Positions 1 to 64,000 of a DNA stretch of 64,000 bases are shown piece after piece. The notes under the pieces are model-generated. The model was not told where the DNA came from, did not search any database, and saw nothing but the letters and a program-made list of their open reading frames with translations. Source of the DNA: Escherichia coli (lineage in GTDB: Bacteria > Pseudomonadota > Gammaproteobacteria > Enterobacterales > Enterobacteriaceae); NCBI RefSeq assembly GCF_003334815.1, contig NZ_QOWO01000006.1. The stretch is one strand, 5' to 3'. The translations under genes and the position numbers were made by a program. The number at the start of each line of letters is the position of its first letter. Positions within the stretch are counted from its first letter, which is position 1.

Positions 1-2486
1 CTTCCGTACAGCGCGACAACCCGGAGATGGAGCGTCGCTGCCAGGAAGTGATCGACCGTTGCTGGCAGCTTGGTGATGCCAACCCAATCCTGTTTATCCA
101 CGACGTTGGCGCTGGCGGTCTTTCTAACGCCATGCCGGAACTGGTGAGCGACGGCGGGCGCGGCGGTAAATTTGAACTGCGCGAGATTCTAAGCGACGAA
201 CCGGGCATGAGCCCGCTGGAAATCTGGTGTAACGAATCCCAGGAACGCTACGTGCTGGCGGTTGCTGCCGATCAATTACCGCTGTTTGACGAACTGTGTA
301 AGCGTGAGCGCGCACCCTACGCGGTGATTGGTGAAGCGACCGAAGAACTGCATCTTTCTCTGCACGATCGTCATTTTGATAATCAGCCGATCGATCTGCC
401 GCTGGACGTCCTGCTTGGTAAAACGCCGAAGATGACCCGCGATGTACAAACGCTGAAAGCGAAAGGCGACGCGCTGGCCCGTGAAGGGATCACCATTGCA
501 GACGCGGTGAAACGTGTGCTGCATCTGCCGACTGTGGCGGAAAAAACCTTCCTGGTGACCATTGGCGACCGCAGCGTAACCGGCATGGTAGCGCGCGATC
601 AGATGGTGGGGCCGTGGCAGGTGCCGGTCGCTAACTGCGCGGTCACTACCGCCAGCCTCGACAGCTACTACGGTGAAGCGATGGCGATTGGCGAGCGTGC
701 GCCGGTTGCGCTGCTGGATTTCGCCGCCTCTGCCCGTCTGGCGGTCGGTGAAGCGTTAACCAACATCGCCGCAACACAAATTGGCGATATCAAACGCATC
801 AAACTTTCCGCCAACTGGATGGCGGCGGCAGGCCACCCTGGTGAAGATGCGGGCCTGTATGAAGCCGTTAAAGCCGTGGGCGAAGAGCTTTGTCCGGCGC
901 TGGGCCTGACGATCCCGGTGGGTAAAGACTCCATGTCGATGAAAACCCGCTGGCAGGAAGGTAACGAAGAGCGCGAAATGACGTCGCCGCTGTCGCTGGT
1001 GATTTCTGCATTTGCCCGCGTGGAAGATGTACGTCACACCATCACGCCGCAGCTTTCTACCGAAGATAACGCACTGCTGCTGATTGATTTGGGCAAAGGC
1101 AATAACGCGCTGGGCGCAACGGCGCTGGCGCAGGTTTATCGTCAGCTTGGCGACAAACCGGCAGATGTACGCGATGTCGCGCAACTGAAAGGCTTCTATG
1201 ACGCGATTCAGGCGCTGGTTGCACAGCGTAAGCTGCTGGCGTATCACGACCGCTCTGATGGCGGCCTGCTGGTAACGCTGGCGGAAATGGCCTTTGCTGG
1301 TCATTGTGGCATTGACGCGGATATCGCCACTCTGGGTGACGATCGCCTGGCGGCGTTGTTTAACGAAGAACTGGGTGCGGTGATTCAGGTTCGTGCCGCT
1401 GACCGTGAAGCGGTCGAGTCCGTACTGGCACAGCATGGGCTTGCTGATTGTGTCCATTATGTAGGGCAGGCGGTTTCCGGTGACCGTTTTGTGATTACCG
1501 CCAACGGGCAGACTGTATTCAGCGAAAGCCGCACCACGTTGCGTGTCTGGTGGGCAGAAACTACCTGGCAGATGCAGCGCCTGCGTGACAACCCGGAGTG
1601 TGCCGATCAGGAGCATCAGGCGAAATCTAACGACGCCGATCCGGGCCTGAATGTAAAACTGTCGTTCGATATCAACGAAGATGTGGCAGCACCGTATATT
1701 GCCACTGGCGCACGTCCGAAAGTTGCCGTACTGCGTGAGCAGGGCGTGAACTCGCATGTTGAAATGGCGGCAGCTTTCCACCGTGCAGGCTTTGATGCTA
1801 TCGACGTGCATATGAGTGACCTGCTGACCGGACGCACGGGCCTGGAAGATTTCCACGCCCTGGTCGCGTGCGGTGGTTTCTCCTACGGTGATGTGCTGGG
1901 TGCCGGTGAAGGTTGGGCGAAGTCAATCCTGTTCAATGACCGTGTACGCGATGAGTTTGCAACCTTCTTCCACCGTCCGCAAACGCTGGCGCTGGGGGTA
2001 TGTAACGGTTGCCAGATGATGTCTAATCTGCGTGAACTGATCCCAGGTAGTGAGTTGTGGCCACGTTTTGTGCGCAATACCTCCGATCGCTTTGAAGCGC
2101 GTTTCAGCCTGGTTGAAGTAACCCAAAGCCCGTCTCTGCTGTTGCAGGGGATGGTGGGCTCGCAAATGCCGATTGCTGTCTCTCATGGTGAAGGGCGCGT
2201 GGAAGTGCGTGATGCGGCGCATCTGGCGGCACTGGAAAGCAAAGGGCTGGTGGCACTGCGCTATGTCGATAACTTCGGCAAAGTCACTGAAACCTACCCG
2301 GCTAACCCGAACGGTTCACCGAACGGTATTACGGCAGTCACGACTGAAAGTGGTCGAGTCACCATTATGATGCCGCACCCGGAACGTGTTTTCCGTACTG
2401 TCAGCAACTCCTGGCATCCGGAAAACTGGGGCGAGGATGGCCCATGGATGCGCATTTTCCGCAATGCGCGTAAGCAGTTGGGGTAA
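1..2486 (+). CDS. purL: phosphoribosylformylglycinamidine synthase (FGAM synthase), 3' portion; gene begins upstream of window
   Basis: Reading frame open from window edge to TAA at 2484-2486 (track ORF 27..2486); translation ends with a class-I glutamine amidotransferase domain (GVCNGCQ, HGEG, MPHPER motifs) typical of large PurL. Confidence 0.95.
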
Positions 2487-2544
2487 GTCGTCAGCCCATT
2501 GGTTTTGCAGCCCGGATGCGGCATTAAGCACCAACCACTATCAT

Positions 2545-2572
2545 AAGCTCCCAACTCCGGGAGCTTTTTTGT
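2545..2572 (+). terminator. Rho-independent terminator downstream of purL
   Basis: GC stem AAGCTCCC / GGGAGCTT with 6-nt loop, followed by T-tract (2565-2570). Confidence 0.7.
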
Positions 2573-2685
2573 GTCTGTAAATCACGACAATGGGTGGTTT
2601 GCCGTGTCGCTTTCTGGCGACACTTAACTCATTGATTTTAATATTATCTAATAAGTTTATCTTAAGTTGTCTCTTTTTAGCGACA
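2572..2685. promoter_or_regulatory. Three TGTC-N10-GACA sites (2572-2589, 2605-2622, 2668-2685), consistent with GlrR-type sigma-54 activator binding sites upstream of glmY
   Basis: Three exact TGTC-(10 nt)-GACA palindromic half-site pairs seen directly; position about 90-230 bp upstream of a sigma-54 promoter with AT-rich (IHF-like) DNA in between. Confidence 0.65.
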
Positions 2686-2774
2686 CAGTGGCTGATTTAC
2701 ATTCAAACAGCGGAGGAGACATAAACCCCTCAAAGCAACGTATAATCAGTACGTTACCAAACTATTTTCTTTAT

Positions 2775-2791
2775 TGGCACAGTTACTGCAT
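2775..2791 (+). promoter_or_regulatory. sigma-54 (-24/-12) promoter of glmY
   Basis: TGGCAC-N5-CTGCAT matches the TGGCAC-N5-TTGCA consensus; overlapping CATAAT -10-like hexamer at 2789-2794. Confidence 0.75.
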
Positions 2792-2801
2792 AATAGTAAC
2801 C

Positions 2802-2985
2802 AGTGGCTCATTCACCGACTTATGTCAGCCCCTTCGGGACGTGCTACATAAAATACGAATGACGCACAACAAGGTGCCTGCCGTCCAACTTCTGATATCA
2901 GCGTAGCTATATCAACCATCGGGCGAAACGTCGAGTTAGGCACCGCCTTATTCCATAACAAAGCCGGGTAATTCCCGGCTTTGTT
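2802..2985 (+). ncRNA. glmY: GlmY small RNA (about 184 nt), controls glmS via GlmZ/RapZ
   Basis: Start about 12 nt downstream of the sigma-54 -12 element; sequence AGTGGCTCATTCACCGACTTATGTCAGCCCCTTCGGG... recognised from memory as GlmY; ends in terminator AGCCGGG-TAATT-CCCGGCT + TTGTTGT (2962-2987); no ORF. Confidence 0.8.
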
Positions 2986-3043
2986 GTATCTGAACTTCCC
3001 CTCGGTTAGCATCAGGCTATTCGCGTCTGACGAGAGTAACACC

Positions 3044-4471
3044 TTGAAACGCTGGCCCGTTTTTCCCCGCTCATTACGACAACTGGTAATGCTGGCATTT
3101 TTGCTGATTCTGCTGCCCCTGTTGGTGCTGGCATGGCAAGCCTGGCAAAGCCTGAATGCGCTTAGCGATCAGGCGGCGCTGGTTAACCGCACTACGCTTA
3201 TTGATGCCCGGCGCAGTGAAGCGATGACCAACGCGGCGCTGGAGATGGAGCGTAGTTACCGTCAGTATTGCGTGCTGGACGACCCAACCCTGGCGAAGGT
3301 TTATCAAAGCCAGCGCAAGCGTTACAGCGAAATGCTCGATGCCCACGCAGGCGTGCTGCCGGACGATAAACTCTACCAGGCATTACGTCAGGATTTGCAC
3401 AATCTGGCTCAACTTCAGTGTAACAACAGCGGTCCCGATGCTGCCGCCGCCGCACGTCTTGAAGCCTTTGCCAGTGCCAATACCGAAATGGTACAGGCCA
3501 CGCGCACAGTGGTGTTCTCTCGTGGGCAGCAGCTTCAGCGTGAAATCGCCGAACGTGGGCAATATTTTGGTTGGCAATCGCTGGTGCTATTTCTGGTGAG
3601 TCTGGTAATGGTACTGCTTTTCACGCGGATGATTATCGGGCCGGTGAAAAATATCGAGCGCATGATCAACCGTCTGGGGGAAGGGCGTTCTCTGGGCAAT
3701 AGCGTCTCGTTCAGTGGACCGAGCGAGTTACGCTCGGTTGGGCAACGTATTCTTTGGTTAAGTGAGCGCCTGTCATGGCTGGAATCCCAACGCCATCAAT
3801 TTTTAAGACATTTATCTCATGAATTAAAAACGCCACTGGCGAGTATGCGCGAGGGCACTGAATTACTGGCTGACCAGGTTGTCGGGCCGCTTACGCCAGA
3901 GCAAAAAGAGGTGGTGAGCATTCTTGATAGCAGCAGCCGCAATTTGCAAAAACTGATCGAACAACTGCTTGATTACAACCGTAAACAGGCGGACAGTGCG
4001 GTGGAACTGGAGAATGTTGAGTTAGCACCGCTGGTGGAGACAGTGGTTTCTGCTCATAGCCTGCCCGCACGGGCTAAAATGATGCATACCGACGTCGATC
4101 TCAAAGCAACAGCTTGCCTGGCGGAGCCAATGCTGCTGATGAGCGTACTGGATAATCTTTACTCCAATGCGGTGCACTACGGGGCTGAATCCGGTAACAT
4201 TTGCCTTCGCAGCAGTTTACATGGTGCGCGGGTTTATATTGATGTCATCAATACAGGCACGCCCATTCCGCAAGAGGAACGCGCCATGATCTTCGAACCC
4301 TTTTTTCAGGGAAGCCACCAGCGAAAAGGGGCGGTGAAGGGCAGCGGTCTGGGATTAAGCATTGCCAGGGATTGTATTCGCCGTATGCAAGGGGAACTGT
4401 ATCTGGTCGACGAGAGCGGGCAAGACGTTTGTTTCCGCATTGAATTACCGTCGTCGAAAAACACGAAATAA
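3044..4471 (+). CDS. glrK: sensor histidine kinase GlrK (YfhK/QseE), 475 aa, probable TTG start
   Basis: Track ORF 2981..4471; its ATG at 2981 lies inside the glmY terminator, so TTG at 3044 (protein MKRWPVFPRS...) preferred; two TM segments, HAMP, H-box (HELKTPL) and HATPase motifs. Confidence 0.9.
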   Translation: MKRWPVFPRSLRQLVMLAFLLILLPLLVLAWQAWQSLNALSDQAALVNRTTLIDARRSEAMTNAALEMERSYRQYCVLDDPTLAKVYQSQRKRYSEMLDAHAGVLPDDKLYQALRQDLHNLAQLQCNNSGPDAAAAARLEAFASANTEMVQATRTVVFSRGQQLQREIAERGQYFGWQSLVLFLVSLVMVLLFTRMIIGPVKNIERMINRLGEGRSLGNSVSFSGPSELRSVGQRILWLSERLSWLESQRHQFLRHLSHELKTPLASMREGTELLADQVVGPLTPEQKEVVSILDSSSRNLQKLIEQLLDYNRKQADSAVELENVELAPLVETVVSAHSLPARAKMMHTDVDLKATACLAEPMLLMSVLDNLYSNAVHYGAESGNICLRSSLHGARVYIDVINTGTPIPQEERAMIFEPFFQGSHQRKGAVKGSGLGLSIARDCIRRMQGELYLVDESGQDVCFRIELPSSKNTK

Positions 4472-4635
4472 TGCTAACAGCCTATCCTATCAGGCTATTT
4501 TATTTGTCAGTTCGGCCCCGGGCAGTGCTCGAAATCTTCACGTACGATATGTACGCTCCGGTTTCTCCGCGCTGTCCATGTCCAGACTGTCTGCAACAAT
4601 TACGCCCACTGGGATAGGCTTTAAGTCTGGTGAAT

Positions 4636-5349
4636 ATGCGACACATTTTTCAACGATTATTGCCCCGACGGCTGTGGCTGGCAGGGCTGCCATGTCTGGC
4701 ATTGCTGGGTTGCGTGCAGAATCACAATAAGCCAGCCATTGATACGCCAGCAGAAGAAAAAATTCCGGTTTATCAACTGGCTGACTATCTTTCTACTGAA
4801 TGTAGCGACATCTGGGCGCTGCAAGGTAAATCAACCGAAACCAATCCGCTTTACTGGCTGCGGGCGATGGATTGTGCTGATCGTTTAATGCCTGCGCAGT
4901 CGCGTCAGCAAGCTCGCCAATATGACGACGGCAGCTGGCAAAATACCTTTAAACAAGGGATTTTGCTCGCCGACGCCAAAATTACGCCGTATGAGCGCCG
5001 CCAGCTGGTCGCGCGTATTGAAGCGTTAAGTACCGAGATCCCGGCACAGGTTCGCCCACTGTATCAACTCTGGCGCGATGGTCAGGCGCTGCAACTGCAA
5101 CTGGCGGAAGAGCGCCAACGTTACAGTAAACTCCAGCAGTCCAGCGACAGCGAGCTGGATACATTGCGCCAGCAACATCACGTTCTACAGCAGCAACTGG
5201 AACTCACCACCCGCAAGCTGGAAAACCTGACCGATATTGAACGCCAGCTCTCGACCCGCAAACCGGCTGGAAATTTCTCGCCGGATACGCCGCACGAGAG
5301 TGAAAAGCCCGCGCCATCCACCCATGAGGTCACTCCTGATGAGCCATAA
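4636..5349 (+). CDS. qseG: outer-membrane lipoprotein QseG (YfhG), 237 aa
   Basis: Track ORF 4630..5349; start at third codon gives MRHIFQRLL... with lipobox LLGC; Q/L-rich coiled-coil C-terminus; sits between kinase and response regulator. Confidence 0.88.
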   Translation: MRHIFQRLLPRRLWLAGLPCLALLGCVQNHNKPAIDTPAEEKIPVYQLADYLSTECSDIWALQGKSTETNPLYWLRAMDCADRLMPAQSRQQARQYDDGSWQNTFKQGILLADAKITPYERRQLVARIEALSTEIPAQVRPLYQLWRDGQALQLQLAEERQRYSKLQQSSDSELDTLRQQHHVLQQQLELTTRKLENLTDIERQLSTRKPAGNFSPDTPHESEKPAPSTHEVTPDEP

Positions 5350-6673
5350 ACCTGCGCATTTATTATTGGTCGATGACGATCCGGGATTGCTGAAACTGCT
5401 TGGCCTGCGCCTGACCAGCGAAGGCTACAGTGTGGTCACGGCGGAAAGTGGCGCTGAAGGATTACGGGTACTGAATCGCGAAAAAGTAGATTTAGTCATC
5501 AGCGACCTGCGGATGGATGAAATGGACGGTATGCAGCTGTTTGCTGAAATCCAGAAAGTGCAGCCGGGAATGCCGGTAATTATTCTTACCGCGCATGGTT
5601 CTATTCCCGATGCCGTTGCTGCAACACAGCAGGGCGTTTTTAGTTTCCTCACCAAGCCTGTCGACAAAGACGCGCTATATCAGGCAATTGACGATGCGCT
5701 GGAGCAATCCGCGCCAGCCACCGATGAACGCTGGCGCGAGGCAATTGTCACCCGCAGCCCGCTGATGCTGCGTTTGCTGGAACAGGCGCGGCTGGTGGCG
5801 CAATCAGACGTCAGCGTTTTGATTAACGGTCAGAGCGGCACCGGGAAAGAGATTTTCGCCCAGGCTATCCACAACGCCAGCCCGCGCAACAGCAAACCAT
5901 TTATTGCTATTAACTGTGGCGCATTGCCCGAGCAATTGCTGGAGTCGGAGCTGTTTGGTCATGCGCGTGGCGCGTTTACTGGCGCTGTCAGCAATCGCGA
6001 AGGTTTATTCCAGGCGGCGGAAGGCGGAACGCTATTTCTCGATGAAATTGGCGATATGCCTGCGCCGTTACAGGTCAAACTGCTGCGCGTGTTGCAGGAG
6101 CGTAAAGTGCGCCCGCTGGGCAGTAACCGCGATATTGATATCAATGTGCGGATTATTTCTGCCACTCACCGTGATCTGCCAAAAGCGATGGCGCGCGGGG
6201 AATTCCGCGAAGATCTCTATTACCGCCTCAACGTTGTCAGCCTGAAAATTCCGGCACTGGCGGAGCGCACAGAAGACATTCCGCTACTGGCAAATCACCT
6301 GTTGCGCCAGGCGGCAGAGCGACATAAACCGTTTGTCCGCGCGTTCTCTACCGATGCGATGAAACGCCTGATGACCGCGAGCTGGCCGGGTAATGTGCGC
6401 CAGTTGGTCAACGTGATTGAACAGTGCGTGGCGCTGACCTCATCTCCGGTGATTAGTGATGCGCTGGTGGAGCAGGCGCTGGAGGGTGAAAATACGGCGC
6501 TGCCAACCTTTGTTGAGGCACGTAATCAGTTTGAACTCAACTATTTGCGTAAGCTGCTGCAAATCACCAAAGGCAACGTCACCCACGCGGCGAGAATGGC
6601 GGGGCGCAACCGGACAGAATTTTATAAACTGCTTTCCCGACACGAGCTGGATGCAAACGATTTCAAGGAATGA
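5339..6673 (+). CDS. glrR: sigma-54-dependent response regulator GlrR (YfhA/QseF), 444 aa
   Basis: Track ORF 5237..6673; start [15 protein letters not shown] overlaps qseG stop by 11 nt; receiver domain, AAA+ sigma-54 activator domain (GESGTGKE, GAFTGA motifs), C-terminal HTH. Confidence 0.93.
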
Positions 6674-6697
6674 ATTGGCGTTATGTGTTACGTTTAG

Positions 6698-7072
<375 letters not shown>

Positions 7073-7084
7073 ACCGCGTCAAGG

Positions 7085-7110
7085 GTTGCCGGATGTTTCC
7101 ATCCGGCAAC
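7085..7110. terminator. hairpin shared by convergent glnB and hmp (candidate bidirectional terminator)
   Basis: 11-bp perfect stem GTTGCCGGATG / CATCCGGCAAC, loop TTTC, located between glnB stop (7072) and hmp stop (7117); no strong T-tract. Confidence 0.5.
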
Positions 7111-7116
7111 ATCAAA

Positions 7117-8307
7117 TTACAGCACCTTATGCGGGCCAAAGCATTCGTAATGAATGTTTTCCTGCTTCACGCCCAGATCCACTAACTGTTTCGCGGTAAA
7201 CTGCATGAAGCCAACCGGGCCGCAGAGATAGAACTGCATTGTCGGATCGCTGAACGCACCTTCCAGTTTGCTCAAATCCATCAGACCTTCGCTATCAAAC
7301 TGACCTTTAGCGCGATCGGCTTCGCTCGGCTGACGATACCAGGTGTGCGCGGTAAAGCGCGGCAGTGACTGCCCCAGTTCCTTAACTTCATCGGCAAAGG
7401 CGTGAACATCGCCATTTTCTGCCGCATGGAACCAGTTCACTTGTGCTGTGTGGCCTGCTTTTGCCAGCGTGTCGAGCATTGCCAGCATTGGCGTTTGACC
7501 AACACCGGCAGAGATTAACGTCACTGGTGTGTCATCTGCGACAGCCATAAAGAAATCACCTGCCGGAGCGACCAGTTTCACGACATCGCCAACATTGGCG
7601 TGATTGTGCAACCAGTTGGATACCTGCCCACCCTCTTCGCGTTTCACCGCAATACGATAGCCTTTGCCATCCGGTTTGCGAGTCAAAGAGTACTGACGAA
7701 TTTCCTGATGTGGGAAACCTTCCGGCTTCAGCCAGACGCCGAGATATTGCCCCGGACGGTATTCTGCCACTGCGCCACCGTCGACCGGCTCCAGTTCGAA
7801 GCTGGTGATAAGCGCGCTGCGCGGTGTTTTAGCCACAATGCGGAAATCGCGAGTACCTTCCCAACCACCGGCTTTGCTGGCGTTTTCGTTATAGATTTCC
7901 GCCTCGCGATTGATAAATACATTAGCCAGTACACCATAGGCTTTACCCCACGCGTCCAGCACTTCCTGCCCCGGGCTGAACATTTCGTCCAGCGTTGCCA
8001 ACAGGTGTTCACCGACGATGTTGTACTGTTCCGGTTTGATCTGGAAGCTGGTGTGCTTCTGCGCGATTTTTTCTACCGCTGGCAGCAGCGCAGGCAGGTT
8101 TTCAATATTACTGGCGTAGGCGGCAATAGCGTTAAACAGGGCTTCACGTTGATCGCCATTACGCTGGTTACTCATGTTAAAAATTTCTTTGAGTTCTGGG
8201 TTATGAGTAAACATACGGTCGTAGAAATGGGCGGTTAACTTTGGCCCCGTTTCCACCAGTAAAGGGATGGTGGCTTTTACTGTAGCGATGGTTTGAGCGT
8301 CAAGCAT
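7117..8307 (-). CDS. hmp: flavohemoglobin / nitric oxide dioxygenase, 396 aa
   Basis: Track ORF 7117..8328; start at [17 protein letters not shown] (globin domain) followed by FAD/NAD-binding reductase domain. Confidence 0.95.
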
Positions 8308-8333
8308 ATGGTCTTCCTTTTTTTGCATCTTAA

Positions 8334-8356
8334 TTGATGTATCTCAAATGCATCTT
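8334..8356. promoter_or_regulatory. NsrR-type operator palindrome overlapping the hmp promoter
   Basis: AAGATGCATTTGAGATACATCAA (minus-strand reading) is an imperfect inverted repeat 27-49 bp upstream of the hmp start; matches the NsrR site pattern AAGATGYATTT...AAATRCATCTT. Confidence 0.7.
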
Positions 8357-8501
8357 ATAAAAAATAGCCCTGCAATGTAAATGGTTCTTTGGTGTTTTTC
8401 AGAAAGAATGTGATGAAGTGAAAAATTTGCATCACAAACCTGAAAAGAAATCCGTTTCCGGTTGCAAGCTCTTTATTCTCCAAAGCCTTGCGTAGCCTGA
8501 A

Positions 8502-8517
8502 GGTAATCGTTTGCGTA
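8502..8517. promoter_or_regulatory. PurR-box-like sequence in glyA upstream region
   Basis: Complement reads ACGCAAACGATTAC, resembling the PurR operator ACGCAAACGTTTTC; about 120 bp upstream of glyA start. Confidence 0.4.
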
Positions 8518-8634
8518 AATTCCTTTGTCAAGACCTGTTATCGCACAATGATTCGGTTATACTGTTCGCCGTTGTCCAACAGGACCGCCTATAAAGGCCA
8601 AAAATTTTATTGTTAGCTGAGTCAGGAGATGCGG

Positions 8635-9888
8635 ATGTTAAAGCGTGAAATGAACATTGCCGATTATGATGCCGAACTGTGGCAGGCTATGGAGCAGGAA
8701 AAAGTACGTCAGGAAGAGCACATCGAACTGATCGCCTCCGAAAACTACACCAGCCCGCGCGTAATGCAGGCGCAGGGTTCTCAGCTGACCAACAAATATG
8801 CTGAAGGTTATCCGGGCAAACGCTACTACGGCGGTTGCGAGTATGTTGATATCGTTGAACAACTGGCGATCGATCGTGCGAAAGAACTGTTCGGCGCTGA
8901 CTACGCTAACGTCCAGCCGCACTCCGGCTCCCAGGCTAACTTTGCGGTCTACACCGCGCTGCTGGAACCAGGTGATACCGTTCTGGGTATGAACCTGGCG
9001 CATGGCGGTCACCTGACTCACGGTTCTCCGGTTAACTTCTCCGGTAAACTGTACAACATCGTTCCTTACGGTATCGATGCTACCGGTCATATCGACTACG
9101 CCGATCTGGAAAAACAAGCCAAAGAACACAAGCCGAAAATGATTATCGGTGGTTTCTCTGCATATTCCGGCGTGGTGGACTGGGCGAAAATGCGTGAAAT
9201 CGCTGACAGCATCGGTGCTTACCTGTTCGTTGATATGGCGCACGTTGCGGGCCTGGTTGCTGCTGGCGTCTACCCGAACCCGGTTCCTCATGCTCACGTT
9301 GTTACTACCACCACTCACAAAACCCTGGCGGGTCCGCGCGGCGGCCTGATCCTGGCGAAAGGTGGTAGCGAAGAGCTGTACAAAAAACTGAACTCTGCCG
9401 TTTTCCCTGGTGGTCAGGGCGGTCCGTTGATGCACGTAATCGCCGGTAAAGCGGTTGCTCTGAAAGAAGCGATGGAGCCTGAGTTCAAAACTTACCAGCA
9501 GCAGGTCGCTAAAAACGCTAAAGCGATGGTAGAAGTGTTCCTCGAGCGCGGCTACAAAGTGGTTTCCGGCGGCACTGATAACCACCTGTTCCTGGTTGAT
9601 CTGGTTGATAAAAACCTGACCGGTAAAGAAGCAGACGCCGCTCTGGGCCGTGCTAACATCACCGTCAACAAAAACAGCGTACCGAACGATCCGAAGAGCC
9701 CGTTTGTGACCTCCGGTATTCGTGTAGGTACTCCGGCGATTACCCGTCGCGGCTTTAAAGAAGCCGAAGCGAAAGAACTGGCTGGCTGGATGTGTGACGT
9801 GCTGGACAGCATCAATGATGAAGCCGTTATCGAGCGCATCAAAGGTAAAGTTCTCGACATCTGCGCACGTTACCCGGTTTACGCATAA
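8635..9888 (+). CDS. glyA: serine hydroxymethyltransferase, 417 aa
   Basis: Track ORF 8629..9888; start [12 protein letters not shown]...; PLP-lysine motif [14 protein letters not shown]. Confidence 0.97.
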
Positions 9889-9925
9889 GCGAAACGGTGA
9901 TTTGCTGTCAATGTGCTCGTTGTTC

Positions 9926-10028
9926 ATGCCGGATGCGGCGTGAACGCCTTATCCGGCCTACAAAACTTTGCAAATTCAATATATTGCAATCTCCGTGTAG
10001 GCCTGATAAGCGTAGCGCATCAGGCAAT
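9926..10028. repeat. BIME: two inverted REP elements downstream of glyA
   Basis: GCCGGATGCGGCGTGAACGCCTTATCCGGCCTAC and inverted copy GTAGGCCTGATAAGCGTAGCGCATCAGGC. Confidence 0.85.
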
Positions 10029-10085
10029 TTTTCGTTTATGATCATCAAGGCTTCCTTCGGGAAGCCTTTCTACGTTATCGCGCCA

Positions 10086-11280
10086 TCAAATCTGTCGTAA
10101 CTGCGCCTCAACATACAAATAGCCAATTCCCAGCACCTGTTGTGCGCGGCTTAATTGCCCAAAGCCAATTTGCGTCGCTTTCACGCTCGGTCCTTCGTCG
10201 CGGTCGAACGGGTTAAATCCTGTCTGGCGAATAATAGTATTAAGCCAGTTCTCACCAAAGGCACAACTGCGACCGTACAACCAAATCTGATTAATATTGA
10301 GGATGTTGAGGAAGTTATACAGACTCAAACCAATGGCATTGGCAGAGCGATCAACCCAGCTGGTGATCCACGGTTCTCCACTTTGCCAGGCAGCGATTAA
10401 CTGCGCTGTAGTCAGTTTTTCAGGATCAAGTTGAGTACTAACCGGTTGTGATTTTAGCCATACCCGCGCCTGTTTTTTTAATGCGCTTAACGAGGCGACG
10501 GTTTCCAGGCAGCCATAACGTCCACAGTCGCAGACGACGCCATCCGGATTAACGATGGTGTGACCAATCTGTCCGCTACCATACAAACTGCCGCGATAAA
10601 TTTGCTCGTTAATCACGAACGACGAGCCAATGCCGTAATCAACGTTGATCACGCAGAAATCCCGTTCCTGCGAATTATTTTGCCATTTCTCCGCCAGCGC
10701 CAGCATCACGCAGTCATTATCGACCATCACCCGAATGCCGAGCTTCTCTTCCAGCAGATATTTCACCTCCACCGGCGTTGTCCACGGCGCTTGCGGCATG
10801 GTTTGCGACACGCCGGTCACAGGATCAACCTGACCGTGGATTGCCAACGCCAGGTTGATGGTATGGTCCGGCCACAATTTACGGTGGCGATGCCAGCATT
10901 TTTTCGATTTCGGACAGCAGCGCCTGCGGCGTCGGTGCATCAATCTGTAAATACTCAAATTCACCTTTCGGACTTAAACAAGCATTAGCAACCTGACACT
11001 CAATACTGGTGGGCGTCACGTTCAGGCACAGCGTCCAGTCACCTTCCGGCGCAATCAGCCATGTACCGCTACTATGCCCGCGCGTCTGGCTTTCATCGTC
11101 AATATTCACCACCCGTTTTTCGCTTTCCAGTTCCTGCAAAATATTACTGACTGCCGGAATCGAAATTTGCGCCAGCCGGGCCAGCGTTGATTTATTGGCG
11201 CGCTTTTGCCGGTACAGCAGTTCCAGAATCACGCATTTGTTATGGTGGCGAATCTGTTGATTATTAATGCAGGCTCTCAT
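10086..11280 (-). pseudogene. yphH: ROK-family (NagC/XylR-like) transcriptional regulator, reading frame interrupted by an apparent +1 frameshift near 10879-10890
   Basis: Two overlapping minus-strand ORFs in different frames (10879..11286 N-terminal HTH part; 10086..10964 C-terminal ROK sugar-kinase fold); the span is one nt longer than an intact 397-codon gene. Confidence 0.5.
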
Positions 11281-11397
11281 CTTCACTAAACCTTGTTTAG
11301 TTAATTGCGTGATTATTCCGCGAAAACATTGCCAGATTGTTCAATACACTGCCACAAATCTTTTAATTCAGTATGTCTTGTTAATATTGAGGGCACC

Positions 11398-14300
11398 ATG
11401 ACTCCAGTAAAAGTGTGGCAAGAGCGCGTTGAGATCCCGACCTATGAAACCGGGCCGCAGGATATACATCCCATGTTCCTGGAAAATCGCGTTTATCAGG
11501 GATCGTCCGGCGCGGTTTATCCCTACGGCGTGACCGATACGCTGAGCGAGCAGAAAACCCTGAAATCCTGGCAGGCGGTGTGGCTGGAAAACGACTACAT
11601 CAAAGTGATGATCCTGCCGGAACTGGGCGGTCGGGTGCATCGCGCGTGGGATAAAGTGAAACAGCGCGATTTTGTTTATCACAATGAAGTCATTAAACCT
11701 GCGCTGGTGGGGCTGCTGGGGCCGTGGATTTCCGGTGGGATTGAGTTTAACTGGCCGCAACATCATCGCCCGACCACCTTTATGCCCGTTGATTTCACCC
11801 TCGAAGCCCATGAAGACGGTGCACAGACGGTGTGGGTAGGCGAAACGGAGCCGATGCATGGTTTACAGGTGATGACAGGTTTCACCCTGCGCCCTGACCG
11901 GGCGGCGCTGGAAATCGCCAGCCGCGTCTATAACGGGAACGCCACGCCGCGTCATTTCTTGTGGTGGGCCAACCCGGCAGTGAAAGGGGGGGAAGGGCAT
12001 CAGAGCGTCTTCCCGCCGGATGTAACGGCGGTGTTTGATCACGGCAAACGGGCCGTCTCCGCTTTCCCCATCGCTACCGGCACTTACTACAAAGTGGACT
12101 ACTCCGCTGGAGTGGACATTTCTCGCTATAAAAATGTGCCTGTTCCAACCTCATATATGGCCGAAAAATCGCAGTACGATTTTGTCGGCGCGTGGTGTCA
12201 CGATGAAGATGGCGGTTTGCTGCACGTTGCCAACCACCATATTGCGCCAGGTAAAAAACAGTGGAGTTGGGGACACAGTGAATTTGGCCAGGCGTGGGAT
12301 AAGAGTCTGACCGACAATAACGGCCCGTATATCGAACTGATGACCGGTATTTTTGCCGATAACCAGCCCGATTTTACCTGGCTTGATGCTTACGAAGAGA
12401 AGCGTTTTGAGCAGTATTTCCTGCCTTATCATTCTTTGGGCATGGTGCAAAATGCCTCCCGCGATGCGGTGATAAAACTCCAGCGTAGTAAGCGGGGGAT
12501 TGAGTGGGGGCTGTATGCCATCTCTCCGTTGAACGGATACCGCCTGGCGATCCGCGAAATCGGTAAATGCAACGCGTTACTTGATGATGCCGTGGCACTG
12601 ATGCCTGCGACCGCCATCCAGGGCGTGTTGCACGGTATCAATCCTGAAAGGCTGACCATTGAGCTCTCCGATGCCGACGGCAATATTGTACTGAGTTATC
12701 AGGAACATCAGCCGCAAGCGTTGCCGTTACCGGACGTCGCCAAAGCGCCACTGGCAGCACAAGACATTACCAGTACAGATGAAGCCTGGTTTATCGGTCA
12801 GCATCTGGAGCAATATCATCACGCCAGCCGTTCACCGTTCGATTACTACCTGCGCGGCGTGGCGCTGGACCCGCTGGATTATCGCTGTAACCTGGCGCTG
12901 GCGATGCTGGAATATAACCGCGCAGATTTCCCGCAAGCGGTGGCGTATGCCACTCAGGCTCTGAAACGCGCACATTCGCTGAACAAAAATCCGCAGTGCG
13001 GACAGGCGAGTTTGATTCGCGCCAGTGCTTACGAACGTCAGGGACAATATCAACAAGCCGAAGAGGATTTCTGGCGTGCGGTCTGGAGCGGCAACAGCAA
13101 AGCCGGTGGCTATTATGGCCTGGCACGACTGGCGGCGCGTAATGGTAACTTCGACGCTGGTCTGGATTTTTGCCAACAAAGTCTTCGCGCCTGCCCAACC
13201 AATCAGGAAGTGCTTTGCCTGCATAATCTGCTGCTGGTGTTAAGTGGTCGTCAGGACAACGCGCGTGTGCAGCGCGAGAAACTGCTGCGCGATTATCCGC
13301 TGAACGCCACTCTGTGGTGGCTGAACTGGTTCGATGGTCGTAGCGAATCAGCTCTCGCGCAGTGGCGCGGTCTGTGTCAGGGACGCGACGTTAACGCCCT
13401 GATGACCGCCGGGCAACTGATTAACTGGGGAATGCCCACCCTGGCGGCAGAGATGCTGAACGCACTGGACTGCCAGCGCACGCTGCCGCTTTACCTGCAA
13501 GCCAGCTTGCTGCCGAAAGCCGAACGTGGCGAACTGGTCGCAAAAGCCATTGATGTCTTCCCGCAGTTTGTCCGTTTCCCGAATACGCTGGAAGAAGTGG
13601 CGGCGCTGGAGAGTATTGAAGAGTGCTGGTTTGCTCGCCATTTACTAGCTTGCTTCTACTACAACAAACGTAGCTACAACAAAGCCATTGCCTTTTGGCA
13701 ACGTTGCGTAGAGATGTCGCCGGAGTTTGCCGACGGCTGGCGCGGGTTAGCGATCCATGCGTGGAATAAGCAACACGATTATGAGCTGGCCGCGCGTTAT
13801 CTTGATAATGCTTATCAGCTTGCGCCGCAGGATGCACGTCTGCTTTTCGAACGGGATTTGCTGGATAAGTTAAGTGGAGCCACACCGGAGAAACGACTGG
13901 CGCGTCTGGAAAATAATCTGGAAATTGCGCTGAAACGCGACGACATGACCGCAGAACTGCTCAATTTGTGGCATCTCACGGGTCAGGCAGACAAAGCGGC
14001 GGACATTCTCGCCACGCGCAAATTCCACCCGTGGGAAGGCGGGGAAGGGAAGGTCACCAGTCAGTTTATCCTCAACCAGTTATTACGCGCCTGGCAGCAT
14101 CTTGATGCCAGACAGCCGCAGCAGGCCTGCGAACTGCTTCATGCCGCGCTGCATTATCCGGAGAATTTAAGCGAAGGCCGTTTACCGGGGCAAACTGATA
14201 ACGACATCTGGTTCTGGCAGGCGATATGCGCCAACGCGCAGGGCGATGAAACTGAAGCGACGCGTTGTTTACGTCTGGCGGCGACCGGCGATCGCACTAT

Positions 14301-14679
14301 TAACATTCACAGTTATTACAACGATCAGCCGGTTGATTATCTCTTCTGGCAAGGGATGGCGCTGCGACTGCTGGGCGAACAACAAACCGCACAGCAACTG
14401 TTTAGTGAAATGAAACAGTGGGCGCAAGAGATGGCGAAAACCAGTATCGAAGCGGATTTCTTTGCCGTCTCGCAACCTGACTTGTTGTCGCTGTATGGCG
14501 ATTTACAACAGCAGCATAAAGAAAAATGCCTGATGGTGGCGATGCTGGCGTCCGCGGGACTCGGGGAGGTTGCGCAATATGAGTCTGCTCGCGCTGAATT
14601 GACGGCGATTAATCCGGCTTGGCCGAAAGCGGCATTATTCACCACCGTGATGCCTTTTATTTTTAACCGCGTTCACTAA
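11398..14679 (+). CDS. yphG: large conserved protein of unknown function with C-terminal TPR-like repeats, 1093 aa
   Basis: Track ORF 11305..14679; start chosen at ATG 11398 preceded by GAGGG RBS; C-terminal half shows repeated TPR-like helical pattern. Confidence 0.85.
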   Translation: MTPVKVWQERVEIPTYETGPQDIHPMFLENRVYQGSSGAVYPYGVTDTLSEQKTLKSWQAVWLENDYIKVMILPELGGRVHRAWDKVKQRDFVYHNEVIKPALVGLLGPWISGGIEFNWPQHHRPTTFMPVDFTLEAHEDGAQTVWVGETEPMHGLQVMTGFTLRPDRAALEIASRVYNGNATPRHFLWWANPAVKGGEGHQSVFPPDVTAVFDHGKRAVSAFPIATGTYYKVDYSAGVDISRYKNVPVPTSYMAEKSQYDFVGAWCHDEDGGLLHVANHHIAPGKKQWSWGHSEFGQAWDKSLTDNNGPYIELMTGIFADNQPDFTWLDAYEEKRFEQYFLPYHSLGMVQNASRDAVIKLQRSKRGIEWGLYAISPLNGYRLAIREIGKCNALLDDAVALMPATAIQGVLHGINPERLTIELSDADGNIVLSYQEHQPQALPLPDVAKAPLAAQDITSTDEAWFIGQHLEQYHHASRSPFDYYLRGVALDPLDYRCNLALAMLEYNRADFPQAVAYATQALKRAHSLNKNPQCGQASLIRASAYERQGQYQQAEEDFWRAVWSGNSKAGGYYGLARLAARNGNFDAGLDFCQQSLRACPTNQEVLCLHNLLLVLSGRQDNARVQREKLLRDYPLNATLWWLNWFDGRSESALAQWRGLCQGRDVNALMTAGQLINWGMPTLAAEMLNALDCQRTLPLYLQASLLPKAERGELVAKAIDVFPQFVRFPNTLEEVAALESIEECWFARHLLACFYYNKRSYNKAIAFWQRCVEMSPEFADGWRGLAIHAWNKQHDYELAARYLDNAYQLAPQDARLLFERDLLDKLSGATPEKRLARLENNLEIALKRDDMTAELLNLWHLTGQADKAADILATRKFHPWEGGEGKVTSQFILNQLLRAWQHLDARQPQQACELLHAALHYPENLSEGRLPGQTDNDIWFWQAICANAQGDETEATRCLRLAATGDRTINIHSYYNDQPVDYLFWQGMALRLLGEQQTAQQLFSEMKQWAQEMAKTSIEADFFAVSQPDLLSLYGDLQQQHKEKCLMVAMLASAGLGEVAQYESARAELTAINPAWPKAALFTTVMPFIFNRVH

Positions 14680-14775
14680 ACCCTATTAACTGTAATATTT
14701 GAGCGGCACGCGCTGCCGCTCATCACAAAATAATTAGAATAAGCCGTTGTTAATAAAAACCCTACAGGAGGCTCT

Positions 14776-15759
14776 ATGCCTACAAAAATGAGAACAACCC
14801 GTAATCTATTATTAATGGCTACGCTATTAGGTAGCGCACTATTTGCCAGGGCTGCGGAAAAAGAAATGACCATTGGCGCAATATACCTTGATACTCAGGG
14901 ATACTACGCTGGAGTGCGTCAGGGCGTTCAGGATGCGGCAAAAGATTCCTCAGTACAAGTTCAGTTAATAGAAACTAACGCCCAGGGTGATATTTCGAAA
15001 GAAAGTACCTTTGTTGATACCCTCGTGGCGCGTAATGTCGATGCCATTATTTTATCGGCAGTGTCTGAAAATGGCAGTAGCCGTACCGTTCGTCGCGCCA
15101 GTGAAGCGGGCATTCCGGTGATTTGCTACAACACCTGTATTAATCAAAAGGGGGTCGATAAATATGTCTCGGCGTATCTGGTCGGCGATCCGCTGGAATT
15201 TGGTAAAAAACTGGGTAACGCTGCCGCTGATTATTTTATTGCCAATAAAATTGACCAGCCGAAAATTGCCGTCATCAATTGCGAAGCCTTTGAAGTTTGT
15301 GTGCAGCGACGTAAAGGATTTGAAGAAGTTTTAAAATCCCGCGTTCCCGGCGCGCAAATTGTCGCTAATCAGGAAGGGACTGTTTTAGATAAAGCGATTT
15401 CCGTTGGTGAAAAACTAATTATCTCCACGCCGGATCTCAACGCCATTATGGGGGAATCGGGCGGTGCGACACTCGGCGCGGTAAAAGCGGTACGTAATCA
15501 AAATCAGGCCGGAAAAATTGCTGTTTTCGGTTCGGATATGACAACCGAAATTGCTCAGGAGCTGGAAAACAATCAGGTGCTGAAAGCGGTAGTGGATATT
15601 TCCGGTAAGAAAATGGGCAATGCTGTTTTCGCGCAAACATTGAAGGTTATCAATAAACAAGCCGACGGTGAAAAAGTGATTCAGGTGCCTATCGATCTCT
15701 ATACCAAAACGGAAGACGGTAAACAGTGGCTGGCAACGCACGTTGATGGTCTGCCCTAA
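14776..15759 (+). CDS. yphF: ABC transporter periplasmic sugar-binding protein (ribose/LacI-type fold), 327 aa
   Basis: 327-aa ORF with N-terminal signal peptide (LLLMATLLGSALFARA) and periplasmic binding protein family-1 features. Confidence 0.9.
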   Translation: MPTKMRTTRNLLLMATLLGSALFARAAEKEMTIGAIYLDTQGYYAGVRQGVQDAAKDSSVQVQLIETNAQGDISKESTFVDTLVARNVDAIILSAVSENGSSRTVRRASEAGIPVICYNTCINQKGVDKYVSAYLVGDPLEFGKKLGNAAADYFIANKIDQPKIAVINCEAFEVCVQRRKGFEEVLKSRVPGAQIVANQEGTVLDKAISVGEKLIISTPDLNAIMGESGGATLGAVKAVRNQNQAGKIAVFGSDMTTEIAQELENNQVLKAVVDISGKKMGNAVFAQTLKVINKQADGEKVIQVPIDLYTKTEDGKQWLATHVDGLP

Positions 15760-15781
15760 TCGCTGATTCGCAGAGGTCCCT

Positions 15782-17293
15782 ATGTTCACGGCAACAGAGG
15801 CAGTCCCGGTAGCAAAAGTGGTGGCAGGAAATAAGCGTTATCCCGGCGTCGTTGCGCTGGATAACGTTAACTTCACGCTCAATAAAGGCGAAGTTCGTGC
15901 GCTGTTAGGTAAAAACGGCGCGGGCAAATCGACTCTCATTCGAATGCTTACCGGCAGCGAACGCCCGGATAGCGGTGATATCTGGATTGGCGAGACGCGA
16001 CTGGAAGGTGACGAAGCTACGCTGACTCGCCGTGCCGCTGAACTGGGGGTGCGCGCGGTTTATCAGGAGTTAAGTCTGGTGGAAGGGCTGACAGTGGCGG
16101 AAAACCTCTGCCTCGGTCAGTGGCCCCGCCGCAACGGCATGATTGATTACCTGCAAATGGCGCAGGATGCCCAACGTTGCTTACAGGCGCTGGGCGTTGA
16201 CGTTAGTCCTGAACAACTTGTTTCAACGCTAAGCCCGGCGCAAAAGCAGCTGGTGGAAATTGCGCGGGTGATGAAGGGCGAGCCGCGCGTGGTCATTCTT
16301 GATGAACCTACCAGTTCGCTTGCGAGTGCGGAAGTTGAACTGGTGATCAGCGCGGTGAAAAAGATGTCGGCACTGGGCGTGGCGGTGATTTATGTCAGCC
16401 ACCGGATGGAAGAAATTCGCCGCATTGCCTCCTGTGCCACCGTTATGCGCGATGGTCAGGTGGCGGGCGATGTGATGCTCGAAAACACCTCCACGCATCA
16501 TATTGTGTCGCTGATGCTCGGGCGCGATCACGTTGATATTGCGCCGGTAGCCCCTCAGGAAATTGTGGATCAGGCCGTGCTGGAAGTCCGTGCGTTACGC
16601 CATAAGCCCAAGCTGGAGGATATCAGTTTTACGCTACGTCGTGGCGAAGTGCTCGGCATTGCTGGTCTGCTGGGGGCAGGGCGCAGTGAATTGCTGAAGG
16701 CGATTGTTGGGCTGGAGGAGTATGAACAGGGCGAAATTGTTATCAACGGCGAGAAAATCACGCGCCCCGATTACGGCGACATGCTGAAACGCGGCATTGG
16801 CTATACGCCAGAAAACCGCAAAGAAGCGGGGATCATTCCCTGGTTGGGCGTTGACGAAAATACAGTGCTGACCAATCGGCAAAAAATCAGCGCCAACGGT
16901 GTGCTGCAATGGTCCACCATCCGCCGCCTGACCGAAGAGGTGATGCAGCGGATGACGGTCAAGGCCGCCAGTAGCGAAACACCCATCGGCACGCTTTCTG
17001 GTGGCAATCAGCAAAAAGTGGTGATCGGTCGTTGGGTCTATGCTGCCAGCCAGATTTTGTTGCTCGACGAGCCAACGCGCGGCGTCGATATCGAAGCCAA
17101 ACAGCAGATTTACCGTATTGTCCGTGAGCTGGCTGCCGAAGGAAAAAGCGTGGTGTTTATCTCCAGTGAAGTGGAGGAGTTGCCGCTGGTGTGTGACCGC
17201 ATCCTGTTATTACAGCACGGCACGTTCTCGCAGGAGTTTCACGCTCCGGTCAATGTGGATGAGCTGATGTCCGCCATTCTGTCTGTGCACTGA
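15782..17293 (+). CDS. yphE: ABC transporter ATP-binding protein with duplicated ATPase domains, 503 aa
   Basis: Walker A GKNGAGKST, signature LSGGNQQK and Walker B LLLDEPT motifs; two-domain sugar ABC ATPase architecture. Confidence 0.92.
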   Translation: MFTATEAVPVAKVVAGNKRYPGVVALDNVNFTLNKGEVRALLGKNGAGKSTLIRMLTGSERPDSGDIWIGETRLEGDEATLTRRAAELGVRAVYQELSLVEGLTVAENLCLGQWPRRNGMIDYLQMAQDAQRCLQALGVDVSPEQLVSTLSPAQKQLVEIARVMKGEPRVVILDEPTSSLASAEVELVISAVKKMSALGVAVIYVSHRMEEIRRIASCATVMRDGQVAGDVMLENTSTHHIVSLMLGRDHVDIAPVAPQEIVDQAVLEVRALRHKPKLEDISFTLRRGEVLGIAGLLGAGRSELLKAIVGLEEYEQGEIVINGEKITRPDYGDMLKRGIGYTPENRKEAGIIPWLGVDENTVLTNRQKISANGVLQWSTIRRLTEEVMQRMTVKAASSETPIGTLSGGNQQKVVIGRWVYAASQILLLDEPTRGVDIEAKQQIYRIVRELAAEGKSVVFISSEVEELPLVCDRILLLQHGTFSQEFHAPVNVDELMSAILSVH

Positions 17294-17317
17294 TGAATTT
17301 TACCGAGGAACCTGAAG

Positions 17318-18316
17318 ATGTCTGCTTCGTCATTACCATTGCCGCAGGGCAAGAGCGTCTCGCTCAAACAATTTGTCAGTCGCCATATTAATGAGATCGG
17401 TTTGCTGGTGGTGATTGCCATTCTTTATCTGGTCTTCTCCCTGAACGCGCCTGGCTTTATCTCATTGAATAACCAGATGAACGTGCTGCGCGATGCCGCC
17501 ACCATTGGGATTGCCGCCTGGGCGATGACGCTGATTATTATCTCCGGTGAAATTGATGTCAGCGTTGGGCCGATGGTGGCTTTTGTCTCGGTGTGCCTGG
17601 CATTTTTGCTGCAATTTGAAGTTCCGCTGGCGGTGGCGTGCCTGCTGGTGTTGCTGTTAGGCGCGCTGATGGGAACGCTGGCCGGGGTGCTGCGCGGCGT
17701 GTTTAATGTACCAAGTTTCGTTGCCACACTGGGGCTGTGGAGCGCCCTGCGCGGAATGGGGCTGTTTATGACGAACGCACTGCCAGTGCCGATTGATGAA
17801 AACGAGGTGCTGGACTGGCTGGGCGGACAATTTCTCGGTGTGCCGGTATCCGCGCTGATCATGATTGTGTTGTTTGCGCTGTTTGTGTTCATCAGCCGCA
17901 AAACCGCCTTCGGGCGCTCGGTTTTTGCCGTTGGCGGTAATGCTACGGCGGCGCAGTTGTGCGGCATCAACGTTCGTCGGGTGCGCATTCTTATCTTTAC
18001 CCTTTCGGGATTATTAGCGGCGGTGACCGGCATTTTGTTGGCGGCGCGCCTCGGTTCTGGTAACGCAGGTGCCGCAAACGGTCTGGAGTTTGACGTCATC
18101 GCCGCGGTCGTGGTCGGCGGTACGGCACTTTCCGGCGGTCGCGGTTCCCTGTTCGGTACATTGCTTGGTGTGCTGGTGATTACGCTAATCGGTAACGGTC
18201 TGGTGCTGCTCGGTATTAACTCCTTTTTCCAGCAGGTGGTACGCGGCGTCATCATCGTGGTGGCGGTGCTGGCGAATATCTTGCTGACCCAGCGAAGCAG
18301 TAAAGCGAAACGCTAA
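17318..18316 (+). CDS. yphD: ABC transporter permease (ribose/xylose-type), 332 aa
   Basis: Highly hydrophobic multi-TM ORF directly after the ATPase gene. Confidence 0.9.
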   Translation: MSASSLPLPQGKSVSLKQFVSRHINEIGLLVVIAILYLVFSLNAPGFISLNNQMNVLRDAATIGIAAWAMTLIIISGEIDVSVGPMVAFVSVCLAFLLQFEVPLAVACLLVLLLGALMGTLAGVLRGVFNVPSFVATLGLWSALRGMGLFMTNALPVPIDENEVLDWLGGQFLGVPVSALIMIVLFALFVFISRKTAFGRSVFAVGGNATAAQLCGINVRRVRILIFTLSGLLAAVTGILLAARLGSGNAGAANGLEFDVIAAVVVGGTALSGGRGSLFGTLLGVLVITLIGNGLVLLGINSFFQQVVRGVIIVVAVLANILLTQRSSKAKR

Positions 18317-18381
18317 ACCTTAACGCCCCTGGCGCGGGTGCGGCAGGGATGAAAATTAATCGTATTGTTAATGAGGGATTT

Positions 18382-19443
18382 ATGAAAACGATGCTGGCAG
18401 CTTATTTACCAGGAAATTCGACCGTCGATCTGCGGGAAGTTGCGGTGCCGACGCCGGGGATTAACCAGGTACTGATCAAAATGAAATCCTCCGGGATTTG
18501 CGGAAGCGATGTCCACTATATCTATCATCAACACCGTGCCACAGCGGCGGCACCCGATAAACCGTTATACCAGGGCTTTATCAACGGTCATGAACCGTGC
18601 GGGCAGATTGTGGCGATGGGGCAAGGCTGCCGCCATTTTAAAGAGGGCGACCGCGTGCTGGTGTATCACATTTCTGGCTGTGGTTTTTGCCCGAACTGCC
18701 GTCGCGGTTTTCCTATTTCTTGTACTGGCGAAGGAAAAGCGGCTTACGGCTGGCAGCGTGACGGCGGTCATGCCGAATACTTGCTGGCGGAAGAAAAAGA
18801 TCTGATCCTCCTGCCGGATGCGCTGAGCTACGAAGATGGTGCGTTTATCAGTTGCGGCGTTGGTACAGCGTATGAAGGAATTTTGCGCGGCGAAGTTTCC
18901 GGCAGTGATAACGTGCTGGTGGTCGGTCTGGGGCCAGTCGGCATGATGGCGATGATGCTGGCGAAAGGTCGCGGTGCAAAACGGATCATCGGCGTTGATA
19001 TGCTGCCGGAACGTCTGGCGATGGCAAAACAGTTAGGGGTGATGGATCACGGCTATTTAGCAACCACCGAAGGTCTGCCGCAGATTATCGCCGAACTCAC
19101 CCACGGTGGCGCGGATGTTGCGCTCGATTGTTCCGGTAATGCCGCAGGTCGCTTGCTGGCACTGCAATCCACCGCTGACTGGGGACGGGTGGTTTACATT
19201 GGTGAAACCGGAAAAGTGGAATTCGAGGTCAGCGCCGATCTGATGCACCATCAACGGCGGATTATCGGCTCCTGGGTGACCAGTCTGTTCCATATGGAAA
19301 AATGCGCCCATGATCTGACGGACTGGAAGCTGTGGCCGCGTAACGCCATTACCCATCGCTTCTCGCTGGAACAGGCAGGTGATGCCTATGCGCTGATGGC
19401 GAGCGGCAAATGCGGGAAAGTTGTGATTAACTTCCCGGATTAA
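18382..19443 (+). CDS. yphC: zinc-dependent alcohol/polyol dehydrogenase (MDR family), 353 aa
   Basis: Track ORF 18349..19443; start MKTMLAAY; catalytic-zinc motif GICGSDVHY and structural Cys cluster CGFCPNCRRG; Rossmann VVGLGPVG. Confidence 0.88.
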   Translation: MKTMLAAYLPGNSTVDLREVAVPTPGINQVLIKMKSSGICGSDVHYIYHQHRATAAAPDKPLYQGFINGHEPCGQIVAMGQGCRHFKEGDRVLVYHISGCGFCPNCRRGFPISCTGEGKAAYGWQRDGGHAEYLLAEEKDLILLPDALSYEDGAFISCGVGTAYEGILRGEVSGSDNVLVVGLGPVGMMAMMLAKGRGAKRIIGVDMLPERLAMAKQLGVMDHGYLATTEGLPQIIAELTHGGADVALDCSGNAAGRLLALQSTADWGRVVYIGETGKVEFEVSADLMHHQRRIIGSWVTSLFHMEKCAHDLTDWKLWPRNAITHRFSLEQAGDAYALMASGKCGKVVINFPD

Positions 19444-19454
19444 GGAGTTAGCGG

Positions 19455-20327
19455 ATGACCATCTATACCTTATCCCACGGGTCGCTAAAGCTGGACGTTT
19501 CTGACCAGGGCGGCGTAATCGAAGGCTTCTGGCGCGATACGACGCCGCTCTTACGTCCTGGTAAAAAAAGCGGTGTGGCAACCGATGCCTCATGTTTTCC
19601 GCTGGTGCCATTTGCAAACCGGGTGAGCGGCAATCGTTTTGTCTGGCAGGGGCGTGAGTATCAACTGCAACCGAATGTTGAGTGGGATGCGCACTATCTA
19701 CACGGCGATGGCTGGCTGGGCGAGTGGCAATGTGTCTCGCACAGCGATGATAGTTTGTGTCTGGTGTATGAACATCGCAGCGGTGTCTATCACTATCGGG
19801 TAAGTCAGGCGTTTCATTTAACGGCGGATACGCTGACGGTGACGCTCTCTGTCACCAATCAAGGGGCAGAGACGCTGCCATTTGGTACCGGCTGGCATCC
19901 TTATTTTCCGTTGTCGCCGCAAACGCGGATTCAGGCACAGGCGAGCGGTTACTGGCTGGAGCGGGAGCAGTGGCTGGCGGGTGAGTTTTGCGAGCAGCTA
20001 CCGCAGGAACTGGATTTTAACCAGCCCGCGCCGTTGCCGCGCCAGTGGGTGAACAATGGTTTTGCCGGATGGAATGGTCAGGCCCGCATCGAGCAGCCGC
20101 AGGAAGGTTATGCCATCATCATGGAAACGATGCCACCTGCACCGTGTTATTTCATCTTTGTTTCCGACCCTGCGTTTGATAAAGGATATGCGTTTGATTT
20201 CTTCTGTCTGGAACCGATGAGCCATGCGCCGGATGATCATCATCGCCCGGAAGGGGGTGATCTCATTGCGCTAGCACCAGGGGAATCAACAACTTCAGAG
20301 ATGTCGTTGCGGGTAGAGTGGCTGTAA
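19455..20327 (+). CDS. yphB: aldose 1-epimerase (mutarotase)-like protein, 290 aa
   Basis: 290-aa ORF with mutarotase-family character, adjacent to the sugar ABC transporter. Confidence 0.85.
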   Translation: MTIYTLSHGSLKLDVSDQGGVIEGFWRDTTPLLRPGKKSGVATDASCFPLVPFANRVSGNRFVWQGREYQLQPNVEWDAHYLHGDGWLGEWQCVSHSDDSLCLVYEHRSGVYHYRVSQAFHLTADTLTVTLSVTNQGAETLPFGTGWHPYFPLSPQTRIQAQASGYWLEREQWLAGEFCEQLPQELDFNQPAPLPRQWVNNGFAGWNGQARIEQPQEGYAIIMETMPPAPCYFIFVSDPAFDKGYAFDFFCLEPMSHAPDDHHRPEGGDLIALAPGESTTSEMSLRVEWL

Positions 20328-20336
20328 TTTATTAAA

Positions 20337-20369
20337 TGCCGGATAAGGCGTTCACGCCGCATCCGGCAT
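20337..20369. repeat. REP element
   Basis: GCCGGATAAGGCGTTCACGCCGCATCCGGCATC palindromic unit between convergent yphB and yphA. Confidence 0.85.
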
Positions 20370-20374
20370 CTTTC

Positions 20375-20797
20375 CTAACGCCGATCGAGAGAAATTGCCC
20401 CCGGCCCGGTAATTGCCAATAGCAAGAACGCGCCAGCGATACTGACATTCTTCCAGAAATTAATCATATTTGGCCCAACCGCATCGCCGGTCATATCCCA
20501 GTAATGGTGACCAATCACCGCCGTACCCAGCGTGTAGAAAATAAACAGCACCGCCAGCGGACGGGTGAAAAAGCCAAGCACGATTAATATCGCGGCGGGC
20601 ACTTCCATAACTACCGCAATAATCGCTGCCAGCATCGGCATTGGCGCGCCCAACGAGGCCATATATTGGACCGTACCGTCAAAGCCCATCATTTTGGGAA
20701 AACCAAAAATAATGAAAATTAAGACCACGGCGATACGGGCAATTAATAACAAAACGGGGCGGGCAGCTCCAAAATCAAAATAACGTAGTGTGTTCAT
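20375..20797 (-). CDS. yphA: DoxX-family inner membrane protein, 140 aa
   Basis: Track ORF 20375..20869; start MNTLRYFDF; four predicted TM helices. Confidence 0.85.
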
Positions 20798-20893
20798 AAC
20801 CAATCCCTTTGCAAGATAATGTGATTTAAACGTAATACACACTCTTGCACCTCGCCACGCCCCAGGCATTGAGATATTCGCTAATTATCCTGG

Positions 20894-22120
<1,227 letters not shown>

Positions 22121-22933
22121 TTAAAGATCCAGCCCAGCCGCTACGTGGCGAATGCCGCGAATCGCTAAACCCGCATCAGCGTTGATCATCACACCGCTTA
22201 ATGCGCGATTATTGCGCCGCGATGTCAACATCACATACGGCCCCGTAAAATCCGCCGGTTGCGGGAAAAATTGCAGCGGTAAAATGGCGGCAATTTTCTC
22301 CGGCGTCAGAGACTGCATTATCGAGGTTTCACTTTGCCCGAGCGCCTGTGGGCCGCGCAGGTCGCTGGCCATACCACACGGGCCGACGCCATTCACCCGC
22401 ACTTTCGGTGCCAGTTCATAAGCCAGTTGGCGAATAAGTCCGGTTGCGGCATGTTTACTGGCGGTGTACAGCGGGCCACCGCCGCCAGGATACCAGGCGG
22501 CATTTGACAGTGTGAAAATCATGCTGCCTTCACTGGCGATTAACGCCGGAGCGCAGGCTTTTGCGCCCAGCAGGTAACCGAGAACATTGACGTTAAACAG
22601 CTCGTGGAAGCCGGTTTCGAGCGTCTCTGCGGGAGTATTAACCAGTGAGGCATTGTGATCCCAGATGCCTGCATTGCCGATAAAACAATCCAGCTTGCCG
22701 GAACGAGTCAGGATCTGATCGACCGCGCGTTGATAATCGGCATAACAGGTCACGTTACCTTCCACCGCCAGAATATGTTCGCCAAATCGCTGACGCAGAC
22801 TGGCGACTTTTGCCGCCGACAGTTCCAGCGTGGCAACCTGCGCGCCTTCTTCGATAAATCGCTCGACCAGCGCCAGCCCTAATCCCGATCCGCCGCCGGT
22901 AATAAAAATGGACTCGTTATGCAGATCGCTCAT
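22121..22933 (-). CDS. hcaB: 2,3-dihydroxy-2,3-dihydrophenylpropionate dehydrogenase (SDR family), 270 aa
   Basis: SDR motifs TGGGSGLG and YTASK; 4-nt overlap with hcaC. Confidence 0.93.
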
Positions 22934-23249
22934 GGCTGCGCCTCCGGTAAGTCGATGAAAATGTCACCACCTTCAACGTGTACTGGATAAGTGGTGAGCG
23001 GATCGGTGGCGGGCAGGCATAACGCTTTCCCCGTTTTCAGGCAAAAACTGGCGGCGTGTAGCGGGCACTCCACCGTGGCGTCATCTTCCAGATACCCTTC
23101 TGACATTGACGCATTACCATGGCTGCAACGATCGTTAATGGCATAAAACTCGCCGCCAACGTTGAACAGGGCGATGACGGGCGAGGTATCGATCCGGAGA
23201 GCCTCACCCTCCGGCACATCCGCAACGGGACACGCATAAATTCGATTCA

Positions 23250-23250
<1 letters not shown>
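22930..23250 (-). CDS. hcaC: Rieske-type ferredoxin of 3-phenylpropionate dioxygenase, 106 aa
   Basis: Rieske motifs CSHGNASMS ... CPLHAASF. Confidence 0.93.
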
Positions 23251-25162
<1,912 letters not shown>

Positions 25163-25261
25163 CTATTTTTGTGCCATAAGGATGTTGCTGGTTGGTTGCT
25201 AATATGTGAAATAGTTAATTTCTACCAGCTGAGACGTTTTTTCGATAACAAGGGGAAGGTG

Positions 25262-26152
25262 ATGGAACTACGGCATTTACGCTATTTCGTCGCAGTGGCG
25301 CAGGCACTGAACTTTACCCGTGCGGCGGAAAAACTGCATACCTCACAGCCTTCGTTAAGCAGCCAGATCCGCGATCTTGAAAACTGTGTCGGTGTTCCGT
25401 TACTGGTGAGGGATAAGCGCAAAGTCGCGTTGACGGCGGCGGGAGAATGTTTTCTCCAGGACGCGCTGGCAATCCTCGAACAAGCGGAAAATGCCAAATT
25501 ACGGGCGCGGAAAATTGTTCAGGAAGACAGACAATTAACCATTGGCTTTGTGCCATCGGCGGAAGTGAATTTACTGCCAAAAGTATTACCGATGTTTCGT
25601 CTCAGACAGCCAGACACCTTGATTGAGCTGGTGAGTTTAATCACCACGCAACAGGAGGAAAAAATTCGCCGTGGTGAACTCGACGTCGGCTTAATGCGCC
25701 ATCCTGTTTATAGCCCGGAGATTGATTATCTGGAGCTTTTTGACGAACCATTAGTGGTTGTGTTACCGGTTGATCACCCTTTAGCACATGAAAAAGAGAT
25801 CACCGCCGCGCAACTGGATGGCGTGAATTTCGTCAGTACCGATCCGGTGTATTCCGGTTCGCTTGCGCCGATCGTTAAAGCGTGGTTTGCGCAAGAAAAC
25901 AGCCAGCCAAATATCGTCCAGGTGGCAACGAATATTCTGGTGACCATGAATCTGGTGGGCATGGGGCTGGGCGTCACTTTGATACCCGGTTATATGAATA
26001 ATTTTAATACCGGACAGGTTGTTTTTCGTCCCATTGCCGGAAATGTGCCTTCCATTGCTTTACTGATGGCGTGGAAGAAAGGGGAGATGAAGCCGGCATT
26101 ACGCGATTTCATCGCCATTGTGCAGGAACGTTTGGCAAGCGTAACGGCATAA
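25262..26152 (+). CDS. hcaR: LysR-type transcriptional activator of the hca operon, 296 aa
   Basis: Track ORF 25169..26152; start MELRHLRYFVAVAQ (LysR HTH) preceded by AAGGGGAAGG RBS; divergent from hcaE. Confidence 0.93.
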   Translation: MELRHLRYFVAVAQALNFTRAAEKLHTSQPSLSSQIRDLENCVGVPLLVRDKRKVALTAAGECFLQDALAILEQAENAKLRARKIVQEDRQLTIGFVPSAEVNLLPKVLPMFRLRQPDTLIELVSLITTQQEEKIRRGELDVGLMRHPVYSPEIDYLELFDEPLVVVLPVDHPLAHEKEITAAQLDGVNFVSTDPVYSGSLAPIVKAWFAQENSQPNIVQVATNILVTMNLVGMGLGVTLIPGYMNNFNTGQVVFRPIAGNVPSIALLMAWKKGEMKPALRDFIAIVQERLASVTA

Positions 26153-26311
26153 TTACGCATTATTTTTGCAACATGCGTCGCGGATCTCAGTTTTTTAGTG
26201 CTTGTGAACTGGCGTTACAGACATCGGGAAGCAGGCTCGAATATTCTTATTTTTCAACTTGCACCAACATTCGATTAACCCCAGACTAACGCCTCCTGAC
26301 GGGAGGGACTC

Positions 26312-27451
26312 ATGGTTTTGCAATCCACTCGCTGGTTGGCGCTCGGCTATTTCACATACTTTTTTAGTTACGGCATTTTTCTACCTTTCTGGAGCGTCTG
26401 GCTTAAAGGGATTGGTTTAACGCCAGAAACCATCGGCCTGTTATTGGGGGCAGGTCTGGTTGCCCGTTTCCTCGGGAGTTTGCTCATCGCGCCCCGCGTC
26501 AGCGATCCTTCCCGCCTGATTTCCGCCTTGCGCGTGCTGGCACTGCTGACACTTCTCTTTGCTGTCGCCTTCTGGGCGGGGGCGCACGTAGCGTGGCTGA
26601 TGCTGGTGATGATTGGCTTTAACCTCTTTTTCTCACCACTGGTACCGTTGACCGATGCACTGGCGAATACGTGGCAAAAGCAGTTCCCGCTTGATTACGG
26701 CAAAGTGCGACTGTGGGGCTCGGTGGCGTTTGTCATTGGCTCGGCGCTGACGGGCAAACTGGTCACTATGTTTGATTATCGGGTGATCCTCGCGCTGTTG
26801 ACGTTGGGCGTGGCATCCATGCTGCTCGGCTTTCTCATCCGTCCGACGATTCAGCCACAAGGGGCAAGTCGCCAGCAGGAGAGCACCGGTTGGTCTGCGT
26901 GGTTGGCGCTGGTTCGCCAGAACTGGCGCTTTCTGGCCTGCGTTTGTTTATTGCAGGGGGCACATGCGGCCTATTACGGTTTTAGCGCCATTTACTGGCA
27001 GGCAGCTGGCTACTCGGCCTCGGCGGTGGGGTATTTGTGGTCGCTGGGCGTGGTGGCGGAAGTCATTATCTTTGCGCTGAGTAATAAACTTTTCCGCCGT
27101 TGTAGTGCACGCGATATGCTGTTGATCTCGGCGATTTGCGGCGTAGTGCGCTGGGGCATTATGGGAGCAACTACGGCGTTGCCGTGGTTGATAGTGGTGC
27201 AAATTCTGCATTGCGGCACCTTCACGGTCTGCCACCTGGCCGCCATGCGTTATATTGCTGCTCGCCAGGGTAGCGAAGTCATCCGTTTACAGGCGGTTTA
27301 CTCTGCCGTCGCGATGGGCGGCAGTATCGCTATCATGACCGTTTTCGCCGGTTTCCTGTATCAATATCTGGGCCACGGCGTGTTCTGGGTAATGGCGCTG
27401 GTGGCGCTTCCGGCAATGTTTTTGCGCCCGAAAGTTGTTCCCTCATGCTGA
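26312..27451 (+). CDS. hcaT: MFS transporter (probable 3-phenylpropionate permease), 379 aa
   Basis: 12-TM hydrophobic ORF downstream of hcaR. Confidence 0.9.
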   Translation: MVLQSTRWLALGYFTYFFSYGIFLPFWSVWLKGIGLTPETIGLLLGAGLVARFLGSLLIAPRVSDPSRLISALRVLALLTLLFAVAFWAGAHVAWLMLVMIGFNLFFSPLVPLTDALANTWQKQFPLDYGKVRLWGSVAFVIGSALTGKLVTMFDYRVILALLTLGVASMLLGFLIRPTIQPQGASRQQESTGWSAWLALVRQNWRFLACVCLLQGAHAAYYGFSAIYWQAAGYSASAVGYLWSLGVVAEVIIFALSNKLFRRCSARDMLLISAICGVVRWGIMGATTALPWLIVVQILHCGTFTVCHLAAMRYIAARQGSEVIRLQAVYSAVAMGGSIAIMTVFAGFLYQYLGHGVFWVMALVALPAMFLRPKVVPSC

Positions 27452-28723
27452 TTCGAGCATTTTGCGGATCTGCTCCTGTTGATGTGTTGTCAGCGTCAGG
27501 TCCGTATAGATCAGCGGTGGTGAAAAGAGCGGTAATGGCATGGTATAAGGCGCAATAATCAGTGCCGCGCCACGCGGAGCGCCTGTCTGCAAAAATGCCT
27601 TTACCGACATATGCTTAATGTTGAGCGGCAGTAACGTTAGTTCGCGTAACTGCTGCTCAATCTGCGCTTCTCGCTCGCTATCATTCCCGGTAAGAAGAAT
27701 AATCTGTTTTTCATGCAGATCGTTTTCCTGCATTAGCCAGGCACCGAAAATCACCGCGACCAGACCACTTTCCTCATCAGAAAGATGGACGCCGTATTCA
27801 CTTTCAAATCCGGCCAGCGCCGCGCGGGTGGTGCGCACCAGGCGTGGGTACAGTCTGGCGAACTCTTCCGGCAGGGTATTATCAATACCGATGGCAAACA
27901 AACTGCGATTTAACGCCTGGGCGAGGTGGGTATAAAGCTGATCACATAACCCCTGTTCATCATAAAAACGAACATTTCCCAGCTCACGAAAATGGTTTAC
28001 CAGACGTTTGATAGACTGACGCAATTGTCTGTCCCGCTGATGCGCATCCCGCAATGGATCGGGAACCCGCAACATGGAAAAAAGTAGTGCCATAAACAGT
28101 GGCTCATCAGGTGGTACAGGCTGGAGCGCCCGACGCTGCCAGTGGCGTCCAATTTCCTGCGCTACCTGAAATTCAAGGCAGGATTCCGCCCAGCGACGTT
28201 GGAGCGGATTAAACTGAGGCGTAATTCCAGCGTGGTGCTGCAGCAAACAATATTGCAGATACAGACACAGGAAATGAATATCGCGCGATTCAAAGCGTTT
28301 TTGCAGCCGTCGGGAGCAGAGATTCACTAACGCTTGTAGATTGGTATCGTCGTAAAAGTTACGCGCAATTCCGCGCCGCTTCAGTTCACTCTTCAGGGCG
28401 GGGGTGAATTGGCTGGTAATAAATGACGGACACAGACGGAAACCACGTCGTAGCCAGTGAAATAAACACAAACGTTGGTTAAGCACTGTACCTTCAACCC
28501 GGTAGCTACCGTCATAACCAGTCGTCAGTGTGAGTTGATGATAGCGCAGGATCTCCCGTCCTGTTTCGCTGATATCAAGACTGGCAATATCATCATCCAC
28601 ACCATTAAGCTCGCTGAAGGTTGCCATGGTGGCGGTCAACCCCGGCTGAAAGAGCGTCAGCAAGATCTGGCAGCGGCGCTGGGGAGCCGAAAGGACAGAT
28701 GGTGGAGCAAGCGTAGGCATCAT
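27443..28723 (-). CDS. csiE: stationary-phase-inducible protein CsiE (PRD-domain protein), 426 aa
   Basis: Track ORF 27443..28744; start MMPTLAPPSV; 3' end overlaps hcaT stop by 9 nt (convergent). Confidence 0.88.
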   Translation of the reverse strand: MMPTLAPPSVLSAPQRRCQILLTLFQPGLTATMATFSELNGVDDDIASLDISETGREILRYHQLTLTTGYDGSYRVEGTVLNQRLCLFHWLRRGFRLCPSFITSQFTPALKSELKRRGIARNFYDDTNLQALVNLCSRRLQKRFESRDIHFLCLYLQYCLLQHHAGITPQFNPLQRRWAESCLEFQVAQEIGRHWQRRALQPVPPDEPLFMALLFSMLRVPDPLRDAHQRDRQLRQSIKRLVNHFRELGNVRFYDEQGLCDQLYTHLAQALNRSLFAIGIDNTLPEEFARLYPRLVRTTRAALAGFESEYGVHLSDEESGLVAVIFGAWLMQENDLHEKQIILLTGNDSEREAQIEQQLRELTLLPLNIKHMSVKAFLQTGAPRGAALIIAPYTMPLPLFSPPLIYTDLTLTTHQQEQIRKMLESA

Positions 28724-28913
28724 CTGTAGATCTCCCATAAGCATAATTGATAAGAATAGCTAAAGTTTGCTCAAGGAAATGGCGAAGGGAATGCTAATCA
28801 TCAGAAATGTTGGCAAGCGTCACAGAATTTTTCTCATCTTAAACTGTTCTGACCAGTGGATTAGCATGTCTTAAGGTGGTTTTGTGAATGATTATCGTGC
28901 TAGCGATCATGGG

Positions 28914-29768
28914 TTAGTTCTGCGGATTCAACGCGCTAAGGATAAAGTCCACCATCTGTTCGCGATAAACATCGCCGTGACGATCGGAAAAAGCATCAAT
29001 GTGTTCGCCATCCGGGATTAGGATCAACCGTTTTGGCTCTTTTGCCAGGCTATACAACTTTTCGCTGTGCTGCCATGGGATAACGTGATCAGCTTTACCG
29101 TGAATGAGTAAAAGCGGGATCGGGCTGACGCTGGCGATATAATTTTCGCCGCTGTAACTCTCATCAAGTAAGTAGCCACTGCCGGGGATCATCTGGTTGG
29201 CGATGGTTGCATAAGAGGCAAATGTGGAGTCGAGGATCACCGCACGTATGCCTTCACGATCACCCCGACCAATAACATCCAGAATATTCGCCCCGCCAAT
29301 ACTCTGCCCGAACAGCACCAGACGTTGTGGGTTTACATCACTGCGATGGCGCACCACATTGATGGCACTTTGCGTATCGTCCAGCAATCCGGCCTGGGAC
29401 GGCGTGCCTTTTGATTTACCAAACCCGCGATAATCAAACATAAAAACGTTGAAATTACGCTCGGGTAACCAACTGACCAGCGGCCAGTGGGCGGACATAT
29501 TTCCGGCATTGCCGTGAGCATGAATGATGGTTGCGATGGCGTTGTCAGCAGGGCCCGTCGAAGAAGGGATAAACCAGCCTTGCAGACGAGTACCGTCCTT
29601 AGCCGTAAATTCGACGGATTCCGCCGACCAGGGATCGGGACCGTAAATTTTATCGTCGGGATAATAGAAGAAGTTGATGGCAACGCGCGGCACTAAATAA
29701 ACGCAGAAGGCAACAACAAAGAGAATAAACAGAATTTTGGGAACGCGTTTGTTCACTGGCAGTGCCAT
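28914..29768 (-). CDS. yfhR: alpha/beta-hydrolase (S9 peptidase-like) with N-terminal membrane anchor, 284 aa
   Basis: Track ORF 28914..29795; start MALPVNKRVP; nucleophile elbow GQSIGG; HGxAD motif. Confidence 0.85.
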   Translation of the reverse strand: MALPVNKRVPKILFILFVVAFCVYLVPRVAINFFYYPDDKIYGPDPWSAESVEFTAKDGTRLQGWFIPSSTGPADNAIATIIHAHGNAGNMSAHWPLVSWLPERNFNVFMFDYRGFGKSKGTPSQAGLLDDTQSAINVVRHRSDVNPQRLVLFGQSIGGANILDVIGRGDREGIRAVILDSTFASYATIANQMIPGSGYLLDESYSGENYIASVSPIPLLLIHGKADHVIPWQHSEKLYSLAKEPKRLILIPDGEHIDAFSDRHGDVYREQMVDFILSALNPQN

Positions 29769-29912
29769 AACCTTTCCTTGCGACTTCTTTATCATCCATT
29801 AATCGGGGAAAGATGGTGGGAGAGTGACGAAAGAAAGTAAAGCAGTGAGGAAGTATTTCGGAATAGCGCCTGAAAGGCGAGGGCGGGTGAGTGATATCAC
29901 CCGCCTGAGTCA

Positions 29913-30716
29913 TTAACGCTTCAGAGCGTCGCTTAACTCGTCACGCATGTTCGCCAGCATGGCTTTAACAACGCGCGGGTTACCAGCAACGATGTTACCG
30001 GTCAGCATGTAGTTATGACCACCGGTGAAGTCGCTGACGATGCCGCCCGCTTCACGAACCAGCAGCTCGCCTGCGGCGAAGTCCCACGGGCGCAGACCGA
30101 TTTCAAAGAAACCGTCAACACGACCCGCAGCGACGTAAGCCAGATCCAGCGCCGCAGAACCGGTACGACGGAAGTCTGCACATTCGTTGAACAGTTTGCC
30201 GACGATGTTGATGTAGGTAGTGGCGTACTGTTTTGCTTTGAACGGGAAGCCGGTCGCCAGAATAGTACCGTCGAGATCGCGAGCGGTGCTGCCGCGCAGT
30301 CGGTAGCCGTTCAGCTGTGCGCCCTGACCGCGAGTGGCGGTGAACAGTTCGTTACGCATAGGATCGTATACCACAGCAACTTCGGTGCGGCCTTTGATAC
30401 GAACAGCGATAGATACCGCGAAGTGCGGCAGACGTTTGATAAAGTTGGTAGTGCCATCCAGTGGATCGATAACCCATTGAACATCCTGATCAGTACCTTC
30501 AAGTTCACCGCTTTCTTCGGTGATGATGGTGTGCTGTGGGTAAGATTTACGAATCGTGTCGATAATCACCGCTTCGGCAGCTTTATCTACGTTGGTCACG
30601 AAATCGTTACTGCCTTTCTGGCTCGCTTCTACAGCGTCCGGGGTTTCATAGTTTTTGGCAATTAAATTACCCGCCTTGCGCGCTGCGCGCACGGCGATGT
30701 TCAGCATCGGATGCAT
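29913..30716 (-). CDS. suhB: inositol monophosphatase, 267 aa
   Basis: IMPase motifs WVIDPLDGT and AAG; MHPMLNIAVRAARKAG N-terminus. Confidence 0.95.
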   Translation of the reverse strand: MHPMLNIAVRAARKAGNLIAKNYETPDAVEASQKGSNDFVTNVDKAAEAVIIDTIRKSYPQHTIITEESGELEGTDQDVQWVIDPLDGTTNFIKRLPHFAVSIAVRIKGRTEVAVVYDPMRNELFTATRGQGAQLNGYRLRGSTARDLDGTILATGFPFKAKQYATTYINIVGKLFNECADFRRTGSAALDLAYVAAGRVDGFFEIGLRPWDFAAGELLVREAGGIVSDFTGGHNYMLTGNIVAGNPRVVKAMLANMRDELSDALKR

Positions 30717-30834
30717 CGGTCTCTCTCACTGGATGTTAAAGAACGGGAAAACGGCGCAGAGTATAGCAGCGAGATCGGCATCTGTCTTCGTTTTATGATA
30801 AGATGCGTGAATAATCTTTAGATGAAGAAAGACA

Positions 30835-31575
30835 ATGCTGCAAAATATTCGAATTGTGCTGGTGGAGACGTCACACACCGGCAATATGGGTTCTGTTGCC
30901 CGTGCCATGAAAACAATGGGATTAACCAATCTGTGGCTGGTTAATCCACTGGTGAAACCCGACTCCCAGGCGATTGCCCTGGCAGCAGGGGCCAGCGATG
31001 TGATTGGTAATGCTCACATCGTCGATACGCTCGACGAAGCGTTAGCCGGTTGTAGCCTGGTGGTGGGCACCAGCGCACGTTCCCGCACGCTGCCATGGCC
31101 GATGCTCGACCCGCGCGAATGCGGCCTGAAAAGCGTCGCTGAAGCGGCAAATACCCCGGTGGCGCTGGTGTTTGGTCGCGAGCGCGTCGGCTTGACCAAT
31201 GAAGAGTTGCAGAAATGCCATTATCATGTCGCGATTGCGGCTAACCCGGAATACAGCTCGCTGAACCTGGCGATGGCGGTTCAGGTTATTGCCTATGAAG
31301 TGCGCATGGCCTGGCTGGCAACTCAGGAAAACGGCGAGCAGGTCGAGCATGAAGAGACGCCGTATCCGCTGGTCGATGATCTGGAGCGTTTTTATGGTCA
31401 TCTGGAACAAACGCTGCTGGCAACCGGTTTTATCCGTGAAAACCATCCGGGGCAGGTGATGAATAAATTGCGCCGTCTGTTTACCCGTGCGCGCCCGGAA
31501 AGCCAGGAGTTGAATATCCTGCGCGGGATTCTGGCTTCTATTGAGCAGCAGAATAAAGGTAACAAGGCCGAATAA
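30835..31575 (+). CDS. trmJ: tRNA (cytidine/uridine-2'-O-)-methyltransferase TrmJ (SpoU family), 246 aa
   Basis: SPOUT-class fold, [21 protein letters not shown]-terminus; divergent from suhB. Confidence 0.93.
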
Positions 31576-31760
<185 letters not shown>

Positions 31761-31800
31761 CAGGTACAAACGCCACGATAAAAAAATGGCACTGAAGGTT

Positions 31801-31853
31801 AAATACCCGACTAAATCAGTCAAGTAAATAGTTGACCAATTTACTCGGGAATG
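31801..31853. promoter_or_regulatory. candidate IscR binding sites (type 1) upstream of the isc operon promoter
   Basis: AAATACCCGACTAAATCAGTCAAGTAAAT and ATAGTTGACCAATTTACTCGGGAATG resemble the IscR type-1 motif; located 80-135 bp upstream of iscR. Confidence 0.55.
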
Positions 31854-31935
31854 TCAGACTTGACCCTGCTATGCAATACCCCCACTTTTACAATAAAAAA
31901 CCCCGGGCAGGGGCGAGTTTGAGGTGAAGTAAGAC

Positions 31936-32424
31936 ATGAGACTGACATCTAAAGGGCGCTATGCCGTGACCGCAATGCTTGACGTTGCGCTCAACTCTGA
32001 AGCGGGCCCGGTACCGTTGGCTGATATTTCCGAACGTCAGGGAATTTCCCTTTCTTATCTGGAACAACTGTTTTCCCGTCTGCGTAAAAATGGTCTGGTT
32101 TCCAGCGTACGTGGACCAGGCGGTGGTTATCTGTTAGGCAAAGATGCCAGCAGCATCGCCGTTGGCGAAGTAATTAGCGCCGTTGACGAATCTGTAGATG
32201 CCACCCGTTGTCAGGGTAAAGGCGGCTGCCAGGGCGGCGATAAATGCCTGACCCACGCGCTGTGGCGTGATTTGAGCGACCGTCTCACCGGTTTTCTCAA
32301 CAACATTACTTTAGGCGAACTGGTTAATAACCAGGAAGTGCTGGATGTGTCTGGTCGTCAGCATACTCACGACGCGCCACGCACCCGCACACAAGACGCG
32401 ATCGACGTTAAGTTACGCGCTTAA
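31936..32424 (+). CDS. iscR: Fe-S cluster regulator IscR (Rrf2 family), 162 aa
   Basis: Rrf2 HTH and the three cluster-ligand cysteines ([13 protein letters not shown]). Confidence 0.97.
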
Positions 32425-32535
32425 TAAAAAGAATTCAGAATCAGGCCGGAGTGCTAAATACTCCGTAAACACGGTCGTACATCCAGCCGGTAGCCTGATT
32501 CCTTGCATTGAGTGATGTACGGAGTTTATAGAGCA

Positions 32536-33750
32536 ATGAAATTACCGATTTATCTCGACTACTCCGCAACCACGCCGGTGGACCCGCGTGTTGCCGAGAA
32601 AATGATGCAGTTTATGACGATGGACGGAACCTTTGGTAACCCGGCCTCCCGTTCTCACCGTTTCGGCTGGCAGGCTGAAGAAGCGGTAGATATCGCCCGT
32701 AATCAGATTGCCGATCTGGTCGGCGCTGATCCGCGTGAAATCGTCTTTACCTCTGGTGCAACCGAATCTGACAACCTGGCGATCAAAGGTGCAGCCAACT
32801 TTTATCAGAAAAAAGGCAAGCACATCATCACCAGCAAAACCGAACACAAAGCGGTACTGGATACCTGCCGTCAGCTGGAGCGCGAAGGTTTTGAAGTCAC
32901 CTACCTGGCACCGCAGCGTAACGGCATTATCGACCTGAAAGAACTTGAAGCAGCGATGCGTGACGACACCATCCTCGTGTCCATCATGCACGTAAATAAC
33001 GAAATCGGCGTGGTGCAGGATATCGCGGCTATCGGCGAAATGTGCCGTGCTCGTGGCATTATCTATCACGTTGATGCAACCCAGAGCGTGGGTAAACTGC
33101 CTATCGACCTGAGCCAGTTGAAAGTTGACCTGATGTCTTTCTCCGGTCACAAAATCTATGGCCCGAAAGGTATCGGTGCGCTGTATGTACGTCGTAAACC
33201 GCGCGTACGCATCGAAGCGCAAATGCACGGCGGCGGTCACGAGCGCGGTATGCGTTCCGGCACTCTGCCTGTTCACCAGATCGTCGGAATGGGCGAGGCC
33301 TATCGCATCGCAAAAGAAGAGATGGCGACCGAGATGGAACGTCTGCGCGGCCTGCGTAACCGTCTGTGGAACGGCATCAAAGATATCGAAGAAGTTTACC
33401 TGAACGGTGACCTGGAACACGGTGCGCCGAACATTCTCAACGTCAGCTTCAACTACGTTGAAGGTGAGTCGCTGATTATGGCGCTGAAAGACCTCGCAGT
33501 TTCTTCAGGTTCCGCCTGTACGTCAGCAAGCCTCGAACCGTCCTACGTGCTGCGCGCGCTGGGGCTGAACGACGAGCTGGCACATAGCTCTATCCGTTTC
33601 TCTTTAGGTCGTTTTACTACTGAAGAAGAGATCGACTACACCATCGAGTTAGTTCGTAAATCCATCGGTCGTCTGCGTGACCTTTCTCCGCTGTGGGAAA
33701 TGTACAAGCAGGGCGTGGATCTGAACAGCATCGAATGGGCTCATCATTAA
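32536..33750 (+). CDS. iscS: cysteine desulfurase IscS, 404 aa
   Basis: Track ORF 32512..33750; start [14 protein letters not shown]; PLP-lysine [12 protein letters not shown] and active-site SSGSACTS. Confidence 0.97.
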
Positions 33751-33777
33751 TCGGTATCGGAATCAGGAGAATTTATA

Positions 33778-34164
33778 ATGGCTTACAGCGAAAAAGTTAT
33801 CGACCATTACGAGAATCCGCGTAACGTGGGTTCCTTTGACAACAACGACGAGAACGTCGGCAGCGGCATGGTGGGGGCACCGGCCTGTGGCGACGTGATG
33901 AAGTTGCAGATTAAAGTCAACGATGAAGGTATCATTGAAGACGCGCGTTTTAAAACTTACGGCTGCGGTTCCGCTATCGCTTCCAGCTCCCTGGTCACCG
34001 AATGGGTGAAAGGGAAGTCTCTCGACGAAGCGCAGGCGATCAAAAACACCGATATTGCTGAAGAACTTGAACTGCCGCCGGTGAAAATTCACTGTTCTAT
34101 TCTGGCAGAAGACGCGATCAAAGCCGCCATTGCGGACTATAAAAGCAAACGTGAAGCAAAATAA
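33778..34164 (+). CDS. iscU: Fe-S cluster scaffold IscU, 128 aa
   Basis: Conserved GAPACGDVMKL, LPPVK and cysteine ligands. Confidence 0.97.
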   Translation: MAYSEKVIDHYENPRNVGSFDNNDENVGSGMVGAPACGDVMKLQIKVNDEGIIEDARFKTYGCGSAIASSSLVTEWVKGKSLDEAQAIKNTDIAEELELPPVKIHCSILAEDAIKAAIADYKSKREAK

Positions 34165-34180
34165 GAGTTGAGGTTTGGTT

Positions 34181-34504
34181 ATGTCGATTACACTGAGCGA
34201 CAGTGCAGCAGCGCGAGTAAATACCTTTCTGGCTAACCGCGGTAAAGGGTTTGGCCTGCGTCTGGGCGTGAGAACCTCCGGGTGTTCAGGTATGGCTTAT
34301 GTACTGGAATTTGTTGACGAACCGACGCCGGAAGACATCGTGTTTGAAGACAAAGGCGTGAAAGTCGTGGTCGATGGCAAGAGCCTGCAATTTCTGGACG
34401 GTACGCAGCTGGACTTCGTAAAAGAAGGCCTGAACGAAGGGTTTAAATTCACCAACCCGAACGTCAAAGATGAGTGTGGTTGCGGCGAAAGCTTCCACGT
34501 TTGA
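34181..34504 (+). CDS. iscA: Fe-S cluster assembly A-type carrier IscA, 107 aa
   Basis: Track ORF 34175..34504; C-terminal CGCGESF motif. Confidence 0.95.
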
Positions 34505-34517
34505 TGCGCATACCGAT

Positions 34518-34555
34518 AACCCCACCGTGGTCGCCTGCGCGTGGGGTTTGTTTTA
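34518..34555 (+). terminator. intrinsic terminator/attenuator hairpin between iscA and hscB
   Basis: AACCCCAC ... GTGGGGTT stem followed by TGTTTT. Confidence 0.55.
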
Positions 34556-34599
34556 CCTGATTCGCCGTTATCGCGGCGGATCGCAGCCCTGAGAATGTT

Positions 34600-35115
34600 A
34601 TGGATTACTTCACCCTCTTTGGCTTGCCTGCCCGCTATCAACTCGATACCCAGGCGCTGAGCCTGCGTTTTCAGGATCTACAACGTCAGTATCATCCTGA
34701 TAAATTCGCCAGCGGAAGCCAGGCGGAACAACTCGCCGCCGTACAGCAATCTGCAACCATTAACCAGGCCTGGCAAACGCTGCGTCATCCGTTAATGCGC
34801 GCGGAATATTTGCTTTCTTTGCACGGCTTTGATCTCGCCAGCGAGCAGCATACTGTGCGCGACACCGCGTTCCTGATGGAACAGTTGGAGCTGCGCGAAG
34901 AGCTGGACGAGATCGAACAGGCGAAAGATGAAGCGCGGCTGGAAAGCTTTATCAAACGTGTGAAAAAGATGTTTGATACCCGCCATCAGTTGATGGTTGA
35001 ACAGTTAGACAACGAGACGTGGGACGCGGCGGCGGATACCGTGCGTAAGCTGCGTTTTCTCGATAAACTGCGAAGCAGTGCCGAACAACTCGAAGAAAAA
35101 CTGCTCGATTTTTAA
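34600..35115 (+). CDS. hscB: J-type co-chaperone HscB, 171 aa
   Basis: J-domain with HPD motif (QRQYHPDKF). Confidence 0.95.
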
Positions 35116-35131
35116 TTTCTGGAAGCTAAAC

Positions 35132-36982
35132 ATGGCCTTATTACAAATTAGTGAACCTGGTTTGAGTGCTGCGCCGCATCAGCGTCGTCTGGCGGCCGGT
35201 ATTGACCTGGGCACAACCAACTCGCTGGTGGCGACAGTGCGCAGCGGTCAGGCCGAAACGTTAGCCGATCATGAAGGCCGTCACCTGCTGCCATCTGTTG
35301 TTCACTATCAACAGCAAGGGCATTCGGTGGGTTATGACGCGCGTACTAATGCAGCGCTCGATACCGCCAACACAATTAGTTCTGTTAAACGCCTGATGGG
35401 ACGCTCGCTGGCTGATATCCAGCAACGCTATCCGCATCTGCCTTATCAATTCCAGGCCAGCGAAAACGGCCTGCCGATGATTGAAACGGCGGCGGGGCTG
35501 CTGAACCCGGTGCGCGTTTCTGCGGACATCCTCAAAGCACTGGCGGCGCGGGCAACTGAAGCCCTGGCAGGCGAGCTGGATGGTGTAGTTATCACCGTTC
35601 CGGCGTACTTTGACGATGCCCAGCGTCAGGGCACCAAAGACGCGGCGCGTCTGGCGGGCCTTCACGTCCTGCGCTTACTTAACGAACCGACCGCTGCGGC
35701 TATCGCCTACGGGCTGGATTCCGGTCAGGAAGGCGTGATCGCCGTTTATGACCTCGGTGGCGGGACGTTTGATATTTCCATTCTGCGCTTAAGTCGCGGC
35801 GTGTTTGAAGTGCTGGCAACCGGCGGTGATTCCGCGCTCGGCGGCGATGATTTCGACCATCTGCTGGCGGATTACATTCGCGAGCAGGCGGGCATTCCTG
35901 ATCGTAGCGATAACCGCGTTCAGCGTGAACTGCTGGATGCCGCCATTGCAGCCAAAATCGCGCTGAGCGATGCGGACTCCGTGACCGTTAACGTTGCGGG
36001 CTGGCAGGGCGAAATCAGCCGTGAACAATTCAATGAACTGATCGCGCCACTGGTAAAACGAACCTTACTGGCTTGTCGTCGCGCGCTGAAAGACGCGGGT
36101 GTAGAAGCTGATGAAGTGCTGGAAGTGGTGATGGTGGGCGGTTCTACTCGCGTGCCGCTGGTGCGTGAACGGGTAGGCGAATTTTTCGGTCGTCCACCGC
36201 TGACTTCCATCGACCCGGATAAAGTCGTCGCTATTGGCGCGGCGATTCAGGCGGATATTCTGGTGGGTAACAAGCCAGACAGCGAAATGCTGTTGCTTGA
36301 TGTGATCCCACTGTCGCTGGGCCTCGAAACGATGGGCGGCCTGGTGGAGAAAGTGATTCCGCGTAATACCACTATTCCGGTGGCCCGCGCTCAGGATTTC
36401 ACCACCTTTAAAGATGGTCAGACGGCGATGTCTATCCATGTAATGCAGGGTGAGCGCGAACTGGTGCAGGACTGCCGCTCACTGGCGCGTTTTGCGCTGC
36501 GTGGTATTCCGGCGCTACCGGCTGGCGGTGCGCATATTCGCGTGACGTTCCAGGTCGATGCCGACGGTCTTTTGAGCGTGACGGCGATGGAGAAATCCAC
36601 CGGCGTTGAGGCGTCTATTCAGGTCAAACCGTCTTACGGTCTGACCGATAGCGAAATCGCTTCGATGATCAAAGACTCAATGAGCTATGCCGAGCAGGAC
36701 GTAAAAGCCCGAATGCTGGCAGAACAAAAAGTAGAAGCGGCGCGTGTGCTGGAAAGTCTGCACGGCGCGCTGGCTGCTGATGCCGCGCTGTTAAGCGCCG
36801 CAGAACGTCAGGTCATTGACGATGCTGCCGCTCACCTGAGTGAAGTGGCGCAGGGCGATGATGTTGACGCCATCGAACAAGCGATTAAAAACGTAGACAA
36901 ACAAACCCAGGATTTCGCCGCTCGCCGCATGGACCAGTCGGTTCGTCGTGCGCTGAAAGGCCATTCCGTGGACGAGGTTTAA
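35132..36982 (+). CDS. hscA: Hsp70-type chaperone HscA, 616 aa
   Basis: Track ORF 35078..36982; start [10 protein letters not shown]; Hsp70 signatures GIDLGTTNS and DLGGGTFD. Confidence 0.96.
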
Positions 36983-36983
36983 T

Positions 36984-37319
36984 ATGCCAAAGATTGTTAT
37001 TTTGCCTCATCAGGATCTCTGCCCTGATGGCGCTGTTCTGGAAGCTAATAGCGGTGAAACCATTCTCGACGCAGCTCTGCGTAACGGTATCGAGATTGAA
37101 CACGCCTGTGAAAAATCCTGTGCTTGCACCACCTGCCACTGCATCGTTCGTGAAGGTTTTGACTCACTGCCGGAAAGCTCAGAGCAGGAAGACGACATGC
37201 TGGACAAAGCCTGGGGACTGGAGCCGGAAAGCCGTTTAAGCTGCCAGGCGCGCGTTACCGACGAAGATTTAGTAGTCGAAATCCCGCGTTACACTATCAA
37301 CCATGCGCGTGAGCATTAA
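36984..37319 (+). CDS. fdx: [2Fe-2S] ferredoxin of the isc operon, 111 aa
   Basis: Cys ligands in [12 protein letters not shown] ... C motif; immediately follows hscA. Confidence 0.96.
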
Positions 37320-37330
37320 CAGAGGTTAGT

Positions 37331-37531
37331 ATGGGACTTAAGTGGACCGATAGCCGCGAAATTGGCGAAGCACTGTACGATGCGTATCCCGATCTTGATC
37401 CGAAAACGGTTCGATTCACCGATATGCATCAGTGGATTTGCGATCTGGAAGATTTCGACGACGACCCGCAGGCATCCAACGAGAAAATCCTCGAAGCGAT
37501 TTTGTTAGTCTGGCTGGACGAGGCCGAATAA
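37331..37531 (+). CDS. iscX: Fe-S assembly protein IscX (YfhJ), 66 aa
   Basis: 66-aa acidic [20 protein letters not shown]... Confidence 0.93.
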
Positions 37532-37708
37532 TTTCCGCGTCATGCTTCACGCCGCAGATGCGTTGGCTGCGCTCGTTCACCCCAGTCACATAGTTATCTA
37601 TGCTCCTGGGGCTTCACTCACTTGCCGCCTTCCTGCAACGCGAATCATTTAGCGGAAAAATCCTGGGGCTGCCAACTGGCGGCCCTTTTACAAAGAAGGA
37701 TAACTAAA

Positions 37709-38992
37709 ATGACAGAAGCGATGAAGATTACCCTCTCTACCCAACCTGCCGACGCGCGCTGGGGAGAAAAAGCAACTTACAGCATTAATAATGACGGCAT
37801 TACCCTGCATTTGAACGGGGCAGACGATCTGGGGCTGATCCAGCGTGCGGCGCGCAAGATTGACGGTCTGGGCATCAAGCATGTTCAGTTAAGCGGTGAA
37901 GGCTGGGATGCGGATCGCTGCTGGGCATTCTGGCAAGGTTACAAAGCCCCGAAAGGCACGCGTAAAGTGGTGTGGCCGGATCTGGACGATGCCCAGCGCC
38001 AGGAACTGGATAACCGCCTAATGATCATCGACTGGGTGCGTGACACCATCAACGCACCGGCAGAAGAATTGGGACCATCGCAACTGGCACAGCGTGCTGT
38101 TGATCTGATCAGCAACGTCGCGGGCGATCGTGTGACTTATCGGATCACCAAAGGCGAAGATCTGCGTGAGCAAGGTTATATGGGGCTGCACACAGTCGGA
38201 CGCGGTTCAGAACGTTCTCCGGTATTGCTGGCGCTGGATTACAACCCAACTGGCGATAAAGAAGCGCCAGTGTACGCGTGCCTGGTAGGTAAAGGTATCA
38301 CTTTTGACTCCGGCGGCTACAGCATCAAACAGACTGCGTTTATGGACTCGATGAAGTCGGACATGGGCGGCGCGGCAACGGTTACCGGGGCGCTGGCATT
38401 TGCCATTACGCGCGGACTGAACAAGCGCGTGAAGCTGTTCCTCTGCTGTGCGGATAACCTGATTAGCGGCAATGCGTTCAAGCTGGGCGATATCATCACC
38501 TATCGCAACGGTAAAAAAGTTGAAGTGATGAACACTGATGCCGAAGGGCGTCTGGTGCTTGCCGATGGTCTGATTGATGCCAGTGCGCAGAAACCGGAAA
38601 TGATCATTGATGCGGCGACCCTCACCGGGGCGGCGAAAACTGCGCTGGGTAATGATTATCACGCGCTGTTCAGTTTTGACGATGCGCTGGCCGGTCGCTT
38701 GCTGGCGAGTGCCGCGCAGGAGAACGAACCGTTCTGGCGTCTGCCGCTGGCGGAGTTCCACCGCAGCCAGCTGCCGTCTAACTTTGCCGAACTGAACAAT
38801 ACCGGAAGCGCGGCGTATCCGGCAGGCGCGAGCACGGCGGCGGGCTTCCTGTCGCACTTTGTTGAGAACTATCAGCAAGGCTGGCTGCATATCGACTGCT
38901 CGGCGACTTACCGTAAAGCGCCGGTTGAACAGTGGTCTGCGGGCGCTACGGGACTTGGTGTGCGCACGATAGCTAATCTGTTAACGGCGTAA
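37709..38992 (+). CDS. pepB: peptidase B (M17 leucyl aminopeptidase family), 427 aa
   Basis: Track ORF 37622..38992; start [10 protein letters not shown]; M17 signature NTDAEGRL. Confidence 0.93.
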
Positions 38993-39000
38993 ACTAATAT

Positions 39001-39100
<100 letters not shown>

Positions 39101-39133
39101 TGCGCCCCGAACGTTGAATGAATTGTGGTTCTT

Positions 39134-39910
39134 ATGTCCGAAACAAAAAACGAACTTGAAGACCTGCTGGAAAAAGCAGCAACTGAACCGGCGCACCGCC
39201 CGGCCTTTTTCCGTACTCTACTGGAATCCACCGTCTGGGTGCCTGGTACGGCGGCGCAGGGCGAGGCTGTGGTTGAAGATAGCGCGCTTGATTTACAGCA
39301 CTGGGAAAAAGAAGACGGCACCAGCGTCATTCCTTTTTTCACCTCGTTAGAAGCACTTCAACAGGCGGTTGAAGACGAACAGGCATTTGTCGTAATGCCC
39401 GTTCGCACGCTGTTTGAGATGACACTTGGCGAAACGCTCTTCCTTAATGCCAAACTGCCAACCGGTAAAGAATTTATGCCGCGTGAAATCAGTTTGTTGA
39501 TTGGTGAAGAGGGAAATCCGCTGAGCAGCCAGGAAATCCTGGAAGGCGGTGAATCGCTGATATTATCGGAAGTCGCAGAGCCGCCAGCACAAATGATTGA
39601 TTCACTCACCACCTTATTTAAAACCATTAAGCCGGTGAAGCGTGCTTTTATTTGTTCAATTAAAGAGAACGAAGAGGCACAGCCTAATTTACTTATTGGC
39701 ATTGAAGCCGATGGTGATATCGAAGAAATTATTCAGGCGACGGGAAGTGTAGCGACCGATACATTACCTGGCGATGAACCAATCGATATTTGTCAGGTGA
39801 AAAAAGGGGAAAAAGGAATTAGCCACTTTATTACCGAACATATTGCGCCATTCTATGAACGTCGCTGGGGTGGTTTTTTGCGTGACTTTAAACAGAATCG
39901 GATAATCTAA
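39134..39910 (+). CDS. sseB: SseB (enhancer of serine sensitivity) protein, about 258 aa
   Basis: Track ORF 39125..39910; start MSETKNELEDLLEKAA (alternative start 39125). Confidence 0.88.
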   Translation: MSETKNELEDLLEKAATEPAHRPAFFRTLLESTVWVPGTAAQGEAVVEDSALDLQHWEKEDGTSVIPFFTSLEALQQAVEDEQAFVVMPVRTLFEMTLGETLFLNAKLPTGKEFMPREISLLIGEEGNPLSSQEILEGGESLILSEVAEPPAQMIDSLTTLFKTIKPVKRAFICSIKENEEAQPNLLIGIEADGDIEEIIQATGSVATDTLPGDEPIDICQVKKGEKGISHFITEHIAPFYERRWGGFLRDFKQNRII

Positions 39911-39911
39911 A

Positions 39912-40215
39912 ATATGCCGCCCAAAGGGCGGCATTCGGGCTTACTTGCTGCTCTGAAGGTTGTTAACCACCAGTAAATTGTCGCCGGAGAGACTCCGGTT
40001 ATTATTTACCTCGGTTAACAGCGCACCAGAAACAATAAGTACGATACAAAAGCACCGTATCTTCATTGTGCGGTCCATGCGAAGACCGCATCACGACAGC
40101 ACCACTGGCGATATTGCCGCGATAGCAAGCGCTGTGAAACACCTGCATTTACGGCCACGGAACATCCTTTCCTAAAGCCAGCGCCCGTTTGCGAGACGGC
40201 GGAAAGGGCCGCAGT
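39912..40215 (-). ncRNA. ryfA: candidate RyfA-like transcript (about 300 nt), possibly a small-protein mRNA
   Basis: Minus-strand TATTAT -10-like hexamer at 40218-40223; about 300 nt downstream the minus-strand terminator hairpin at 39913-39937; contains a 24-codon ORF (40091-40165) with AGGAAAGG RBS; boundaries and strand are inferred, not proven. Confidence 0.35.
39913..39937. terminator. hairpin at sseB 3' end; T-tract is on the minus-strand side (better terminator for a minus-strand transcript)
   Basis: TGCCGCCC-AAA-GGGCGGCA; flanked by AAAATA on the + side so the minus-strand reading gives hairpin + UAUUUU. Confidence 0.55.
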
Positions 40216-40388
40216 GGATAATACACTAACAGAACAATAATAACTCTCTTTTGCTTGACAAAAAGAGAGTTACTGGCGAGTATTGTCTCCGCTGAGACGC
40301 GCTTGCATTACTACGGTAATACAACCTGCTGGAAAGGCCGCGAACCGGACCAGCAACAAAAAACCGCCTGATTTTGGCGGTTTTTTGT
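40198..40388 (+). repeat. paralogous unit 1: leader + TTGACA-centred palindrome + conserved block + intrinsic terminator (candidate ~100-nt sRNA gene on + strand)
   Basis: About 80% identical to 40520-40711; TTGACA at 40255-40260 inside perfect 11-bp inverted repeat (40242-40271); terminator AAAAAACCGCC-TGATTTT-GGCGGTTTTTT at 40357-40390. Confidence 0.6.
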
Positions 40389-40519
40389 TTTTTAAAGGAA
40401 AGTGAATTTACATGTTTAAGTAATATCTTTTACCGGTTAGAATTTTTAATTTTGAGCAGGATTTGTTTATATTTGTCTGAATTCGGACTAATAAGCCAGG
40501 TTATTTTATTACCGAACAC

Positions 40520-40711
40520 GGCGGAAAGGGCCGGTGTCGATAATACGCTAAATAAACAATAATTACTCTCTTTTGCTTGACAAAAAGAGAGTTACTGGTG
40601 AGTATTGTTTTGCTGTGAAGCACCTGCGTTGCTCATGTAACACAAGTCAACCTGCTGGAAAGGCCGCGAACCAGACTAGCAATAAAAAACCGCCAAATTC
40701 GGCGGTTTTTT
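40520..40711 (+). repeat. paralogous unit 2: same architecture as unit 1; its terminator also serves convergent sseA
   Basis: TTGACA at 40577-40582 inside 10-bp inverted repeat (40565-40592); conserved CTGCTGGAAAGGCCGCGAACC block; terminator AAAAAACCGCC-AAATTC-GGCGGTTTTTT at 40683-40713, 15 bp from sseA stop. Confidence 0.6.
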
Positions 40712-40727
40712 ATTGCCTGTAAAATAC

Positions 40728-41573
40728 TTATTTCACTGGCTCAACCGGTAAATCTGCCCGCGCGCCCCATTCACTCCATGCGCCGTCGTACAGTTTCACG
40801 TTTGGCACATCCAGCGTCGCGAGTGCTAACAAAACCACGGCTGCCGTTACACCAGAGCCGCAGCTGACGATAATTGGTTTGTCGTAGCTGACGCCGCGAC
40901 CAAAAAATATCGCATCCAGTTCATCGGTCGTTTTTAGTTCGCCTTCGCGCACCAGTTCCGTCCACGGAACATTCAGTGCTCCGGGAATATGTCCGCGACG
41001 TAAACCTGGGCGAGGTTCATCAACTTCTGCGTTAAAACGTGCAGCCGGGCGGGCATCAATAATTTGCGCCGTATTTTCATGGCTTGCCAATAATACATCG
41101 GTTACTTTCACCACGGCTTCAGGATTAAACGCGGCGTTAAACTCTCCTTCCGGCAGCTCTACTGCACCTTCTTCTAACAGCAGATCATCGCGCTGCCAGC
41201 CTGCAAGTCCACCCCCCAGAATCGACACTTTCTCTACACCAAAGGTGCGCAGCATCCACCATGCTCGTGGGGCTGAGAAAAGATTACCTTCGTCATAGAC
41301 AATCAGGTGCTTATCCTGGTTAACGCCTAATTCACGCATCGCCACGGCGAACGTTTCCGGGCGCGGCAGCATGTGCGGAAGCGGGGAAGTGTGATCAGAA
41401 AGCGCTTCGATATCAAAAAACACTGCGCCGGGAATATGTCCATTCAGATACTCCTGAGCAACGTTACGATCCTCCTGTCCAGGCGACGCCATGCGGGCAT
41501 CGATAATCTGAATTTCCGGGTCATCAATATGTTCGGCGAGCCAGTCGGCTCCTACAAACCATGTCGTGGACAT
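40728..41573 (-). CDS. sseA: 3-mercaptopyruvate sulfurtransferase (tandem rhodanese domains), 281 aa
   Basis: Track ORF 40728..41732; start MSTTWFVGADWL; active-site Cys in CGSGVTA. Confidence 0.93.
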   Translation of the reverse strand: MSTTWFVGADWLAEHIDDPEIQIIDARMASPGQEDRNVAQEYLNGHIPGAVFFDIEALSDHTSPLPHMLPRPETFAVAMRELGVNQDKHLIVYDEGNLFSAPRAWWMLRTFGVEKVSILGGGLAGWQRDDLLLEEGAVELPEGEFNAAFNPEAVVKVTDVLLASHENTAQIIDARPAARFNAEVDEPRPGLRRGHIPGALNVPWTELVREGELKTTDELDAIFFGRGVSYDKPIIVSCGSGVTAAVVLLALATLDVPNVKLYDGAWSEWGARADLPVEPVK

Positions 41574-41779
41574 AGGCATCTCCATTTTTGCCGGGGTTAG
41601 GCTAAATTGTCGGATGTTTAGTGAAAAGCGACAAGCAAAAGAGGCTGATTTGGCTGTCTGAGCCACAATTCTCACTAAAATTCGGATTGTATGGGCGTGA
41701 TACTGAATTACATAACGTAAATTCTCACGCATAATAATTATTCGACGTTGCTAACGGGCCATTGTGGCAGGGATGAAAA

Positions 41780-44700
41780 ATGAAAAAGTTACGCGTAGCC
41801 GCCTGCATGCTAATGCTGGCGCTGGCAGGGTGCGACAACAACGATAACGCGCCAACAGCGGTGAAAAAAGATGCGCCTTCTGAAGTTACTAAAGCGGCCT
41901 CTTCAGAAAACGCGAGTTCAGCAAAACTCTCCGTGCCGGAGAGACAAAAACTGGCCCAACAGAGTGCCGGTAAGGTGCTGACATTGCTGGATCTCTCTGA
42001 AGTCCAACTTGATGGTGCAGCCACGCTGGTGCTGACGTTCTCCATCCCTCTCGACCCGGATCAGGATTTCTCACGCGTTATTCATGTCGTCGATAAAAAA
42101 AGCGGCAAAGTGGATGGTGCCTGGGAGCTGTCAGATAATCTTAAAGAGTTACGTTTACGCCACCTCGAACCGAAACGTGATTTGATCGTTACTATTGGCA
42201 AGGAGGTCAAAGCACTCAACAACGCAACCTTCAGTAAAGATTACGAAAAAACTATAACTACCCGCGACATCCAACCCAGCGTCGGTTTTGCCAGCCGTGG
42301 TTCGCTGCTGCCTGGCAAAGTCGTTGAAGGGCTGCCGGTAATGGCGCTCAACGTTAATAATGTCGATGTTAACTTCTTCCGCGTTAAGCCAGAATCTCTG
42401 CCAGCATTCATTAGCCAATGGGAATACCGCAATTCGCTGGCGAACTGGCAGTCAGACAAACTGCTGCAGATGGCGGATCTGGTCTACACCGGACGGTTTG
42501 ATCTCAATCCTGCGCGTAACACCCGTGAAAAATTATTGCTGCCGCTGGGCGATATCAAACCGCTTCAGCAGGCGGGCGTGTATCTGGCTGTGATGAATCA
42601 GGCTGGACGTTACGATTACAGTAATCCCGCGACGCTGTTTACGTTAAGTGATATCGGCGTTTCAGCTCACCGTTATCACAATCGTCTGGATATCTTTACC
42701 CAAAGTCTGGAAAACGGCGCGGCCCAGCAAGGAATTGAAGTCTCTTTATTAAATGAGAAAGGGCAGACTCTGACTCAGGCAACCAGTGACGCTCAGGGGC
42801 ATGTGCAGCTGGAAAATGATAAAAACGCGGCATTACTGTTGGCGCGTAAAGACGGTCAGACAACGCTACTCGATTTAAAACTTCCGGCGCTGGACTTAGC
42901 AGAATTTAACATTGCTGGCGCGCCAGGCTATAGCAAACAGTTTTTCATGTTTGGCCCACGCGATCTTTATCGCCCAGGTGAAACGGTAATCCTCAATGGT
43001 TTGCTGCGTGATGCAGACGGTAAAGCGTTGCCCAATCAACCCATCAAGTTAGACGTGATTAAACCCGATGGGCAGGTACTCAGGAGCGTCGTTAGTCAGC
43101 CGGAGAATGGCCTCTACCACTTTACCTGGCCACTCGATAGCAATGCGGCAACCGGTATGTGGCATATTCGCGCTAACACGGGCGATAATCAGTATCGGAT
43201 GTGGGATTTCCACGTCGAAGATTTTATGCCAGAGCGCATGGCGCTGAATCTGACCGGTGAGAAAACCCCGCTAACGCCGAAAGATGAAGTGAAATTCTCC
43301 GTGGTGGGGTACTACCTGTATGGTGCACCTGCTAATGGTAATACTTTGCAAGGGCAACTTTTCCTGCGCCCACTGCGTGAAGCTGTGTCAGCCTTACCTG
43401 GTTTTGAATTCGGCGATATAGCTGCCGAAAATCTTTCCCGCACGCTGGATGAAGTTCAGTTGACGCTGGATGATAAAGGGCGCGGCGAAGTTTCTACAGA
43501 AAGCCAGTGGAAGGAAACGCATTCCCCATTACAGGTTATTTTCCAGGGTAGTTTGCTGGAATCGGGCGGTCGCCCGGTGACGCGCCGCGCTGAGCAGGCT
43601 ATCTGGCCTGCCGATGCATTGCCGGGGATCCGTCCGCAGTTCGCCTCGAAATCGGTTTACGATTATCGTACTGACAGCACGGTGAAACAGCCCATTGTTG
43701 ATGAAGGCAGTAACGCCGCTTTTGACATCGTTTATAGCGATGCGCAAGGCGTGAAAAAAGCCGTGTCGGGCTTGCAGGTGCGCCTGATTCGCGAACGCCG
43801 CGATTACTACTGGAACTGGTCAGAAGATGAAGGCTGGCAGTCACAGTTTGATCAAAAAGATCTGATCGAAAATGAACAAACTCTGGATCTGAAAGCGGAC
43901 GAAACCGGCAAGGTCAGTTTTCCGGTAGAGTGGGGCGCTTATCGTCTGGAAGTCAAAGCGCCGAATGAAGCGGTCAGTAGTGTTCGTTTCTGGGCTGGCT
44001 ATAGCTGGCAGGACAACAGCGACGGTAGCGGCGCAGTGCGACCCGACCGTGTCACGCTGAAACTGGATAAAGCCAGTTATCGCCCTGGCGACACCATTAA
44101 GTTGCATATCGCCGCGCCAACGGCGGGTAAAGGTTATGCGATGGTCGAGTCCAGTGAAGGGCCGCTGTGGTGGCAAGAGATTGATGTTCGGGCTCAAGGG
44201 CTGGATCTGACGATTCCGGTCGATAAAACCTGGAATCGTCATGATCTGTATTTAAGTACGCTGGTGGTACGTCCTGGCGATAAATCTCGCTCCGCGACGC
44301 CAAAACGCGCGGTTGGTGTGTTGCATCTGCCGCTTGGCGATGAAAACCGTCGCCTCGATCTGGCGCTGGAAACACCAGCAAAAATGCGTCCCAATCAACC
44401 ATTAACCGTGAAAATTAAAGCCAGCACTAAAAATGGCGAGAAGCCTAAACAGGTGAATGTGCTGGTGTCTGCCGTTGATAGTGGTGTGCTGAATATTACT
44501 GACTACGTCACGCCAGATCCGTGGCAGGCGTTCTTTGGTCAGAAACGCTATGGCGCAGACATTTACGATATTTACGGTCAGGTTATTGAAGGTCAGGGGC
44601 GTCTGGCAGCTCTGCGTTTCGGTGGCGATGGTGATGAGCTGAAACGTGGTGGTAAACCGCCGGTCAATCACGTCAATATTGTCGTGCAGCAGGCGCTGCC

Positions 44701-46741
44701 GGTAACGCTCAACGAACAGGGCGAAGGCTCGGTTACACTGCCGATTGGCGATTTTAACGGTGAATTGCGCGTCATGGCGCAAGCCTGGACGGCAGATGAC
44801 TTCGGTAGCAACGAAAGTAAAGTGATAGTTGCCGCACCGGTGATTGCTGAACTGAACATGCCGCGCTTTATGGCGAGTGGCGATACCTCGCGTCTGACGC
44901 TGGATATCACTAATCTTACCGATAAACCGCAAAAACTGAACGTTGCCCTGACCGCCAGTGGTTTGCTTGAACTGGTCAGCGATTCACCCGCAGCCGTTGA
45001 ATTAGCGCCAGGTGTGCGTACTACGCTGTTTATCCCGGTGCGAGCATTGCCGGGTTATGGCGATGGAGAAATTCAGGCCACCATTAGCGGGTTAGCGTTA
45101 CCGGGTGAAACCGTTGCCGATCAGCATAAGCAGTGGAAAATCGGCGTCCGTCCGGCGTTCCCGGCACAAACGGTTAATTACGGTACGGCGTTACAGCCTG
45201 GTGAGACATGGGCGATTCCGGCGGATGGATTGCAAAACTTCTCGCCTGTTACGCTGGAAGGGCAATTGTTGTTGAGCGGCAAACCACCGCTGAACATCGC
45301 ACGTTATATCAAAGAGTTAAAAGCGTATCCGTACGGCTGTCTTGAGCAAACCGCCAGCGGCCTGTTTCCGTCACTTTATACCAACGCAGCCCAACTGCAG
45401 GCGTTGGGCATCAAAGGCGACAGTGATGAGAAACGCCGTGCATCGGTCGATATCGGCATTTCCCGTTTGCTGCAAATGCAACGTGATAACGGCGGCTTTG
45501 CGCTGTGGGATAAAAACGGTGACGAAGAGTACTGGCTGACGGCTTACGTGATGGATTTCCTGGTCCGCGCAGGCGAACAGGGTTACAGCGTGCCGACAGA
45601 CGCCATTAACCGGGGTAATGAGCGTCTGCTGCGCTATTTACAAGATCCGGGCATGATGTCGATCCCGTACGCGGATAATCTCAAAGCCAGTAAATTCGCC
45701 GTACAGTCTTACGCTGCGCTGGTGTTGGCCCGTCAGCAAAAGGCTCCGCTGGGTGCGCTGCGTGAAATCTGGGAGCATCGTGCAGATGCCGCTTCTGGTT
45801 TACCGCTGCTGCAACTTGGCGTTGCGCTGAAAACCATGGGTGATGCGACGCGTGGTGAAGAAGCGATTGCGCTGGCGCTGAAAACGCCGCGTAATAGTGA
45901 TGAGCGGATATGGCTGGGTGATTACGGTAGTTCACTGCGCGACAACGCGTTAATGCTCTCCTTGCTGGAAGAAAATAAACTGCTACCCGATGAGCAGTAC
46001 ACTTTGCTGAACACACTTTCGCAGCAGGCGTTTGGTGAACGCTGGCTATCGACGCAGGAAAGTAACGCGTTGTTCCTGGCTGCCCGTACGATTCAGGATT
46101 TACCCGGTAAATGGCAGGCGCAAACCTCTTTCTCAGCTGAGCAGCTGACAGGCGAGAAAGCGCAAAACAGCAATCTGAATAGCGATCAACTTGTCACCTT
46201 GCAGGTGAGCAACAGTGGCGATCAGCCGTTATGGTTGCGTATGGATGCCAGCGGTTATCCGCAATCCGCACCTTTACCGGCGAACAATGTGCTGCAAATC
46301 GAGCGTCATATTCTTGGTACTGATGGTAAGAGCAAATCGCTGGACTCGTTACGTAGCGGCGATCTGGTGCTGGTGTGGTTGCAGGTAAAAGCCAGTAACA
46401 GCGTGCCGGATGCGTTAGTCGTGGATCTGCTGCCTGCGGGTCTGGAACTGGAAAACCAGAATCTGGCGAACGGTAGCGCCAGCCTGGAGCAAAGTGGTGG
46501 CGAAGTGCAGAACTTACTGAACCAGATGCAGCAGGCGAGCATTAAGCACATTGAGTTCCGTGACGATCGCTTTGTGGCGGCGGTTGCCGTTGATGAATAC
46601 CAACCGGTAACGCTGGTGTATCTGGCGCGGGCGGTGACGCCGGGAACGTATCAGGTACCGCAACCGATGGTGGAATCAATGTATGTTCCCCAATGGCGGG
46701 CGACCGGCGCGGCTGAAGATCTGCTGATTGTCAGACCGTAA
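41780..46741 (+). CDS. yfhM: alpha-2-macroglobulin-family lipoprotein, 1653 aa
   Basis: Lipobox LALAGC; thioester motif CLEQ (GCLEQTASG) in the C-terminal region; very large periplasmic protein. Confidence 0.95.
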   Translation: MKKLRVAACMLMLALAGCDNNDNAPTAVKKDAPSEVTKAASSENASSAKLSVPERQKLAQQSAGKVLTLLDLSEVQLDGAATLVLTFSIPLDPDQDFSRVIHVVDKKSGKVDGAWELSDNLKELRLRHLEPKRDLIVTIGKEVKALNNATFSKDYEKTITTRDIQPSVGFASRGSLLPGKVVEGLPVMALNVNNVDVNFFRVKPESLPAFISQWEYRNSLANWQSDKLLQMADLVYTGRFDLNPARNTREKLLLPLGDIKPLQQAGVYLAVMNQAGRYDYSNPATLFTLSDIGVSAHRYHNRLDIFTQSLENGAAQQGIEVSLLNEKGQTLTQATSDAQGHVQLENDKNAALLLARKDGQTTLLDLKLPALDLAEFNIAGAPGYSKQFFMFGPRDLYRPGETVILNGLLRDADGKALPNQPIKLDVIKPDGQVLRSVVSQPENGLYHFTWPLDSNAATGMWHIRANTGDNQYRMWDFHVEDFMPERMALNLTGEKTPLTPKDEVKFSVVGYYLYGAPANGNTLQGQLFLRPLREAVSALPGFEFGDIAAENLSRTLDEVQLTLDDKGRGEVSTESQWKETHSPLQVIFQGSLLESGGRPVTRRAEQAIWPADALPGIRPQFASKSVYDYRTDSTVKQPIVDEGSNAAFDIVYSDAQGVKKAVSGLQVRLIRERRDYYWNWSEDEGWQSQFDQKDLIENEQTLDLKADETGKVSFPVEWGAYRLEVKAPNEAVSSVRFWAGYSWQDNSDGSGAVRPDRVTLKLDKASYRPGDTIKLHIAAPTAGKGYAMVESSEGPLWWQEIDVRAQGLDLTIPVDKTWNRHDLYLSTLVVRPGDKSRSATPKRAVGVLHLPLGDENRRLDLALETPAKMRPNQPLTVKIKASTKNGEKPKQVNVLVSAVDSGVLNITDYVTPDPWQAFFGQKRYGADIYDIYGQVIEGQGRLAALRFGGDGDELKRGGKPPVNHVNIVVQQALPVTLNEQGEGSVTLPIGDFNGELRVMAQAWTADDFGSNESKVIVAAPVIAELNMPRFMASGDTSRLTLDITNLTDKPQKLNVALTASGLLELVSDSPAAVELAPGVRTTLFIPVRALPGYGDGEIQATISGLALPGETVADQHKQWKIGVRPAFPAQTVNYGTALQPGETWAIPADGLQNFSPVTLEGQLLLSGKPPLNIARYIKELKAYPYGCLEQTASGLFPSLYTNAAQLQALGIKGDSDEKRRASVDIGISRLLQMQRDNGGFALWDKNGDEEYWLTAYVMDFLVRAGEQGYSVPTDAINRGNERLLRYLQDPGMMSIPYADNLKASKFAVQSYAALVLARQQKAPLGALREIWEHRADAASGLPLLQLGVALKTMGDATRGEEAIALALKTPRNSDERIWLGDYGSSLRDNALMLSLLEENKLLPDEQYTLLNTLSQQAFGERWLSTQESNALFLAARTIQDLPGKWQAQTSFSAEQLTGEKAQNSNLNSDQLVTLQVSNSGDQPLWLRMDASGYPQSAPLPANNVLQIERHILGTDGKSKSLDSLRSGDLVLVWLQVKASNSVPDALVVDLLPAGLELENQNLANGSASLEQSGGEVQNLLNQMQQASIKHIEFRDDRFVAAVAVDEYQPVTLVYLARAVTPGTYQVPQPMVESMYVPQWRATGAAEDLLIVRP

Positions 46742-49054
46742 ATGCCTCGCTTGTTAACCAAACGCGGCTGCTGGATAACGTTGGCAGCCGCGCCCTTTCT
46801 CCTTTTTCTTGCAGCGTGGGGAGCAGATAAACTCTGGCCTCTACCGCTGCATGAAGTCAATCCCGCACGAGTGGTCGTGGCGCAGGATGGTACGCCGCTC
46901 TGGCGCTTCGCCGATGCTGACGGCATCTGGCGTTATCCGGTAACAATCGAAGATGTTTCTCCACGTTACCTTGAAGCGCTGATCAATTATGAAGATCGCT
47001 GGTTCTGGAAGCATCCGGGGGTGAATCCATTCTCGGTGGCGCGCGCAGCATGGCAAGATCTCACTTCGGGACGGGTTATTTCCGGTGGCAGCACGCTCAC
47101 TATGCAGGTTGCTCGTCTGCTTGATCCTCACCCCAAAACATTTGGCGGCAAAATTCGCCAGCTCTGGCGCGCGTTGCAACTGGAATGGCATCTGTCTAAG
47201 CGTGAAATTCTGACCTTGTATCTTAACCGCGCTCCGTTTGGCGGTACGTTGCAGGGGATCGGTGCGGCAAGTTGGGCTTATCTCGGAAAATCGCCTGCGA
47301 ATTTAAGCTATTCCGAGGCGGCAATGCTGGCGGTTTTGCCGCAAGCGCCCAGCCGTCTTCGCCCGGATCGTTGGCCGGAGCGTGCCGAAGCCGCGCGTAA
47401 TAAAGTGCTCGAACGGATGGCCGTGCAAGGTGTGTGGTCCCGTGAGCAGGTAAAAGAGTCAAGGGAAGAACCCATCTGGCTGGCCCCCCGACAAATGCCG
47501 CAACTGGCACCGCTGTTTTCGCGCATGATGCTCGGTAAAAGCAAAAGCGACAAAATCACTACTACGTTGGATGCCGGTCTTCAACGACGTCTGGAAGAAC
47601 TGGCGCAAAACTGGAAAGGGCGGTTGCCACCGCGCAGCTCACTGGCGATGATCGTGGTTGATCATACCGATATGCGTGTTCGCGGCTGGGTGGGATCGGT
47701 TGATCTCAACGATGATTCACGCTTTGGTCATGTTGATATGGTCAATTCGATCCGATCGCCAGGATCAGTGCTCAAACCGTTTGTTTATGGTCTGGCGCTG
47801 GATGAAGGCTTGATCCACCCGGCATCACTGCTGCAAGACGTCCCCCGGCGCACCGGTGATTATCGACCAGGTAACTTTGATAGCGGTTTTCATGGCCCGA
47901 TCAGCATGAGCGAGGCGCTGGTGCGCTCGCTGAACTTACCTGCTGTGCAGGTGCTGGAAGCCTATGGACCGAAACGGTTTGCGGCAAAGTTACGCAATGT
48001 TGGATTGCCGTTATATTTGCCCAACGGTGCTGCGCCGAATCTTTCACTCATTCTCGGCGGCGCTGGTGCAAAACTGGAAGATATGGCGGCAGCGTATACC
48101 GCGTTTGCTCGCCACGGCAAGGCAGGCAAATTGCGCTTACAGCCTGACGATCCGCTGCTTGAACGGCCTTTAATGTCGTCGGGGGCGGCGTGGATCATTC
48201 GCCGGATTATGGCTGATGAAGCGCAACCCTTGCCGGATAGTGCCTTGCCGCGCGTCGCCCCACTGGCATGGAAAACGGGCACCAGCTATGGCTATCGTGA
48301 CGCCTGGGCGATTGGGGTTAACGCTCGCTATGTCATTGGGATCTGGACTGGCAGACCGGACGGCACGCCCGTTGTTGGTCAGTTTGGCTTTGCCAGTGCC
48401 GTACCATTGTTGAATCAGGTCAATAATATCTTACTGTCGCGCAGTGCGAATCTGCCGGAAGACCCGCGCCCGAACTCAGTCACTCGTGGCGTTATCTGCT
48501 GGCCGGGCGGACAGTCTTTGCCGGAAGGTGACGGTAACTGTCGCCGCCGCCTGGCAACCTGGCTGCTGGACGGGAGTCAGCCGCCAACTCTATTACTGCC
48601 GGAGCAGGAAGGCATTAATGGCATTCGTTTCCCCATCTGGCTGGATGAAAATGGCAAACGTGTTGCCGCTGATTGCCCGCAAGCGCGACAAGAAATGATA
48701 AATGTCTGGCCGCTACCGCTGGAACCCTGGCTGACCGCATCAGAACGTCGCGCTGTGCGCTTACCACCGGCCTCGACAAGTTGCCCGCCATACGGTCACG
48801 ATGCCCAGCTCCCGCTGCAGCTGACAGGCGTTCGCGATGGCGCGATTATTAAACGTTTACCGGGCGCAGCGGAAGCGACTTTGCCGTTGCAATCAAGTGG
48901 AGGGGCAGGTGAACGCTGGTGGTTTCTGAATGGCGAACCGTTAACTGAACGCGGGCGCAACGTGACCCTGCATTTGACGGATAAAGGTGATTATCAATTG
49001 CTGGTGATGGATGACGTGGGGCAAATCGCGACAGTGAAATTTGTCATGCAATAG
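46742..49054 (+). CDS. pbpC: penicillin-binding protein 1C (transglycosylase/transpeptidase), 770 aa
   Basis: ATG immediately follows yfhM TAA; glycosyltransferase family-51 motifs (EDRWFWKHPG, RLLDPHP) and transpeptidase SxxK-type motifs. Confidence 0.95.
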   Translation: MPRLLTKRGCWITLAAAPFLLFLAAWGADKLWPLPLHEVNPARVVVAQDGTPLWRFADADGIWRYPVTIEDVSPRYLEALINYEDRWFWKHPGVNPFSVARAAWQDLTSGRVISGGSTLTMQVARLLDPHPKTFGGKIRQLWRALQLEWHLSKREILTLYLNRAPFGGTLQGIGAASWAYLGKSPANLSYSEAAMLAVLPQAPSRLRPDRWPERAEAARNKVLERMAVQGVWSREQVKESREEPIWLAPRQMPQLAPLFSRMMLGKSKSDKITTTLDAGLQRRLEELAQNWKGRLPPRSSLAMIVVDHTDMRVRGWVGSVDLNDDSRFGHVDMVNSIRSPGSVLKPFVYGLALDEGLIHPASLLQDVPRRTGDYRPGNFDSGFHGPISMSEALVRSLNLPAVQVLEAYGPKRFAAKLRNVGLPLYLPNGAAPNLSLILGGAGAKLEDMAAAYTAFARHGKAGKLRLQPDDPLLERPLMSSGAAWIIRRIMADEAQPLPDSALPRVAPLAWKTGTSYGYRDAWAIGVNARYVIGIWTGRPDGTPVVGQFGFASAVPLLNQVNNILLSRSANLPEDPRPNSVTRGVICWPGGQSLPEGDGNCRRRLATWLLDGSQPPTLLLPEQEGINGIRFPIWLDENGKRVAADCPQARQEMINVWPLPLEPWLTASERRAVRLPPASTSCPPYGHDAQLPLQLTGVRDGAIIKRLPGAAEATLPLQSSGGAGERWWFLNGEPLTERGRNVTLHLTDKGDYQLLVMDDVGQIATVKFVMQ

Positions 49055-49202
49055 TCTGTTTTGTCCCTGATTGTTGCTAAAACTCATTTTATTTTAAAAA
49101 AATGTTACCTTCATCAATAGTCAACGGCCCTGTTGCTCATTATAATCCGCGCCATCTCGTACGCTGGTACAGACAACAACAGAACAATTTACAGAGGTAA
49201 AA

Positions 49203-49634
49203 ATGGCTATTGAACGTACTTTTTCCATCATCAAACCGAACGCGGTAGCAAAAAACGTCATTGGTAATATCTTTGCGCGCTTTGAAGCTGCAGGGTTCAA
49301 AATTGTTGGCACCAAAATGCTGCACCTGACCGTTGAACAGGCACGTGGCTTTTATGCTGAACACGATGGAAAACCGTTCTTTGATGGTCTGGTTGAATTC
49401 ATGACCTCTGGCCCGATCGTGGTTTCCGTGCTGGAAGGTGAAAACGCCGTTCAGCGTCACCGCGATCTGCTGGGCGCGACCAATCCGGCAAACGCACTGG
49501 CTGGTACTCTGCGCGCTGATTACGCTGACAGCCTGACCGAAAACGGTACCCACGGTTCTGATTCCGTCGAATCTGCCGCTCGCGAAATCGCTTATTTCTT
49601 TGGCGAAGGCGAAGTGTGCCCGCGCACCCGTTAA
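49203..49634 (+). CDS. ndk: nucleoside diphosphate kinase, 143 aa
   Basis: NDK signature NGTHGSDS with active-site His. Confidence 0.97.
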
Positions 49635-49694
49635 TAATTTCGTAAATGCCGCGTGCAAACGTGGCATCCGTGCGCCAGAATTTGTACAATGCAG

Positions 49695-49736
49695 CGCCCC
49701 CGGACGAGCAGCCGCTCACCGGGGCGTTTCTTTTTT
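49695..49736 (+). terminator. Rho-independent terminator downstream of ndk
   Basis: CCCCGG ... CCGGGG stem followed by CGTTTCTTTTTTC. Confidence 0.65.
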
Positions 49737-49783
49737 CAACCCTCCAGGGGCCATAACGTGTAATAACGAGGCCGGAATAGCAT

Positions 49784-50938
49784 ATGTCTGAACAATTAGT
49801 CACACCTGAAAACGTCACCACGAAAGATGGAAAAATCAACCTGCTGGATCTCAACCGTCAGCAGATGCGGGAGTTTTTTAAAGATTTAGGTGAAAAACCC
49901 TTCCGCGCCGATCAGGTGATGAAGTGGATGTATCACTATTGCTGCGACAACTTTGATGAGATGACCGACATCAACAAAGTGTTGCGCGGCAAACTGAAAG
50001 AGGTGGCGGAAATCCGCGCACCGGAAGTGGTTGAAGAACAGCGTTCATCTGACGGCACCATTAAATGGGCGATCGCCGTTGGCGATCAGCGCGTCGAAAC
50101 GGTGTATATCCCGGAAGACGACCGTGCCACGCTCTGCGTCTCTTCGCAGGTGGGGTGTGCGCTGGAGTGTAAATTCTGTTCCACCGCCCAGCAGGGCTTT
50201 AACCGCAACCTGCGGGTGTCGGAAATTATCGGCCAGGTGTGGCGTGCGGCGAAAATCGTCGGCGCAGCAAAAGTCACCGGTCAGCGTCCGATCACTAACG
50301 TAGTGATGATGGGCATGGGCGAGCCGCTGCTCAACCTGAACAACGTCGTTCCGGCGATGGAAATCATGCTTGATGATTTCGGTTTTGGCCTGTCTAAACG
50401 TCGCGTCACGCTTTCCACTTCCGGTGTAGTTCCGGCGCTGGATAAACTGGGCGATATGATCGACGTTGCACTGGCAATTTCCCTGCACGCGCCGAACGAC
50501 GAAATTCGTGACGAAATTGTGCCGATCAACAAAAAGTACAATATCGAAACGTTCCTTGCTGCGGTGCGCCGTTATCTGGAGAAATCCAACGCCAATCAGG
50601 GCCGAGTCACTATTGAATACGTGATGCTTGACCACGTTAACGACGGCACTGAACACGCGCACCAACTGGCGGAACTGCTGAAAGATACGCCGTGTAAGAT
50701 CAACCTGATCCCGTGGAACCCGTTCCCGGGTGCGCCGTATGGACGCAGCTCGAACAGCCGTATCGACCGTTTCTCAAAAGTGCTGATGAGCTACGGTTTC
50801 ACCACTATTGTGCGTAAAACTCGTGGTGATGATATCGATGCTGCCTGTGGTCAGTTGGCGGGCGATGTTATCGACCGTACGAAACGTACCCTGCGTAAAC
50901 GGATGCAGGGTGAAGCCATCGACATTAAAGCGGTCTGA
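49784..50938 (+). CDS. rlmN: radical-SAM 23S rRNA/tRNA adenine-C2 methyltransferase RlmN, 384 aa
   Basis: Radical SAM CxxxCxxC ([14 protein letters not shown]) and downstream conserved motifs. Confidence 0.95.
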
Positions 50939-50942
50939 TAGC

Positions 50943-50984
50943 CATTACGCCACGGTTACTTTATGTACCGTGGCGTAATGTTTT
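50943..50984 (+). terminator. Rho-independent terminator downstream of rlmN
   Basis: Perfect 13-bp stem CATTACGCCACGG / CCGTGGCGTAATG with 12-nt loop, followed by TTTT. Confidence 0.7.
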
Positions 50985-51222
50985 ATGAATGAAGTATTAA
51001 GTTGCAATTGTCTGGTCAATATTAACGGTGCGTTTTTGCTGACTTTAAGGCAGTATGTAACGATGCAACAGTAAGTTAGCCTTAGTGAATGTGGGCTTTG
51101 TCACGAGCACACAGACGGTCTTATACTGTATGATAACGGTTAACTTAACGGATGTTTCGCGGTGTGGGTGAGCATGATGGTTCACCGGCATCTCAATTCT
51201 CATTTAAACGTACCTGCAGCGA

Positions 51223-52236
51223 ATGAATACTGAAGCCACGCACGACCAAAATGAAGCACTTACTACCGGCGCTCGCCTGCGTAATGCTCGCGAACAACTA
51301 GGACTTAGTCAGCAGGCCGTTGCCGAGCGACTTTGCCTGAAGGTTTCCACGGTACGCGACATTGAAGAAGATAAGGCACCCGCCGATCTTGCTTCAACAT
51401 TCCTGCGCGGATATATCCGCTCTTATGCGCGTCTGGTACATATTCCAGAAGAAGAACTGCTGCCAGGGCTGGAAAAGCAGGCTCCACTTCGGGCTGCAAA
51501 AGTTGCGCCGATGCAGAGTTTTTCCCTCGGTAAACGCCGCAAAAAACGCGACGGCTGGCTGATGACCTTCACTTGGCTGGTGTTGTTTGTGGTTATCGGC
51601 CTGAGCGGTGCCTGGTGGTGGCAAGACCACAAAGCTCAGCAGGAAGAGATCACCACTATGGCCGATCAATCTTCGGCGGAACTGAGCAGTAATAGCGAGC
51701 AGGGGCAGAGTGTTCCATTAAATACGTCGACAACTACAGACCCGGCTACAACGTCCACGCCGCCAGCGTCTGTGGATACTACCGCAACCAACACGCAAAC
51801 ACCTGCCGTAACTGCGCCAGCACCAGCTGTTGATCCGCAACAGAATGCGGTTGTTTCGCCTTCGCAGGCAAATGTTGATACCGCCGCGACCCCGGCACCA
51901 ACGGCAGCAACAACGCCAGATGGTGCTGCGCCGTTGCCAACCGATCAGGCTGGCGTGACCACGCCGGTGGCTGATCCGAATGCGCTGGTGATGAACTTTA
52001 CTGCCGATTGCTGGCTGGAGGTCACTGATGCTACCGGTAAAAAATTGTTTAGCGGTATGCAGCGTAAAGACGGTAATTTGAACTTAACCGGCCAGGCACC
52101 GTACAAACTGAAAATTGGTGCGCCAGCCGCAGTACAGATCCAGTATCAAGGGAAACCTGTCGATCTGAGTCGTTTTATCAGAACTAACCAGGTTGCGCGT
52201 CTGACCCTCAATGCCGAACAATCACCGGCGCAGTAA
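51223..52236 (+). CDS. rodZ: cytoskeleton/cell-shape protein RodZ, 337 aa
   Basis: N-terminal HTH (Xre-like), single TM, Pro/Thr/Ala-rich periplasmic linker. Confidence 0.93.
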
Positions 52237-52262
52237 CAGACGGGTAACGCGGGAGATTTTTC

Positions 52263-53381
52263 ATGCATAACCAGGCTCCAATTCAACGTAGAAAATCAAC
52301 ACGTATTTACGTTGGGAATGTGCCGATTGGCGATGGTGCTCCCATCGCCGTACAGTCCATGACCAATACGCGTACGACAGACGTCGAAGCAACGGTCAAT
52401 CAAATCAAGGCGCTGGAACGCGTTGGCGCTGATATCGTCCGTGTATCCGTACCGACGATGGACGCGGCAGAAGCGTTCAAACTCATCAAACAGCAGGTTA
52501 ACGTGCCGCTGGTGGCTGACATCCACTTCGACTATCGCATTGCGCTGAAAGTAGCGGAATACGGCGTCGATTGTCTGCGTATTAACCCTGGCAATATCGG
52601 TAATGAAGAGCGTATTCGCATGGTGGTTGACTGTGCGCGCGATAAAAACATTCCGATCCGTATTGGCGTTAACGCCGGATCGCTGGAAAAAGATCTGCAA
52701 GAAAAGTATGGCGAACCGACGCCGCAGGCGTTGCTGGAATCTGCCATGCGTCATGTTGATCATCTCGATCGCCTGAACTTCGATCAGTTCAAAGTCAGCG
52801 TGAAAGCGTCTGACGTCTTCCTCGCTGTTGAGTCTTATCGTTTGCTGGCAAAACAGATCGATCAGCCGTTGCATCTGGGGATCACCGAAGCCGGTGGTGC
52901 GCGCAGCGGGGCAGTAAAATCCGCCATTGGTTTAGGTCTGCTGCTGTCTGAAGGCATCGGCGACACGCTGCGCGTATCGCTGGCGGCCGATCCGGTCGAA
53001 GAGATCAAAGTCGGTTTCGATATTTTGAAATCGCTGCGTATCCGTTCGCGAGGGATCAACTTCATCGCCTGCCCGACCTGTTCGCGTCAGGAATTTGATG
53101 TTATCGGTACGGTTAACGCGCTGGAGCAACGCCTGGAAGATATCATCACTCCGATGGACGTTTCGATTATCGGCTGCGTGGTGAATGGCCCAGGTGAGGC
53201 GCTGGTTTCTACACTCGGCGTCACCGGCGGCAACAAGAAAAGCGGCCTCTATGAAGATGGCGTGCGCAAAGACCGTCTGGACAACAACGATATGATCGAC
53301 CAGCTGGAAGCACGCATTCGTGCGAAAGCCAGTCAGCTGGACGAAGCGCGTCGAATTGACGTTCAGCAGGTTGAAAAATAA
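52263..53381 (+). CDS. ispG: 4-hydroxy-3-methylbut-2-en-1-yl diphosphate synthase (IspG/GcpE), 372 aa
   Basis: C-terminal [4Fe-4S] Cys ligands (CPTCSR...GCVVNGPGE). Confidence 0.96.
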
Positions 53382-53491
53382 TAACGTGATGGGAAGCGCC
53401 TCGCTTCCCGTGTATGATTGAACCCGCATGGCTCCCGAAACATTGAGGGAAGCGTTGAGGGTTCATTTTTATATTCAGAAAGAGAATAAAC

Positions 53492-54766
53492 GTGGCAAAA
53501 AACATTCAAGCCATTCGCGGCATGAACGATTACCTGCCTGGCGAAACGGCCATCTGGCAGCGCATTGAAGGCACACTGAAAAACGTGCTCGGCAGCTACG
53601 GTTACAGTGAAATCCGCTTGCCGATTGTAGAGCAGACCCCGCTATTCAAACGTGCGATTGGTGAAGTCACCGACGTGGTTGAAAAAGAGATGTACACCTT
53701 TGAGGATCGCAATGGCGACAGCCTGACTCTGCGCCCTGAAGGGACGGCGGGCTGTGTACGCGCCGGCATCGAGCATGGTCTTCTGTACAATCAGGAACAG
53801 CGTCTGTGGTATATCGGGCCGATGTTCCGTCACGAGCGTCCGCAGAAAGGGCGTTATCGTCAGTTCCATCAGTTGGGCTGCGAAGTTTTCGGTCTGCAAG
53901 GTCCGGATATCGACGCTGAACTGATTATGCTCACTGCCCGCTGGTGGCGCGCGCTGGGTATTTCCGAGCACGTAACTCTTGAGCTGAACTCTATCGGTTC
54001 GCTGGAAGCACGCGCCAATTACCGCGATGCGCTGGTGGCATTCCTTGAGCAGCATAAAGAAAAGCTGGACGAAGACTGCAAACGCCGCATGTACACTAAC
54101 CCGCTGCGCGTGCTGGATTCAAAAAATCCGGAAGTGCAGGCGCTTCTCAACGACGCTCCGGCATTAGGTGACTATCTGGACGAGGAATCTCGTGAGCATT
54201 TTGCCGGTCTGTGCAAACTGCTGGAGAGCGCGGGGATCGCTTACACCGTAAACCAGCGTCTGGTGCGTGGTCTGGATTACTACAACCGTACCGTTTTCGA
54301 GTGGGTGACTAACAGTCTCGGCTCCCAGGGCACCGTGTGTGCAGGCGGTCGTTATGACGGTCTTGTGGAACAACTGGGCGGTCGTGCAACACCGGCTGTC
54401 GGTTTTGCGATGGGCCTCGAACGTCTTGTATTGTTAGTACAGGCCGTTAATCCGGAATTTAAAGCCGATCCTGTTGTCGATATATACCTGGTGGCTTCAG
54501 GTGCTGATACACAATCTGCGGCTATGGCATTAGCTGAGCGTCTGCGTGATGAATTACCGGGCGTGAAATTGATGACCAACCACGGCGGCGGCAACTTTAA
54601 GAAACAGTTTGCCCGTGCTGATAAATGGGGTGCCCGCGTTGCTGTGGTGCTGGGTGAGTCTGAAGTGGCTAACGGCACAGCAGTAGTGAAGGATTTGCGC
54701 TCTGGTGAGCAAACGGCAGTTGCGCAGGATAGCGTAGCCGCGCATTTGCGCACGTTACTGGGTTAA
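53492..54766 (+). CDS. hisS: histidine--tRNA ligase, 424 aa
   Basis: Class II aaRS motifs ([17 protein letters not shown]; GGRYDGL). Confidence 0.97.
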
Positions 54767-54783
54767 GGAAGGAGAAGGACAGC

Positions 54784-55404
54784 GTGGAAATTTACGAGAA
54801 CGAAAACGACCAGGTAGAAGCGGTTAAACGCTTTTTTGCTGAAAATGGCAAAGCACTGGCTGTTGGGGTGATTTTGGGCGTTGGCGCACTGATTGGCTGG
54901 CGCTACTGGAACAGCCATCAGGTTGATTCTGCACGCTCCGCTTCTCTTGCCTATCAAAATGCGGTTACCGCAGTGAGCGAAGGCAAACCGGATAGCATCC
55001 CGGCGGCGGAAAAATTTGCTGCTGAAAATAAAAATACTTATGGTGCGCTGGCTTCTTTGGAACTTGCGCAGCAATTTGTTGACAAAAATGAACTAGAGAA
55101 AGCTGCCGCCCAGTTACAACAGGGGCTGGCAGACACGAGCGATGAAAATCTCAAAGCCGTGATAAATCTGCGTCTTGCTCGCGTTCAGGTACAGCTCAAG
55201 CAGGCTGATGCCGCGCTGAAAACCCTTGATACCATCAAAGGTGAAGGGTGGGCTGCCATTGTTGCCGACCTGCGTGGTGAAGCATTGCTGAGCAAAGGTG
55301 ATAAGCAAGGTGCGCGTAGTGCATGGGAAGCAGGCGTGAAAAGCGATGTTACTCCGGCACTGAGCGAAATGATGCAGATGAAAATTAATAATTTGTCCAT
55401 CTGA
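54784..55404 (+). CDS. yfgM: membrane-anchored TPR-like protein YfgM (ancillary SecYEG-associated), 206 aa
   Basis: N-terminal TM anchor followed by TPR-like helical domain. Confidence 0.9.
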   Translation: MEIYENENDQVEAVKRFFAENGKALAVGVILGVGALIGWRYWNSHQVDSARSASLAYQNAVTAVSEGKPDSIPAAEKFAAENKNTYGALASLELAQQFVDKNELEKAAAQLQQGLADTSDENLKAVINLRLARVQVQLKQADAALKTLDTIKGEGWAAIVADLRGEALLSKGDKQGARSAWEAGVKSDVTPALSEMMQMKINNLSI

Positions 55405-55414
55405 GAGGGACCCG

Positions 55415-56593
55415 ATGCAATTGCGTAAATTACTGCTGCCAGGACTGCTTTCCGTTACCCTTTTAAGCGGCTGTTCGCTGTTTAACAGCGAAGAAGATGT
55501 GGTAAAGATGTCCCCATTGCCAACCGTTGAAAACCAGTTTACGCCGACCACGGCGTGGAGCACTTCCGTTGGTAGCGGCATTGGCAACTTCTATTCCAAT
55601 CTTCATCCGGCACTGGCGGACAACGTTGTCTATGCAGCGGACCGCGCTGGTTTAGTAAAAGCGCTGAATGCGGATGATGGCAAAGAAATCTGGTCTGTCA
55701 GCCTGGCCGAGAAAGATGGCTGGTTCTCTAAAGAGCCTGCATTACTTTCTGGCGGTGTGACCGTGTCTGGTGGGCATGTCTACATTGGCAGCGAAAAGGC
55801 GCAGGTTTACGCGCTGAATACCAGCGATGGTACTGTGGCATGGCAAACTAAAGTCGCGGGTGAAGCACTTTCGCGCCCGGTGGTCAGCGACGGTCTGGTG
55901 TTAATCCACACCAGTAACGGTCAGTTACAAGCGCTGAACGAAGCTGACGGCGCTGTCAAATGGACAGTTAACCTCGATATGCCTTCGCTCTCTTTGCGTG
56001 GCGAGTCTGCGCCGGCAACGGCTTTTGGTGCGGCCGTCGTGGGGGGCGATAATGGTCGCGTCAGCGCAGTGCTGATGGAACAGGGCCAGATGATTTGGCA
56101 GCAGCGTATTTCCCAGGCGACCGGTTCTACCGAAATTGACCGTCTGAGCGATGTTGACACGACTCCCGTCGTTGTTAACGGCGTTGTTTTCGCGCTGGCC
56201 TATAATGGTAACCTGACGGCGCTTGATCTGCGCAGTGGTCAGATTATGTGGAAACGCGAACTGGGTTCGGTGAATGATTTCATCGTCGACGGCAATCGCA
56301 TCTATCTGGTCGATCAAAATGACCGGGTGATGGCGTTGACCATTGATGGCGGCGTTACGCTGTGGACACAAAGCGATCTGCTGCATCGCCTGCTGACTTC
56401 TCCGGTGCTGTATAATGGCAACCTGGTGGTCGGTGACAGTGAAGGTTATCTGCACTGGATTAACGTCGAAGATGGTCGTTTCGTTGCCCAGCAAAAAGTT
56501 GATAGTTCCGGTTTCCAGACTGAACCGGTTGCCGCTGACGGCAAACTGCTGATCCAGGCAAAAGACGGAACCGTGTACTCTATTACACGTTAA
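55415..56593 (+). CDS. bamB: outer membrane protein assembly factor BamB (PQQ beta-propeller lipoprotein), 392 aa
   Basis: Lipobox LLSGC; repeated beta-propeller blades. Confidence 0.95.
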   Translation: MQLRKLLLPGLLSVTLLSGCSLFNSEEDVVKMSPLPTVENQFTPTTAWSTSVGSGIGNFYSNLHPALADNVVYAADRAGLVKALNADDGKEIWSVSLAEKDGWFSKEPALLSGGVTVSGGHVYIGSEKAQVYALNTSDGTVAWQTKVAGEALSRPVVSDGLVLIHTSNGQLQALNEADGAVKWTVNLDMPSLSLRGESAPATAFGAAVVGGDNGRVSAVLMEQGQMIWQQRISQATGSTEIDRLSDVDTTPVVVNGVVFALAYNGNLTALDLRSGQIMWKRELGSVNDFIVDGNRIYLVDQNDRVMALTIDGGVTLWTQSDLLHRLLTSPVLYNGNLVVGDSEGYLHWINVEDGRFVAQQKVDSSGFQTEPVAADGKLLIQAKDGTVYSITR

Positions 56594-56616
56594 TCGTCTC
56601 TGTCGTTCACTTTGAA

Positions 56617-56650
56617 AACGGCTCCTGGACAGGGGCCGTTTTCCTGTTTT
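56617..56650 (+). terminator. Rho-independent terminator downstream of bamB
   Basis: AACGGCTCCT ... AGGGGCCGTT stem followed by TTCCTGTTTTT. Confidence 0.6.
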
Positions 56651-56710
56651 TAACAACGACGCGAATATAGCGTGCGTTGTCTGATGATTTATAAAAATGA
56701 GGCTTTAAAC

Positions 56711-58183
56711 ATGGTACCTGTGGTCGCGCTTGTCGGGCGCCCTAACGTAGGAAAATCCACGTTATTTAACCGTCTAACTCGCACCCGAGATGCGCTGGTT
56801 GCGGATTTCCCGGGTCTGACTCGTGACCGTAAGTACGGTCGTGCGGAAATTGAAGGCCGTGAGTTTATCTGTATTGATACCGGCGGGATTGATGGCACAG
56901 AAGACGGTGTAGAAACCCGCATGGCGGAACAGTCGCTGCTGGCGATTGAAGAAGCGGACGTCGTACTGTTTATGGTGGATGCGCGCGCGGGCCTGATGCC
57001 GGCAGATGAAGCGATTGCCAAACATCTGCGCTCCCGTGAAAAACCGACCTTCCTGGTGGCAAACAAAACTGACGGTCTGGATCCCGATCAGGCAGTGGTT
57101 GATTTCTACTCGCTTGGTTTAGGTGAAATCTACCCGATCGCCGCGTCTCACGGTCGTGGCGTATTAAGTCTGCTGGAGCATGTGCTGCTGCCGTGGATGG
57201 AAGATCTCGCACCGCAAGAGGAAGTCGACGAAGACGCTGAATACTGGGCGCAATTTGAAGCGGAAGAGAACGGCGAAGAAGAAGAGGAAGACGACTTCGA
57301 CCCGCAAAGTCTGCCGATCAAACTGGCGATTGTGGGTCGTCCGAACGTAGGTAAGTCTACACTCACTAACCGTATTCTTGGTGAAGAGCGCGTTGTTGTT
57401 TACGACATGCCTGGCACGACGCGTGACAGCATCTACATCCCAATGGAACGCGATGGACGTGAGTATGTGCTCATTGACACCGCTGGCGTACGTAAACGCG
57501 GCAAAATCACCGATGCTGTAGAGAAATTCTCCGTAATCAAAACGTTGCAGGCCATTGAAGACGCCAACGTGGTGATGTTAGTGATTGATGCGCGCGAAGG
57601 TATTTCCGATCAGGATCTCTCGCTGCTGGGCTTTATTCTCAATAGTGGGCGCTCACTTGTCATTGTGGTGAATAAGTGGGATGGCCTGAGTCAGGAAGTG
57701 AAAGAGCAGGTGAAAGAAACGCTGGACTTCCGTCTGGGCTTTATCGATTTTGCTCGTGTGCACTTTATCTCTGCCTTGCACGGCAGTGGTGTTGGTAACT
57801 TGTTTGAATCAGTACGTGAAGCGTATGACAGCTCCACCCGTCGTGTGGGGACCTCTATGCTGACGCGCATCATGACGATGGCTGTTGAAGATCACCAACC
57901 GCCGCTGGTACGCGGTCGTCGTGTGAAGCTGAAATATGCCCACGCCGGTGGTTATAACCCGCCGATTGTGGTGATTCACGGTAATCAGGTGAAAGACCTG
58001 CCTGATTCCTACAAGCGCTACTTGATGAACTACTTCCGCAAATCGCTGGACGTAATGGGATCGCCGATTCGTATTCAGTTCAAAGAAGGGGAAAACCCGT
58101 ATGCGAATAAGCGTAACACCCTGACGCCAACCCAGATGCGTAAACGTAAGCGTCTGATGAAGCACATCAAGAAAAATAAATAA
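56711..58183 (+). CDS. der: ribosome-associated GTPase Der (EngA), tandem GTPase domains, 490 aa
   Basis: Track ORF 56672..58183; start [17 protein letters not shown]; second G-domain P-loop GRPNVGKST at residue ~205; C-terminal KH-like domain. Confidence 0.96.
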
Positions 58184-58252
58184 TTATCCGTAAGTATTTT
58201 ATCTGCCATTCCCTCTATGAATGTAGAGGGAATGGCTACCGGAGGAATTCAT

Positions 58253-59865
<1,613 letters not shown>

Positions 59866-59947
59866 TTATTCAGTCGATAGTAACCCGCCCTTCGGGGATA
59901 GCAAGCATTTTTTGCAAAAAGGGGTAGATGCAATCGGTTACGCTCTG

Positions 59948-59953
59948 TATAAT
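59948..59953 (+). promoter_or_regulatory. TATAAT -10 hexamer of a candidate guaBA promoter, preceded by an A/T-rich UP-like tract
   Basis: Exact TATAAT 44 bp upstream of the guaB ATG; upstream GCATTTTTTGCAAAAAGG A/T tract. Confidence 0.5.
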
Positions 59954-59996
59954 GCCGCGGCAATATTTATTAACCACTCTGGTCGAGATATTGCCC

Positions 59997-61463
59997 ATGC
60001 TACGTATCGCTAAAGAAGCTCTGACGTTTGACGACGTTCTCCTCGTTCCTGCTCACTCTACCGTTCTGCCGAATACTGCTGACCTCAGCACCCAGCTGAC
60101 GAAAACTATTCGTCTGAATATCCCTATGCTTTCCGCAGCAATGGATACCGTAACGGAAGCGCGCCTGGCTATTGCTCTGGCTCAGGAAGGCGGTATCGGC
60201 TTTATCCACAAAAACATGTCCATTGAACGCCAGGCAGAAGAAGTTCGCCGTGTGAAAAAACACGAATCTGGTGTGGTGACTGATCCGCAGACTGTTCTGC
60301 CAACCACGACGCTGCGCGAAGTGAAAGAACTGACCGAGCGTAACGGTTTTGCGGGCTATCCGGTCGTTACCGAAGAAAACGAACTGGTGGGTATTATCAC
60401 CGGTCGTGACGTGCGTTTTGTTACCGACCTGAACCAGCCGGTTAGCGTTTACATGACGCCGAAAGAGCGTCTGGTCACCGTGCGTGAAGGTGAAGCCCGT
60501 GAAGTGGTGCTGGCAAAAATGCACGAAAAACGCGTTGAAAAAGCGCTGGTGGTTGATGACGAATTCCACCTGATCGGCATGATCACCGTGAAAGACTTCC
60601 AGAAAGCGGAACGTAAACCGAACGCCTGTAAAGACGAGCAAGGCCGTCTGCGTGTTGGTGCAGCGGTTGGCGCAGGTGCGGGTAACGAAGAGCGTGTTGA
60701 CGCGCTGGTTGCCGCAGGCGTTGACGTTCTGCTGATCGACTCCTCCCACGGTCACTCAGAAGGTGTACTGCAACGTATCCGTGAAACCCGTGCTAAATAT
60801 CCGGATCTGCAAATTATCGGCGGCAACGTGGCAACAGCTGCAGGTGCACGCGCTCTGGCAGAAGCTGGTTGCAGTGCGGTTAAAGTCGGCATTGGCCCTG
60901 GCTCTATCTGTACAACTCGTATCGTGACTGGCGTCGGTGTTCCGCAGATTACCGCTGTTGCTGACGCAGTAGAAGCCCTGGAAGGCACCGGTATTCCGGT
61001 TATCGCTGATGGCGGTATTCGCTTCTCCGGCGACATCGCCAAAGCTATCGCCGCTGGCGCAAGCGCGGTGATGGTAGGTTCCATGCTGGCGGGTACTGAA
61101 GAATCTCCGGGTGAAATCGAACTCTACCAGGGCCGTTCTTACAAATCTTACCGTGGTATGGGTTCCCTGGGCGCGATGTCCAAAGGTTCCTCTGACCGTT
61201 ATTTCCAGAGCGATAACGCTGCCGACAAACTGGTGCCGGAAGGTATCGAAGGTCGCGTAGCCTATAAAGGTCGCCTGAAAGAGATCATTCACCAGCAGAT
61301 GGGCGGCCTGCGCTCCTGTATGGGTCTGACCGGCTGTGGTACTATCGACGAACTGCGTACTAAAGCGGAGTTTGTACGTATCAGCGGTGCGGGCATTCAG
61401 GAAAGCCACGTTCACGACGTGACCATTACTAAAGAGTCCCCGAACTACCGTCTGGGCTCCTGA
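59997..61463 (+). CDS. guaB: IMP dehydrogenase, 488 aa
   Basis: Track ORF 59928..61463; start [18 protein letters not shown]; tandem CBS domains and catalytic Cys loop [11 protein letters not shown]. Confidence 0.97.
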
Positions 61464-61531
61464 TTCTCTTCGCCCGACTTCATGTCGGGCGATTTATATT
61501 ATCTGTTTCACTTGCCTCGGAATAAGCGTCA

Positions 61532-63109
61532 ATGACGGAAAACATTCATAAGCATCGCATCCTCATTCTGGACTTCGGTTCTCAGTACACTCAACTGGTT
61601 GCGCGCCGCGTGCGTGAGCTGGGTGTTTACTGCGAACTGTGGGCGTGGGATGTGACAGAAGCACAAATTCGTGACTTCAATCCAAGCGGCATTATTCTTT
61701 CCGGCGGCCCGGAAAGTACTACTGAAGAAAACAGTCCGCGTGCGCCGCAGTATGTCTTTGAAGCAGGCGTACCGGTATTCGGCGTTTGCTATGGCATGCA
61801 GACCATGGCAATGCAGTTGGGCGGTCACGTTGAAGCCTCTAACGAACGTGAATTTGGCTACGCGCAGGTTGAAGTCGTAAACGACAGCGCACTGGTTCGC
61901 GGTATCGAAGATGCGCTGACCGCAGACGGTAAACCGCTGCTCGATGTCTGGATGAGCCACGGCGATAAAGTTACCGCTATTCCGTCCGACTTCATCACCG
62001 TAGCCAGCACCGAAAGCTGCCCGTTTGCCATTATGGCTAACGAAGAAAAACGCTTCTATGGCGTACAGTTCCACCCGGAAGTGACTCACACCCGCCAGGG
62101 TATGCGCATGCTGGAGCGTTTTGTGCGTGATATCTGCCAGTGTGAAGCCCTGTGGACGCCAGCGAAAATTATCGACGATGCTGTAGCTCGCATCCGCGAG
62201 CAGGTAGGCGACGATAAAGTCATCCTCGGCCTCTCTGGTGGTGTGGATTCCTCCGTAACCGCAATGCTGCTGCACCGCGCTATCGGTAAAAACCTGACTT
62301 GCGTATTCGTCGACAACGGCCTGCTGCGCCTCAACGAAGCAGAGCAGGTTCTGGATATGTTTGGCGATCACTTTGGTCTTAACATTGTTCACGTACCGGC
62401 AGAAGATCGCTTCCTGTCAGCGCTGGCTGGCGAAAACGATCCGGAAGCAAAACGTAAAATCATCGGTCGCGTTTTCGTTGAAGTATTCGATGAAGAAGCG
62501 CTGAAACTGGAAGACGTGAAGTGGCTGGCGCAGGGCACCATCTACCCTGACGTTATCGAATCTGCGGCGTCTGCAACCGGTAAAGCACACGTCATCAAAT
62601 CTCACCACAACGTGGGCGGCCTGCCGAAAGAGATGAAGATGGGCCTGGTTGAACCGCTGAAAGAGCTGTTCAAAGACGAAGTGCGTAAGATTGGTCTGGA
62701 GCTGGGCCTGCCGTACGACATGCTGTACCGTCACCCGTTCCCGGGACCAGGCCTTGGCGTTCGTGTTCTGGGTGAAGTGAAGAAAGAGTACTGTGACCTG
62801 CTGCGCCGTGCTGACGCCATCTTCATTGAAGAACTGCGTAAAGCGGACCTGTACGACAAAGTCAGCCAGGCGTTCACTGTGTTCCTGCCGGTACGTTCCG
62901 TTGGCGTAATGGGCGATGGTCGTAAGTATGACTGGGTTGTCTCTCTGCGTGCTGTCGAAACCATCGACTTTATGACCGCACACTGGGCGCATCTGCCGTA
63001 CGATTTCCTCGGTCGCGTTTCCAACCGCATTATCAATGAAGTGAACGGTATTTCCCGCGTGGTGTATGACATCAGCGGCAAGCCGCCAGCTACCATTGAG
63101 TGGGAATGA
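61532..63109 (+). CDS. guaA: GMP synthase (glutamine-hydrolysing), 525 aa
   Basis: GATase domain (GVCYGMQ) and ATP-PPase P-loop SGGVDSS. Confidence 0.97.
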
Positions 63110-63134
63110 TTTGACCCTGCACTATGAATGAACA

Positions 63135-63163
63135 AAACCCTCTGTTACTACAGAGGGTTTTTT
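63135..63163 (+). terminator. Rho-independent terminator downstream of guaA
   Basis: Perfect 11-bp stem AAACCCTCTGT / ACAGAGGGTTT with 4-nt loop, followed by TTTT. Confidence 0.8.
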
Positions 63164-63201
63164 ATCTTCAAGAATTATAGGATTGAAGTTACTAACATCG
63201 A

Positions 63202-63741
63202 TTAATTAAACCAGCTGTCCGATTTGTTCTCTTCTGCTTTGCCCACGCTTTTCATCAGATCGCGACCGCCTTCAGTCATATTTCTGTTGGCGTCAGCTTC
63301 AGATTGCACCACATCGGTTTGCGCAGCTTTGTGCTTCAGTTCCTGATCGATAAATTCGTTTTCTCGCTTAACGCGGGCTTCTTCTTTCGCCAGCGCCAGT
63401 TTTTGTTTCTGAATCTCTAAGCTGCGTAGCTCATCTTCATAACTTTGATCGCGTTTTTTGTCCGCAGAGGCTTCGGCGTCCAGTTTATCCTGACGAGCTT
63501 TCTTATTTGCCGCTGCCGTTGCCGCTCTTTTGTTAGCGGCGGCCTGGGCATTTGCGCGACGTTGCTTCTCTTGCTGGATTTCCCTGTTGCGCTCCGCGAC
63601 CCATTCGTCATGCTGCCTTTGCTCTTCATTTTTACCTTGCTGTTCCGCTTCTGCGACAGCAGAGAGTTGATCCTGCAATGATGAGGCGATAGCCGGATAG
63701 CTTAAGGAGGCTAAGATGGCGCAAAGAAAAACTTTCTTCAT
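63202..63741 (-). CDS. yfgI: secreted coiled-coil protein YfgI, 179 aa
   Basis: Signal peptide MKKVFLCAILASLSYPAIA followed by charged K/E/Q/A-rich helical sequence. Confidence 0.88.
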   Translation of the reverse strand: MKKVFLCAILASLSYPAIASSLQDQLSAVAEAEQQGKNEEQRQHDEWVAERNREIQQEKQRRANAQAAANKRAATAAANKKARQDKLDAEASADKKRDQSYEDELRSLEIQKQKLALAKEEARVKRENEFIDQELKHKAAQTDVVQSEADANRNMTEGGRDLMKSVGKAEENKSDSWFN

Positions 63742-63756
63742 GACTCCTCCTGATTA

Positions 63757-64000
63757 TTAGCTCTTTTCAGGACATTTGGTATTTGGCTGAATACGCGTTT
63801 CGTTATACGTCGTGGTAATAACAACGGCTAAACCTGTCGTAAACTGGCACTCTTTACCCACCTGGGTAGAGGTATACACTTTGGTGCCTTCCTTATAGGT
63901 TAAAGAAACACCTTCCACTAAGGTTTTATCATTCACCATAGAACCCGCTGCCGCGCCTACAGCTCCGCCGCCAACTGCACCTGCCGTCGTTCCGGAATTG
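63757..64000 (-). CDS. yfgH: outer-membrane lipoprotein YfgH (glycine-zipper), 3' portion; gene starts beyond window end
   Basis: Minus-strand frame open to the window edge; Gly/Ala-rich segment then stop at 63757. Confidence 0.75.
   Translation of the reverse strand, partial: NSGTTAGAVGGGAVGAAAGSMVNDKTLVEGVSLTYKEGTKVYTSTQVGKECQFTTGLAVVITTTYNETRIQPNTKCPEKS

What the first reader, a model, noticed from the sequence alone, without database searches (positions are those of the whole stretch)
2572..3046. glmY locus: three TGTC-N10-GACA activator sites, sigma-54 promoter, sRNA and a non-ATG start for the downstream kinase gene
The purL-glrK spacer is not empty. It carries three exact TGTC-N10-GACA palindromes (2572-2589, 2605-2622, 2668-2685), an AT-rich spacer, a textbook -24/-12 element TGGCAC-N5-CTGCAT (2775-2791) and a structured, terminator-ended RNA (2802-2985) that I recognise as GlmY. 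The first ATG of the automatically called glrK ORF (2981) lies inside the GlmY terminator, so glrK most likely starts at TTG 3044, a non-canonical start that may reflect low translation of the kinase. The sRNA is thus transcribed from directly upstream of the two-component system that activates it (glrK-qseG-glrR). This is a known system, reported here because every element is legible in the raw sequence.
Basis: partly seen in the sequence, partly recalled or inferred. Interest (0 to 1): 0.35.

Follow-up and report, generated by a model that had tools for sequence, protein, structure and literature searches.

The report
E. coli glmY sRNA locus, textbook
This is the well-studied E. coli K-12 glmY small-RNA gene with its activator sites and promoter. 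It sits just upstream of the kinase operon that switches it on, and that kinase gene does start at a weak TTG codon, as the reference genome already says.

Summary
The finding is real, and it is already known. Window 1-7800 is identical to E. coli K-12 MG1655.
- Three exact TGTC-N10-GACA sites at 2572, 2605 and 2668. These are the only three in 64 kb.
- A -24/-12 sigma-54 box at 2775-2791.
- GlmY at 2802-2985 (Rfam RF00128, 146 bits; annotated b4441, 184 nt).
- glrK/qseE starting at TTG 3044, as annotated in both RefSeq records (475 aa).

One stated fact is wrong. The codon at 2981 is TTG, not ATG, and there is no ATG in any frame from 2950 to 3088.

- the overlapping sigma-70 promoter (-10 CATAAT, 2789-2794);
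- two IHF sites (2625-2637 and 2744-2756);
- the separate qseEGF promoter, whose start site is 25 bp upstream of the TTG, so 2981 is not on the mRNA;
- processing of GlmY to 148 nt.

I compared 24 other Enterobacterales loci with a readable glrK 5' end. The start is TTG in 20 and GTG in 3. Codons 2-16 vary mostly at third positions. Met16 is Thr in three Citrobacter loci. The non-ATG start is therefore conserved. Its link to low kinase abundance is plausible but untested. Interest is low.

The parts
1..2486 (+). 3' part of purL (the gene runs off the left edge of the window); stop codon TAA at 2484-2486
   Evidence: RefSeq annotation of the identical MG1655 sequence; ORF list
2545..2572 (+). 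purL intrinsic terminator: 8-bp stem with a 6-nt loop at 2545-2566, then a T-run that abuts ABS1
   Evidence: Terminator scan; sequence
2572..2589 (.). ABS1, a GlrR/QseF binding site: TGTCTGTAAATCACGACA, at -230 to -213. Published as dispensable for promoter activity.
   Evidence: PMC3045617
2605..2622 (.). ABS2, a GlrR/QseF binding site: TGTCGCTTTCTGGCGACA, at -197 to -180. Published as essential.
   Evidence: PMC3045617
2625..2637 (-). Distal IHF site (site 1): AATCAATGAGTTA on the minus strand, matching WATCARNNNNTTR. I equate it with the published site by position only.
   Evidence: An exact match at the same position (-174 to -183) occurs in 13 of 25 other loci. PMC3045617 reports that site 1 is essential for the sigma-54 promoter.
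2668..2685 (.). ABS3, a GlrR/QseF binding site: TGTCTCTTTTTAGCGACA, at -134 to -117. Published as essential.
   Evidence: PMC3045617
2744..2756 (+). Proximal IHF consensus site (site 2): AATCAGTACGTTA, at -58 to -46
   Evidence: PMC3045617 describes two IHF-like sites flanking ABS3
2775..2791 (+). Sigma-54 promoter: TGGCAC (-24 element), N5, CTGCAT (-12 element). GG is at 2776-2777 and GC at 2788-2789.
   Evidence: found at -27 or -26 in 25 of 25 other loci; PMC3045617
2789..2794 (+). -10 hexamer CATAAT of the overlapping sigma-70 glmY promoter, which starts at the same nucleotide.
   Evidence: Sequence; PMC3045617. CTGCATAAT or TTGCATAAT is kept in Escherichia, Citrobacter, Enterobacter and Pluralibacter, and lost in Kosakonia, Mangrovibacter, Serratia and Yersinia.
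2802..2985 (+). glmY primary transcript, 184 nt. The active processed form of about 148 nt corresponds to 2802-2949.
   Evidence: Rfam RF00128, 146 bits; NC_000913.3 b4441; fold; PMC4152352 for the 184-to-148 nt processing
2957..2985 (+). GlmY intrinsic terminator: 12-bp hairpin with GC core 2963-2979, then the T-rich tail TTTGTTGT. The TTG codons at 2981 and 2984 lie in this tail.
   Evidence: sequence; conserved across genera
2984..3019 (+). qseEGF (glrK) sigma-70 promoter. My inferred hexamers are -35 TTGTAT (2984-2989), a 17-bp spacer, and -10 TAGCAT (3007-3012). The published transcription start is 25 bp upstream of the start codon, about 3019.
   Evidence: The start site and 'immediately downstream of glmY' come from PMC6075780. 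The hexamers are my inference. TTGTAT and GTTAGCAT are largely conserved across 13 aligned loci. The consensus scan did not call this promoter; it matches 7 of 12 positions.
3032..3036 (+). Weak Shine-Dalgarno-like GAGAG, 7 nt upstream of the TTG
   Evidence: Sequence. GAGAGTAA or TGAGAT is found at the same distance in most loci. This is an inference.
3044..4471 (+). glrK (qseE, yfhK), a sensor histidine kinase of 475 aa with a TTG start codon
   Evidence: RefSeq annotations; conserved TTG or GTG
4636..5349 (+). qseG (yfhG), an outer-membrane lipoprotein of 237 aa
5339..6673 (+). glrR (qseF, yfhA), a sigma-54-dependent response regulator of 444 aa. It overlaps qseG by 11 nt.

Best explanation
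The region is the E. coli K-12 purL-glmY-glrK(qseE)-qseG-glrR(qseF) locus.

How it works, from the literature: phosphorylated GlrR/QseF binds the three TGTC-N10-GACA sites 117-230 bp upstream of glmY. IHF bends the AT-rich DNA in between. GlrR then activates sigma-54 RNA polymerase sitting on the -24/-12 box at 2775-2791. A weak sigma-70 promoter (-10 CATAAT) overlaps this box and starts at the same nucleotide, 2802. The 184-nt GlmY ends at an intrinsic terminator (2957-2985) and is trimmed to about 148 nt. The trimmed RNA acts as a decoy for the RNase adaptor RapZ. That protects GlmZ and so raises GlmS synthesis.

The kinase operon is not read through from glmY. It has its own weak sigma-70 promoter, wedged between the GlmY terminator tail and the gene, with a start site near 3019. 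Translation of glrK begins at TTG 3044 behind a weak GAGAG Shine-Dalgarno.

Shown here:
- identity with the reference;
- coordinates of all motifs;
- the Rfam match;
- conservation of the sites, the promoter and the non-ATG start.

Taken from papers:
- binding and activation by GlrR;
- the IHF requirement;
- the dual promoter;
- the qseE transcription start;
- the lack of read-through;
- the RapZ decoy mechanism.

Inferred: the exact qseE -35 and -10 hexamers, and the idea that the weak start codon helps keep the kinase scarce.
For: - Window 1-7800 has no mismatch to MG1655, and 2400-3300 is 100% identical.
- Annotation maps glmY to 2802-2985 and glrK to 3044-4471.
- Rfam GlmY hit at 146 bits against a gathering score of 33.
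- The three ABS are the only TGTC-N10-GACA matches in 64 kb.
- Two IHF consensus sites flank ABS3.
- Of 25 other Enterobacterales glmY loci, 22 keep all three ABS within one mismatch at conserved distances. The other three keep two, and one of those has too little upstream DNA to show ABS1. All 25 have a sigma-54 box at -27 or -26.
- Start codon in the 24 other loci with a readable glrK 5' end: TTG in 20, GTG in 3, and an ATG one codon upstream in 1. Several have an in-frame stop 3-11 codons upstream with no other start-like codon.
- Codons 2-16 differ at codon positions 1, 2 and 3 by 63, 27 and 148 letters, which shows coding constraint from codon 2 onward.
- Met16 is Thr in three Citrobacter loci.
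- Literature: PMC3045617 (ABS, IHF, overlapping promoters), PMC4152352 (184 to 148 nt, RapZ decoy), PMC6075780 (qseEGF promoter with its start 25 bp upstream of the start codon, no read-through, QseE undetectable in a proteome).
Against: Nothing contradicts the identification. Caveats:
- The sigma-54 motif alone is not above chance in the window.
- The simple consensus scan called neither the GlmY terminator nor any sigma-70 promoter here, because of its thresholds.
- Four species (Serratia, Yersinia, Enterobacter sp. R1, Klebsiella sp. BIGb0407) have an in-frame ATG three codons upstream of the TTG, which could be their start.
- No protein N-terminus or initiation-site profiling data were examined.
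It lacks Salmonella and true Klebsiella pneumoniae.
Confidence: 0.97

Rival explanations
1. glrK translation really starts at the first in-frame ATG, 3089 (Met16). On this view the annotated TTG is an annotation convention and not the true start.
For: ATG is the strongest initiation codon, and 3089 is the only ATG in the neighbourhood. No N-terminal protein evidence was examined here.
Against: - Codons 2-15 (KRWPVFPRSLRQLV) are conserved as protein, with mostly third-position changes: 63, 27 and 148 differences at codon positions 1, 2 and 3.
- Codon 16 is ACA or ACG (Thr) in three Citrobacter loci, CTG or CTC in Pantoea, Serratia, Yersinia and Rahnella, and ATT or ATC in Mangrovibacter and Acerihabitans.
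- A start at Met16 would remove the basic N-terminal segment that precedes the first transmembrane helix.
- No Shine-Dalgarno-like sequence precedes 3089.
Confidence: 0.03
2. glrK starts at the head of the mechanical ORF (TTG 2981 or 2984) and is translated from glmY read-through transcripts.
For: The ORF is open from 2981. In Proteus mirabilis glmY-qseEGF is reported as one operon (abstract of PMC8745638).
Against: - Both codons lie in the T-tail of the GlmY terminator.
- The published qseEGF start site is 25 bp upstream of the start codon, which is downstream of 2981, and read-through 'does virtually not occur' (PMC6075780).
- In other genera the frame is closed by stops only 3-17 codons upstream of the conserved TTG or GTG.
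- Both RefSeq annotations use 3044.
Confidence: 0.01
3. The three palindromes and the -24/-12 box are chance matches with no function.
For: The -24/-12 pattern with one mismatch is not enriched in the window: 2 found, 3.5 expected.
Against: - The three palindromes are the only ones in 64 kb and sit within 114 bp; the rough chance estimate is about 6e-7.
- Positions and half-sites are conserved across more than 12 genera while the N10 spacers vary.
- Published binding and mutation experiments exist (PMC3045617).
Confidence: 0

Closest known systems
E. coli K-12 glmY (b4441; formerly sroF/tke1) with its GlrR/QseF- and sigma-54-dependent promoter (Reichenbach et al. 2009, cited from memory; Goepel et al. 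2011, PMC3045617)
   Same: Everything. The sequence is identical to MG1655. [quoted passage not shown]
   Different: Nothing. This is the type example itself.
glmZ promoters of Yersinia, Salmonella and other Enterobacteriaceae (three ABS, two IHF sites and a sigma-54 promoter; PMC3045617)
   Same: The same activator, site consensus and promoter architecture drive a homologous sRNA.
   Different: It is a different locus. In E. coli itself glmZ has lost this architecture and uses a plain sigma-70 promoter.
Other E. coli genes with a TTG start codon (general knowledge, not tested here: TTG is a rare and weak initiator)
   Same: glrK uses TTG behind a weak Shine-Dalgarno, and its product is very scarce (PMC6075780).
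   Different: No experiment links the glrK TTG to expression level. Conservation of TTG or GTG across genera is shown here only by comparison.

Membership tests
GlmY sRNA (Rfam RF00128, clan CL00011) | Scores above the family gathering threshold against the covariance model, over its full length | tested here: met
   146 bits against a gathering score of 33; model positions 1-163 of 163; window 2802-2949 on the + strand
GlmY sRNA (Rfam RF00128, clan CL00011) | Conserved gene order: between purL and the glrK/qseE-qseG-glrR/qseF operon, on the same strand | tested here: met
   Annotation of the identical reference. glrK follows glmY in the 24 other loci that could be read that far.
GlmY sRNA (Rfam RF00128, clan CL00011) | Ends at an intrinsic terminator; the primary transcript is about 184 nt and is processed to about 148 nt | tested here: met
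   Terminator hairpin at 2957-2985; annotated length 184 nt. Processing itself is taken from the literature only (PMC4152352).
GlmY sRNA (Rfam RF00128, clan CL00011) | Acts as a decoy that sequesters RapZ and so protects GlmZ | not testable with these tools
   Published for this exact sequence (PMC4152352, PMC7073468)
GlrR/QseF-activated sigma-54 promoter | GG-N10-GC (-24/-12) element at the right distance from the RNA 5' end | tested here: met
   TGGCAC-N5-CTGCAT at 2775-2791, which is -27 to -11; conserved in 25 of 25 other loci
GlrR/QseF-activated sigma-54 promoter | Multiple TGTC-N10-GACA activator sites more than 100 bp upstream | tested here: met
   Three exact sites at -230, -197 and -134. 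All three are conserved within one mismatch in 22 of 25 other loci, and the other three keep two.
GlrR/QseF-activated sigma-54 promoter | IHF site or sites between the activator sites and the promoter | tested here: met
   WATCARNNNNTTR matches at 2625-2637 (-) and 2744-2756 (+). The match is to a consensus only; binding is published (PMC3045617).
GlrR/QseF-activated sigma-54 promoter | Transcription depends on rpoN, glrR and ihf | not testable with these tools
   Published (PMC3045617)
Protein-coding gene with a non-ATG (TTG) start | The start codon is supported by annotation, an upstream frame closure or transcription start, and coding conservation beginning right after it | tested here: met
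   start site 25 bp upstream (PMC6075780)
Protein-coding gene with a non-ATG (TTG) start | Direct evidence for the N-terminus or the initiation site | not tested
   No proteomic or ribosome-profiling data are available through these tools

The most novel reading that the evidence does not exclude
The weak start codon of glrK/qseE (TTG, or GTG in Pantoea) is kept across at least a dozen enterobacterial genera. It comes with a weak Shine-Dalgarno and a weak promoter whose -35 box sits in the GlmY terminator tail. The reading is that this combination is under selection to hold the kinase at a few molecules per cell, well below QseG and QseF, and that this ratio matters for signalling. I found no paper that states or tests this for qseE, after a single literature search.
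Probability: 0.4. Interest if true: 0.2.

Novelty: already known. Interest (0 to 1): 0.08.

Why it matters
It matters little as a discovery, because the locus is the type example of GlmY transcriptional control and has been fully characterised. The check is useful in three ways:
- It gives comparative support for the annotated TTG start, which is conserved and could be tested as a way of keeping the sensor kinase scarce.

Tried and rejected
- **Loose pattern in the genome-contig scan.** The pattern GCTCATTCAC-N30-58-CGAATGA was too loose. Only 25 true glmY loci were recovered, picked by blastn, ABS sites and the sigma-54 box. The sample is therefore incomplete: it has no Salmonella, and the 'Klebsiella pneumoniae' MAG hit L021 is not glmY.
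- **Consensus promoter and terminator scan.** It found only the purL terminator. It missed the GlmY terminator, probably because the T-tail pairs into the extended stem, leaving too few free T's. It also missed both weak sigma-70 promoters. I did not treat this as evidence against them.
- **Literature search for 'qseE' plus 'TTG start codon'.** It returned only a generic methods sentence, so no paper discussing the glrK start codon was found.
- **Promoter occlusion as feedback.** I considered that heavy glmY transcription might occlude the qseE promoter that overlaps its terminator, giving negative feedback. I rejected this as unlikely, because published fusions carrying the whole glmY locus showed no effect of qseF or qseG deletion on qseE'-lacZ (PMC6075780).
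- **Overlapping mechanical ORFs.** ORFs 2667-2906 (+) and 2812-3042 (-) overlap glmY and its promoter. I did not pursue them. They lie over a conserved non-coding RNA and its promoter.

Full report
**Observation.** I read window 2300-3300 directly. A pattern search shows they are the only three TGTC-N10-GACA matches on either strand of the 64 kb window. Shuffled sequence gives 0.74 on average, and 7 of 100 shuffles reach three somewhere in the window. All three real matches fall within 114 bp, and I estimate the chance of that at roughly 6e-7.

TGGCAC-N5-CTGCAT lies at 2775-2791. It departs from the TGGCAC-N5-TTGCW consensus at one base. On its own the motif is not above chance: 2 matches with at most one mismatch, against 3.5 expected. 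Its weight comes from position and conservation. The spacer 2623-2774 is 68% A+T, against 47% for the window.

**Identity.** Rfam finds GlmY (RF00128) at 2802-2949 on the + strand. The score is 146 bits against a gathering score of 33, and the match covers the whole model. The 901-base query 2400-3300 is 100% identical to many E. coli genomes, including K-12 MG1655, and is present in all 5426 complete E. coli genomes. Window 1-7800 has no mismatch to MG1655.

In NC_000913.3, glmY (b4441) is a 184-nt ncRNA at 2691157-2691340 on the minus strand. glrK (b2556) starts at 2691098 and purL ends at 2691656. These map onto the window as glmY 2802-2985, glrK start 3044 and purL stop 2486. An independent PGAP annotation of MG1655 gives qseE at window 3044-4471, qseG at 4636-5349, glrR at 5339-6673 and glnB at 6734-7072.

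The 184-nt RNA folds at -64.2 kcal/mol (z = -4.8 against shuffles). It ends in a 12-bp hairpin at 2957-2985 whose T-rich tail is TTTGTTGT.

**The one error.** Position 2981 is TTG, and so is 2984. There is no ATG in any frame between 2950 and 3088. The first in-frame ATG is at 3089, codon 16. The codon was misread.

- An overlapping sigma-70 promoter with -10 hexamer CATAAT (2789-2794). It shares the start nucleotide with the sigma-54 promoter (PMC3045617).
- Two IHF sites flanking ABS3. I find exact WATCARNNNNTTR matches at 2625-2637 (-) and 2744-2756 (+). The distal one is reported as essential for the sigma-54 promoter (PMC3045617).
- GlmY is processed from 184 nt to a 148-nt active form, which acts as a decoy for RapZ (PMC4152352). 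That length equals the Rfam match, 2802-2949.
[quoted passage not shown] Read-through from glmY 'does virtually not occur'. QseE is so weakly expressed that a global proteome study did not detect it, against 11 QseG and 36 QseF molecules per cell (PMC6075780).

A start site 25 bp upstream of 3044 is about 3019. The codons at 2981 and 2984 are therefore not on the mRNA. From the sequence I infer -35 TTGTAT (2984-2989, within the terminator tail), a 17-bp spacer and -10 TAGCAT (3007-3012). Both hexamers are largely conserved from Escherichia to Kosakonia. The hexamer assignment is my inference.

**Comparative test.** One scan of the species-representative genome collection with a GlmY 5' pattern returned 120 loci. 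Most were chance hits. Blastn with GlmY, together with the presence of ABS and sigma-54 motifs, identified 25 true loci. They come from Escherichia albertii, Citrobacter, Enterobacter, Pluralibacter, Superficieibacter, Kosakonia, Mangrovibacter, Pantoea, Serratia, Yersinia, Rahnella, Acerihabitans and others.
- In 22 of the 25, all three ABS are found within one mismatch at about -230, -197 and -134, shifted by 6-20 bp in some genera. The N10 spacers vary.
- The other three keep two ABS. One of them, E. cloacae, has too little upstream DNA to show ABS1.
- The sigma-54 box is at -27 or -26 in all 25.

This reproduces the conclusions of PMC3045617.

**The glrK start codon.** Twenty-four of these loci extend far enough to read the glrK 5' end. 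The codon aligned with 3044 is TTG in 20 and GTG in the 3 Pantoea loci. Mangrovibacter has an ATG one codon upstream instead.
- In several genomes an in-frame stop lies only 3-11 codons upstream with no other start-like codon. These are Pantoea sp. IMH, P. stewartii, Enterobacter sp. Bisph1, an Enterobacter MAG and Kosakonia.
- Over codons 2-16 the non-consensus letters by codon position 1, 2 and 3 are 63, 27 and 148. That is the signature of a translated sequence starting immediately after the TTG.
- Codon 16 is not conserved as Met. It is Thr in three Citrobacter loci and Leu or Ile elsewhere. This rules out 3089 as a general start.
- Four species (Serratia, Yersinia, Enterobacter sp. R1 and Klebsiella sp. 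BIGb0407) also have an in-frame ATG three codons upstream. It follows directly after the GAG of the Shine-Dalgarno-like motif, so the spacing is poor. I cannot exclude that it is used in those species.

**Mechanism.** Shown here: the identity, the coordinates, the conservation and the coding signature. Taken from the literature: GlrR~P binds the ABS, IHF bends the AT-rich spacer, and sigma-54 holoenzyme at -24/-12 is activated. A weak sigma-70 promoter gives basal expression from the same start. GlmY terminates at 2985, is trimmed to 148 nt and titrates RapZ, which spares GlmZ and raises GlmS. The kinase operon is transcribed separately and weakly, and is translated from TTG. Inferred: that the weak codon contributes to the scarcity of the kinase. 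This is consistent with the published low abundance, but it is untested.

**Verdict.** The system is already known in full; this window contains the type example. The only increment is the cross-genus conservation of the non-ATG start. That is a minor point which supports the existing annotation. Interest is low.

Noticed in passing
window 2510-2525 (between the purL stop and the purL terminator): K-12 lacks an 18-bp segment (AGGCATTCACGCCGCATC or CGGCATTCACGCCGCATC) that other E. coli strains carry after GCCCGGATG. With it, those strains have a REP-like palindrome (GCCCGGATG...GCATCCGGC). K-12 appears to hold a deleted remnant of a REP element.
   Followed up: partly
L018 9640-10260 (Escherichia albertii) against window 2487-3100: From about -30 of glmY through the first codons of glrK, E. 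albertii is nearly identical to E. coli. Upstream of -30 the two are strongly diverged. ABS1 and ABS2 each have one mismatch, and ABS3 is AGTC-N10-GACG. The E. albertii ABS2 spacer looks more like those of the Citrobacter loci. This may mean the control region is a mosaic or was replaced.
   Followed up: partly
L124 876-1232 (E. coli SC476, a water isolate): qseE is annotated as a frameshifted pseudogene in this E. coli genome.
   Followed up: no
window 2984-2989: The inferred -35 box (TTGTAT) of the qseEGF promoter lies within the T-rich tail of the GlmY terminator and is conserved across genera. The end of the sRNA gene and the start of the kinase promoter therefore share the same bases.
   Followed up: partly
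L026 (Serratia grimesii) and L092 (Yersinia artesiana): The gap between glmY and glrK is about 250-300 nt longer than in E. coli: glrK starts at +488 and +542 from the glmY 5' end, against +243. An in-frame ATG lies three codons upstream of the conserved TTG. I did not examine what fills the extra spacer.
   Followed up: no
whole window, e.g. 39487-39499 and 39590-39602: The IHF consensus WATCARNNNNTTR matches 11 times in the window, against 3.5 expected, and no shuffle out of 100 reached 11. Two of the matches lie just upstream of the ryfA/IS128 sRNA region.
   Followed up: no
window 31637-31708, 32425-32534, 39909-40212, 40344-40552, 53381-53472: Other Rfam matches above their gathering scores: naRNA4 (+), the iscRS stability element (+), ryfA (-), IS128 (-) and sroE (+). 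All are known K-12 RNA elements.
   Followed up: no

Follow-up and report, generated by a model that had tools for sequence, protein, structure and literature searches.

The spacer between hmp and glyA in this stretch of DNA is almost certainly the well-studied control region of these two divergent genes, with an NsrR operator on the hmp side and a PurR operator on the glyA side. Both boxes are equal to published sites with experimental backing, as the earlier note had proposed from the letters alone, and nothing contradicts either assignment. The central points of this reading are all in the literature and curated, both operators to the level of RegulonDB. The hmp-glyA spacer is a textbook case of dense control by several regulators and has little weight as a discovery; it serves as a positive control in which the letters alone were enough to find two true operators with an error of no more than one base.

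The window, by which we mean the whole stretch of 64,000 nucleotides that was analysed, belongs to the Escherichia coli chromosome, and a 901-bp query taken around the finding has matches in every one of the 5426 complete E. coli genomes, with at least 99% identity in 5389 of them. The divergent arrangement of hmp and glyA around a spacer of 327 bp was borne out by the open reading frame coordinates and by the RefSeq annotation (hmpA, glyA). The spacer occupies positions 8308-8634, between the hmp start codon (8305-8307, minus strand, the true start MLDAQT... being at 8307) and the glyA ATG at 8635. The analysis itself supplies the matrix ranks, the identity with published sites, the conservation and the positions with respect to the predicted promoters, and in vivo occupancy and the direction of regulation come from the literature; footprint boundaries, transcription starts and the coordinates of the FNR and MetR sites were drawn from secondary sources, general background or inference. 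The features are as follows.

7117-8307, minus strand: hmp (hmpA) coding sequence, NO-inducible flavohaemoglobin (flavohaemoprotein), from the open reading frame list and the RefSeq annotation of the identical E. coli locus.
8321-8331, minus strand: weak extra NsrR half-site AAGATGCAAAA, adjoining the hmp ribosome-binding site.
8334-8356, minus strand: NsrR operator, an 11-1-11 inverted repeat AAGATGCATTT-G-AGATACATCAA, from published identity and as top matrix match.
8334-8347, no strand assigned: FNR-type box TTGAT-GTAT-CTCAA, nested in the promoter-distal half of the NsrR operator, from a pattern search.
8352-8381, minus strand: predicted hmp sigma-70 promoter, with -35 TTTACA (8376-8381), an 18-nt spacer and -10 TAAGAT (8352-8357), from a consensus scan.
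8419-8431, plus strand: candidate MetR-type box 1, TGAAAAATTTGCA, hmp-proximal, with one mismatch to the consensus TGAA-N2-T/A-N2-TTCA.
8441-8453, plus strand: candidate MetR-type box 2, TGAAAAGAAATCC, from column conservation, consensus, spacing and a statement in the literature.
8482-8491, no strand assigned: conserved block AAAGCCTTGC, between the MetR-type boxes and the PurR operator.
8501-8516, plus strand: PurR operator AGGTAATCGTTTGCGT, from published identity and as top matrix match.
8558-8563, plus strand: probable glyA -10 hexamer TATACT (TAYACT invariant in all 14 genera compared and conserved in 109 spacers).
8574-8598, plus strand: two tandem stem-loops in the glyA leader, GTCC-AACA-GGAC (8574-8585) and GCCT-ATAA-AGGC (8587-8598), from folding.
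8612-8634, plus strand: near-invariant 23 nt GTTAGCTGAGTCAGGAGATGCGG directly upstream of the glyA ATG (109 spacers, 14 genera).
8635-9888, plus strand: glyA coding sequence, serine hydroxymethyltransferase, from the open reading frame list and the RefSeq annotation.

In the case of the hmp side, the plus strand at 8334-8356 reads TTGATGTATCTCAAATGCATCTT, the reverse complement of which is the 23-mer AAGATGCATTTGAGATACATCAA that the earlier note had put forward as the operator of an NO-sensing repressor, and this 23-mer is letter for letter the published NsrR operator of hmp. In Mehta et al. 2015 (PMC5320621), Table 4 gives the same 23-mer as the hmp site, positive in ChIP-seq and with a PatSer ln(P) of -18.22 (the cut-off being -14.28), and Table 2 contains a glyA<>hmp ChIP peak with two half-sites, AAGATGCATTT and AAGATGCAAAA, of which the second is weak, lies closer to the start codon and is entered as 'hmp (19) AAGATGCAAAA' with a PatSer value of 5.0. 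The core of the site had already been predicted as GATGCATTTgAgATaCATC upstream of E. coli hmp by Rodionov et al. 2005, whose enterobacterial alignment shows it to be conserved and also marks candidate FNR and NarP sites (PMC1274295). Enterobacterial NsrR operators are 23-bp 11-1-11 repeats of AAGATGYATTT half-sites, and this is the organization found at 8334-8356, where the promoter-proximal half (8346-8356) is a perfect AAGATGCATTT (11/11) and the promoter-distal half (8334-8344) matches the half-site at 8 of 11 positions. The operator shows no difference from that of E. coli K-12/CFT073 (Rodionov 2005; Bodenmiller & Spiro 2006; Partridge 2009; Mehta 2015), with which it shares the same 23 bp, the same distance to the start codon and the same 11-1-11 architecture. 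The ytfE operator, in contrast, has two perfect half-sites, whereas the distal half of the hmp site is degenerate. The hmp operator of Salmonella Typhimurium, AAGATGCATTTGATATACATCAT, has the same position and architecture but differs from that of E. coli at two places in the distal half, which is slightly better as an NsrR half-site (9/11 vs 8/11 in E. coli), while its FNR half-site is similarly good.

To score the site we built a leave-one-out matrix, for which the hmp entry of Table 4 in Mehta et al. 2015 (PMC5320621) was set aside and the remaining 25 distinct 11-1-11 sites were used. The matrix scans covered both strands of the 64-kb window, and chance expectations were taken from first-order Markov randomisations that follow the base-to-base transition frequencies of the window. 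The site at 8334-8356 scored above threshold, with 18.1 bits (training range 12.3-32.4 bits), which is the best score on both strands of the 64 kb, and 0.03 equal or better matches are expected per random 64 kb. The description of the 23-mer as an imperfect palindrome had to be qualified, because the 11-1-11 architecture stands but as a bare palindrome the sequence is at chance level and the signal is the match to the motif. Indeed, 7 of the 11 arm positions are complementary, 11-1-11 repeats with such pairing occur six times in the spacer (3.3 expected), and a generic repeat search of the region reported no inverted repeat. We therefore dropped the palindrome argument in favour of motif scoring. 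The second-best NsrR match in the window, AACATTTTTTTAAAATAAAATGA at 49084-49106 (15.9 bits), is situated between pbpC and ndk, a short way upstream of the latter; it is a low-complexity A/T sequence and probably spurious, and ndk is absent from the published NsrR ChIP table in the parts covered (PMC5320621).

The predicted hmp promoter (TTTACA-18-TAAGAT, 8381 down to 8352) would place the transcription start near 8345, so that the NsrR operator, read from 8356 down to 8334, spans roughly -11 to +12. The 23-mer overlaps the predicted -10 hexamer TAAGAT, as had been claimed for the operator and the hmp promoter, and this span fits promoter occlusion. The -35 TTTACA is invariant in 14 diverse genera and near-invariant in the 109 spacers described below. 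NsrR is a repressor of the Rrf2 family with an [Fe-S] cluster whose reaction with NO abolishes DNA binding (PMC6950321), and the regulation of hmp and the list of its regulators have been reviewed (PMC6950321, PMC2884951). NsrR bound to its 23-bp operator would cover the -10 hexamer and the probable transcription start, and would thus block RNA polymerase; damage to its cluster by NO would release it from the DNA and allow hmp to be transcribed. The weak extra half-site at 8321-8331 shares with the main operator a 9-nt direct repeat, TGCATCTTA, whose copies lie 25 nt apart at 8324-8332 (within the weak half-site) and 8349-8357. This half-site has low column conservation among the spacers and is not kept outside Escherichia, so any function that it may have would be lineage-specific.

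In the case of the glyA side, the PurR-like box is real and is the published glyA operator, although the coordinates that had been given for it, 8502-8517 (GGTAATCGTTTGCGTA), were one base too far to the right, the correct ones being 8501-8516. Cho et al. 2011 list AGGTAATCGTTTGCGT as the glyA motif within a ChIP-chip peak that was stronger with adenine (2.08 vs 1.13; PMC3159470). Furthermore, the RegulonDB evidence paper counts the glyA site among the PurR sites with 'confirmed' cross-validated evidence, a grade that requires agreement between two or more of the following: footprinting, site mutation and validated ChIP-chip (PMC3548332). No difference was found from the glyA PurR operator described for E. 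coli (Steiert 1990, 1992; Cho 2011), which is the same 16-mer at the same distance from the ATG. By manual count the site matches the consensus ACGCAAACGTTTGCGT at 13 of 16 positions, with the central CG expected of a PurR operator present and a perfect right half, GTTTGCGT, that is nearly invariant among the spacers. When glyA was excluded from the sites that Cho et al. 2011 give in Table 1 (PMC3159470), the leave-one-out matrix made from the remaining 27 gave 21.5 bits at 8501-8516 (training range 12.0-25.5), above threshold and the first rank on both strands of the 64 kb, with 0.01 equal or better matches expected per random 64 kb.

PurR, with hypoxanthine or guanine as corepressor, would dampen glyA transcription when purines are plentiful. 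Repression of glyA by PurR is only about two-fold. Counted from the glyA ATG the operator is 119-134 nt upstream, and counted from the transcription start that we infer from TAYACT it is about 60 bp upstream. This places it upstream of the probable core promoter, an unusual position for simple occlusion. From there, at roughly -60, PurR probably represses glyA by disturbing upstream contacts or the activation that depends on MetR, and not by simple occlusion. Among PurR-regulated promoter regions, 14 of 32 (44%) have the motif between -35 and -10 (Cho et al. 2011; PMC3159470).

Two further PurR-like boxes were found in the window. The third-best distinct PurR site, TTGAAATCGTTTGCAT at 6651-6666 on the minus strand (12.35 bits), is located within the 3' end of glrR, at a distance of 68-83 nt upstream of glnB, which is a documented PurR target that was missed by the ChIP-chip study (PMC3548332, PMC3159470). 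At 59928-59943, also on the minus strand, the window carries the published guaB-guaA PurR site unchanged (GCGTAACCGATTGCAT; PMC3159470), so that it holds three PurR-regulated promoters, those of glnB, glyA and guaBA.

The conservation of these elements was followed in orthologous spacers. A collection with one genome per species was searched with a degenerate DNA pattern derived from the Hmp globin domain, which gave 120 loci, and the 108 of them with divergent hmp-glyA, together with one E. coli locus identical to the window, make up a set of 109 spacers of 291-392 bp, all distinct in sequence. They come from Enterobacteriaceae genera plus Hafnia and Samsonia, mostly from species other than E. 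coli, and their identity to the window ranges from 48% to 100% (median 73%). In the alignment, the top-scoring NsrR site shares one column in 108 of the 109 spacers and is displaced by one column in the remaining spacer, and its score exceeds the lowest training score in all of them (109/109); for PurR, the top-scoring site keeps both its column and its strand in 109/109. The operators are therefore kept strictly across the Enterobacteriaceae and their relatives while the surrounding spacer diverges. Besides the operators, the conserved blocks are the hmp -35 TTTACA, the two TGAA-N5 boxes, 8482-8491, TTGTCAAGACCTGTTATC, TAYACT and the last 23 nt before the ATG.

It had also been stated that two unrelated inputs share this compact region. 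NsrR and PurR are both present, each beside its own promoter and about 150 bp apart, but the statement is incomplete because there are an FNR-type box and two MetR-type boxes too. Two MetR sites have been stated for the hmp-glyA region, and the reported effects of MetR with homocysteine are activation of glyA and repression of hmp (PMC5002191), which makes MetR the element that both promoters truly share. Consensus and conservation point to 8419-8431 and 8441-8453 as the likely places of these sites. Box 2 lies 22 bp downstream of box 1 and is more degenerate (about 6 of the 9 specified consensus positions, by manual count) but equally conserved, and the TGAA and GCA positions of box 1 are kept in 96-109 of the 109 spacers. 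Situated between the two promoters, these boxes would allow MetR to act on both glyA and hmp. A similar arrangement is found in the metE-metR divergon, where two tandem boxes of the TGAA-N5-TTCA type, like the putative ones described here, lie in the divergent spacer and act on both promoters; unlike that system, metR is not a flanking gene at hmp-glyA, and each promoter has an additional dedicated repressor of its own. At least four regulators, NsrR, FNR, MetR and PurR, thus converge on the spacer, and only MetR is reported for both genes.

Several other explanations of the boxes were considered. AT-rich DNA can yield spurious NsrR-like matches, probably including the one upstream of ndk, and as the palindrome by itself is not significant, one or both boxes might have arisen by chance in an AT-rich spacer and regulate nothing. 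The low expectations per 64 kb given above for both matrices, the conserved position in 109/109 spacers amid diverging flanks, and the independent in vivo binding data (PMC3159470, PMC5320621) leave this explanation with hardly any probability, and it is effectively refuted already. We give equally little credence to the idea that the inverted repeat is an RNA hairpin of the hmp leader and not a protein operator. The repeat is indeed imperfect and near the start of the transcript, but with the -10 hexamer at 8352-8357 only about half of it (roughly 8345 down to 8334) would be transcribed, the pairing is limited to the 7 of 11 positions mentioned above, and it has no Rfam family match: a scan of 8100-8850 found no riboswitch or known sRNA, and only a chance match to the miRNA family mir-67 (E = 0.54).

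It is also very unlikely, if slightly less so, that the 23-mer is only an FNR site and its resemblance to an NsrR operator incidental. The sequence 8334-8347, close to the promoter, matches TTGAT-N4-ATCAA at 9 of 10 positions, and FNR is a reported negative regulator of hmp (PMC2884951). However, the best-conserved half of the operator, AAATGCATCTT at 8346-8356, lies outside the FNR box and is kept, among the 108 spacers scored, at 11/11 in 68 and at no fewer than 10/11 in 103. By lineage, the match to the FNR consensus is 9-10/10 in Escherichia; values of 8-9/10 belong chiefly to Salmonella and Citrobacter, with a few species from other genera, and most of the remaining genera have 7/10 or less. 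The site is also positive for NsrR in ChIP-seq (PMC5320621). As the FNR and NsrR readings are compatible with each other, the evidence favours overlapping operators.

With overlapping operators as the preferred reading, the FNR-type box deserves some comment. Six matches to the FNR pattern with at most one mismatch occur in the 64 kb (2.1 expected), 8334-8347 being one of them, and we take this one to be the exact hmp FNR site (Poole 1996; Cruz-Ramos 2002). FNR bound to the distal half of the NsrR operator could provide a second, anaerobic and NO-sensitive repression of hmp. The 18.1 bits of the E. coli NsrR operator are below the 5th percentile of its orthologues (19.4; median 27.4), making it a comparatively weak NsrR operator, while its FNR-box match of 9/10 ranks among the best, and by eye two of its departures from the common operator form, T at 8334 and C at 8345 (the central spacer), are bases of the FNR consensus. 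Across the spacers, the quality of the FNR box and that of the NsrR distal half are correlated with a Spearman rho of -0.34, uncorrected for phylogeny and thus only a hint. The combination of a weak NsrR operator and a good FNR box suggests a trade-off between overlapping operators in E. coli, in which the NsrR operator may have become weaker than in nearly all orthologues through changes at the very positions that make a good FNR box. If true, this would ease the derepression of hmp in Escherichia. That the spacer holds control beyond the four described regulators, consisting of this operator trade-off plus an undescribed input possibly acting on glyA, is a tentative proposal that we consider rather doubtful as a whole.

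Regarding the glyA promoter, the invariance of TAYACT points to TATACT at 8558-8563 as the -10 hexamer, with a transcription start expected near 8569-8571. The conserved TTGTCA at 8525-8530, upstream of TATACT, is separated from it by 27 nt, too many for a -35. The consensus scan paired this TTGTCA with AATGAT, but we rejected this pairing as the glyA promoter because only close relatives keep AATGAT, in contrast to the invariant TAYACT. The block at 8482-8491, in which A..CCTT is invariant in 14 genera, contains TTGCGT and was considered as a second PurR site; it was discarded as it is outside the 12 best PurR matrix matches in the window and, by eye, does not have the central CG.

Downstream of the probable transcription start, the two small, GC-rich stem-loops of the glyA leader have a minimum free energy of -9.4 kcal/mol (z = -2.5). 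They were judged by folding each sequence separately and by a census of the stems, which found hairpin 1 in 72 of the 86 unique leaders from orthologous loci, compared with 12% of shuffles, and with the compensatory stem variants GTCC/GGAC, GCCC/GGGC and CCCA/TGGG. RNAalifold on glyA leaders aligned with MAFFT did not recover the hairpins, which we attribute to variable loop lengths that put the stems out of register. The stem-loops may stabilise the 5' end of the mRNA, and, to our knowledge, they have no published description. The 23 nt GTTAGCTGAGTCAGGAGATGCGG that follow include the Shine-Dalgarno sequence AGGAG (8624-8628) and are more conserved than this sequence alone needs; an in-frame ATG at 8629 directly 3' of AGGAG is unlikely to be a start codon because it abuts it. 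The conserved and covarying leader stem-loops, together with the 23-nt block and 8482-8491, suggest an undescribed input, possibly a post-transcriptional control of glyA.

What the first reader, a model, noticed from the sequence alone, without database searches (positions are those of the whole stretch)
10860..10900. ROK-family regulator gene yphH is split by an apparent +1 frameshift
The N-terminal HTH-containing ORF (to stop TAA at 10881-10879) and the C-terminal ROK-fold ORF are both recognisably parts of one NagC/XylR-like regulator but are in different frames, overlapping around 10879-10964. The span from the likely start (11280) to the stop (10086) is 1195 nt, one nucleotide more than the 1194 nt of an intact 397-codon gene. 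Removing a single base near 10880-10890 fuses them into ...EIEKMLAS(H/P)..KLWPDHTINLALAIHGQ.... It is either a genuine pseudogenisation of the regulator of the adjacent yph sugar locus or a sequence error; either way it changes how the neighbouring operon should be interpreted.
Basis: partly seen in the sequence, partly recalled or inferred. Interest (0 to 1): 0.5.

Follow-up and report, generated by a model that had tools for sequence, protein, structure and literature searches.

The report
One-base frameshift pseudogene of yphH
In this E. coli strain the uncharacterised sugar-regulator gene yphH is broken by one extra A in a run of five, a rare, ordinary and probably genuine loss-of-function mutation already flagged as a pseudogene in public annotation.

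Summary
The split is real in the sequence. yphH (minus strand, 10086-11280) is 1195 nt, and reads as a 133-aa N-terminal ORF plus a C-terminal ROK remnant in another frame.

The extra base lies in a homopolymer, A6 instead of A5 in the mRNA sense (plus-strand T-run 10899-10904), not at 10880-10890. Deleting one A gives a protein identical to K-12 YphH (397 aa), with junction ...EIEK|CWHRHRKLWPDH..., not ...EIEKMLAS...

A5 is the state in about 5,400 RefSeq complete E. coli genomes, including divergent phylogroups. Only strain 52F4 has A6, and PGAP calls its yphH "frameshifted".

The window has no other 1-nt indel against near-identical references. It appears to be contig QOWO01000006.1:32001-96000 of draft GCA_003334815.1. 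A6 also occurs on other SNP backgrounds in clean assemblies, and as noise in four error-ridden long-read assemblies.

Best reading (about 0.8): replication slippage produced a recent null allele. It keeps the winged helix-turn-helix but loses nearly all of the ROK domain. An assembly error (about 0.17) cannot be excluded without reads. That YphH controls the divergent yphGFEDCB operon is only an inference.

This is ordinary and of low interest.

The parts
10086..11280 (-). yphH pseudogene: 1195 nt from the ATG to the native stop, one nt longer than intact yphH
   Evidence: Same coordinates and a 'frameshifted' flag for yphH in strain 52F4. Intact 1194-nt gene in MG1655 and WP5-S17-ESBL-10.
10899..10904 (-). 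Frameshift site: a homopolymer of six A in the mRNA sense (six T on the plus strand). It is five in intact alleles and spans codons 126-128.
   Evidence: Alignments. Indel lists. Script.
10879..10881 (-). Premature stop codon TAA, reached six codons after the shift
10879..11280 (-). Truncated product ORF: 133 aa, made of 127 native residues plus the tail MLASPP. It contains the wHTH and linker and about 45 residues of the ROK domain.
   Evidence: The exact 133-aa sequence is already in public databases (STM37666.1, CAM9110414.1, UniRef100_A0A377DNF4).
10086..10898 (-). Out-of-frame remnant encoding native residues 128-397 (most of the ROK domain, including CDCGRYGCLE). No Shine-Dalgarno-like sequence was seen by eye before its in-frame start codons.
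11282..11304 (.). 23-bp near-palindrome TTAACTAAAC-AAG-GTTTAGTGAA directly upstream of the yphH ATG. It is a candidate operator, given as context only.
   Evidence: 10-nt arms, 90% complementary, 3-nt spacer. The 117-nt intergenic region is invariant in four other strains.
11398..14679 (+). yphG, the first gene of the divergent yphGFEDCB cluster. It is intact (1093 aa) and is the presumed, untested target of YphH.
   Evidence: no indel versus references.

Best explanation
A genuine +1 insertion arose by strand slippage in the A5 run of yphH (now A6). It shifts the frame after Lys127 and ends translation six codons later.

Shown:
- The product is a 133-aa fragment with the winged helix-turn-helix and linker.
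- It lacks almost the whole ROK sugar-sensing and oligomerisation domain.

Inferred from how Mlc, NagC and XylR work:
- The fragment is a null or near-null allele.
- The gene carries no second lesion, so the event is recent.
- It is confined to a few closely related phylogroup-A-like backgrounds.
- If YphH represses the divergent yphGFEDCB genes, as its family and gene order suggest, they would be derepressed.
- The A6 run allows at most a trace of full-length protein, or reversion by a second slippage.
For: - The lesion is exactly one A in a homopolymer, and removing it gives MG1655 YphH residue for residue.
- The assembly is otherwise clean. Against WP5-S17-ESBL-10 over 48.6 kb, the only other length difference apart from an IS421 insertion in that reference is a (CTGCG)n repeat in hcaD, and 174 homopolymers of 5 nt or more lie in that stretch.
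- The last 25 kb is the same length as at least 25 complete genomes.
- The window maps to 32001-96000 of a 198-kb draft contig. That contig size suggests short-read data, which is an inference.
- The same A6 occurs with no other indel on different SNP backgrounds. These are GCA_037967625.1 (2 SNPs in 20.4 kb), RefSeq complete genome 52F4 (9 SNPs in 50 kb, PGAP 'frameshifted'), and Logan contigs from SRR23081622 (+9 similar), SRR3951465 and SRR25057213.
- Domain mapping places the break about 45 residues into the ROK domain. It falls in the helix that aligns with Mlc 'ISHIDQFFIRHQKKL'. The 133-aa fragment hits no NCBIfam model.
Against: - No reads are available, and a homopolymer is also the classic site of sequencing error.
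- Four public assemblies carrying the same A6 are error-ridden long-read assemblies, with 32-121 gap openings per 20 kb, so A6 does arise as noise.
- Logan contigs are not guaranteed to be short-read. Another yphH 'frameshift' allele in Logan (P0007) sits beside split yphG, glyA and glnB and is absent from the 5,321 complete genomes matched.
- The 100% match to GCA_003334815.1 is the same assembly as the window, not a replicate.
- Only 1 of 5,426 complete genomes has A6.
- The functional consequences are entirely inferred.
Confidence: 0.8

Rival explanations
1. Sequencing or assembly artefact: the strain really has A5 and an intact yphH, and the extra A is a homopolymer miscall that survived consensus or polishing.
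For: - The site is a homopolymer.
- The identical change appears in four assemblies that are plainly full of indel errors (L007-L010).
- The sequencing platforms of the window's assembly and of the Logan runs are unknown.
- The gene has no other sign of decay.
- A6 is seen in only 1 of 5,426 complete genomes.
Against: - It is the only 1-nt indel in the window. Against WP5-S17-ESBL-10 (positions 1-48,661) only this one of 174 runs of 5 nt or more differs, and over 39,001-64,000 the window is the same length as many complete genomes. The window holds 230 such runs in all.
- A 198-kb draft contig suggests short reads, for which A5-to-A6 consensus errors are rare (inference).
- The same allele is present in several otherwise indel-free assemblies on different SNP backgrounds.
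- In the demonstrably noisy Logan contigs L017-L021 the run is A5 and the error lies elsewhere.
Confidence: 0.17
2. Functional recoding or switching. One version is that full-length YphH is still made, by +1 ribosomal slippage of tRNA-Lys on A-AAA-AAU or by transcriptional slippage on the A6 run. The other is that the run acts as a phase-variable on/off switch for the regulator.
For: - tRNA-Lys on AAA can re-pair perfectly one base downstream, and the next codon is then TGC, the native frame. This can be read directly from the sequence.
- A6 and A5 interconvert by a single slippage step.
Against: - The state is not conserved. A5 is fixed across phylogroups, with one exception in 5,426 genomes.
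- No stimulatory element was seen by eye. The in-frame next codon is the common AUG, so there is no hungry-codon pause.
- By general knowledge, six A is shorter than the tracts that support efficient transcriptional slippage or phase variation.
Confidence: 0.03

Closest known systems
ROK-family repressors Mlc, NagC and XylR (solved structures 1Z6R and 3BP8 for Mlc, 4IJA for XylR)
   Same: - The intact YphH has the same architecture: an N-terminal winged HTH, a linker, and a ROK sugar-kinase-like domain with a CxCGxxGCxE zinc motif (CDCGRYGCLE).
- It aligns to Mlc over residues 9-333.
- It lies next to, and divergent from, a sugar transport and catabolism cluster.
   Different: - It is not an equivalog of either protein. 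NCBIfam scores are 111.6 against a cut-off of 650 for NagC, and 106.5 against 530 for Mlc.
- It forms its own small clade, with an RG motif rather than GR in the linker, and has no known operator, ligand or target (PMC4288165).
- In this window the gene is truncated after residue 127.
Strain-specific regulator pseudogenes made by single-base frameshifts in E. coli (own knowledge, e.g. glpR and ilvG in K-12 derivatives), which PGAP labels 'frameshifted'
   Same: - A single-nucleotide indel in an otherwise intact, conserved, non-essential gene.
- Restricted to a few strains.
- The identical allele in strain 52F4 is already annotated 'frameshifted'.
   Different: Nothing of substance. The phenotype is unknown because YphH itself is uncharacterised.
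Homopolymer-driven phase-variable (contingency) genes
   Same: The frame is set by the length of a mononucleotide run.
   Different: - The run is only 5-6 nt.
- One state is essentially fixed in the species.
- There is no evidence of within-strain switching.

Membership tests
ROK-family transcriptional repressor (NagC/Mlc/XylR type), for the ancestral yphH gene | ROK domain (Pfam PF00480) | tested here: met
   PF00480 matches residues 116-337 with E=1.8e-32 on the intact protein. The C-terminal remnant P0016 still hits ROK models.
ROK-family transcriptional repressor (NagC/Mlc/XylR type), for the ancestral yphH gene | N-terminal winged helix-turn-helix that distinguishes repressors from ROK kinases | tested here: met
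   MarR-type HTH at residues 16-53 (E=7e-4) and HTH_24 (E=0.013). The full-length alignment to Mlc starts at residue 9.
ROK-family transcriptional repressor (NagC/Mlc/XylR type), for the ancestral yphH gene | Zinc-binding cysteine motif CxCGxxGCxE in the ROK domain | tested here: met
   CDCGRYGCLE is present in the restored protein and aligns with Mlc CYCGNHGCLE.
NagC or Mlc orthologue (equivalog) | Score above the curated NCBIfam equivalog cut-off | tested here: not met
   111.6 bits against 650 for NagC, and 106.5 against 530 for Mlc. YphH is a separate clade (PMC4288165).
Pseudogene by frameshift | Reading frame disrupted relative to intact orthologues, with the lesion identifiable | tested here: met
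   One extra A in the A-run. Removing it restores 100% identity to WP_001200769.1.
Pseudogene by frameshift | The lesion is present in the organism's DNA, not only in the assembly | not testable with these tools
   No reads are available. Indirect support comes from a clean window and the same allele in other clean assemblies.
Programmed ribosomal frameshift or transcriptional-slippage gene | The split arrangement is conserved among orthologues | tested here: not met
   5,425 of 5,426 complete genomes lack the window's A6 sequence at this site. The MG1655, WP5-S17-ESBL-10, EPEC, O157:H7 and TUM13881 alleles examined are A5 single ORFs.
Programmed ribosomal frameshift or transcriptional-slippage gene | Slippery sequence plus a stimulatory element | tested here: inconclusive
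   A-AAA-AAU allows +1 re-pairing of tRNA-Lys (read from the sequence). No stimulator was seen by eye, and efficiency was not measured.
Phase-variable contingency locus | Long simple repeat, with both frame states common within the species | tested here: not met
   The run is 5-6 nt, and A6 occurs in 1 of 5,426 complete genomes.

The most novel reading that the evidence does not exclude
Loss of YphH may be a recurrent, selected event rather than drift. In this reading the A5 run is a mutational hot spot that has been hit independently on several ST10-like backgrounds (this isolate, 52F4 from a calf, GCA_037967625.1, several SRA runs). The result would be constitutive expression of the yphGFEDCB sugar-uptake and catabolism genes. 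The perfectly conserved intergenic region with its 23-bp palindrome would be the operator.
Probability: 0.08. Interest if true: 0.35.

Novelty: already known. Interest (0 to 1): 0.1.

Why it matters
It matters little. For annotation, yphH in this genome should be labelled a frameshifted pseudogene, with the lesion at 10899-10904, and not as two genes. For biology, a natural yphH-null strain could be a convenient starting point for finding what the uncharacterised YphH regulator and the yph sugar locus do. The allele itself is a routine, rare, recent loss-of-function change. It is already present in public databases and flagged there by PGAP.

Tried and rejected
1. **Widespread homopolymer errors in the window.** Rejected. 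Base-by-base comparison with WP5-S17-ESBL-10, 52F4 and MG1655 found no other 1-nt indel, and the last 25 kb has equal length in many genomes.

2. **The GCA_003334815.1 match as replication.** I first took the 100% identical locus (L022/L027) as independent confirmation. The coordinates (window position + 32000 = contig position) show it is the same contig, so I withdrew it.

3. **YphB T226M (SNP 20131) as a clone marker.** It failed. Most carriers are a lineage about 1% divergent, with intact yphH.

4. **The 153-aa N-terminal fragments as a second natural frameshift allele.** Rejected as evidence of recurrent pseudogenisation. Both possible 1-nt deletions are absent from the 5,321 complete genomes matched. 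The Logan contigs carrying the allele also have split yphG, glyA and glnB, which points to systematic read errors.

5. **Single versus multiple origins of A6.** Not resolvable. The carriers differ by private SNPs around one core haplotype.

6. **Promoter scan of 9880-11480.** It found no sigma-70-like site.

7. **Literature on the assembly accessions.** The search found nothing.

8. **Scans of genome contigs or metagenome contigs.** Not run, because the E. coli collection had already answered the conservation question.

Full report
**What is in the sequence.** The window is an E. coli chromosome segment running purL-qseEGF-glnB-hmp-glyA-yphH-yphGFEDCB-yphA-hca-...-guaA. On the minus strand two ORFs occupy the yphH position: 10879-11286 (135 aa from a GTG, 133 aa from the annotated ATG at 11280) and 10086-10964. 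From the ATG at 11280 to the stop at 10086 is 1195 nt, against 1194 nt for intact yphH in MG1655. The reported split is therefore real.

**Where the lesion is.** Alignment with MG1655 and with strain 52F4 shows one difference in the region. The mRNA-sense run in GAAATCG-AAAAAA-TGCTGG has six A here and five in MG1655. On the plus strand this is the T-run at 10899-10904.
- Deleting one A gives a 397-aa protein identical to MG1655 YphH, WP_001200769.1.
- The native junction is ...ALLSEIEK-CWHRHRKLWPDHTINLALAIHGQ...
MLASPP is the out-of-frame tail before the TAA at 10879-10881.
- The product is 127 native residues plus those six.

**Is the split state conserved?** No.
- A 361-nt query found yphH in all 5,426 RefSeq complete E. 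coli genomes, and only NZ_CM147848.1 (strain 52F4, from a calf in Switzerland) matched without a gap.
- A 65-nt query around the run gave one 100% match among the 5,405 genomes that matched.
- PGAP annotates yphH in 52F4 as 'frameshifted'.
- EPEC O127:H6, O157:H7 and TUM13881 differ from the window at 21-61 positions of yphH, and all have A5 and an intact 397-aa gene.
- Cluster members from E. albertii and E. marmotae are also 397 aa.

**Real mutation or artefact?** The window is not a noisy assembly.
- Against WP5-S17-ESBL-10 over 48.6 kb it shows seven differences apart from an IS421 insertion in that reference: five SNPs, the yphH A, and a 10-nt difference in a (CTGCG)n repeat in hcaD. That stretch holds 174 homopolymers of 5 nt or more.
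- Positions 39001-64000 have the same length as the top 25 listed complete genomes.
- The window equals positions 32001-96000 of contig QOWO01000006.1 (198,223 bp) of draft GCA_003334815.1, at 100.000% identity over 22.6 kb with a constant offset of 32,000. That hit is the same assembly, not a replicate. The contig size suggests short-read data, which is my inference.

Independent occurrences of A6 are as follows.
- The exact 133-aa product is already public (STM37666.1, CAM9110414.1, UniRef100_A0A377DNF4), and 20 contigs carrying it were read.
- Four carriers are long-read assemblies with 32-121 gap openings per 20 kb and shattered neighbouring genes (L007-L010). There A6 is simply noise.
- The other carriers have no other indel. 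GCA_037967625.1 has 2 SNPs in 20.4 kb, with 3 similar contigs. Logan SRR23081622 has 4 SNPs in 10.4 kb, with 9 similar contigs. SRR3951465 and SRR25057213 are identical to the window over 7.4 and 4.7 kb.
- 52F4 has 9 SNPs in 50 kb.
- These are different SNP backgrounds around one K-12-like core haplotype. One origin or several cannot be told apart.

One caution applies to the Logan evidence. Logan contigs can be derived from long reads. A different yphH 'allele' (153 aa, a 1-nt deletion 8 nt upstream) sits in contigs where yphG, glyA and glnB are also split. It is absent from the 5,321 complete genomes matched. In those noisy contigs the run is A5.

Weighing all this, I put a genuine mutation at about 0.8 and an artefact at about 0.17.

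**What it does.**
- Shown: intact YphH has a MarR-type wHTH (residues 16-53) and a ROK domain (116-337).
- Shown: it aligns with Mlc (3BP8, 1Z6R) over residues 9-333, including the zinc motif CDCGRYGCLE.
- Shown: the break falls in the helix LSEIEKCWHRHRKLW, which aligns with Mlc ISHIDQFFIRHQKKL, about 45 residues into the ROK domain. The fragment keeps the wHTH and linker but loses the sugar-binding and oligomerisation body. It matches no NCBIfam model.
- Inferred: ROK repressors bind their 23-bp operators as oligomers assembled through the ROK body (family knowledge; PMC4288165 for the operators), so the fragment should be inactive.
- Inferred: the downstream remnant has no Shine-Dalgarno-like sequence before its in-frame starts (by eye). 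It would also lack the first strands of the fold.
- Inferred: the absence of any second lesion means the event is recent.
- Inferred: slippage of tRNA-Lys +1 on A-AAA-AAU would recreate the native frame, but nothing suggests this is efficient.

**Effect on the neighbours.** yphH is monocistronic and convergent with glyA, so no polarity is expected. YphH is described only as an uncharacterised third ROK repressor of E. coli, forming its own small clade (PMC4288165, PMC9308461). It is not a NagC or Mlc equivalog. That it controls the divergent yphGFEDCB cluster is an inference from gene order.

Some weak support exists for that inference. The 117-nt intergenic region is identical in four other strains, three of them from lineages whose yphH differs at up to 61 of 1194 positions. 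It contains a 23-bp near-palindrome (11282-11304), the length of NagC/Mlc operators but with TA rather than TT/AA at positions ±5,6. If YphH is a repressor, this strain would express the locus constitutively. This is untested.

**Verdict.** This is an ordinary, rare, recent homopolymer frameshift that inactivates a non-essential, uncharacterised regulator. The same allele is already flagged in public annotation. Novelty: already known. Interest: low.

Noticed in passing
window 21597-21621 (within hcaD, 20894-22111, minus strand): A perfect pentanucleotide repeat (CTGCG)n varies between near-identical genomes. The window has n=5, giving an in-frame 405-aa HcaD. WP5-S17-ESBL-10 and 52F4 have n=3, and PGAP calls hcaD frameshifted there. 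K-12 MG1655 has n=2, giving 400 aa. The repeat flips hcaD in and out of frame on a very short evolutionary scale.
   Followed up: partly
window 11281-11397, palindrome at 11282-11304: The 117-nt yphH-yphG intergenic region is 100% identical in MG1655, EPEC O127:H6, O157:H7 and TUM13881. In the last three the flanking coding DNA differs by 1.6-5%. The region holds a 23-bp near-palindrome TTAACTAAAC-AAG-GTTTAGTGAA abutting the yphH start. This is a candidate YphH operator or autoregulatory site.
   Followed up: partly
L017-L021 (Logan contigs), equivalent to window about 10905-10915: Many Logan contigs share a 1-nt deletion in TCCGAAATC of yphH (153-aa product) together with split yphG, glyA and glnB. 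The deletion is absent from the 5,321 complete genomes matched. It looks like a reproducible long-read basecalling error, and is a warning against treating Logan contigs as short-read truth.
   Followed up: yes
window 20131 (yphB codon 226): A C-to-T change gives YphB T226M relative to the close relatives (K-12, WP5-S17-ESBL-10, 52F4). The same residue is native in a lineage about 1% divergent, so the cause may be a small recombination patch or convergence.
   Followed up: partly
window about 9900-10060 (between glyA and yphH): These look by eye like REP-type repeats. Three independent Logan contigs (L011-L013) all end at window 10003, as expected for k-mer assemblies breaking at a repeat.
   Followed up: no
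window about 28630 (csiE), compared with L003 28802-29914: The closest complete relative, WP5-S17-ESBL-10, carries an IS421 insertion that disrupts csiE. The window and 52F4 have csiE intact.
   Followed up: no

What the first reader, a model, noticed from the sequence alone, without database searches (positions are those of the whole stretch)
10086..20797. Uncharacterised sugar-utilisation-like cluster: yphH / yphG-yphF-yphE-yphD-yphC-yphB / yphA
A ROK regulator gene is divergent from a co-directional, tightly spaced run encoding a 1093-aa protein with a TPR-like C-terminal half (YphG), a periplasmic sugar-binding protein, a double-domain ABC ATPase, a permease, a zinc polyol/alcohol dehydrogenase and a mutarotase-like protein. 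That is a complete import-plus-oxidation-plus-epimerisation module whose substrate is not known to me. YphG is exceptionally large for a catabolic cluster and has no obvious catalytic motif that I can read. The block is flanked by REP elements and by the hca aromatic-acid operon, so it looks like an accessory catabolic island between glyA and the isc operon.
Basis: partly seen in the sequence, partly recalled or inferred. Interest (0 to 1): 0.5.

Follow-up and report, generated by a model that had tools for sequence, protein, structure and literature searches.

The report
E. coli yph galactose-linked sugar cluster
This is the long-annotated but never characterised yph gene cluster of E. coli; comparison with other bacteria suggests that it imports and oxidises galactose or a similar sugar, and that its giant protein YphG belongs to a large, unstudied enzyme family found beside galactose-releasing enzymes.

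Summary
The genes are real and lie at the stated coordinates: yphH / yphG-F-E-D-C-B / yphA of Escherichia coli, all still named "putative" in the K-12 reference. Three corrections apply. In this window yphH is broken by a +1 T frameshift. The cluster is in every one of 5,426 complete E. coli genomes, so it is core rather than accessory. YphG is not featureless.

YphG has an N-terminal DUF5107 domain with an aldose-1-epimerase fold, then a small beta domain and a true TPR solenoid. It has about 130 invariant residues across phyla. The mutarotase acid histidine is replaced by an invariant Asn.

Two separate sets of genomic neighbourhoods point to galactose. Full-length YphG homologues in Bacteroidota, Firmicutes and Bifidobacterium sit beside a regulator, a sugar transporter, a small mutarotase and alpha- or beta-galactosidases. 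The yphFEDCB block occurs without yphG in Acidisoma, Vibrio and others, beside galactonate dehydratase.

Best reading, inferred and not shown: YphDEF imports a galacto-configured sugar or small galactoside; YphG processes it, probably by hydrolysis; YphB sets the anomer; YphC oxidises C1; the product feeds the dgo pathway. No paper or structure assigns a function. Interest is moderate.

The parts
9928..10026 (.). Two REP-type palindromic elements between glyA and yphH (9928-9962 and 9998-10026)
   Evidence: Read directly from the sequence: gccggatgcggcgtgaacgccttatccggcctac and gtaggcctgataagcgtagcgcatcaggc.
10086..11280 (-). yphH, a ROK-family (NagC/Mlc-like) transcriptional regulator. In this window it is a pseudogene: a +1 T in the run at 10899-10904 shifts the frame after about codon 126.
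   Evidence: The gene is split into ORFs 10879-11286 and 10086-10964. There is a single-base insertion relative to an otherwise identical genome. It is shared with 1 of 5,406 genomes, where it is annotated 'frameshifted'. The intact 397-aa version matches Mlc (E 2e-30) and NagC (E 5e-32), both below their equivalog cut-offs.
11283..11318 (.). Conserved non-coding element next to the yphH start codon (TTCACTAAACCTTGTTTAGTTAATTGCGTGATTATT). It is a candidate YphH operator or shared control region.
   Evidence: Alignment of yphH-yphG intergenic regions from 17 Enterobacterales and Aeromonas loci. The 9-mer ATTGCGTGA is present in 14 of 17. No consensus sigma-70 promoter was found in this intergenic region. 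The function is inferred only.
11398..14679 (+). yphG, 1093 aa, cytoplasmic. Residues ~1-345 are DUF5107 with an aldose-1-epimerase fold, ~357-435 a second beta domain, and ~460-1092 a TPR solenoid. It is a probable carbohydrate-active enzyme of unknown reaction.
14702..14722 (+). GC-rich hairpin (gagcggcacgcgctgccgctc) in the 96-bp yphG-yphF spacer. A second terminator-like hairpin with a T-run lies at 14631-14664, inside the 3' end of yphG.
   Evidence: Sequence read and pattern scan. The scan total, 22 found against 13.6 +/- 4.4 expected, is not strong evidence. The role is unknown; it could set different mRNA levels for yphG and yphFEDCB.
14776..15759 (+). yphF, periplasmic substrate-binding protein of a CUT2 (monosaccharide-type) ABC importer
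   Evidence: NCBIfam best matches are AlsB, MglB, LsrB and RbsB, all far below their cut-offs. The nearest PDB entry is 5hsg. It is 49-53% identical to the binding proteins of the yphC-containing blocks in L085, L086, L088 and L090.
15782..17293 (+). yphE, ABC ATPase with two nucleotide-binding domains
   Evidence: Matches AraG, XylG, AlsA and MglA at E 1e-124 to 1e-136, below their equivalog cut-offs.
17318..18316 (+). yphD, ABC permease (BPD_transp_2 type)
   Evidence: Matches RbsC and AraH at E 1e-65 to 1e-67.
18349..19443 (+). yphC, Zn-dependent medium-chain dehydrogenase; proposed aldose (galactose-type) 1-dehydrogenase. K-12 and the orthologues start at the internal Met, 11 codons downstream (18382).
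   Evidence: Pfam ADH_N, Glu_dehyd_C and ADH_zinc_N. No NCBIfam equivalog is reached. Orthologues of 61-75% identity lie directly upstream of an Aldose_epim gene and beside galactonate-dehydratase-class enzymes. The K-12 CDS is 1062 nt. dN/dS 0.003-0.04.
19455..20327 (+). yphB, aldose 1-epimerase family protein; proposed to supply the anomer used by YphC
   Evidence: Matches PDB 3nre over its full length (1-290, E 3e-209). hhalign against GalM gives probability 98.6%. It is 42-50% identical to the epimerases that follow YphC orthologues elsewhere, but only 31-36% identical to the YphB-like genes of yphG-MFS modules.
20339..20368 (.). REP element between yphB and yphA
   Evidence: Sequence read: gccggataaggcgttcacgccgcatccggc.
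20375..20797 (-). yphA, DoxX-family inner-membrane protein. It is a convergent neighbour and probably not part of the sugar module.
   Evidence: Annotation. It lies on the opposite strand behind a REP. In other Enterobacterales it sits on the other side, next to yphH.

Best explanation
The block is the E. coli yph cluster, a functional but uncharacterised sugar-utilisation locus assembled from two modules that both point to galactose-type sugars.

Module 2 (yphF-E-D-C-B):
- YphDEF is a CUT2 ABC importer. It takes up a galacto-configured aldose (most likely D-galactose; D-fucose or L-arabinose are possible) or a small galactoside.
- YphB interconverts the anomers.
- YphC oxidises C1 with NAD(P)+ to the aldonolactone.
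- The lactone opens to D-galactonate, which E. coli's separate dgoRKADT operon degrades. Together this would be a De Ley-Doudoroff-type route parallel to the Leloir pathway.

Module 1 (yphH-yphG):
- YphH is the ROK repressor of the divergent operon.
- YphG is a cytoplasmic enzyme that needs no nucleotide cofactor. Its catalytic domain derives from the aldose-1-epimerase fold, and the TPR solenoid probably closes over it.
- YphG most probably acts just before YphB and YphC, releasing or reshaping galactose from an imported small galactoside. Hydrolysis is the favoured reaction.

In this particular strain yphH is frameshifted, so the operon would be derepressed if YphH is a repressor.

Shown: gene identities, folds, conservation, purifying selection and genomic associations. 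Inferred: substrate, reaction chemistry, the link to dgo, and regulation.
For: Identity and integrity:
- establish the genes.
- All six + strand genes have dN/dS of 0.003-0.10 against E. albertii and Enterobacter.

Module 2:
- YphC orthologues (61-75% identical) occur without yphG in Acidisoma (L085), Vibrio nigripulchritudo (L086), L088 and L090.
- There they form the block GntR | binding protein - ATPase - permease - dehydrogenase - Aldose_epim.
- The adjacent MR_MLE enzymes pass NCBIfam's equivalog cut-off for galactonate dehydratase: 339, 577 and 339 bits against a cut-off of 311.
- The Vibrio enzyme is 53% identical to E. coli DgoD over its full length.
- L090 also carries an SGL-family lactonase.
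- YphC carries the Pfam 'Glucose dehydrogenase C-terminus' domain.
- E. coli K-12 has dgoRKADT.

Module 1:
- Full-length YphG homologues of about 40% identity exist in 59 non-enterobacterial species genomes.
- 42 of these 59 have a galactosidase-like glycoside hydrolase within 10 kb, and 48 of 59 have a galactosidase or a mutarotase. The families are BT4151-like GH2, GH35, GH36, GH97 and other GH2.
- The immediate neighbours are most often a sugar-porter MFS transporter (28 loci), AraC (27), ROK (17) or the GH2 (19).
- Further contexts: GH29+GH110+GH27+MFS+YphG+GH2, and AraC+ABC+YphG+GH36.
- A small mutarotase accompanies YphG in three forms: YphB-like, GalM, or the DUF4432-like family c44.

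YphG as an enzyme:
- About 130 invariant columns across phyla, rich in His, Asp, Glu and Trp.
- A chain of profile matches: DUF5107 to c44 (probability 96.8%, E 3e-10), c44 to YphB (85%), YphB to GalM (98.6%).

Against a need for nucleotide cofactors, and for action on glycans:
- 13 of 98 distant family representatives have signal peptides.
- One is fused to a CBM9-like module.
- One secreted member lies between a GH16 and sulfatases in a SusC/SusD locus.

The insertion of yphFEDCB exactly between yphG and the MFS transporter and mutarotase of the ancestral module (L005, L006, L008 against L009-L022) argues that the two modules serve one substrate.
Against: - No biochemical, genetic or expression datum links yph to galactose. 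The only expression hit, YphF up on levoglucosan against fructose, rises together with MalE, XylF, MglA and UgpB, a broad co-induction that is not yph-specific; I read it as general catabolite derepression, an inference.
- From my own knowledge, E. coli K-12 galK mutants do not grow on galactose. Either the pathway is silent under laboratory conditions or the true substrate is not free galactose.
- YphC, YphF and YphB reach no curated equivalog cut-off. YphC's best named relatives are threonine and scyllo-inosose dehydrogenases.
- L085, L090 and L092 also carry an SDR next to the dehydratase. That is more typical of non-phosphorylative deoxy-sugar routes such as fucose.
- The E. coli cluster has no lactonase.
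- No known glycoside hydrolase uses a mutarotase-fold catalytic domain.
- The most conserved YphG loops are modelled at pLDDT below 50, and I had no coordinates, so no active-site geometry supports hydrolysis.
- CUT2 and sugar-porter transporters mostly carry monosaccharides. That fits a YphG acting on free sugar at least as well as one acting on a glycoside.
Confidence: 0.45

Rival explanations
1. YphG is not a hydrolase. It is a sugar-interconverting enzyme acting on free galactose: a specialised mutarotase, a pyranose-furanose interconverting enzyme, or an epimerase or isomerase. The rest of the cluster works as in the best explanation.
For: YphG has an aldose-1-epimerase fold and a profile link to that family. 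The equivalent of the first mutarotase histidine (H122) is retained. The usual partner transporters are monosaccharide types: sugar porter and CUT2. The only product common to the alpha- and beta-galactosidases found nearby is free galactose. YphF and its Firmicute counterparts resemble furanose-binding proteins such as RbsB and YtfQ.
Against: The general-acid histidine of mutarotases (GalM His170/175) is an invariant Asn (N192) in YphG. A bona fide mutarotase (GalM, YphB or c44) is nearly always encoded alongside, which would make a second one redundant. A 1,093-aa protein with about 130 invariant residues, secreted relatives, and a CBM9 fusion suits a glycan-acting enzyme better.
Confidence: 0.25
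2. The cluster imports a rare sugar or polyol. YphC is a polyol dehydrogenase that makes a ketose or aldose, YphB epimerises it, and YphG is an accessory protein of unknown role. The substrate is unrelated to galactose.
For: YphC's closest named families are polyol or secondary-alcohol dehydrogenases: Tdh, IolM, xylitol dehydrogenase and GatD. YphF also resembles rhizopine and allose binding proteins. No equivalog cut-off is met by any Yph protein.
Against: The dehydrogenase-epimerase gene pair is conserved in four unrelated genomes, which implies a hemiacetal (aldose) substrate. Galactonate-dehydratase-class enzymes are adjacent in three of the four, and a lactonase in one. YphG's own neighbourhoods independently point to galactosides.
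Confidence: 0.15
3. YphG is a cytoplasmic sugar sensor or scaffold. The mutarotase-like domain binds the ligand, and the TPR binds a partner such as YphH or the transporter. It has no catalytic role.
Against: The partner regulator switches between unrelated families (ROK and AraC, and a hybrid two-component regulator gene in L083) while YphG stays about 40% identical over 1,070 residues. Some relatives are secreted, fused to CBM9 or an EEP domain, or embedded in SusC/SusD loci between GH16 and sulfatases. The invariant residues are dominated by His, Asp, Glu and Trp, typical of carbohydrate active sites.
Confidence: 0.1
4. The cluster is a cryptic or decaying remnant in E. coli with no current function.
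For: yphH is frameshifted in this window and in strain 52F4. yphG is split in one representative E. coli genome, L003. No phenotype is known.
Against: The cluster is present in 5,426 of 5,426 genomes. dN/dS is 0.003-0.10 for all six structural genes. The yphH lesion occurs in only 1 of 5,406 other genomes.
Confidence: 0.03

Closest known systems
De Ley-Doudoroff (oxidative) D-galactose pathway: galactose mutarotase, galactose 1-dehydrogenase, lactonase, DgoD/DgoK/DgoA
   Same: yphC-yphB form a dehydrogenase-mutarotase pair behind a monosaccharide ABC importer. In Acidisoma, Vibrio and a third genome the orthologous block sits beside galactonate-dehydratase-class enzymes and, once, a lactonase. 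E. coli carries dgoRKADT.
   Different: From my own knowledge, the textbook galactose 1-dehydrogenases of Pseudomonas are not Zn-dependent MDR enzymes. YphC is of the MDR type, like archaeal glucose/galactose dehydrogenases (Pfam Glu_dehyd_C). The E. coli cluster has no lactonase or dehydratase, so the lower pathway would have to be supplied in trans. No activity has been measured.
Aldose 1-epimerase (galactose mutarotase, GalM; Pfam PF01263)
   Different: There is no direct sequence or profile match to GalM or YphB. The general-acid histidine is an invariant Asn (N192). YphG has many extra invariant loops, a second beta domain and a 630-residue TPR solenoid, giving three to four times the size of a mutarotase. 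A true mutarotase is encoded alongside.
PDB 5cd6 (BDI_1685, Parabacteroides distasonis; structural-genomics 'TPR-domain containing protein', 580 aa)
   Different: It is half the length, about 20% identical, and has no published function, so it gives no functional transfer.
Multidomain glycoside hydrolases and polysaccharide lyases that pair a beta-sandwich with an alpha-helical domain (for example GH15, GH65, GH94, GH95, PL8, PL15)
   Same: YphG also combines a mutarotase-like beta-sandwich with a large helical domain. It also occurs in polysaccharide-utilisation loci, and the family has both cytoplasmic and secreted members.
E. coli mgl (methyl-galactoside / galactose) CUT2 ABC system
   Same: YphFED have the same transporter architecture. 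MglB and MglA are among the best matches for YphF and YphE. From my own knowledge, Mgl also carries small galactosides, which makes import of a galactoside through a CUT2 system plausible.
   Different: The scores are far below the equivalog cut-offs (58 bits against 420 for MglB). The ligand of YphF is unknown.

Membership tests
Aldose 1-epimerase / galactose mutarotase family (for YphG) | Galactose-mutarotase-like beta-sandwich fold | tested here: met
Aldose 1-epimerase / galactose mutarotase family (for YphG) | Detectable sequence or profile homology to PF01263 members | tested here: inconclusive
   Direct hhalign against GalM or YphB finds nothing (probability below 2%). Homology appears only through the intermediate family c44: 96.8%, then 85%, then 98.6%.
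Aldose 1-epimerase / galactose mutarotase family (for YphG) | Catalytic His / His / Glu set (GalM His96/104, His170/175, Glu304/309) | tested here: not met
   Transitive alignment maps the first His to H122 (kept) and the second, general-acid His to the invariant N192 in the WWANPA motif. The Glu could be E313 or E333; the alignment there is unreliable.
TPR repeat proteins (YphG C-terminal half) | Tandem 34-residue helix-turn-helix repeats recognisable by sequence and structure | tested here: met
Any established glycoside hydrolase or lyase family (for YphG) | Sequence or fold match to a characterised CAZyme catalytic domain | tested here: not met
Any established glycoside hydrolase or lyase family (for YphG) | Measured glycosidic bond cleavage | not testable with these tools
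   This needs enzyme assays.
CUT2 monosaccharide ABC importer (YphFED) | Peripla_BP_4-type binding protein, a single fused two-domain ATPase, and a BPD_transp_2 permease | tested here: met
   NCBIfam matches to the Rbs, Ara, Als, Mgl and Xyl components. Orthologous blocks carry these Pfam domains.
CUT2 monosaccharide ABC importer (YphFED) | Assignment to a specific characterised system (equivalog) | tested here: not met
   All scores are far below the curated cut-offs, for example AlsB 64 against 335 and MglB 58 against 420.
Oxidative (De Ley-Doudoroff-type) galactose pathway, upper part (YphC and YphB) | Aldose 1-dehydrogenase gene coupled to a mutarotase gene and a sugar importer | tested here: met
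   The ADH-Aldose_epim pair lies behind or beside the ABC genes in E. coli and in L085, L086, L088 and L090.
Oxidative (De Ley-Doudoroff-type) galactose pathway, upper part (YphC and YphB) | Genomic linkage to galactonate dehydratase and the lower pathway | tested here: inconclusive
   Linkage is met in L085, L086 and L090: NF010624 scores of 339, 577 and 339 against a cut-off of 311, and 53% identity to E. coli DgoD for L086. It is absent in L088. In E. coli, dgo is unlinked.
Oxidative (De Ley-Doudoroff-type) galactose pathway, upper part (YphC and YphB) | NAD(P)+-dependent oxidation of D-galactose at C1 by YphC | not testable with these tools
   This needs an enzyme assay. YphC meets no NCBIfam equivalog.
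ROK-family repressors (YphH) | N-terminal DNA-binding domain plus a ROK sugar-kinase-like domain | tested here: met
   The intact allele aligns to Mlc over residues 9-334 and to NagC. PMC4288165 lists it as the third, uncharacterised ROK repressor of E. coli. In this window the gene is frameshifted.

The most novel reading that the evidence does not exclude
YphG founds a new class of carbohydrate-active enzyme. Its catalytic centre would have evolved from the aldose-1-epimerase sugar pocket (first His kept, acid His replaced by Asn, many new invariant acidic and aromatic loops) and would be clasped by a TPR solenoid. It would cleave or rearrange a galactose-containing small glycoside. That would make DUF5107 (more than 1,100 clusters at 50% identity, in E. 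coli, gut Bacteroidota and Firmicutes, Bifidobacterium, marine flavobacteria and phagotrophic protists) a previously unrecognised glycoside hydrolase family. It would also give core E. coli a second, oxidative route for galactose carbon.
Probability: 0.3. Interest if true: 0.75.

Novelty: new variant of a known kind. Interest (0 to 1): 0.55.

Why it matters
The yph genes are among the unexplained 'y-genes' of the best-studied bacterium. They are core to the species and under strong purifying selection.

This analysis turns 'unknown sugar' into a short list of testable substrates: galactose, fucose, arabinose and small galactosides. It also predicts a route, through galactonate into the dgo pathway.

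YphG represents a very large, cross-phylum protein family that sits in galactan- and galactoside-degrading loci of gut, soil and marine bacteria and has no assigned activity. Finding its reaction would fill a recurrent gap in annotated polysaccharide-utilisation loci. It might also define a new enzyme family built on a mutarotase scaffold.

The natural yphH frameshift in this strain offers a ready-made derepressed background for experiments.

Tried and rejected
- **Literature.** Ten full-text searches used yph gene names, DUF5107, PF17128, IPR033396, b-numbers, BDI_1685, 5CD6 and BT4151. They gave no functional study. The levoglucosan proteomics hit for YphF rises together with MalE, XylF, MglA and UgpB, a broad co-induction that I read as general catabolite derepression, so I rejected it as evidence about the substrate.
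- **Direct profile comparison.** Comparing DUF5107 with GalM or YphB gave nothing. Only the bridge through family c44 worked.
- **The catalytic Glu.** Low-stringency alignment to place it gave an unreliable, non-conserved position. I do not claim E313 or E333.
- **Function by fold.** Foldseek against AFDB50 returned only 'DUF5107 domain-containing protein' and generic TPR proteins. PDB sequence searches returned only designed TPRs and 5cd6.
- **Inositol reading.** YphC scores 169 bits against IolM, whose cut-off is 450, and no iol genes are nearby. Rejected.
- **YphG as the missing lactonase.** Rejected, because most YphG loci have no dehydrogenase.
- **Downstream enzymes.** Searching recurrent YphG neighbours for kinases or isomerases found none. 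The remaining recurrent neighbours were unrelated housekeeping genes.
- **Promoters.** The promoter and terminator scan was uninformative: counts were at or near chance, with no consensus promoter in the yphH-yphG spacer.
- **Model coordinates.** They were not available to me, so no active-site geometry could be examined.

Full report
**1. What is there**

The window is Escherichia coli chromosome. The 10.7-kb block matches all 5,426 complete E. coli genomes, and 5,371 of them over at least 80% of its length. Annotated records name the genes yphH / yphG-yphF-yphE-yphD-yphC-yphB / yphA, between glyA and the hca operon.

The ORFs lie at the stated coordinates. The gaps within the co-directional run are 96, 22, 24, 32 and 11 bp.

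REP palindromes lie between glyA and yphH (9928-9962, 9998-10026) and between yphB and yphA (20339-20368).

A T-run at 10899-10904 has six T, where 5,405 of 5,406 other genomes have five. This splits the 397-codon gene into two frames. The one genome that shares the change, strain 52F4, is annotated 'frameshifted'. It differs from the window at other sites. Two different assemblies therefore carry the change, though a homopolymer assembly error cannot be excluded.

**2. The cluster is functional and core, not an accessory island**

Besides being universal in E. coli, all six + strand genes show strong purifying selection. dN/dS against E. albertii and an Enterobacter species is 0.003-0.10.

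**3. What is known**

K-12 RefSeq still labels every product 'putative', and YphG as 'DUF5107 domain-containing protein'. YphH is described as the third, uncharacterised ROK repressor of E. coli (PMC4288165) and is listed among transcription factors of unknown function in 2022 (PMC9308461).

Ten full-text searches found no functional work on the operon, on DUF5107 or on PDB 5cd6. One proteomics paper saw YphF rise on levoglucosan relative to fructose. It rose together with MalE, XylF, MglA and UgpB, a broad co-induction that is not yph-specific and that I read as catabolite derepression (PMC8753852).

**4. The ordinary parts**

- YphF, YphE and YphD are a CUT2-type monosaccharide ABC importer. 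Their best matches are the Als, Mgl, Rbs, Ara and Xyl components, all far below the curated cut-offs.
- YphC is a Zn-dependent medium-chain dehydrogenase with no equivalog.
- YphB is PDB 3nre, a structural-genomics aldose 1-epimerase-like protein.
- YphH aligns with Mlc and NagC.
- YphA is a DoxX membrane protein on the other strand. In other genera it sits on the far side of yphH, so I do not count it as part of the module.

**5. YphG**

Pfam finds DUF5107 at residues 39-324 (E 3e-55), plus TPR repeats.

The family is large. More than 1,100 clusters at 50% identity score E < 1e-30, and nearly all are about 1,100 aa. Full-length homologues of about 40% identity occur in Bacteroidota, Lachnospiraceae, Paenibacillus, Bifidobacterium and marine flavobacteria.

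An alignment of 78 homologues has about 130 invariant columns. They are concentrated in the N-terminal 345 residues:
- GPWISGGIEFNWPQHHRP
- FLWWANPA
- DHGKR
- GKKQW-W
- W-D..LTD..GPYIELM.G...DNQPDF

Further invariant motifs lie in the helical part, including FHPWEGGEGK at 876-885.

An AlphaFold2 model (pLDDT 85.6, pTM 0.88) shows a beta domain (1-345), a second small beta domain (357-435) and an all-helical region (460-1092). The most conserved loops are the least confidently modelled.

Direct profile comparison of DUF5107 with GalM or YphB fails. A small mutarotase-like family, c44 (weak Pfam hits to DUF4432 and Aldose_epim), is encoded next to YphG in Paenibacillus and Ruminiclostridium, and it bridges the gap:
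- DUF5107 to c44: probability 96.8%, E 3e-10
- c44 to YphB: 85%
- YphB to GalM: 98.6%

Through this chain the first active-site histidine of mutarotases maps to YphG H122, which is kept. The general-acid histidine maps to the invariant N192. The catalytic glutamate could not be placed reliably; E313 and E333 are both invariant. YphG is therefore a divergent member of the mutarotase superfamily and cannot be a canonical mutarotase.

Close homologues lack signal peptides. Of 98 more distant representatives, 13 have one. One is fused to a CBM9-like module and another to an EEP-family domain. One secreted member sits between a GH16 and sulfatases in a SusC/SusD locus. A family that works on both sides of the membrane and acquires a carbohydrate-binding module is most simply a carbohydrate-active enzyme that needs no nucleotide cofactor.

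**6. Neighbourhoods of YphG**

I called ORFs in 80 species-level loci and clustered them. The recurrent neighbours are:

| Neighbour | Loci |
|---|---|
| AraC-type regulator | 46 |
| ROK regulator (Enterobacterales, Aeromonas, Photobacterium) | 18 |
| XylE-like sugar-porter MFS transporter | 42 |
| GH2 close to the exo-beta-1,4-galactosidase BT4151 / PDB 8u01 | 28 |
| GH35 | 10 |
| GH36 | 9 |
| GalM | 8 |
| GH97 retaining alpha-galactosidase | 5 |
| Other GH2 | 6 |
| Sulfatases (marine) | 6 |
| SusC/SusD | 11-12 |

Of the 59 loci outside the enterobacterial group, 42 carry a galactosidase-like enzyme within 10 kb, and 48 carry a galactosidase or a mutarotase. Two additional, more distant contexts read GH29-GH110-GH27-MFS-YphG-GH2 and AraC-ABC-YphG-GH36. 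The only product common to these alpha- and beta-galactosidases is galactose.

The minimal conserved unit is regulator + monosaccharide-type transporter + YphG + small mutarotase.

**7. Neighbourhoods of YphC**

Orthologues of 61-75% identity occur without yphG in Acidisoma, Vibrio nigripulchritudo and two further genomes. There they form the block GntR | binding protein - ATPase - permease - dehydrogenase - aldose epimerase. Within that block the binding protein is 49-53% identical to YphF and the epimerase 42-50% identical to YphB.

In three of the four genomes an enolase-superfamily enzyme lies beside the block and exceeds NCBI's equivalog cut-off for galactonate dehydratase: 339, 577 and 339 bits against 311. 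The Vibrio enzyme is 53% identical to E. coli DgoD, and the regulators are 29-39% identical to DgoR. One locus adds an SGL-type lactonase.

A dehydrogenase that always travels with a mutarotase works on a hemiacetal. I therefore read YphC as an aldose 1-dehydrogenase for a galacto-configured sugar, with YphB supplying the anomer.

E. coli has dgoRKADT elsewhere.

E. coli YphB is closer to these epimerases (42-50%) than to the YphB-like genes of the yphG-MFS modules of Citrobacter, Cedecea, Hafnia and Aeromonas (31-36%). In L005, L006 and L008 the order is G-F-E-D-C-B-MFS, against G-MFS-B' elsewhere. The E. coli cluster is therefore a mosaic. Module 2 (yphFEDCB) was inserted into module 1 (yphH-yphG-MFS-mutarotase), and the MFS gene was later lost.

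**8. Proposed mechanism (inferred)**

1. YphDEF imports galactose, a congener, or a small galactoside.
2. YphG releases or reshapes the sugar. Hydrolysis is favoured; isomerase- or mutarotase-type chemistry is the main rival.
3. YphB equilibrates the anomers.
4. YphC oxidises C1.
5. The lactone opens to galactonate, which enters the Dgo pathway.
6. YphH represses the operon through a conserved element beside its own start. The 9-mer ATTGCGTGA is present in 14 of 17 loci.

In this strain the yphH frameshift should relieve repression.

**9. Weaknesses**

- There are no biochemical or genetic data.
- No Yph protein meets a curated equivalog.
- From my own knowledge, E. coli galK mutants do not use galactose, so the route is silent or the substrate is not free galactose.
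- The SDRs next to some dehydratases hint at deoxy-sugar variants.
- No glycosidase with a mutarotase-fold catalytic domain is known.
- I could not inspect model coordinates.

**10. Verdict**

The cluster is a known kind of system, a sugar-utilisation operon, carrying one truly unassigned and widespread enzyme family. Interest is moderate (0.55). It would be high if YphG proves to be a new glycoside-hydrolase class.

Noticed in passing
window 10899-10904 (within yphH): A +1 T in a homopolymer (T6 against T5) frameshifts the ROK regulator gene. Only 1 of 5,406 other complete E. coli genomes shares it (strain 52F4, calf, Switzerland). That genome differs from the window at other positions, so two assemblies carry the change. 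It could be a natural derepressing mutation or a homopolymer assembly error.
   Followed up: partly
window 14631-14664 and 14702-14722: A terminator-like hairpin with a T-run lies inside the last codons of yphG, and a GC-rich hairpin without a T-run lies in the 96-bp yphG-yphF spacer. Together they might uncouple yphG and yphFEDCB mRNA levels. Scan counts were only modestly above chance.
   Followed up: no
window 18349-18382 (yphC start): PGAP annotates a 364-aa YphC here. K-12 RefSeq and all orthologues start at the internal Met 11 codons downstream (353 aa; about 97% query coverage in every alignment). The shorter form is probably the real one.
   Followed up: partly
window 11283-11318: A non-coding element abuts the yphH start codon and is conserved from E. 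coli to Aeromonas. The 9-mer ATTGCGTGA is present in 14 of 17 loci. No consensus sigma-70 promoter lies in the spacer, which suggests activator-dependent (for example CRP-dependent) expression.
   Followed up: partly
L003:2286-5657 (E. coli SCPM-O-B-8794): In this representative E. coli genome yphG is split into ORFs of 841 and 244 aa. Occasional strains therefore lose yphG even though the gene is under strong purifying selection overall.
   Followed up: no
window 20894-22111 (hcaD): hcaD reads as one intact ORF in the window, but it is annotated as frameshifted, with an internal stop, in the near-identical genomes NZ_AP022105.1 and strain 52F4.
   Followed up: no
P0150 (764 aa, metagenomic representative): Its first ~55 residues resemble, from memory, the N-terminal motif of GH95 fucosidases/galactosidases (LPIGNG..GAMV.GG), and the sequence then continues directly into DUF5107. 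This is either a real fusion or a chimeric contig.
   Followed up: no
L093:10001-13303; P0258; P0198: Distant DUF5107-TPR proteins can be secreted (13 of 98 representatives). One sits between a GH16 and sulfatases in a SusC/SusD locus, one carries a C-terminal CBM9-like module, and one carries an EEP (Exo_endo_phos) domain.
   Followed up: partly
PMC8163842 (literature): A DUF5107 orthogroup is one of the gene families that statistically mark the phagotrophic lifestyle among 30 stramenopile genomes, listed beside digestive enzymes. The family therefore also exists in eukaryotic grazers.
   Followed up: no
L014 and L020 (Citrobacter), upstream of the yphH homologue: In Citrobacter the sugar-porter gene is replaced by a divergent set: a ChiP-like porin, a 972-aa unassigned protein, a GH36 alpha-galactosidase and a GPH (melibiose-type) symporter. 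This is a variant of module 1 that clearly targets alpha-galactosides.
   Followed up: partly

Follow-up and report, generated by a model that had tools for sequence, protein, structure and literature searches.

The 817-bp spacer between sseB and sseA in the 64-kb stretch of Escherichia coli DNA analysed here (the window) is very probably the timP (ryfA)/timR type I toxin–antitoxin locus. The two repeats in this spacer would be two timR genes, each with a timP-type promoter lying back to back with it; unit 2 would be the cognate antitoxin gene and unit 1 a paralogue of another type, the whole being the product of array decay. The preliminary description had likened the spacer to divergent type I toxin–antitoxin loci such as timP/timR. 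We take it to be timP/timR itself, rather than merely something similar, because it carries the Rfam ryfA match, the TimP protein recognized by NCBIfam (NF040796) and PGAP, the timR annotated in MG1655 and the Term-seq 3′ ends.

In Salmonella, ryfA has been renamed timP and encodes a Sec-dependent small inner-membrane toxin that inhibits growth and whose translation is repressed by an sRNA (PMC7667032). The 5′ region of this sRNA, TimR (STnc2070), pairs with an 18-nt stretch of the timP 5′ UTR and blocks translation, as established with compensatory mutants and in vitro translation (PMC7667032), and TimR binding destabilizes a pseudoknot required for initiation (PMC11228461, PMC13000454). RyfA overexpression slows the growth of E. 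coli (PMC4606813), and timR deletion in APEC is reported to have little effect (PMC13188913). In the window, the minus strand would give rise to a 304-nt mRNA encoding the 41-amino-acid inner-membrane toxin TimP. The 5′ end of a divergent TimR of about 100 nt would pair with a loop in the timP 5′ UTR and destabilize the pseudoknot required for translation, so that toxin synthesis would be blocked. Toxicity of TimP and repression by TimR are expected for the E. coli alleles from the Salmonella work, and annotation and shared architecture suggest that our units are homologous to the experimentally studied Salmonella TimR.

The minus strand encodes the toxin TimP

The sseB stop at 39910 and the convergent sseA stop at 40728 bound the 817-bp gap, as initially described. 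The following features of the toxin gene lie at its sseB end.

39909–40212, minus strand: timP (ryfA) toxin mRNA, 304 nt (Rfam RF00126, 314.9 bits; MG1655 ryfA, b4440)
39941–40066, minus strand: TimP coding sequence, 41 amino acids, MKIRCFCIVLIVSGALLTEVNNNRSLSGDNLLVVNNLQSSK (NCBIfam NF040796; PGAP; MG1655 b4812)
39914–39934, no strand assigned: hairpin terminator used in common by sseB and timP, which converge on it (terminator scan, 9 pairs including 7 G–C; coincides with the 3′ end of the Rfam ryfA match)
40218–40223, minus strand: timP promoter −10 box TATTAT (read from the sequence; putative transcription start at about 40212)
40131–40149, minus strand: predicted TimR-binding site in the timP 5′ UTR, mRNA nt 64–82 (type B, TGTTT, in the window; hypervariable among strains; 19-bp helix with the unit-2 RNA)

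The RF00126 match is full length (model positions 1–296 of 296) and far above the gathering score of 80, which bears out the earlier proposal, made with a suggested Rfam check, of a RyfA of about 300 nt on this strand. The coding sequence scores 86.8 bits against the NF040796 toxic_TimP model (cut-off 45), and its ATG begins at mRNA nt 147, at about the +145 position of the TimP family. All E. coli types share the promoter's −10 region, GATAATAC, with Citrobacter and Superficieibacter, and Term-seq places the ryfA 3′ end of MG1655 at 2654157(+).

timP is present in all 5426 complete genomes that we compared, at 5603 places and at most three per genome. Among the matches listed for these genomes, a PGAP timP annotation lies under the match in every record, and the features found under the spacer match in PGAP-annotated genomes are timP only, together with sseB in some. 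The spacer itself is 100% identical in several complete genomes and 99.9% identical in K-12 records, and the full layout of the window recurs at ≥99% identity in 1516 of the complete genomes compared. The preliminary description had named strain-limited blocks and terminators as a finding that would count against it; in the 1516 genomes they are preserved.

It had also stated that the gap holds no ORF of 60 codons or more with a ribosome-binding site. Two mechanical ORFs of at least 60 amino acids do exist, both with TTG starts (39960–40175, 71 amino acids; 40374–40562, 62 amino acids), and we rejected both because nothing supports them; the 41-amino-acid toxin ORF had been overlooked. So too had the strand to which the leader belongs, the difference between the seeds and the nature of the spacer as the scar of a lost timP.

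Two divergent repeat units

Repeat units of about 195 bp lie at 40196–40390 (unit 1) and 40518–40716 (unit 2). They are 82.4% identical over 199 aligned columns (blastn, E=1.5e-52), in good agreement with the two units of about 190 bp and about 80% identity first reported. Identity is highest in two ungapped blocks, 40196–40286 against 40518–40608 (90%) and 40322–40385 against 40648–40711 (84%). The conserved block noted in each unit was recovered as the 21-nt CTGCTGGAAAGGCCGCGAACC, which occurs as two exact copies in the 64-kb window (40326 and 40652; 0.01 expected).

Two other elements of the units need to be read differently from before. The GGCGGAAAGGGCC motif is present in both, at 40198–40210 and 40520–40532, but it belongs to the opposite strand and is no part of the RNAs made from the plus strand: its reverse complement corresponds to about the first 13 nt of the timP mRNA, transcribed from the minus strand, in unit 1 and of a timP stub in unit 2. 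The terminator stems, at 40355–40389 and 40679–40716, do have the differing loops described (TGATTTT and AAATTC), but the difference follows position in the locus, internal or adjacent to sseA, and not the paralogue.

The plus-strand elements are the following.

40255–40283, plus strand: unit-1 promoter, −35 TTGACA at 40255–40260, 17-nt spacer, −10 GAGTAT at 40278–40283 (read from the sequence; geometry as in annotated timR)
About 40291–40388, plus strand: unit-1 RNA, TimR paralogue of ~98 nt with type-A seed GCUGAGACGCGCUUGC (homology to annotated timR, from which the start is also placed)
40355–40389, no strand assigned: bidirectional intrinsic terminator for the plus-strand unit-1 RNA and the minus-strand IS128 (14-nt perfect arms; Term-seq 3′ end on the plus strand)
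40577–40605, plus strand: unit-2 (timR) promoter, −35 TTGACA at 40577–40582, 17-nt spacer, −10 GAGTAT at 40600–40605 (read from the sequence)
40612–40711, plus strand: timR, MG1655 b4811, 100 nt, type-B seed GCUGUGAAGCACCUGCGUU (converted from the MG1655 annotation 2653356–2653455(−))
40241–40272, no strand assigned: perfect 12-nt inverted repeat (arms 40241–40252 and 40261–40272) around the −35 box of the unit-1 TimR, within divergent promoter DNA that is not transcribed

MG1655 coordinates (x) were converted as window position = 40728 − (x − 2653339). Each unit takes the form of a divergent, non-overlapping sRNA gene of about 100 nt with a promoter and a terminator, for which we infer the start sites.

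The TTGACA hexamer lies within a perfect inverted repeat in both units, as had been noticed, although the perfect arms around the unit-2 hexamer (40577–40582) extend to only 10 nt. One might suppose that the modules act mainly at the level of DNA, as regulatory cassettes in which the −35 palindrome is the operator for a factor that co-controls the divergent promoters: a perfect 12-nt repeat occupies the 78 bp of untranscribed DNA between the two starts, and it is duplicated in unit 2. We regard this as improbable. The palindrome occurs in allele types A and B and is absent from the type-C E. coli units and from Citrobacter and Superficieibacter, in spite of their conserved RNA parts, and no cognate factor is known. 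An operator would in any case be compatible with the reading of the units as RNA genes, and does not compete with it.

Unit 2 is the probable cognate antitoxin gene of the resident timP

The curated MG1655 record contains ryfA (b4440), timP (b4812) and a single timR (b4811), which corresponds to unit 2. Its annotated +1 (40612) is the seventh nucleotide past the −10 box. Nucleotides 1–19 of the unit-2 RNA form 19 contiguous pairs with nt 64–82 of the resident timP mRNA, two of them G–U, a helix length reached in none of 1000 shuffles. The sRNA 5′ end thus has the approximately 18 nt of complementarity to the resident timP loop that characterizes a TimR, and the duplex energy is −42.5 kcal/mol. 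Because of this 19-pair helix, with which the curated timR annotation agrees, sequence pairing identifies unit 2, which lies 320 bp further from timP than unit 1, as the cognate antitoxin gene.

The seed of unit 1, GCUGAGACGCGCUUGC, is the exact complement of a type-A timP ('CGCGT'), which is absent from the window. On the resident timP, 17 of 19 positions of unit 1 pair in register, with two mismatches and three G–U pairs; the longest contiguous helix is 11 bp, a length reached in 348 of 1000 shuffles. Complementarity of about 18 nt is therefore lacking between unit 1 and the resident timP and is present with the type-A timP of other strains; the corresponding energies are −35.5 and −46.1 kcal/mol. 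Pairing thus points to unit 1, the unit that adjoins timP, as a second TimR gene of a different specificity type. Because 17 of the 19 positions of the resident site can still pair, 'non-cognate' does not equate to 'inactive'.

These values are duplex energies of 50-nt site and seed segments, combined with counts of contiguous helix against 1000 shuffles. RNAduplex applied to the full-length RNAs had returned meaningless whole-molecule duplexes and was replaced by the segments. Sequences suited to seed-specific probes are GCTGAGACGCGCTTGC for unit 1 and GCTGTGAAGCACCTGC for unit 2. The invariant stem-loop 2 loop (GCCGCGA) is complementary to timP nt 91–97, but we did not adopt this as a second TimR–timP contact, because complementarity over seven nucleotides can be expected by chance and offers no variation on which to test it.

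Both units are predicted to form folded RNAs and have 3′ ends at their terminators

Both plus-strand RNAs are predicted to fold into an open 5′ seed, stem-loop 1, stem-loop 2 with the invariant loop AAAGGCCGCGAACC, and the terminator (fold z-scores −3.85 for unit 1 and −3.09 for unit 2). An alignment of 13 sequences gave the same consensus fold, with two pairs of stem-loop 1 changed from G–C to A–U on both sides. The set comprised E. coli alleles, E. whittamii, Citrobacter and Superficieibacter. As to the check for covariation that was proposed at the outset, the fold is shared within this set and two compensatory pairs are found, in stem-loop 1, but the changes may represent one event, because all five changed sequences are of type A.

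We examined the published Term-seq tables for MG1655 (PMC7815308, supplementary file 1). A 3′ end at 2653679(−) converts to window position 40388, exactly at the unit-1 terminator, with scores of 107037 (LB, OD 0.4), 48011 (LB, OD 2.0) and 208460 (M63). Unit 2 has a 3′ end at 2653354(−), window position 40713, in M63 only, with a score of 34005. The 3′ end at its terminator implies that unit 1 is expressed in K-12, although this end could instead terminate a longer transcript from upstream. The prediction that the units encode expressed, structured plus-strand RNAs is supported by these ends at both terminators.

No feature is annotated over unit 1 in either the MG1655 record or the PGAP-annotated K-12 record; the Term-seq tables label its 3′ end merely as 'antisense to IS128'. 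Rfam has no family for TimR, and the plus-strand matches that were returned (rimP leader, ohsC, AgrB and RNAI) all score under their gathering thresholds and owe their scores to the terminators.

Binding sites and seeds vary together across strains

We aligned 10 timP copies from seven E. coli loci. The timP mRNA is near-invariant save for nt 55–84, in which nearly all the variation sits and which fall into four types.

Type A: site ...GCAAGCGCGTCTCAGCG (CGCGT)
Type B: site ...GCAGGTGTTTCACAGCG (TGTTT), in K-12 and the window
Type C: site as in O157
Type D: site as in ST70

The seeds of the plus-strand units co-vary with these site types across E. coli types A–D, and the matching of site and seed also holds in E. 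whittamii, Citrobacter and Superficieibacter; the last two have one TimR-like unit each, with the conserved stem-loop 2 loop. Energies are −41 to −49 kcal/mol for the cognate pairs of other strains and −20 to −31 kcal/mol for non-cognate pairs on type-A and type-C sites.

The arrangement of the partners differs among strains. ETEC4077 has a single-copy type-B timP with an adjoining TimR-B. ST70 shows the same pattern as the window, with a non-cognate TimR adjoining timP and the cognate one (type D) distal, and its distal TimR-D is interrupted by an IS200/IS605 insertion. Strains 2900 and PKF11 have timP-A and TimR-A together with a stand-alone orphan TimR-D.

A search of genome contigs with a timP pattern, which proved too strict, yielded six matches, four of them true timP loci; no Salmonella or Shigella locus was found among the six. 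The other two, in a Phycisphaeraceae MAG and in Branchiibius, lack Rfam ryfA and were set aside as chance matches.

The role of the timP-adjoining TimR

What unit 1 does in a strain with a type-B timP can be read in two main ways. To the view that it is an orphan left by array decay, transcribed and targetless and accumulating because there is no partner mRNA to be consumed with, we assign slightly less than an even chance. The resident strain has no type-A timP, and a distal orphan TimR is seen elsewhere too, in the TimR-D beside timP-A of strains 2900 and PKF11. The Term-seq score of unit 1 exceeds that of the cognate timR, and a higher signal would fit an RNA without partner consumption. 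What an orphan reading leaves unaccounted for is the absence of any degenerative change in unit 1: its −35 box, seed and following stem-loop are identical to those of the type-A TimR of 442/2, GF4-3 and 23CRST027, where it occurs with a type-A timP, and its −10 box matches that of 442/2 and GF4-3.

The intact promoter and terminator would suit a working second antitoxin, whereby TimR-A cross-represses the type-B timP through wobble-tolerant pairing and gives K-12 two layers of control. This is possible, but we consider it doubtful. The 17 of 19 pairs in register and the energy of −35.5 kcal/mol, against −20 to −31 kcal/mol for non-cognates on type-A and type-C sites, are in its favour, yet the longest helix is just 11 bp, which a third of shuffles (348/1000) attain. 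Experiments in related systems also speak against it: in S. dysenteriae, RyfB1 reduced RyfA1 but had no such effect on RyfA2, which is 95% identical (PMC5333039), and the M6 mutation in the TimR–timP pairing region of Salmonella abolished the rescue from toxicity (PMC7667032). The Term-seq signal of unit 1, which in each of the three conditions exceeds any other in the locus, and the ≥99% identity of the 817-bp layout in 1516 complete genomes would be expected of a gene in use, but the near-identity may reflect clonal relatedness rather than selection.

We tentatively propose, with less confidence than for the orphan reading by itself, that in K-12 and about 1500 relatives the timP-adjoining, unannotated TimR paralogue of the other type, the most abundant Term-seq end of the locus, is either a retained 'spare' antitoxin with some cross-reactivity or an immunity RNA that has been orphaned, and that orphan TimRs may decide which incoming timP alleles can be tolerated. 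Such a role would explain why two independent lineages (K-12, type B, and ST70, type D) have their matching TimR in the distal position, and deletion of the annotated timR in K-12 would then leave some TimR activity.

Probable array decay and the IS128 RNA

A second Rfam match and the probable remains of a second timP lie on the minus strand of the spacer.

40344–40552, minus strand: Rfam 'IS128 RNA' region (full-length match to RF00125 with 262.1 bits; gathering score 80)
40518–40545, minus strand: second-timP stub, −10 TATTAT at 40540–40545 plus mRNA nt 1 to ~17 (deletion junction 40517/40518)

Four pieces make up the IS128 sequence: the promoter stub of timP with mRNA nt 1–17, 14 nt left over from the 3′ end of sseB, an AT-rich core and the reversed unit-1 terminator. 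The sseB vestige, TTTATTACCGAACA at 40505–40518, repeats 39827–39840 and is joined to timP nt 17 to 1.

Tandem arrays in other strains show where such pieces could have come from. GF4-3 has three copies (types A-B-C), 23CRST027 two (A-C) and 2824 two (B-C), and each extra repeat has an 87-bp sseB 3′ pseudogene fragment at its start and the AT-rich IS128 core at its end. The window aligns with copies 1–2 of GF4-3 except for the absence of exactly 357 bp (L005 2405–2761), with the junction mapped to the base. The ancestor would have been a tandem array of repeats composed of sseB 3′ fragment, timP, timR and AT-rich core, from which a 357-bp deletion would have taken the body of the second timP, with its promoter stub remaining. 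One deletion cannot account for a type-B timP beside TimR-A, and a single-event model of the K-12 layout could not be fitted; two events or more are needed. The surviving timP presumably became type B through gene conversion or allelic replacement. We infer from these comparisons that the window is a decayed timP–timR array.

IS128 is best read, from its composition, as the scar of the deletion. The timP stub would transcribe leftwards to the bidirectional terminator at 40355–40389, and the product would be the 'IS128' RNA. That it is instead an independent functional small RNA gene (40344–40552, minus strand) seems to us quite unlikely. Such a gene would fit the full-length RF00125 match of 262 bits and the timP-type −10 box and upstream region that the stub retains, but the sequence is a patchwork of timP nt 1–17, sseB vestige, AT-rich core and reversed terminator. 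The core is present in just 2243 of 5426 genomes, and overexpression of IS128 left biofilm, motility and fimbriae unaffected (PMC4606813). The curated Term-seq lists contain no IS128 3′ end, while the opposite strand has a strong end at the unit-1 terminator. A 29-amino-acid ORF inside IS128 was considered as a coding candidate and rejected because it is not hydrophobic.

The window contains the full IS128 model sequence, and neither IS128 nor C0614 conveys what the sequence is; expression at the unit-1 terminator comes from the strand opposite IS128. The predicted C0614 is given in the Term-seq tables as lying 141 nt downstream of the unit-1 3′ end.

Relation to known loci

The timP/timR locus, its variable region and its sibling copies have already been published, and it is textbook material for the small-RNA field; our additions are annotation refinements within a known system and open no new kind of biology. 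In the literature searched, we did not find described the second TimR of K-12, expressed and with another seed type, the position of this second TimR, and not the cognate gene, as the neighbour of timP, or IS128 as a deletion scar.

The locus of Salmonella Typhimurium resembles the window in its sseA–sseB neighbourhood, its 300-nt RF00126 mRNA, its NF040796 toxin with a Sec signal, and its sRNA of about 100 nt, which is divergent and non-overlapping and pairs by its 5′ end with a 5′ UTR loop about 65–80 nt before the start codon. The Salmonella locus contains a single timP and a single timR, and STM2534 separates timP from sseA, whereas the window has one timP, two timR with different seeds, and the IS128 scar.

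S. dysenteriae has tandem ryfA1 and ryfA2, each with a divergent RyfB of about 100 nt, and the RyfA 'variable region', which overlaps the RyfB pairing site, exists in four versions, TGTTT, CGCGT, CACCC and CCCCC (PMC5333039). RyfB corresponds to TimR, and the versions include our types B, A and C together with one other variant. The Shigella locus retains two intact toxin mRNAs, with each RyfB beside its own partner, whereas the window has lost the second toxin gene and has a non-matching sRNA next to timP.

Deletion or probing of timR in K-12-type strains requires that the match of seed type and site be known, and the seed and site types are likewise needed to read RyfA phenotypes across UPEC, APEC and Shigella alleles. 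Together with the decaying arrays, these types offer a compact natural system for the diversification of antitoxin specificity.

Other type I loci duplicated on the chromosome, zorO–orzO/zorP–orzP and ibs–sib, likewise have antitoxins specific to each copy. Their paralogous toxin/sRNA pairs are tandem or dispersed, and which toxin an antitoxin represses depends on a few nucleotides of the seed. Sib RNAs overlap their toxin genes fully in antisense, and the Zor/Orz pairs stay complete. In contrast to both, the window has one broken pair, and the partners are no longer neighbours.

Sequence features of the TimR promoter and the TimR–timP interface

The −35 box of TimR is bracketed by a perfect 12-nt inverted repeat (TAACTCTCTTTT / AAAAGAGAGTTA), which lies between the divergent start sites, in a stretch that is not transcribed, and has a counterpart in unit 2:

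40241-40272, inverted repeat around the TimR −35 box
40565-40592, corresponding inverted repeat of unit 2 (perfect arms of 10 nt)

The repeat, which might serve as an operator, is found in units of types A and B but not in those of type C or in other genera.

We also found two further complementarities between TimR and timP. The invariant GCCGCGA loop of TimR stem-loop 2 is complementary to a UCGCGGC motif of timP, and timP nt 6-12 are complementary to GGAAAGG in TimR. Both matches are 7-mers, a length expected by chance, and because neither varies they offer nothing that can be tested by variation.

40334-40340, GCCGCGA loop of TimR stem-loop 2
40116-40122, timP UCGCGGC (timP nt 91-97; stem-loop 3, 5' arm)

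The published MG1655 3'-end tables (Term-seq) contain a weak internal 3' end in ryfA at nt 86 (window 40127, MG1655 2653940; score 857), recorded only in LB at an OD of 0.4. This position is the 3' base of the stem-loop bearing the TimR site, and the predicted TimR duplex ends 4 nt before it. The internal end could reflect either an exonuclease stop or cleavage related to the duplex.

TimR-D genes at other loci

A fourth type of timP site, type D (...GCAAGTGTATCTCGTCG), is found in E. coli O7:H15 ST70 (locus L007), where it adjoins a non-matching TimR-B-like gene. The cognate TimR-D gene is distal and is split between stem-loop 2 and the terminator by an IS200/IS605 tnpA, so that this strain may be without an intact cognate antitoxin. 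At two other loci, L003 and L017, TimR-D stands alone after the IS128 core, lacking both the timP promoter stub and the stem-loop 1 segment. The sole timP of these strains is type A, and TimR-D is therefore an orphan antitoxin, built differently from the one in the window.

L007 1512-2980, timP-D/TimR locus
L003 1588-1748, stand-alone TimR-D gene
L017 1788-1948, stand-alone TimR-D gene

The degenerate timP pattern also matched a Phycisphaeraceae MAG (L011, 577-601) and a Branchiibius genome (L013, 2383-2407). An Rfam search detects ryfA at neither locus, and we therefore rejected these as chance matches in GC-rich DNA.

Legacy and sub-threshold predictions

The pepB-sseB gap contains a REP-like palindrome (38987-39031) that matches Rfam naRNA4 on both strands below threshold (40.3 and 23.1 bits; gathering score 59.5).

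The Term-seq tables also list the old predicted sRNA C0614, which they put 141 nt downstream from where the unit-1 RNA ends; there it covers the promoter region of unit 2:

~40529 onward (MG1655 ~2653538), window plus strand, MG1655 minus strand, C0614

C0614 and IS128 are legacy predictions that are now accounted for by the timR genes.
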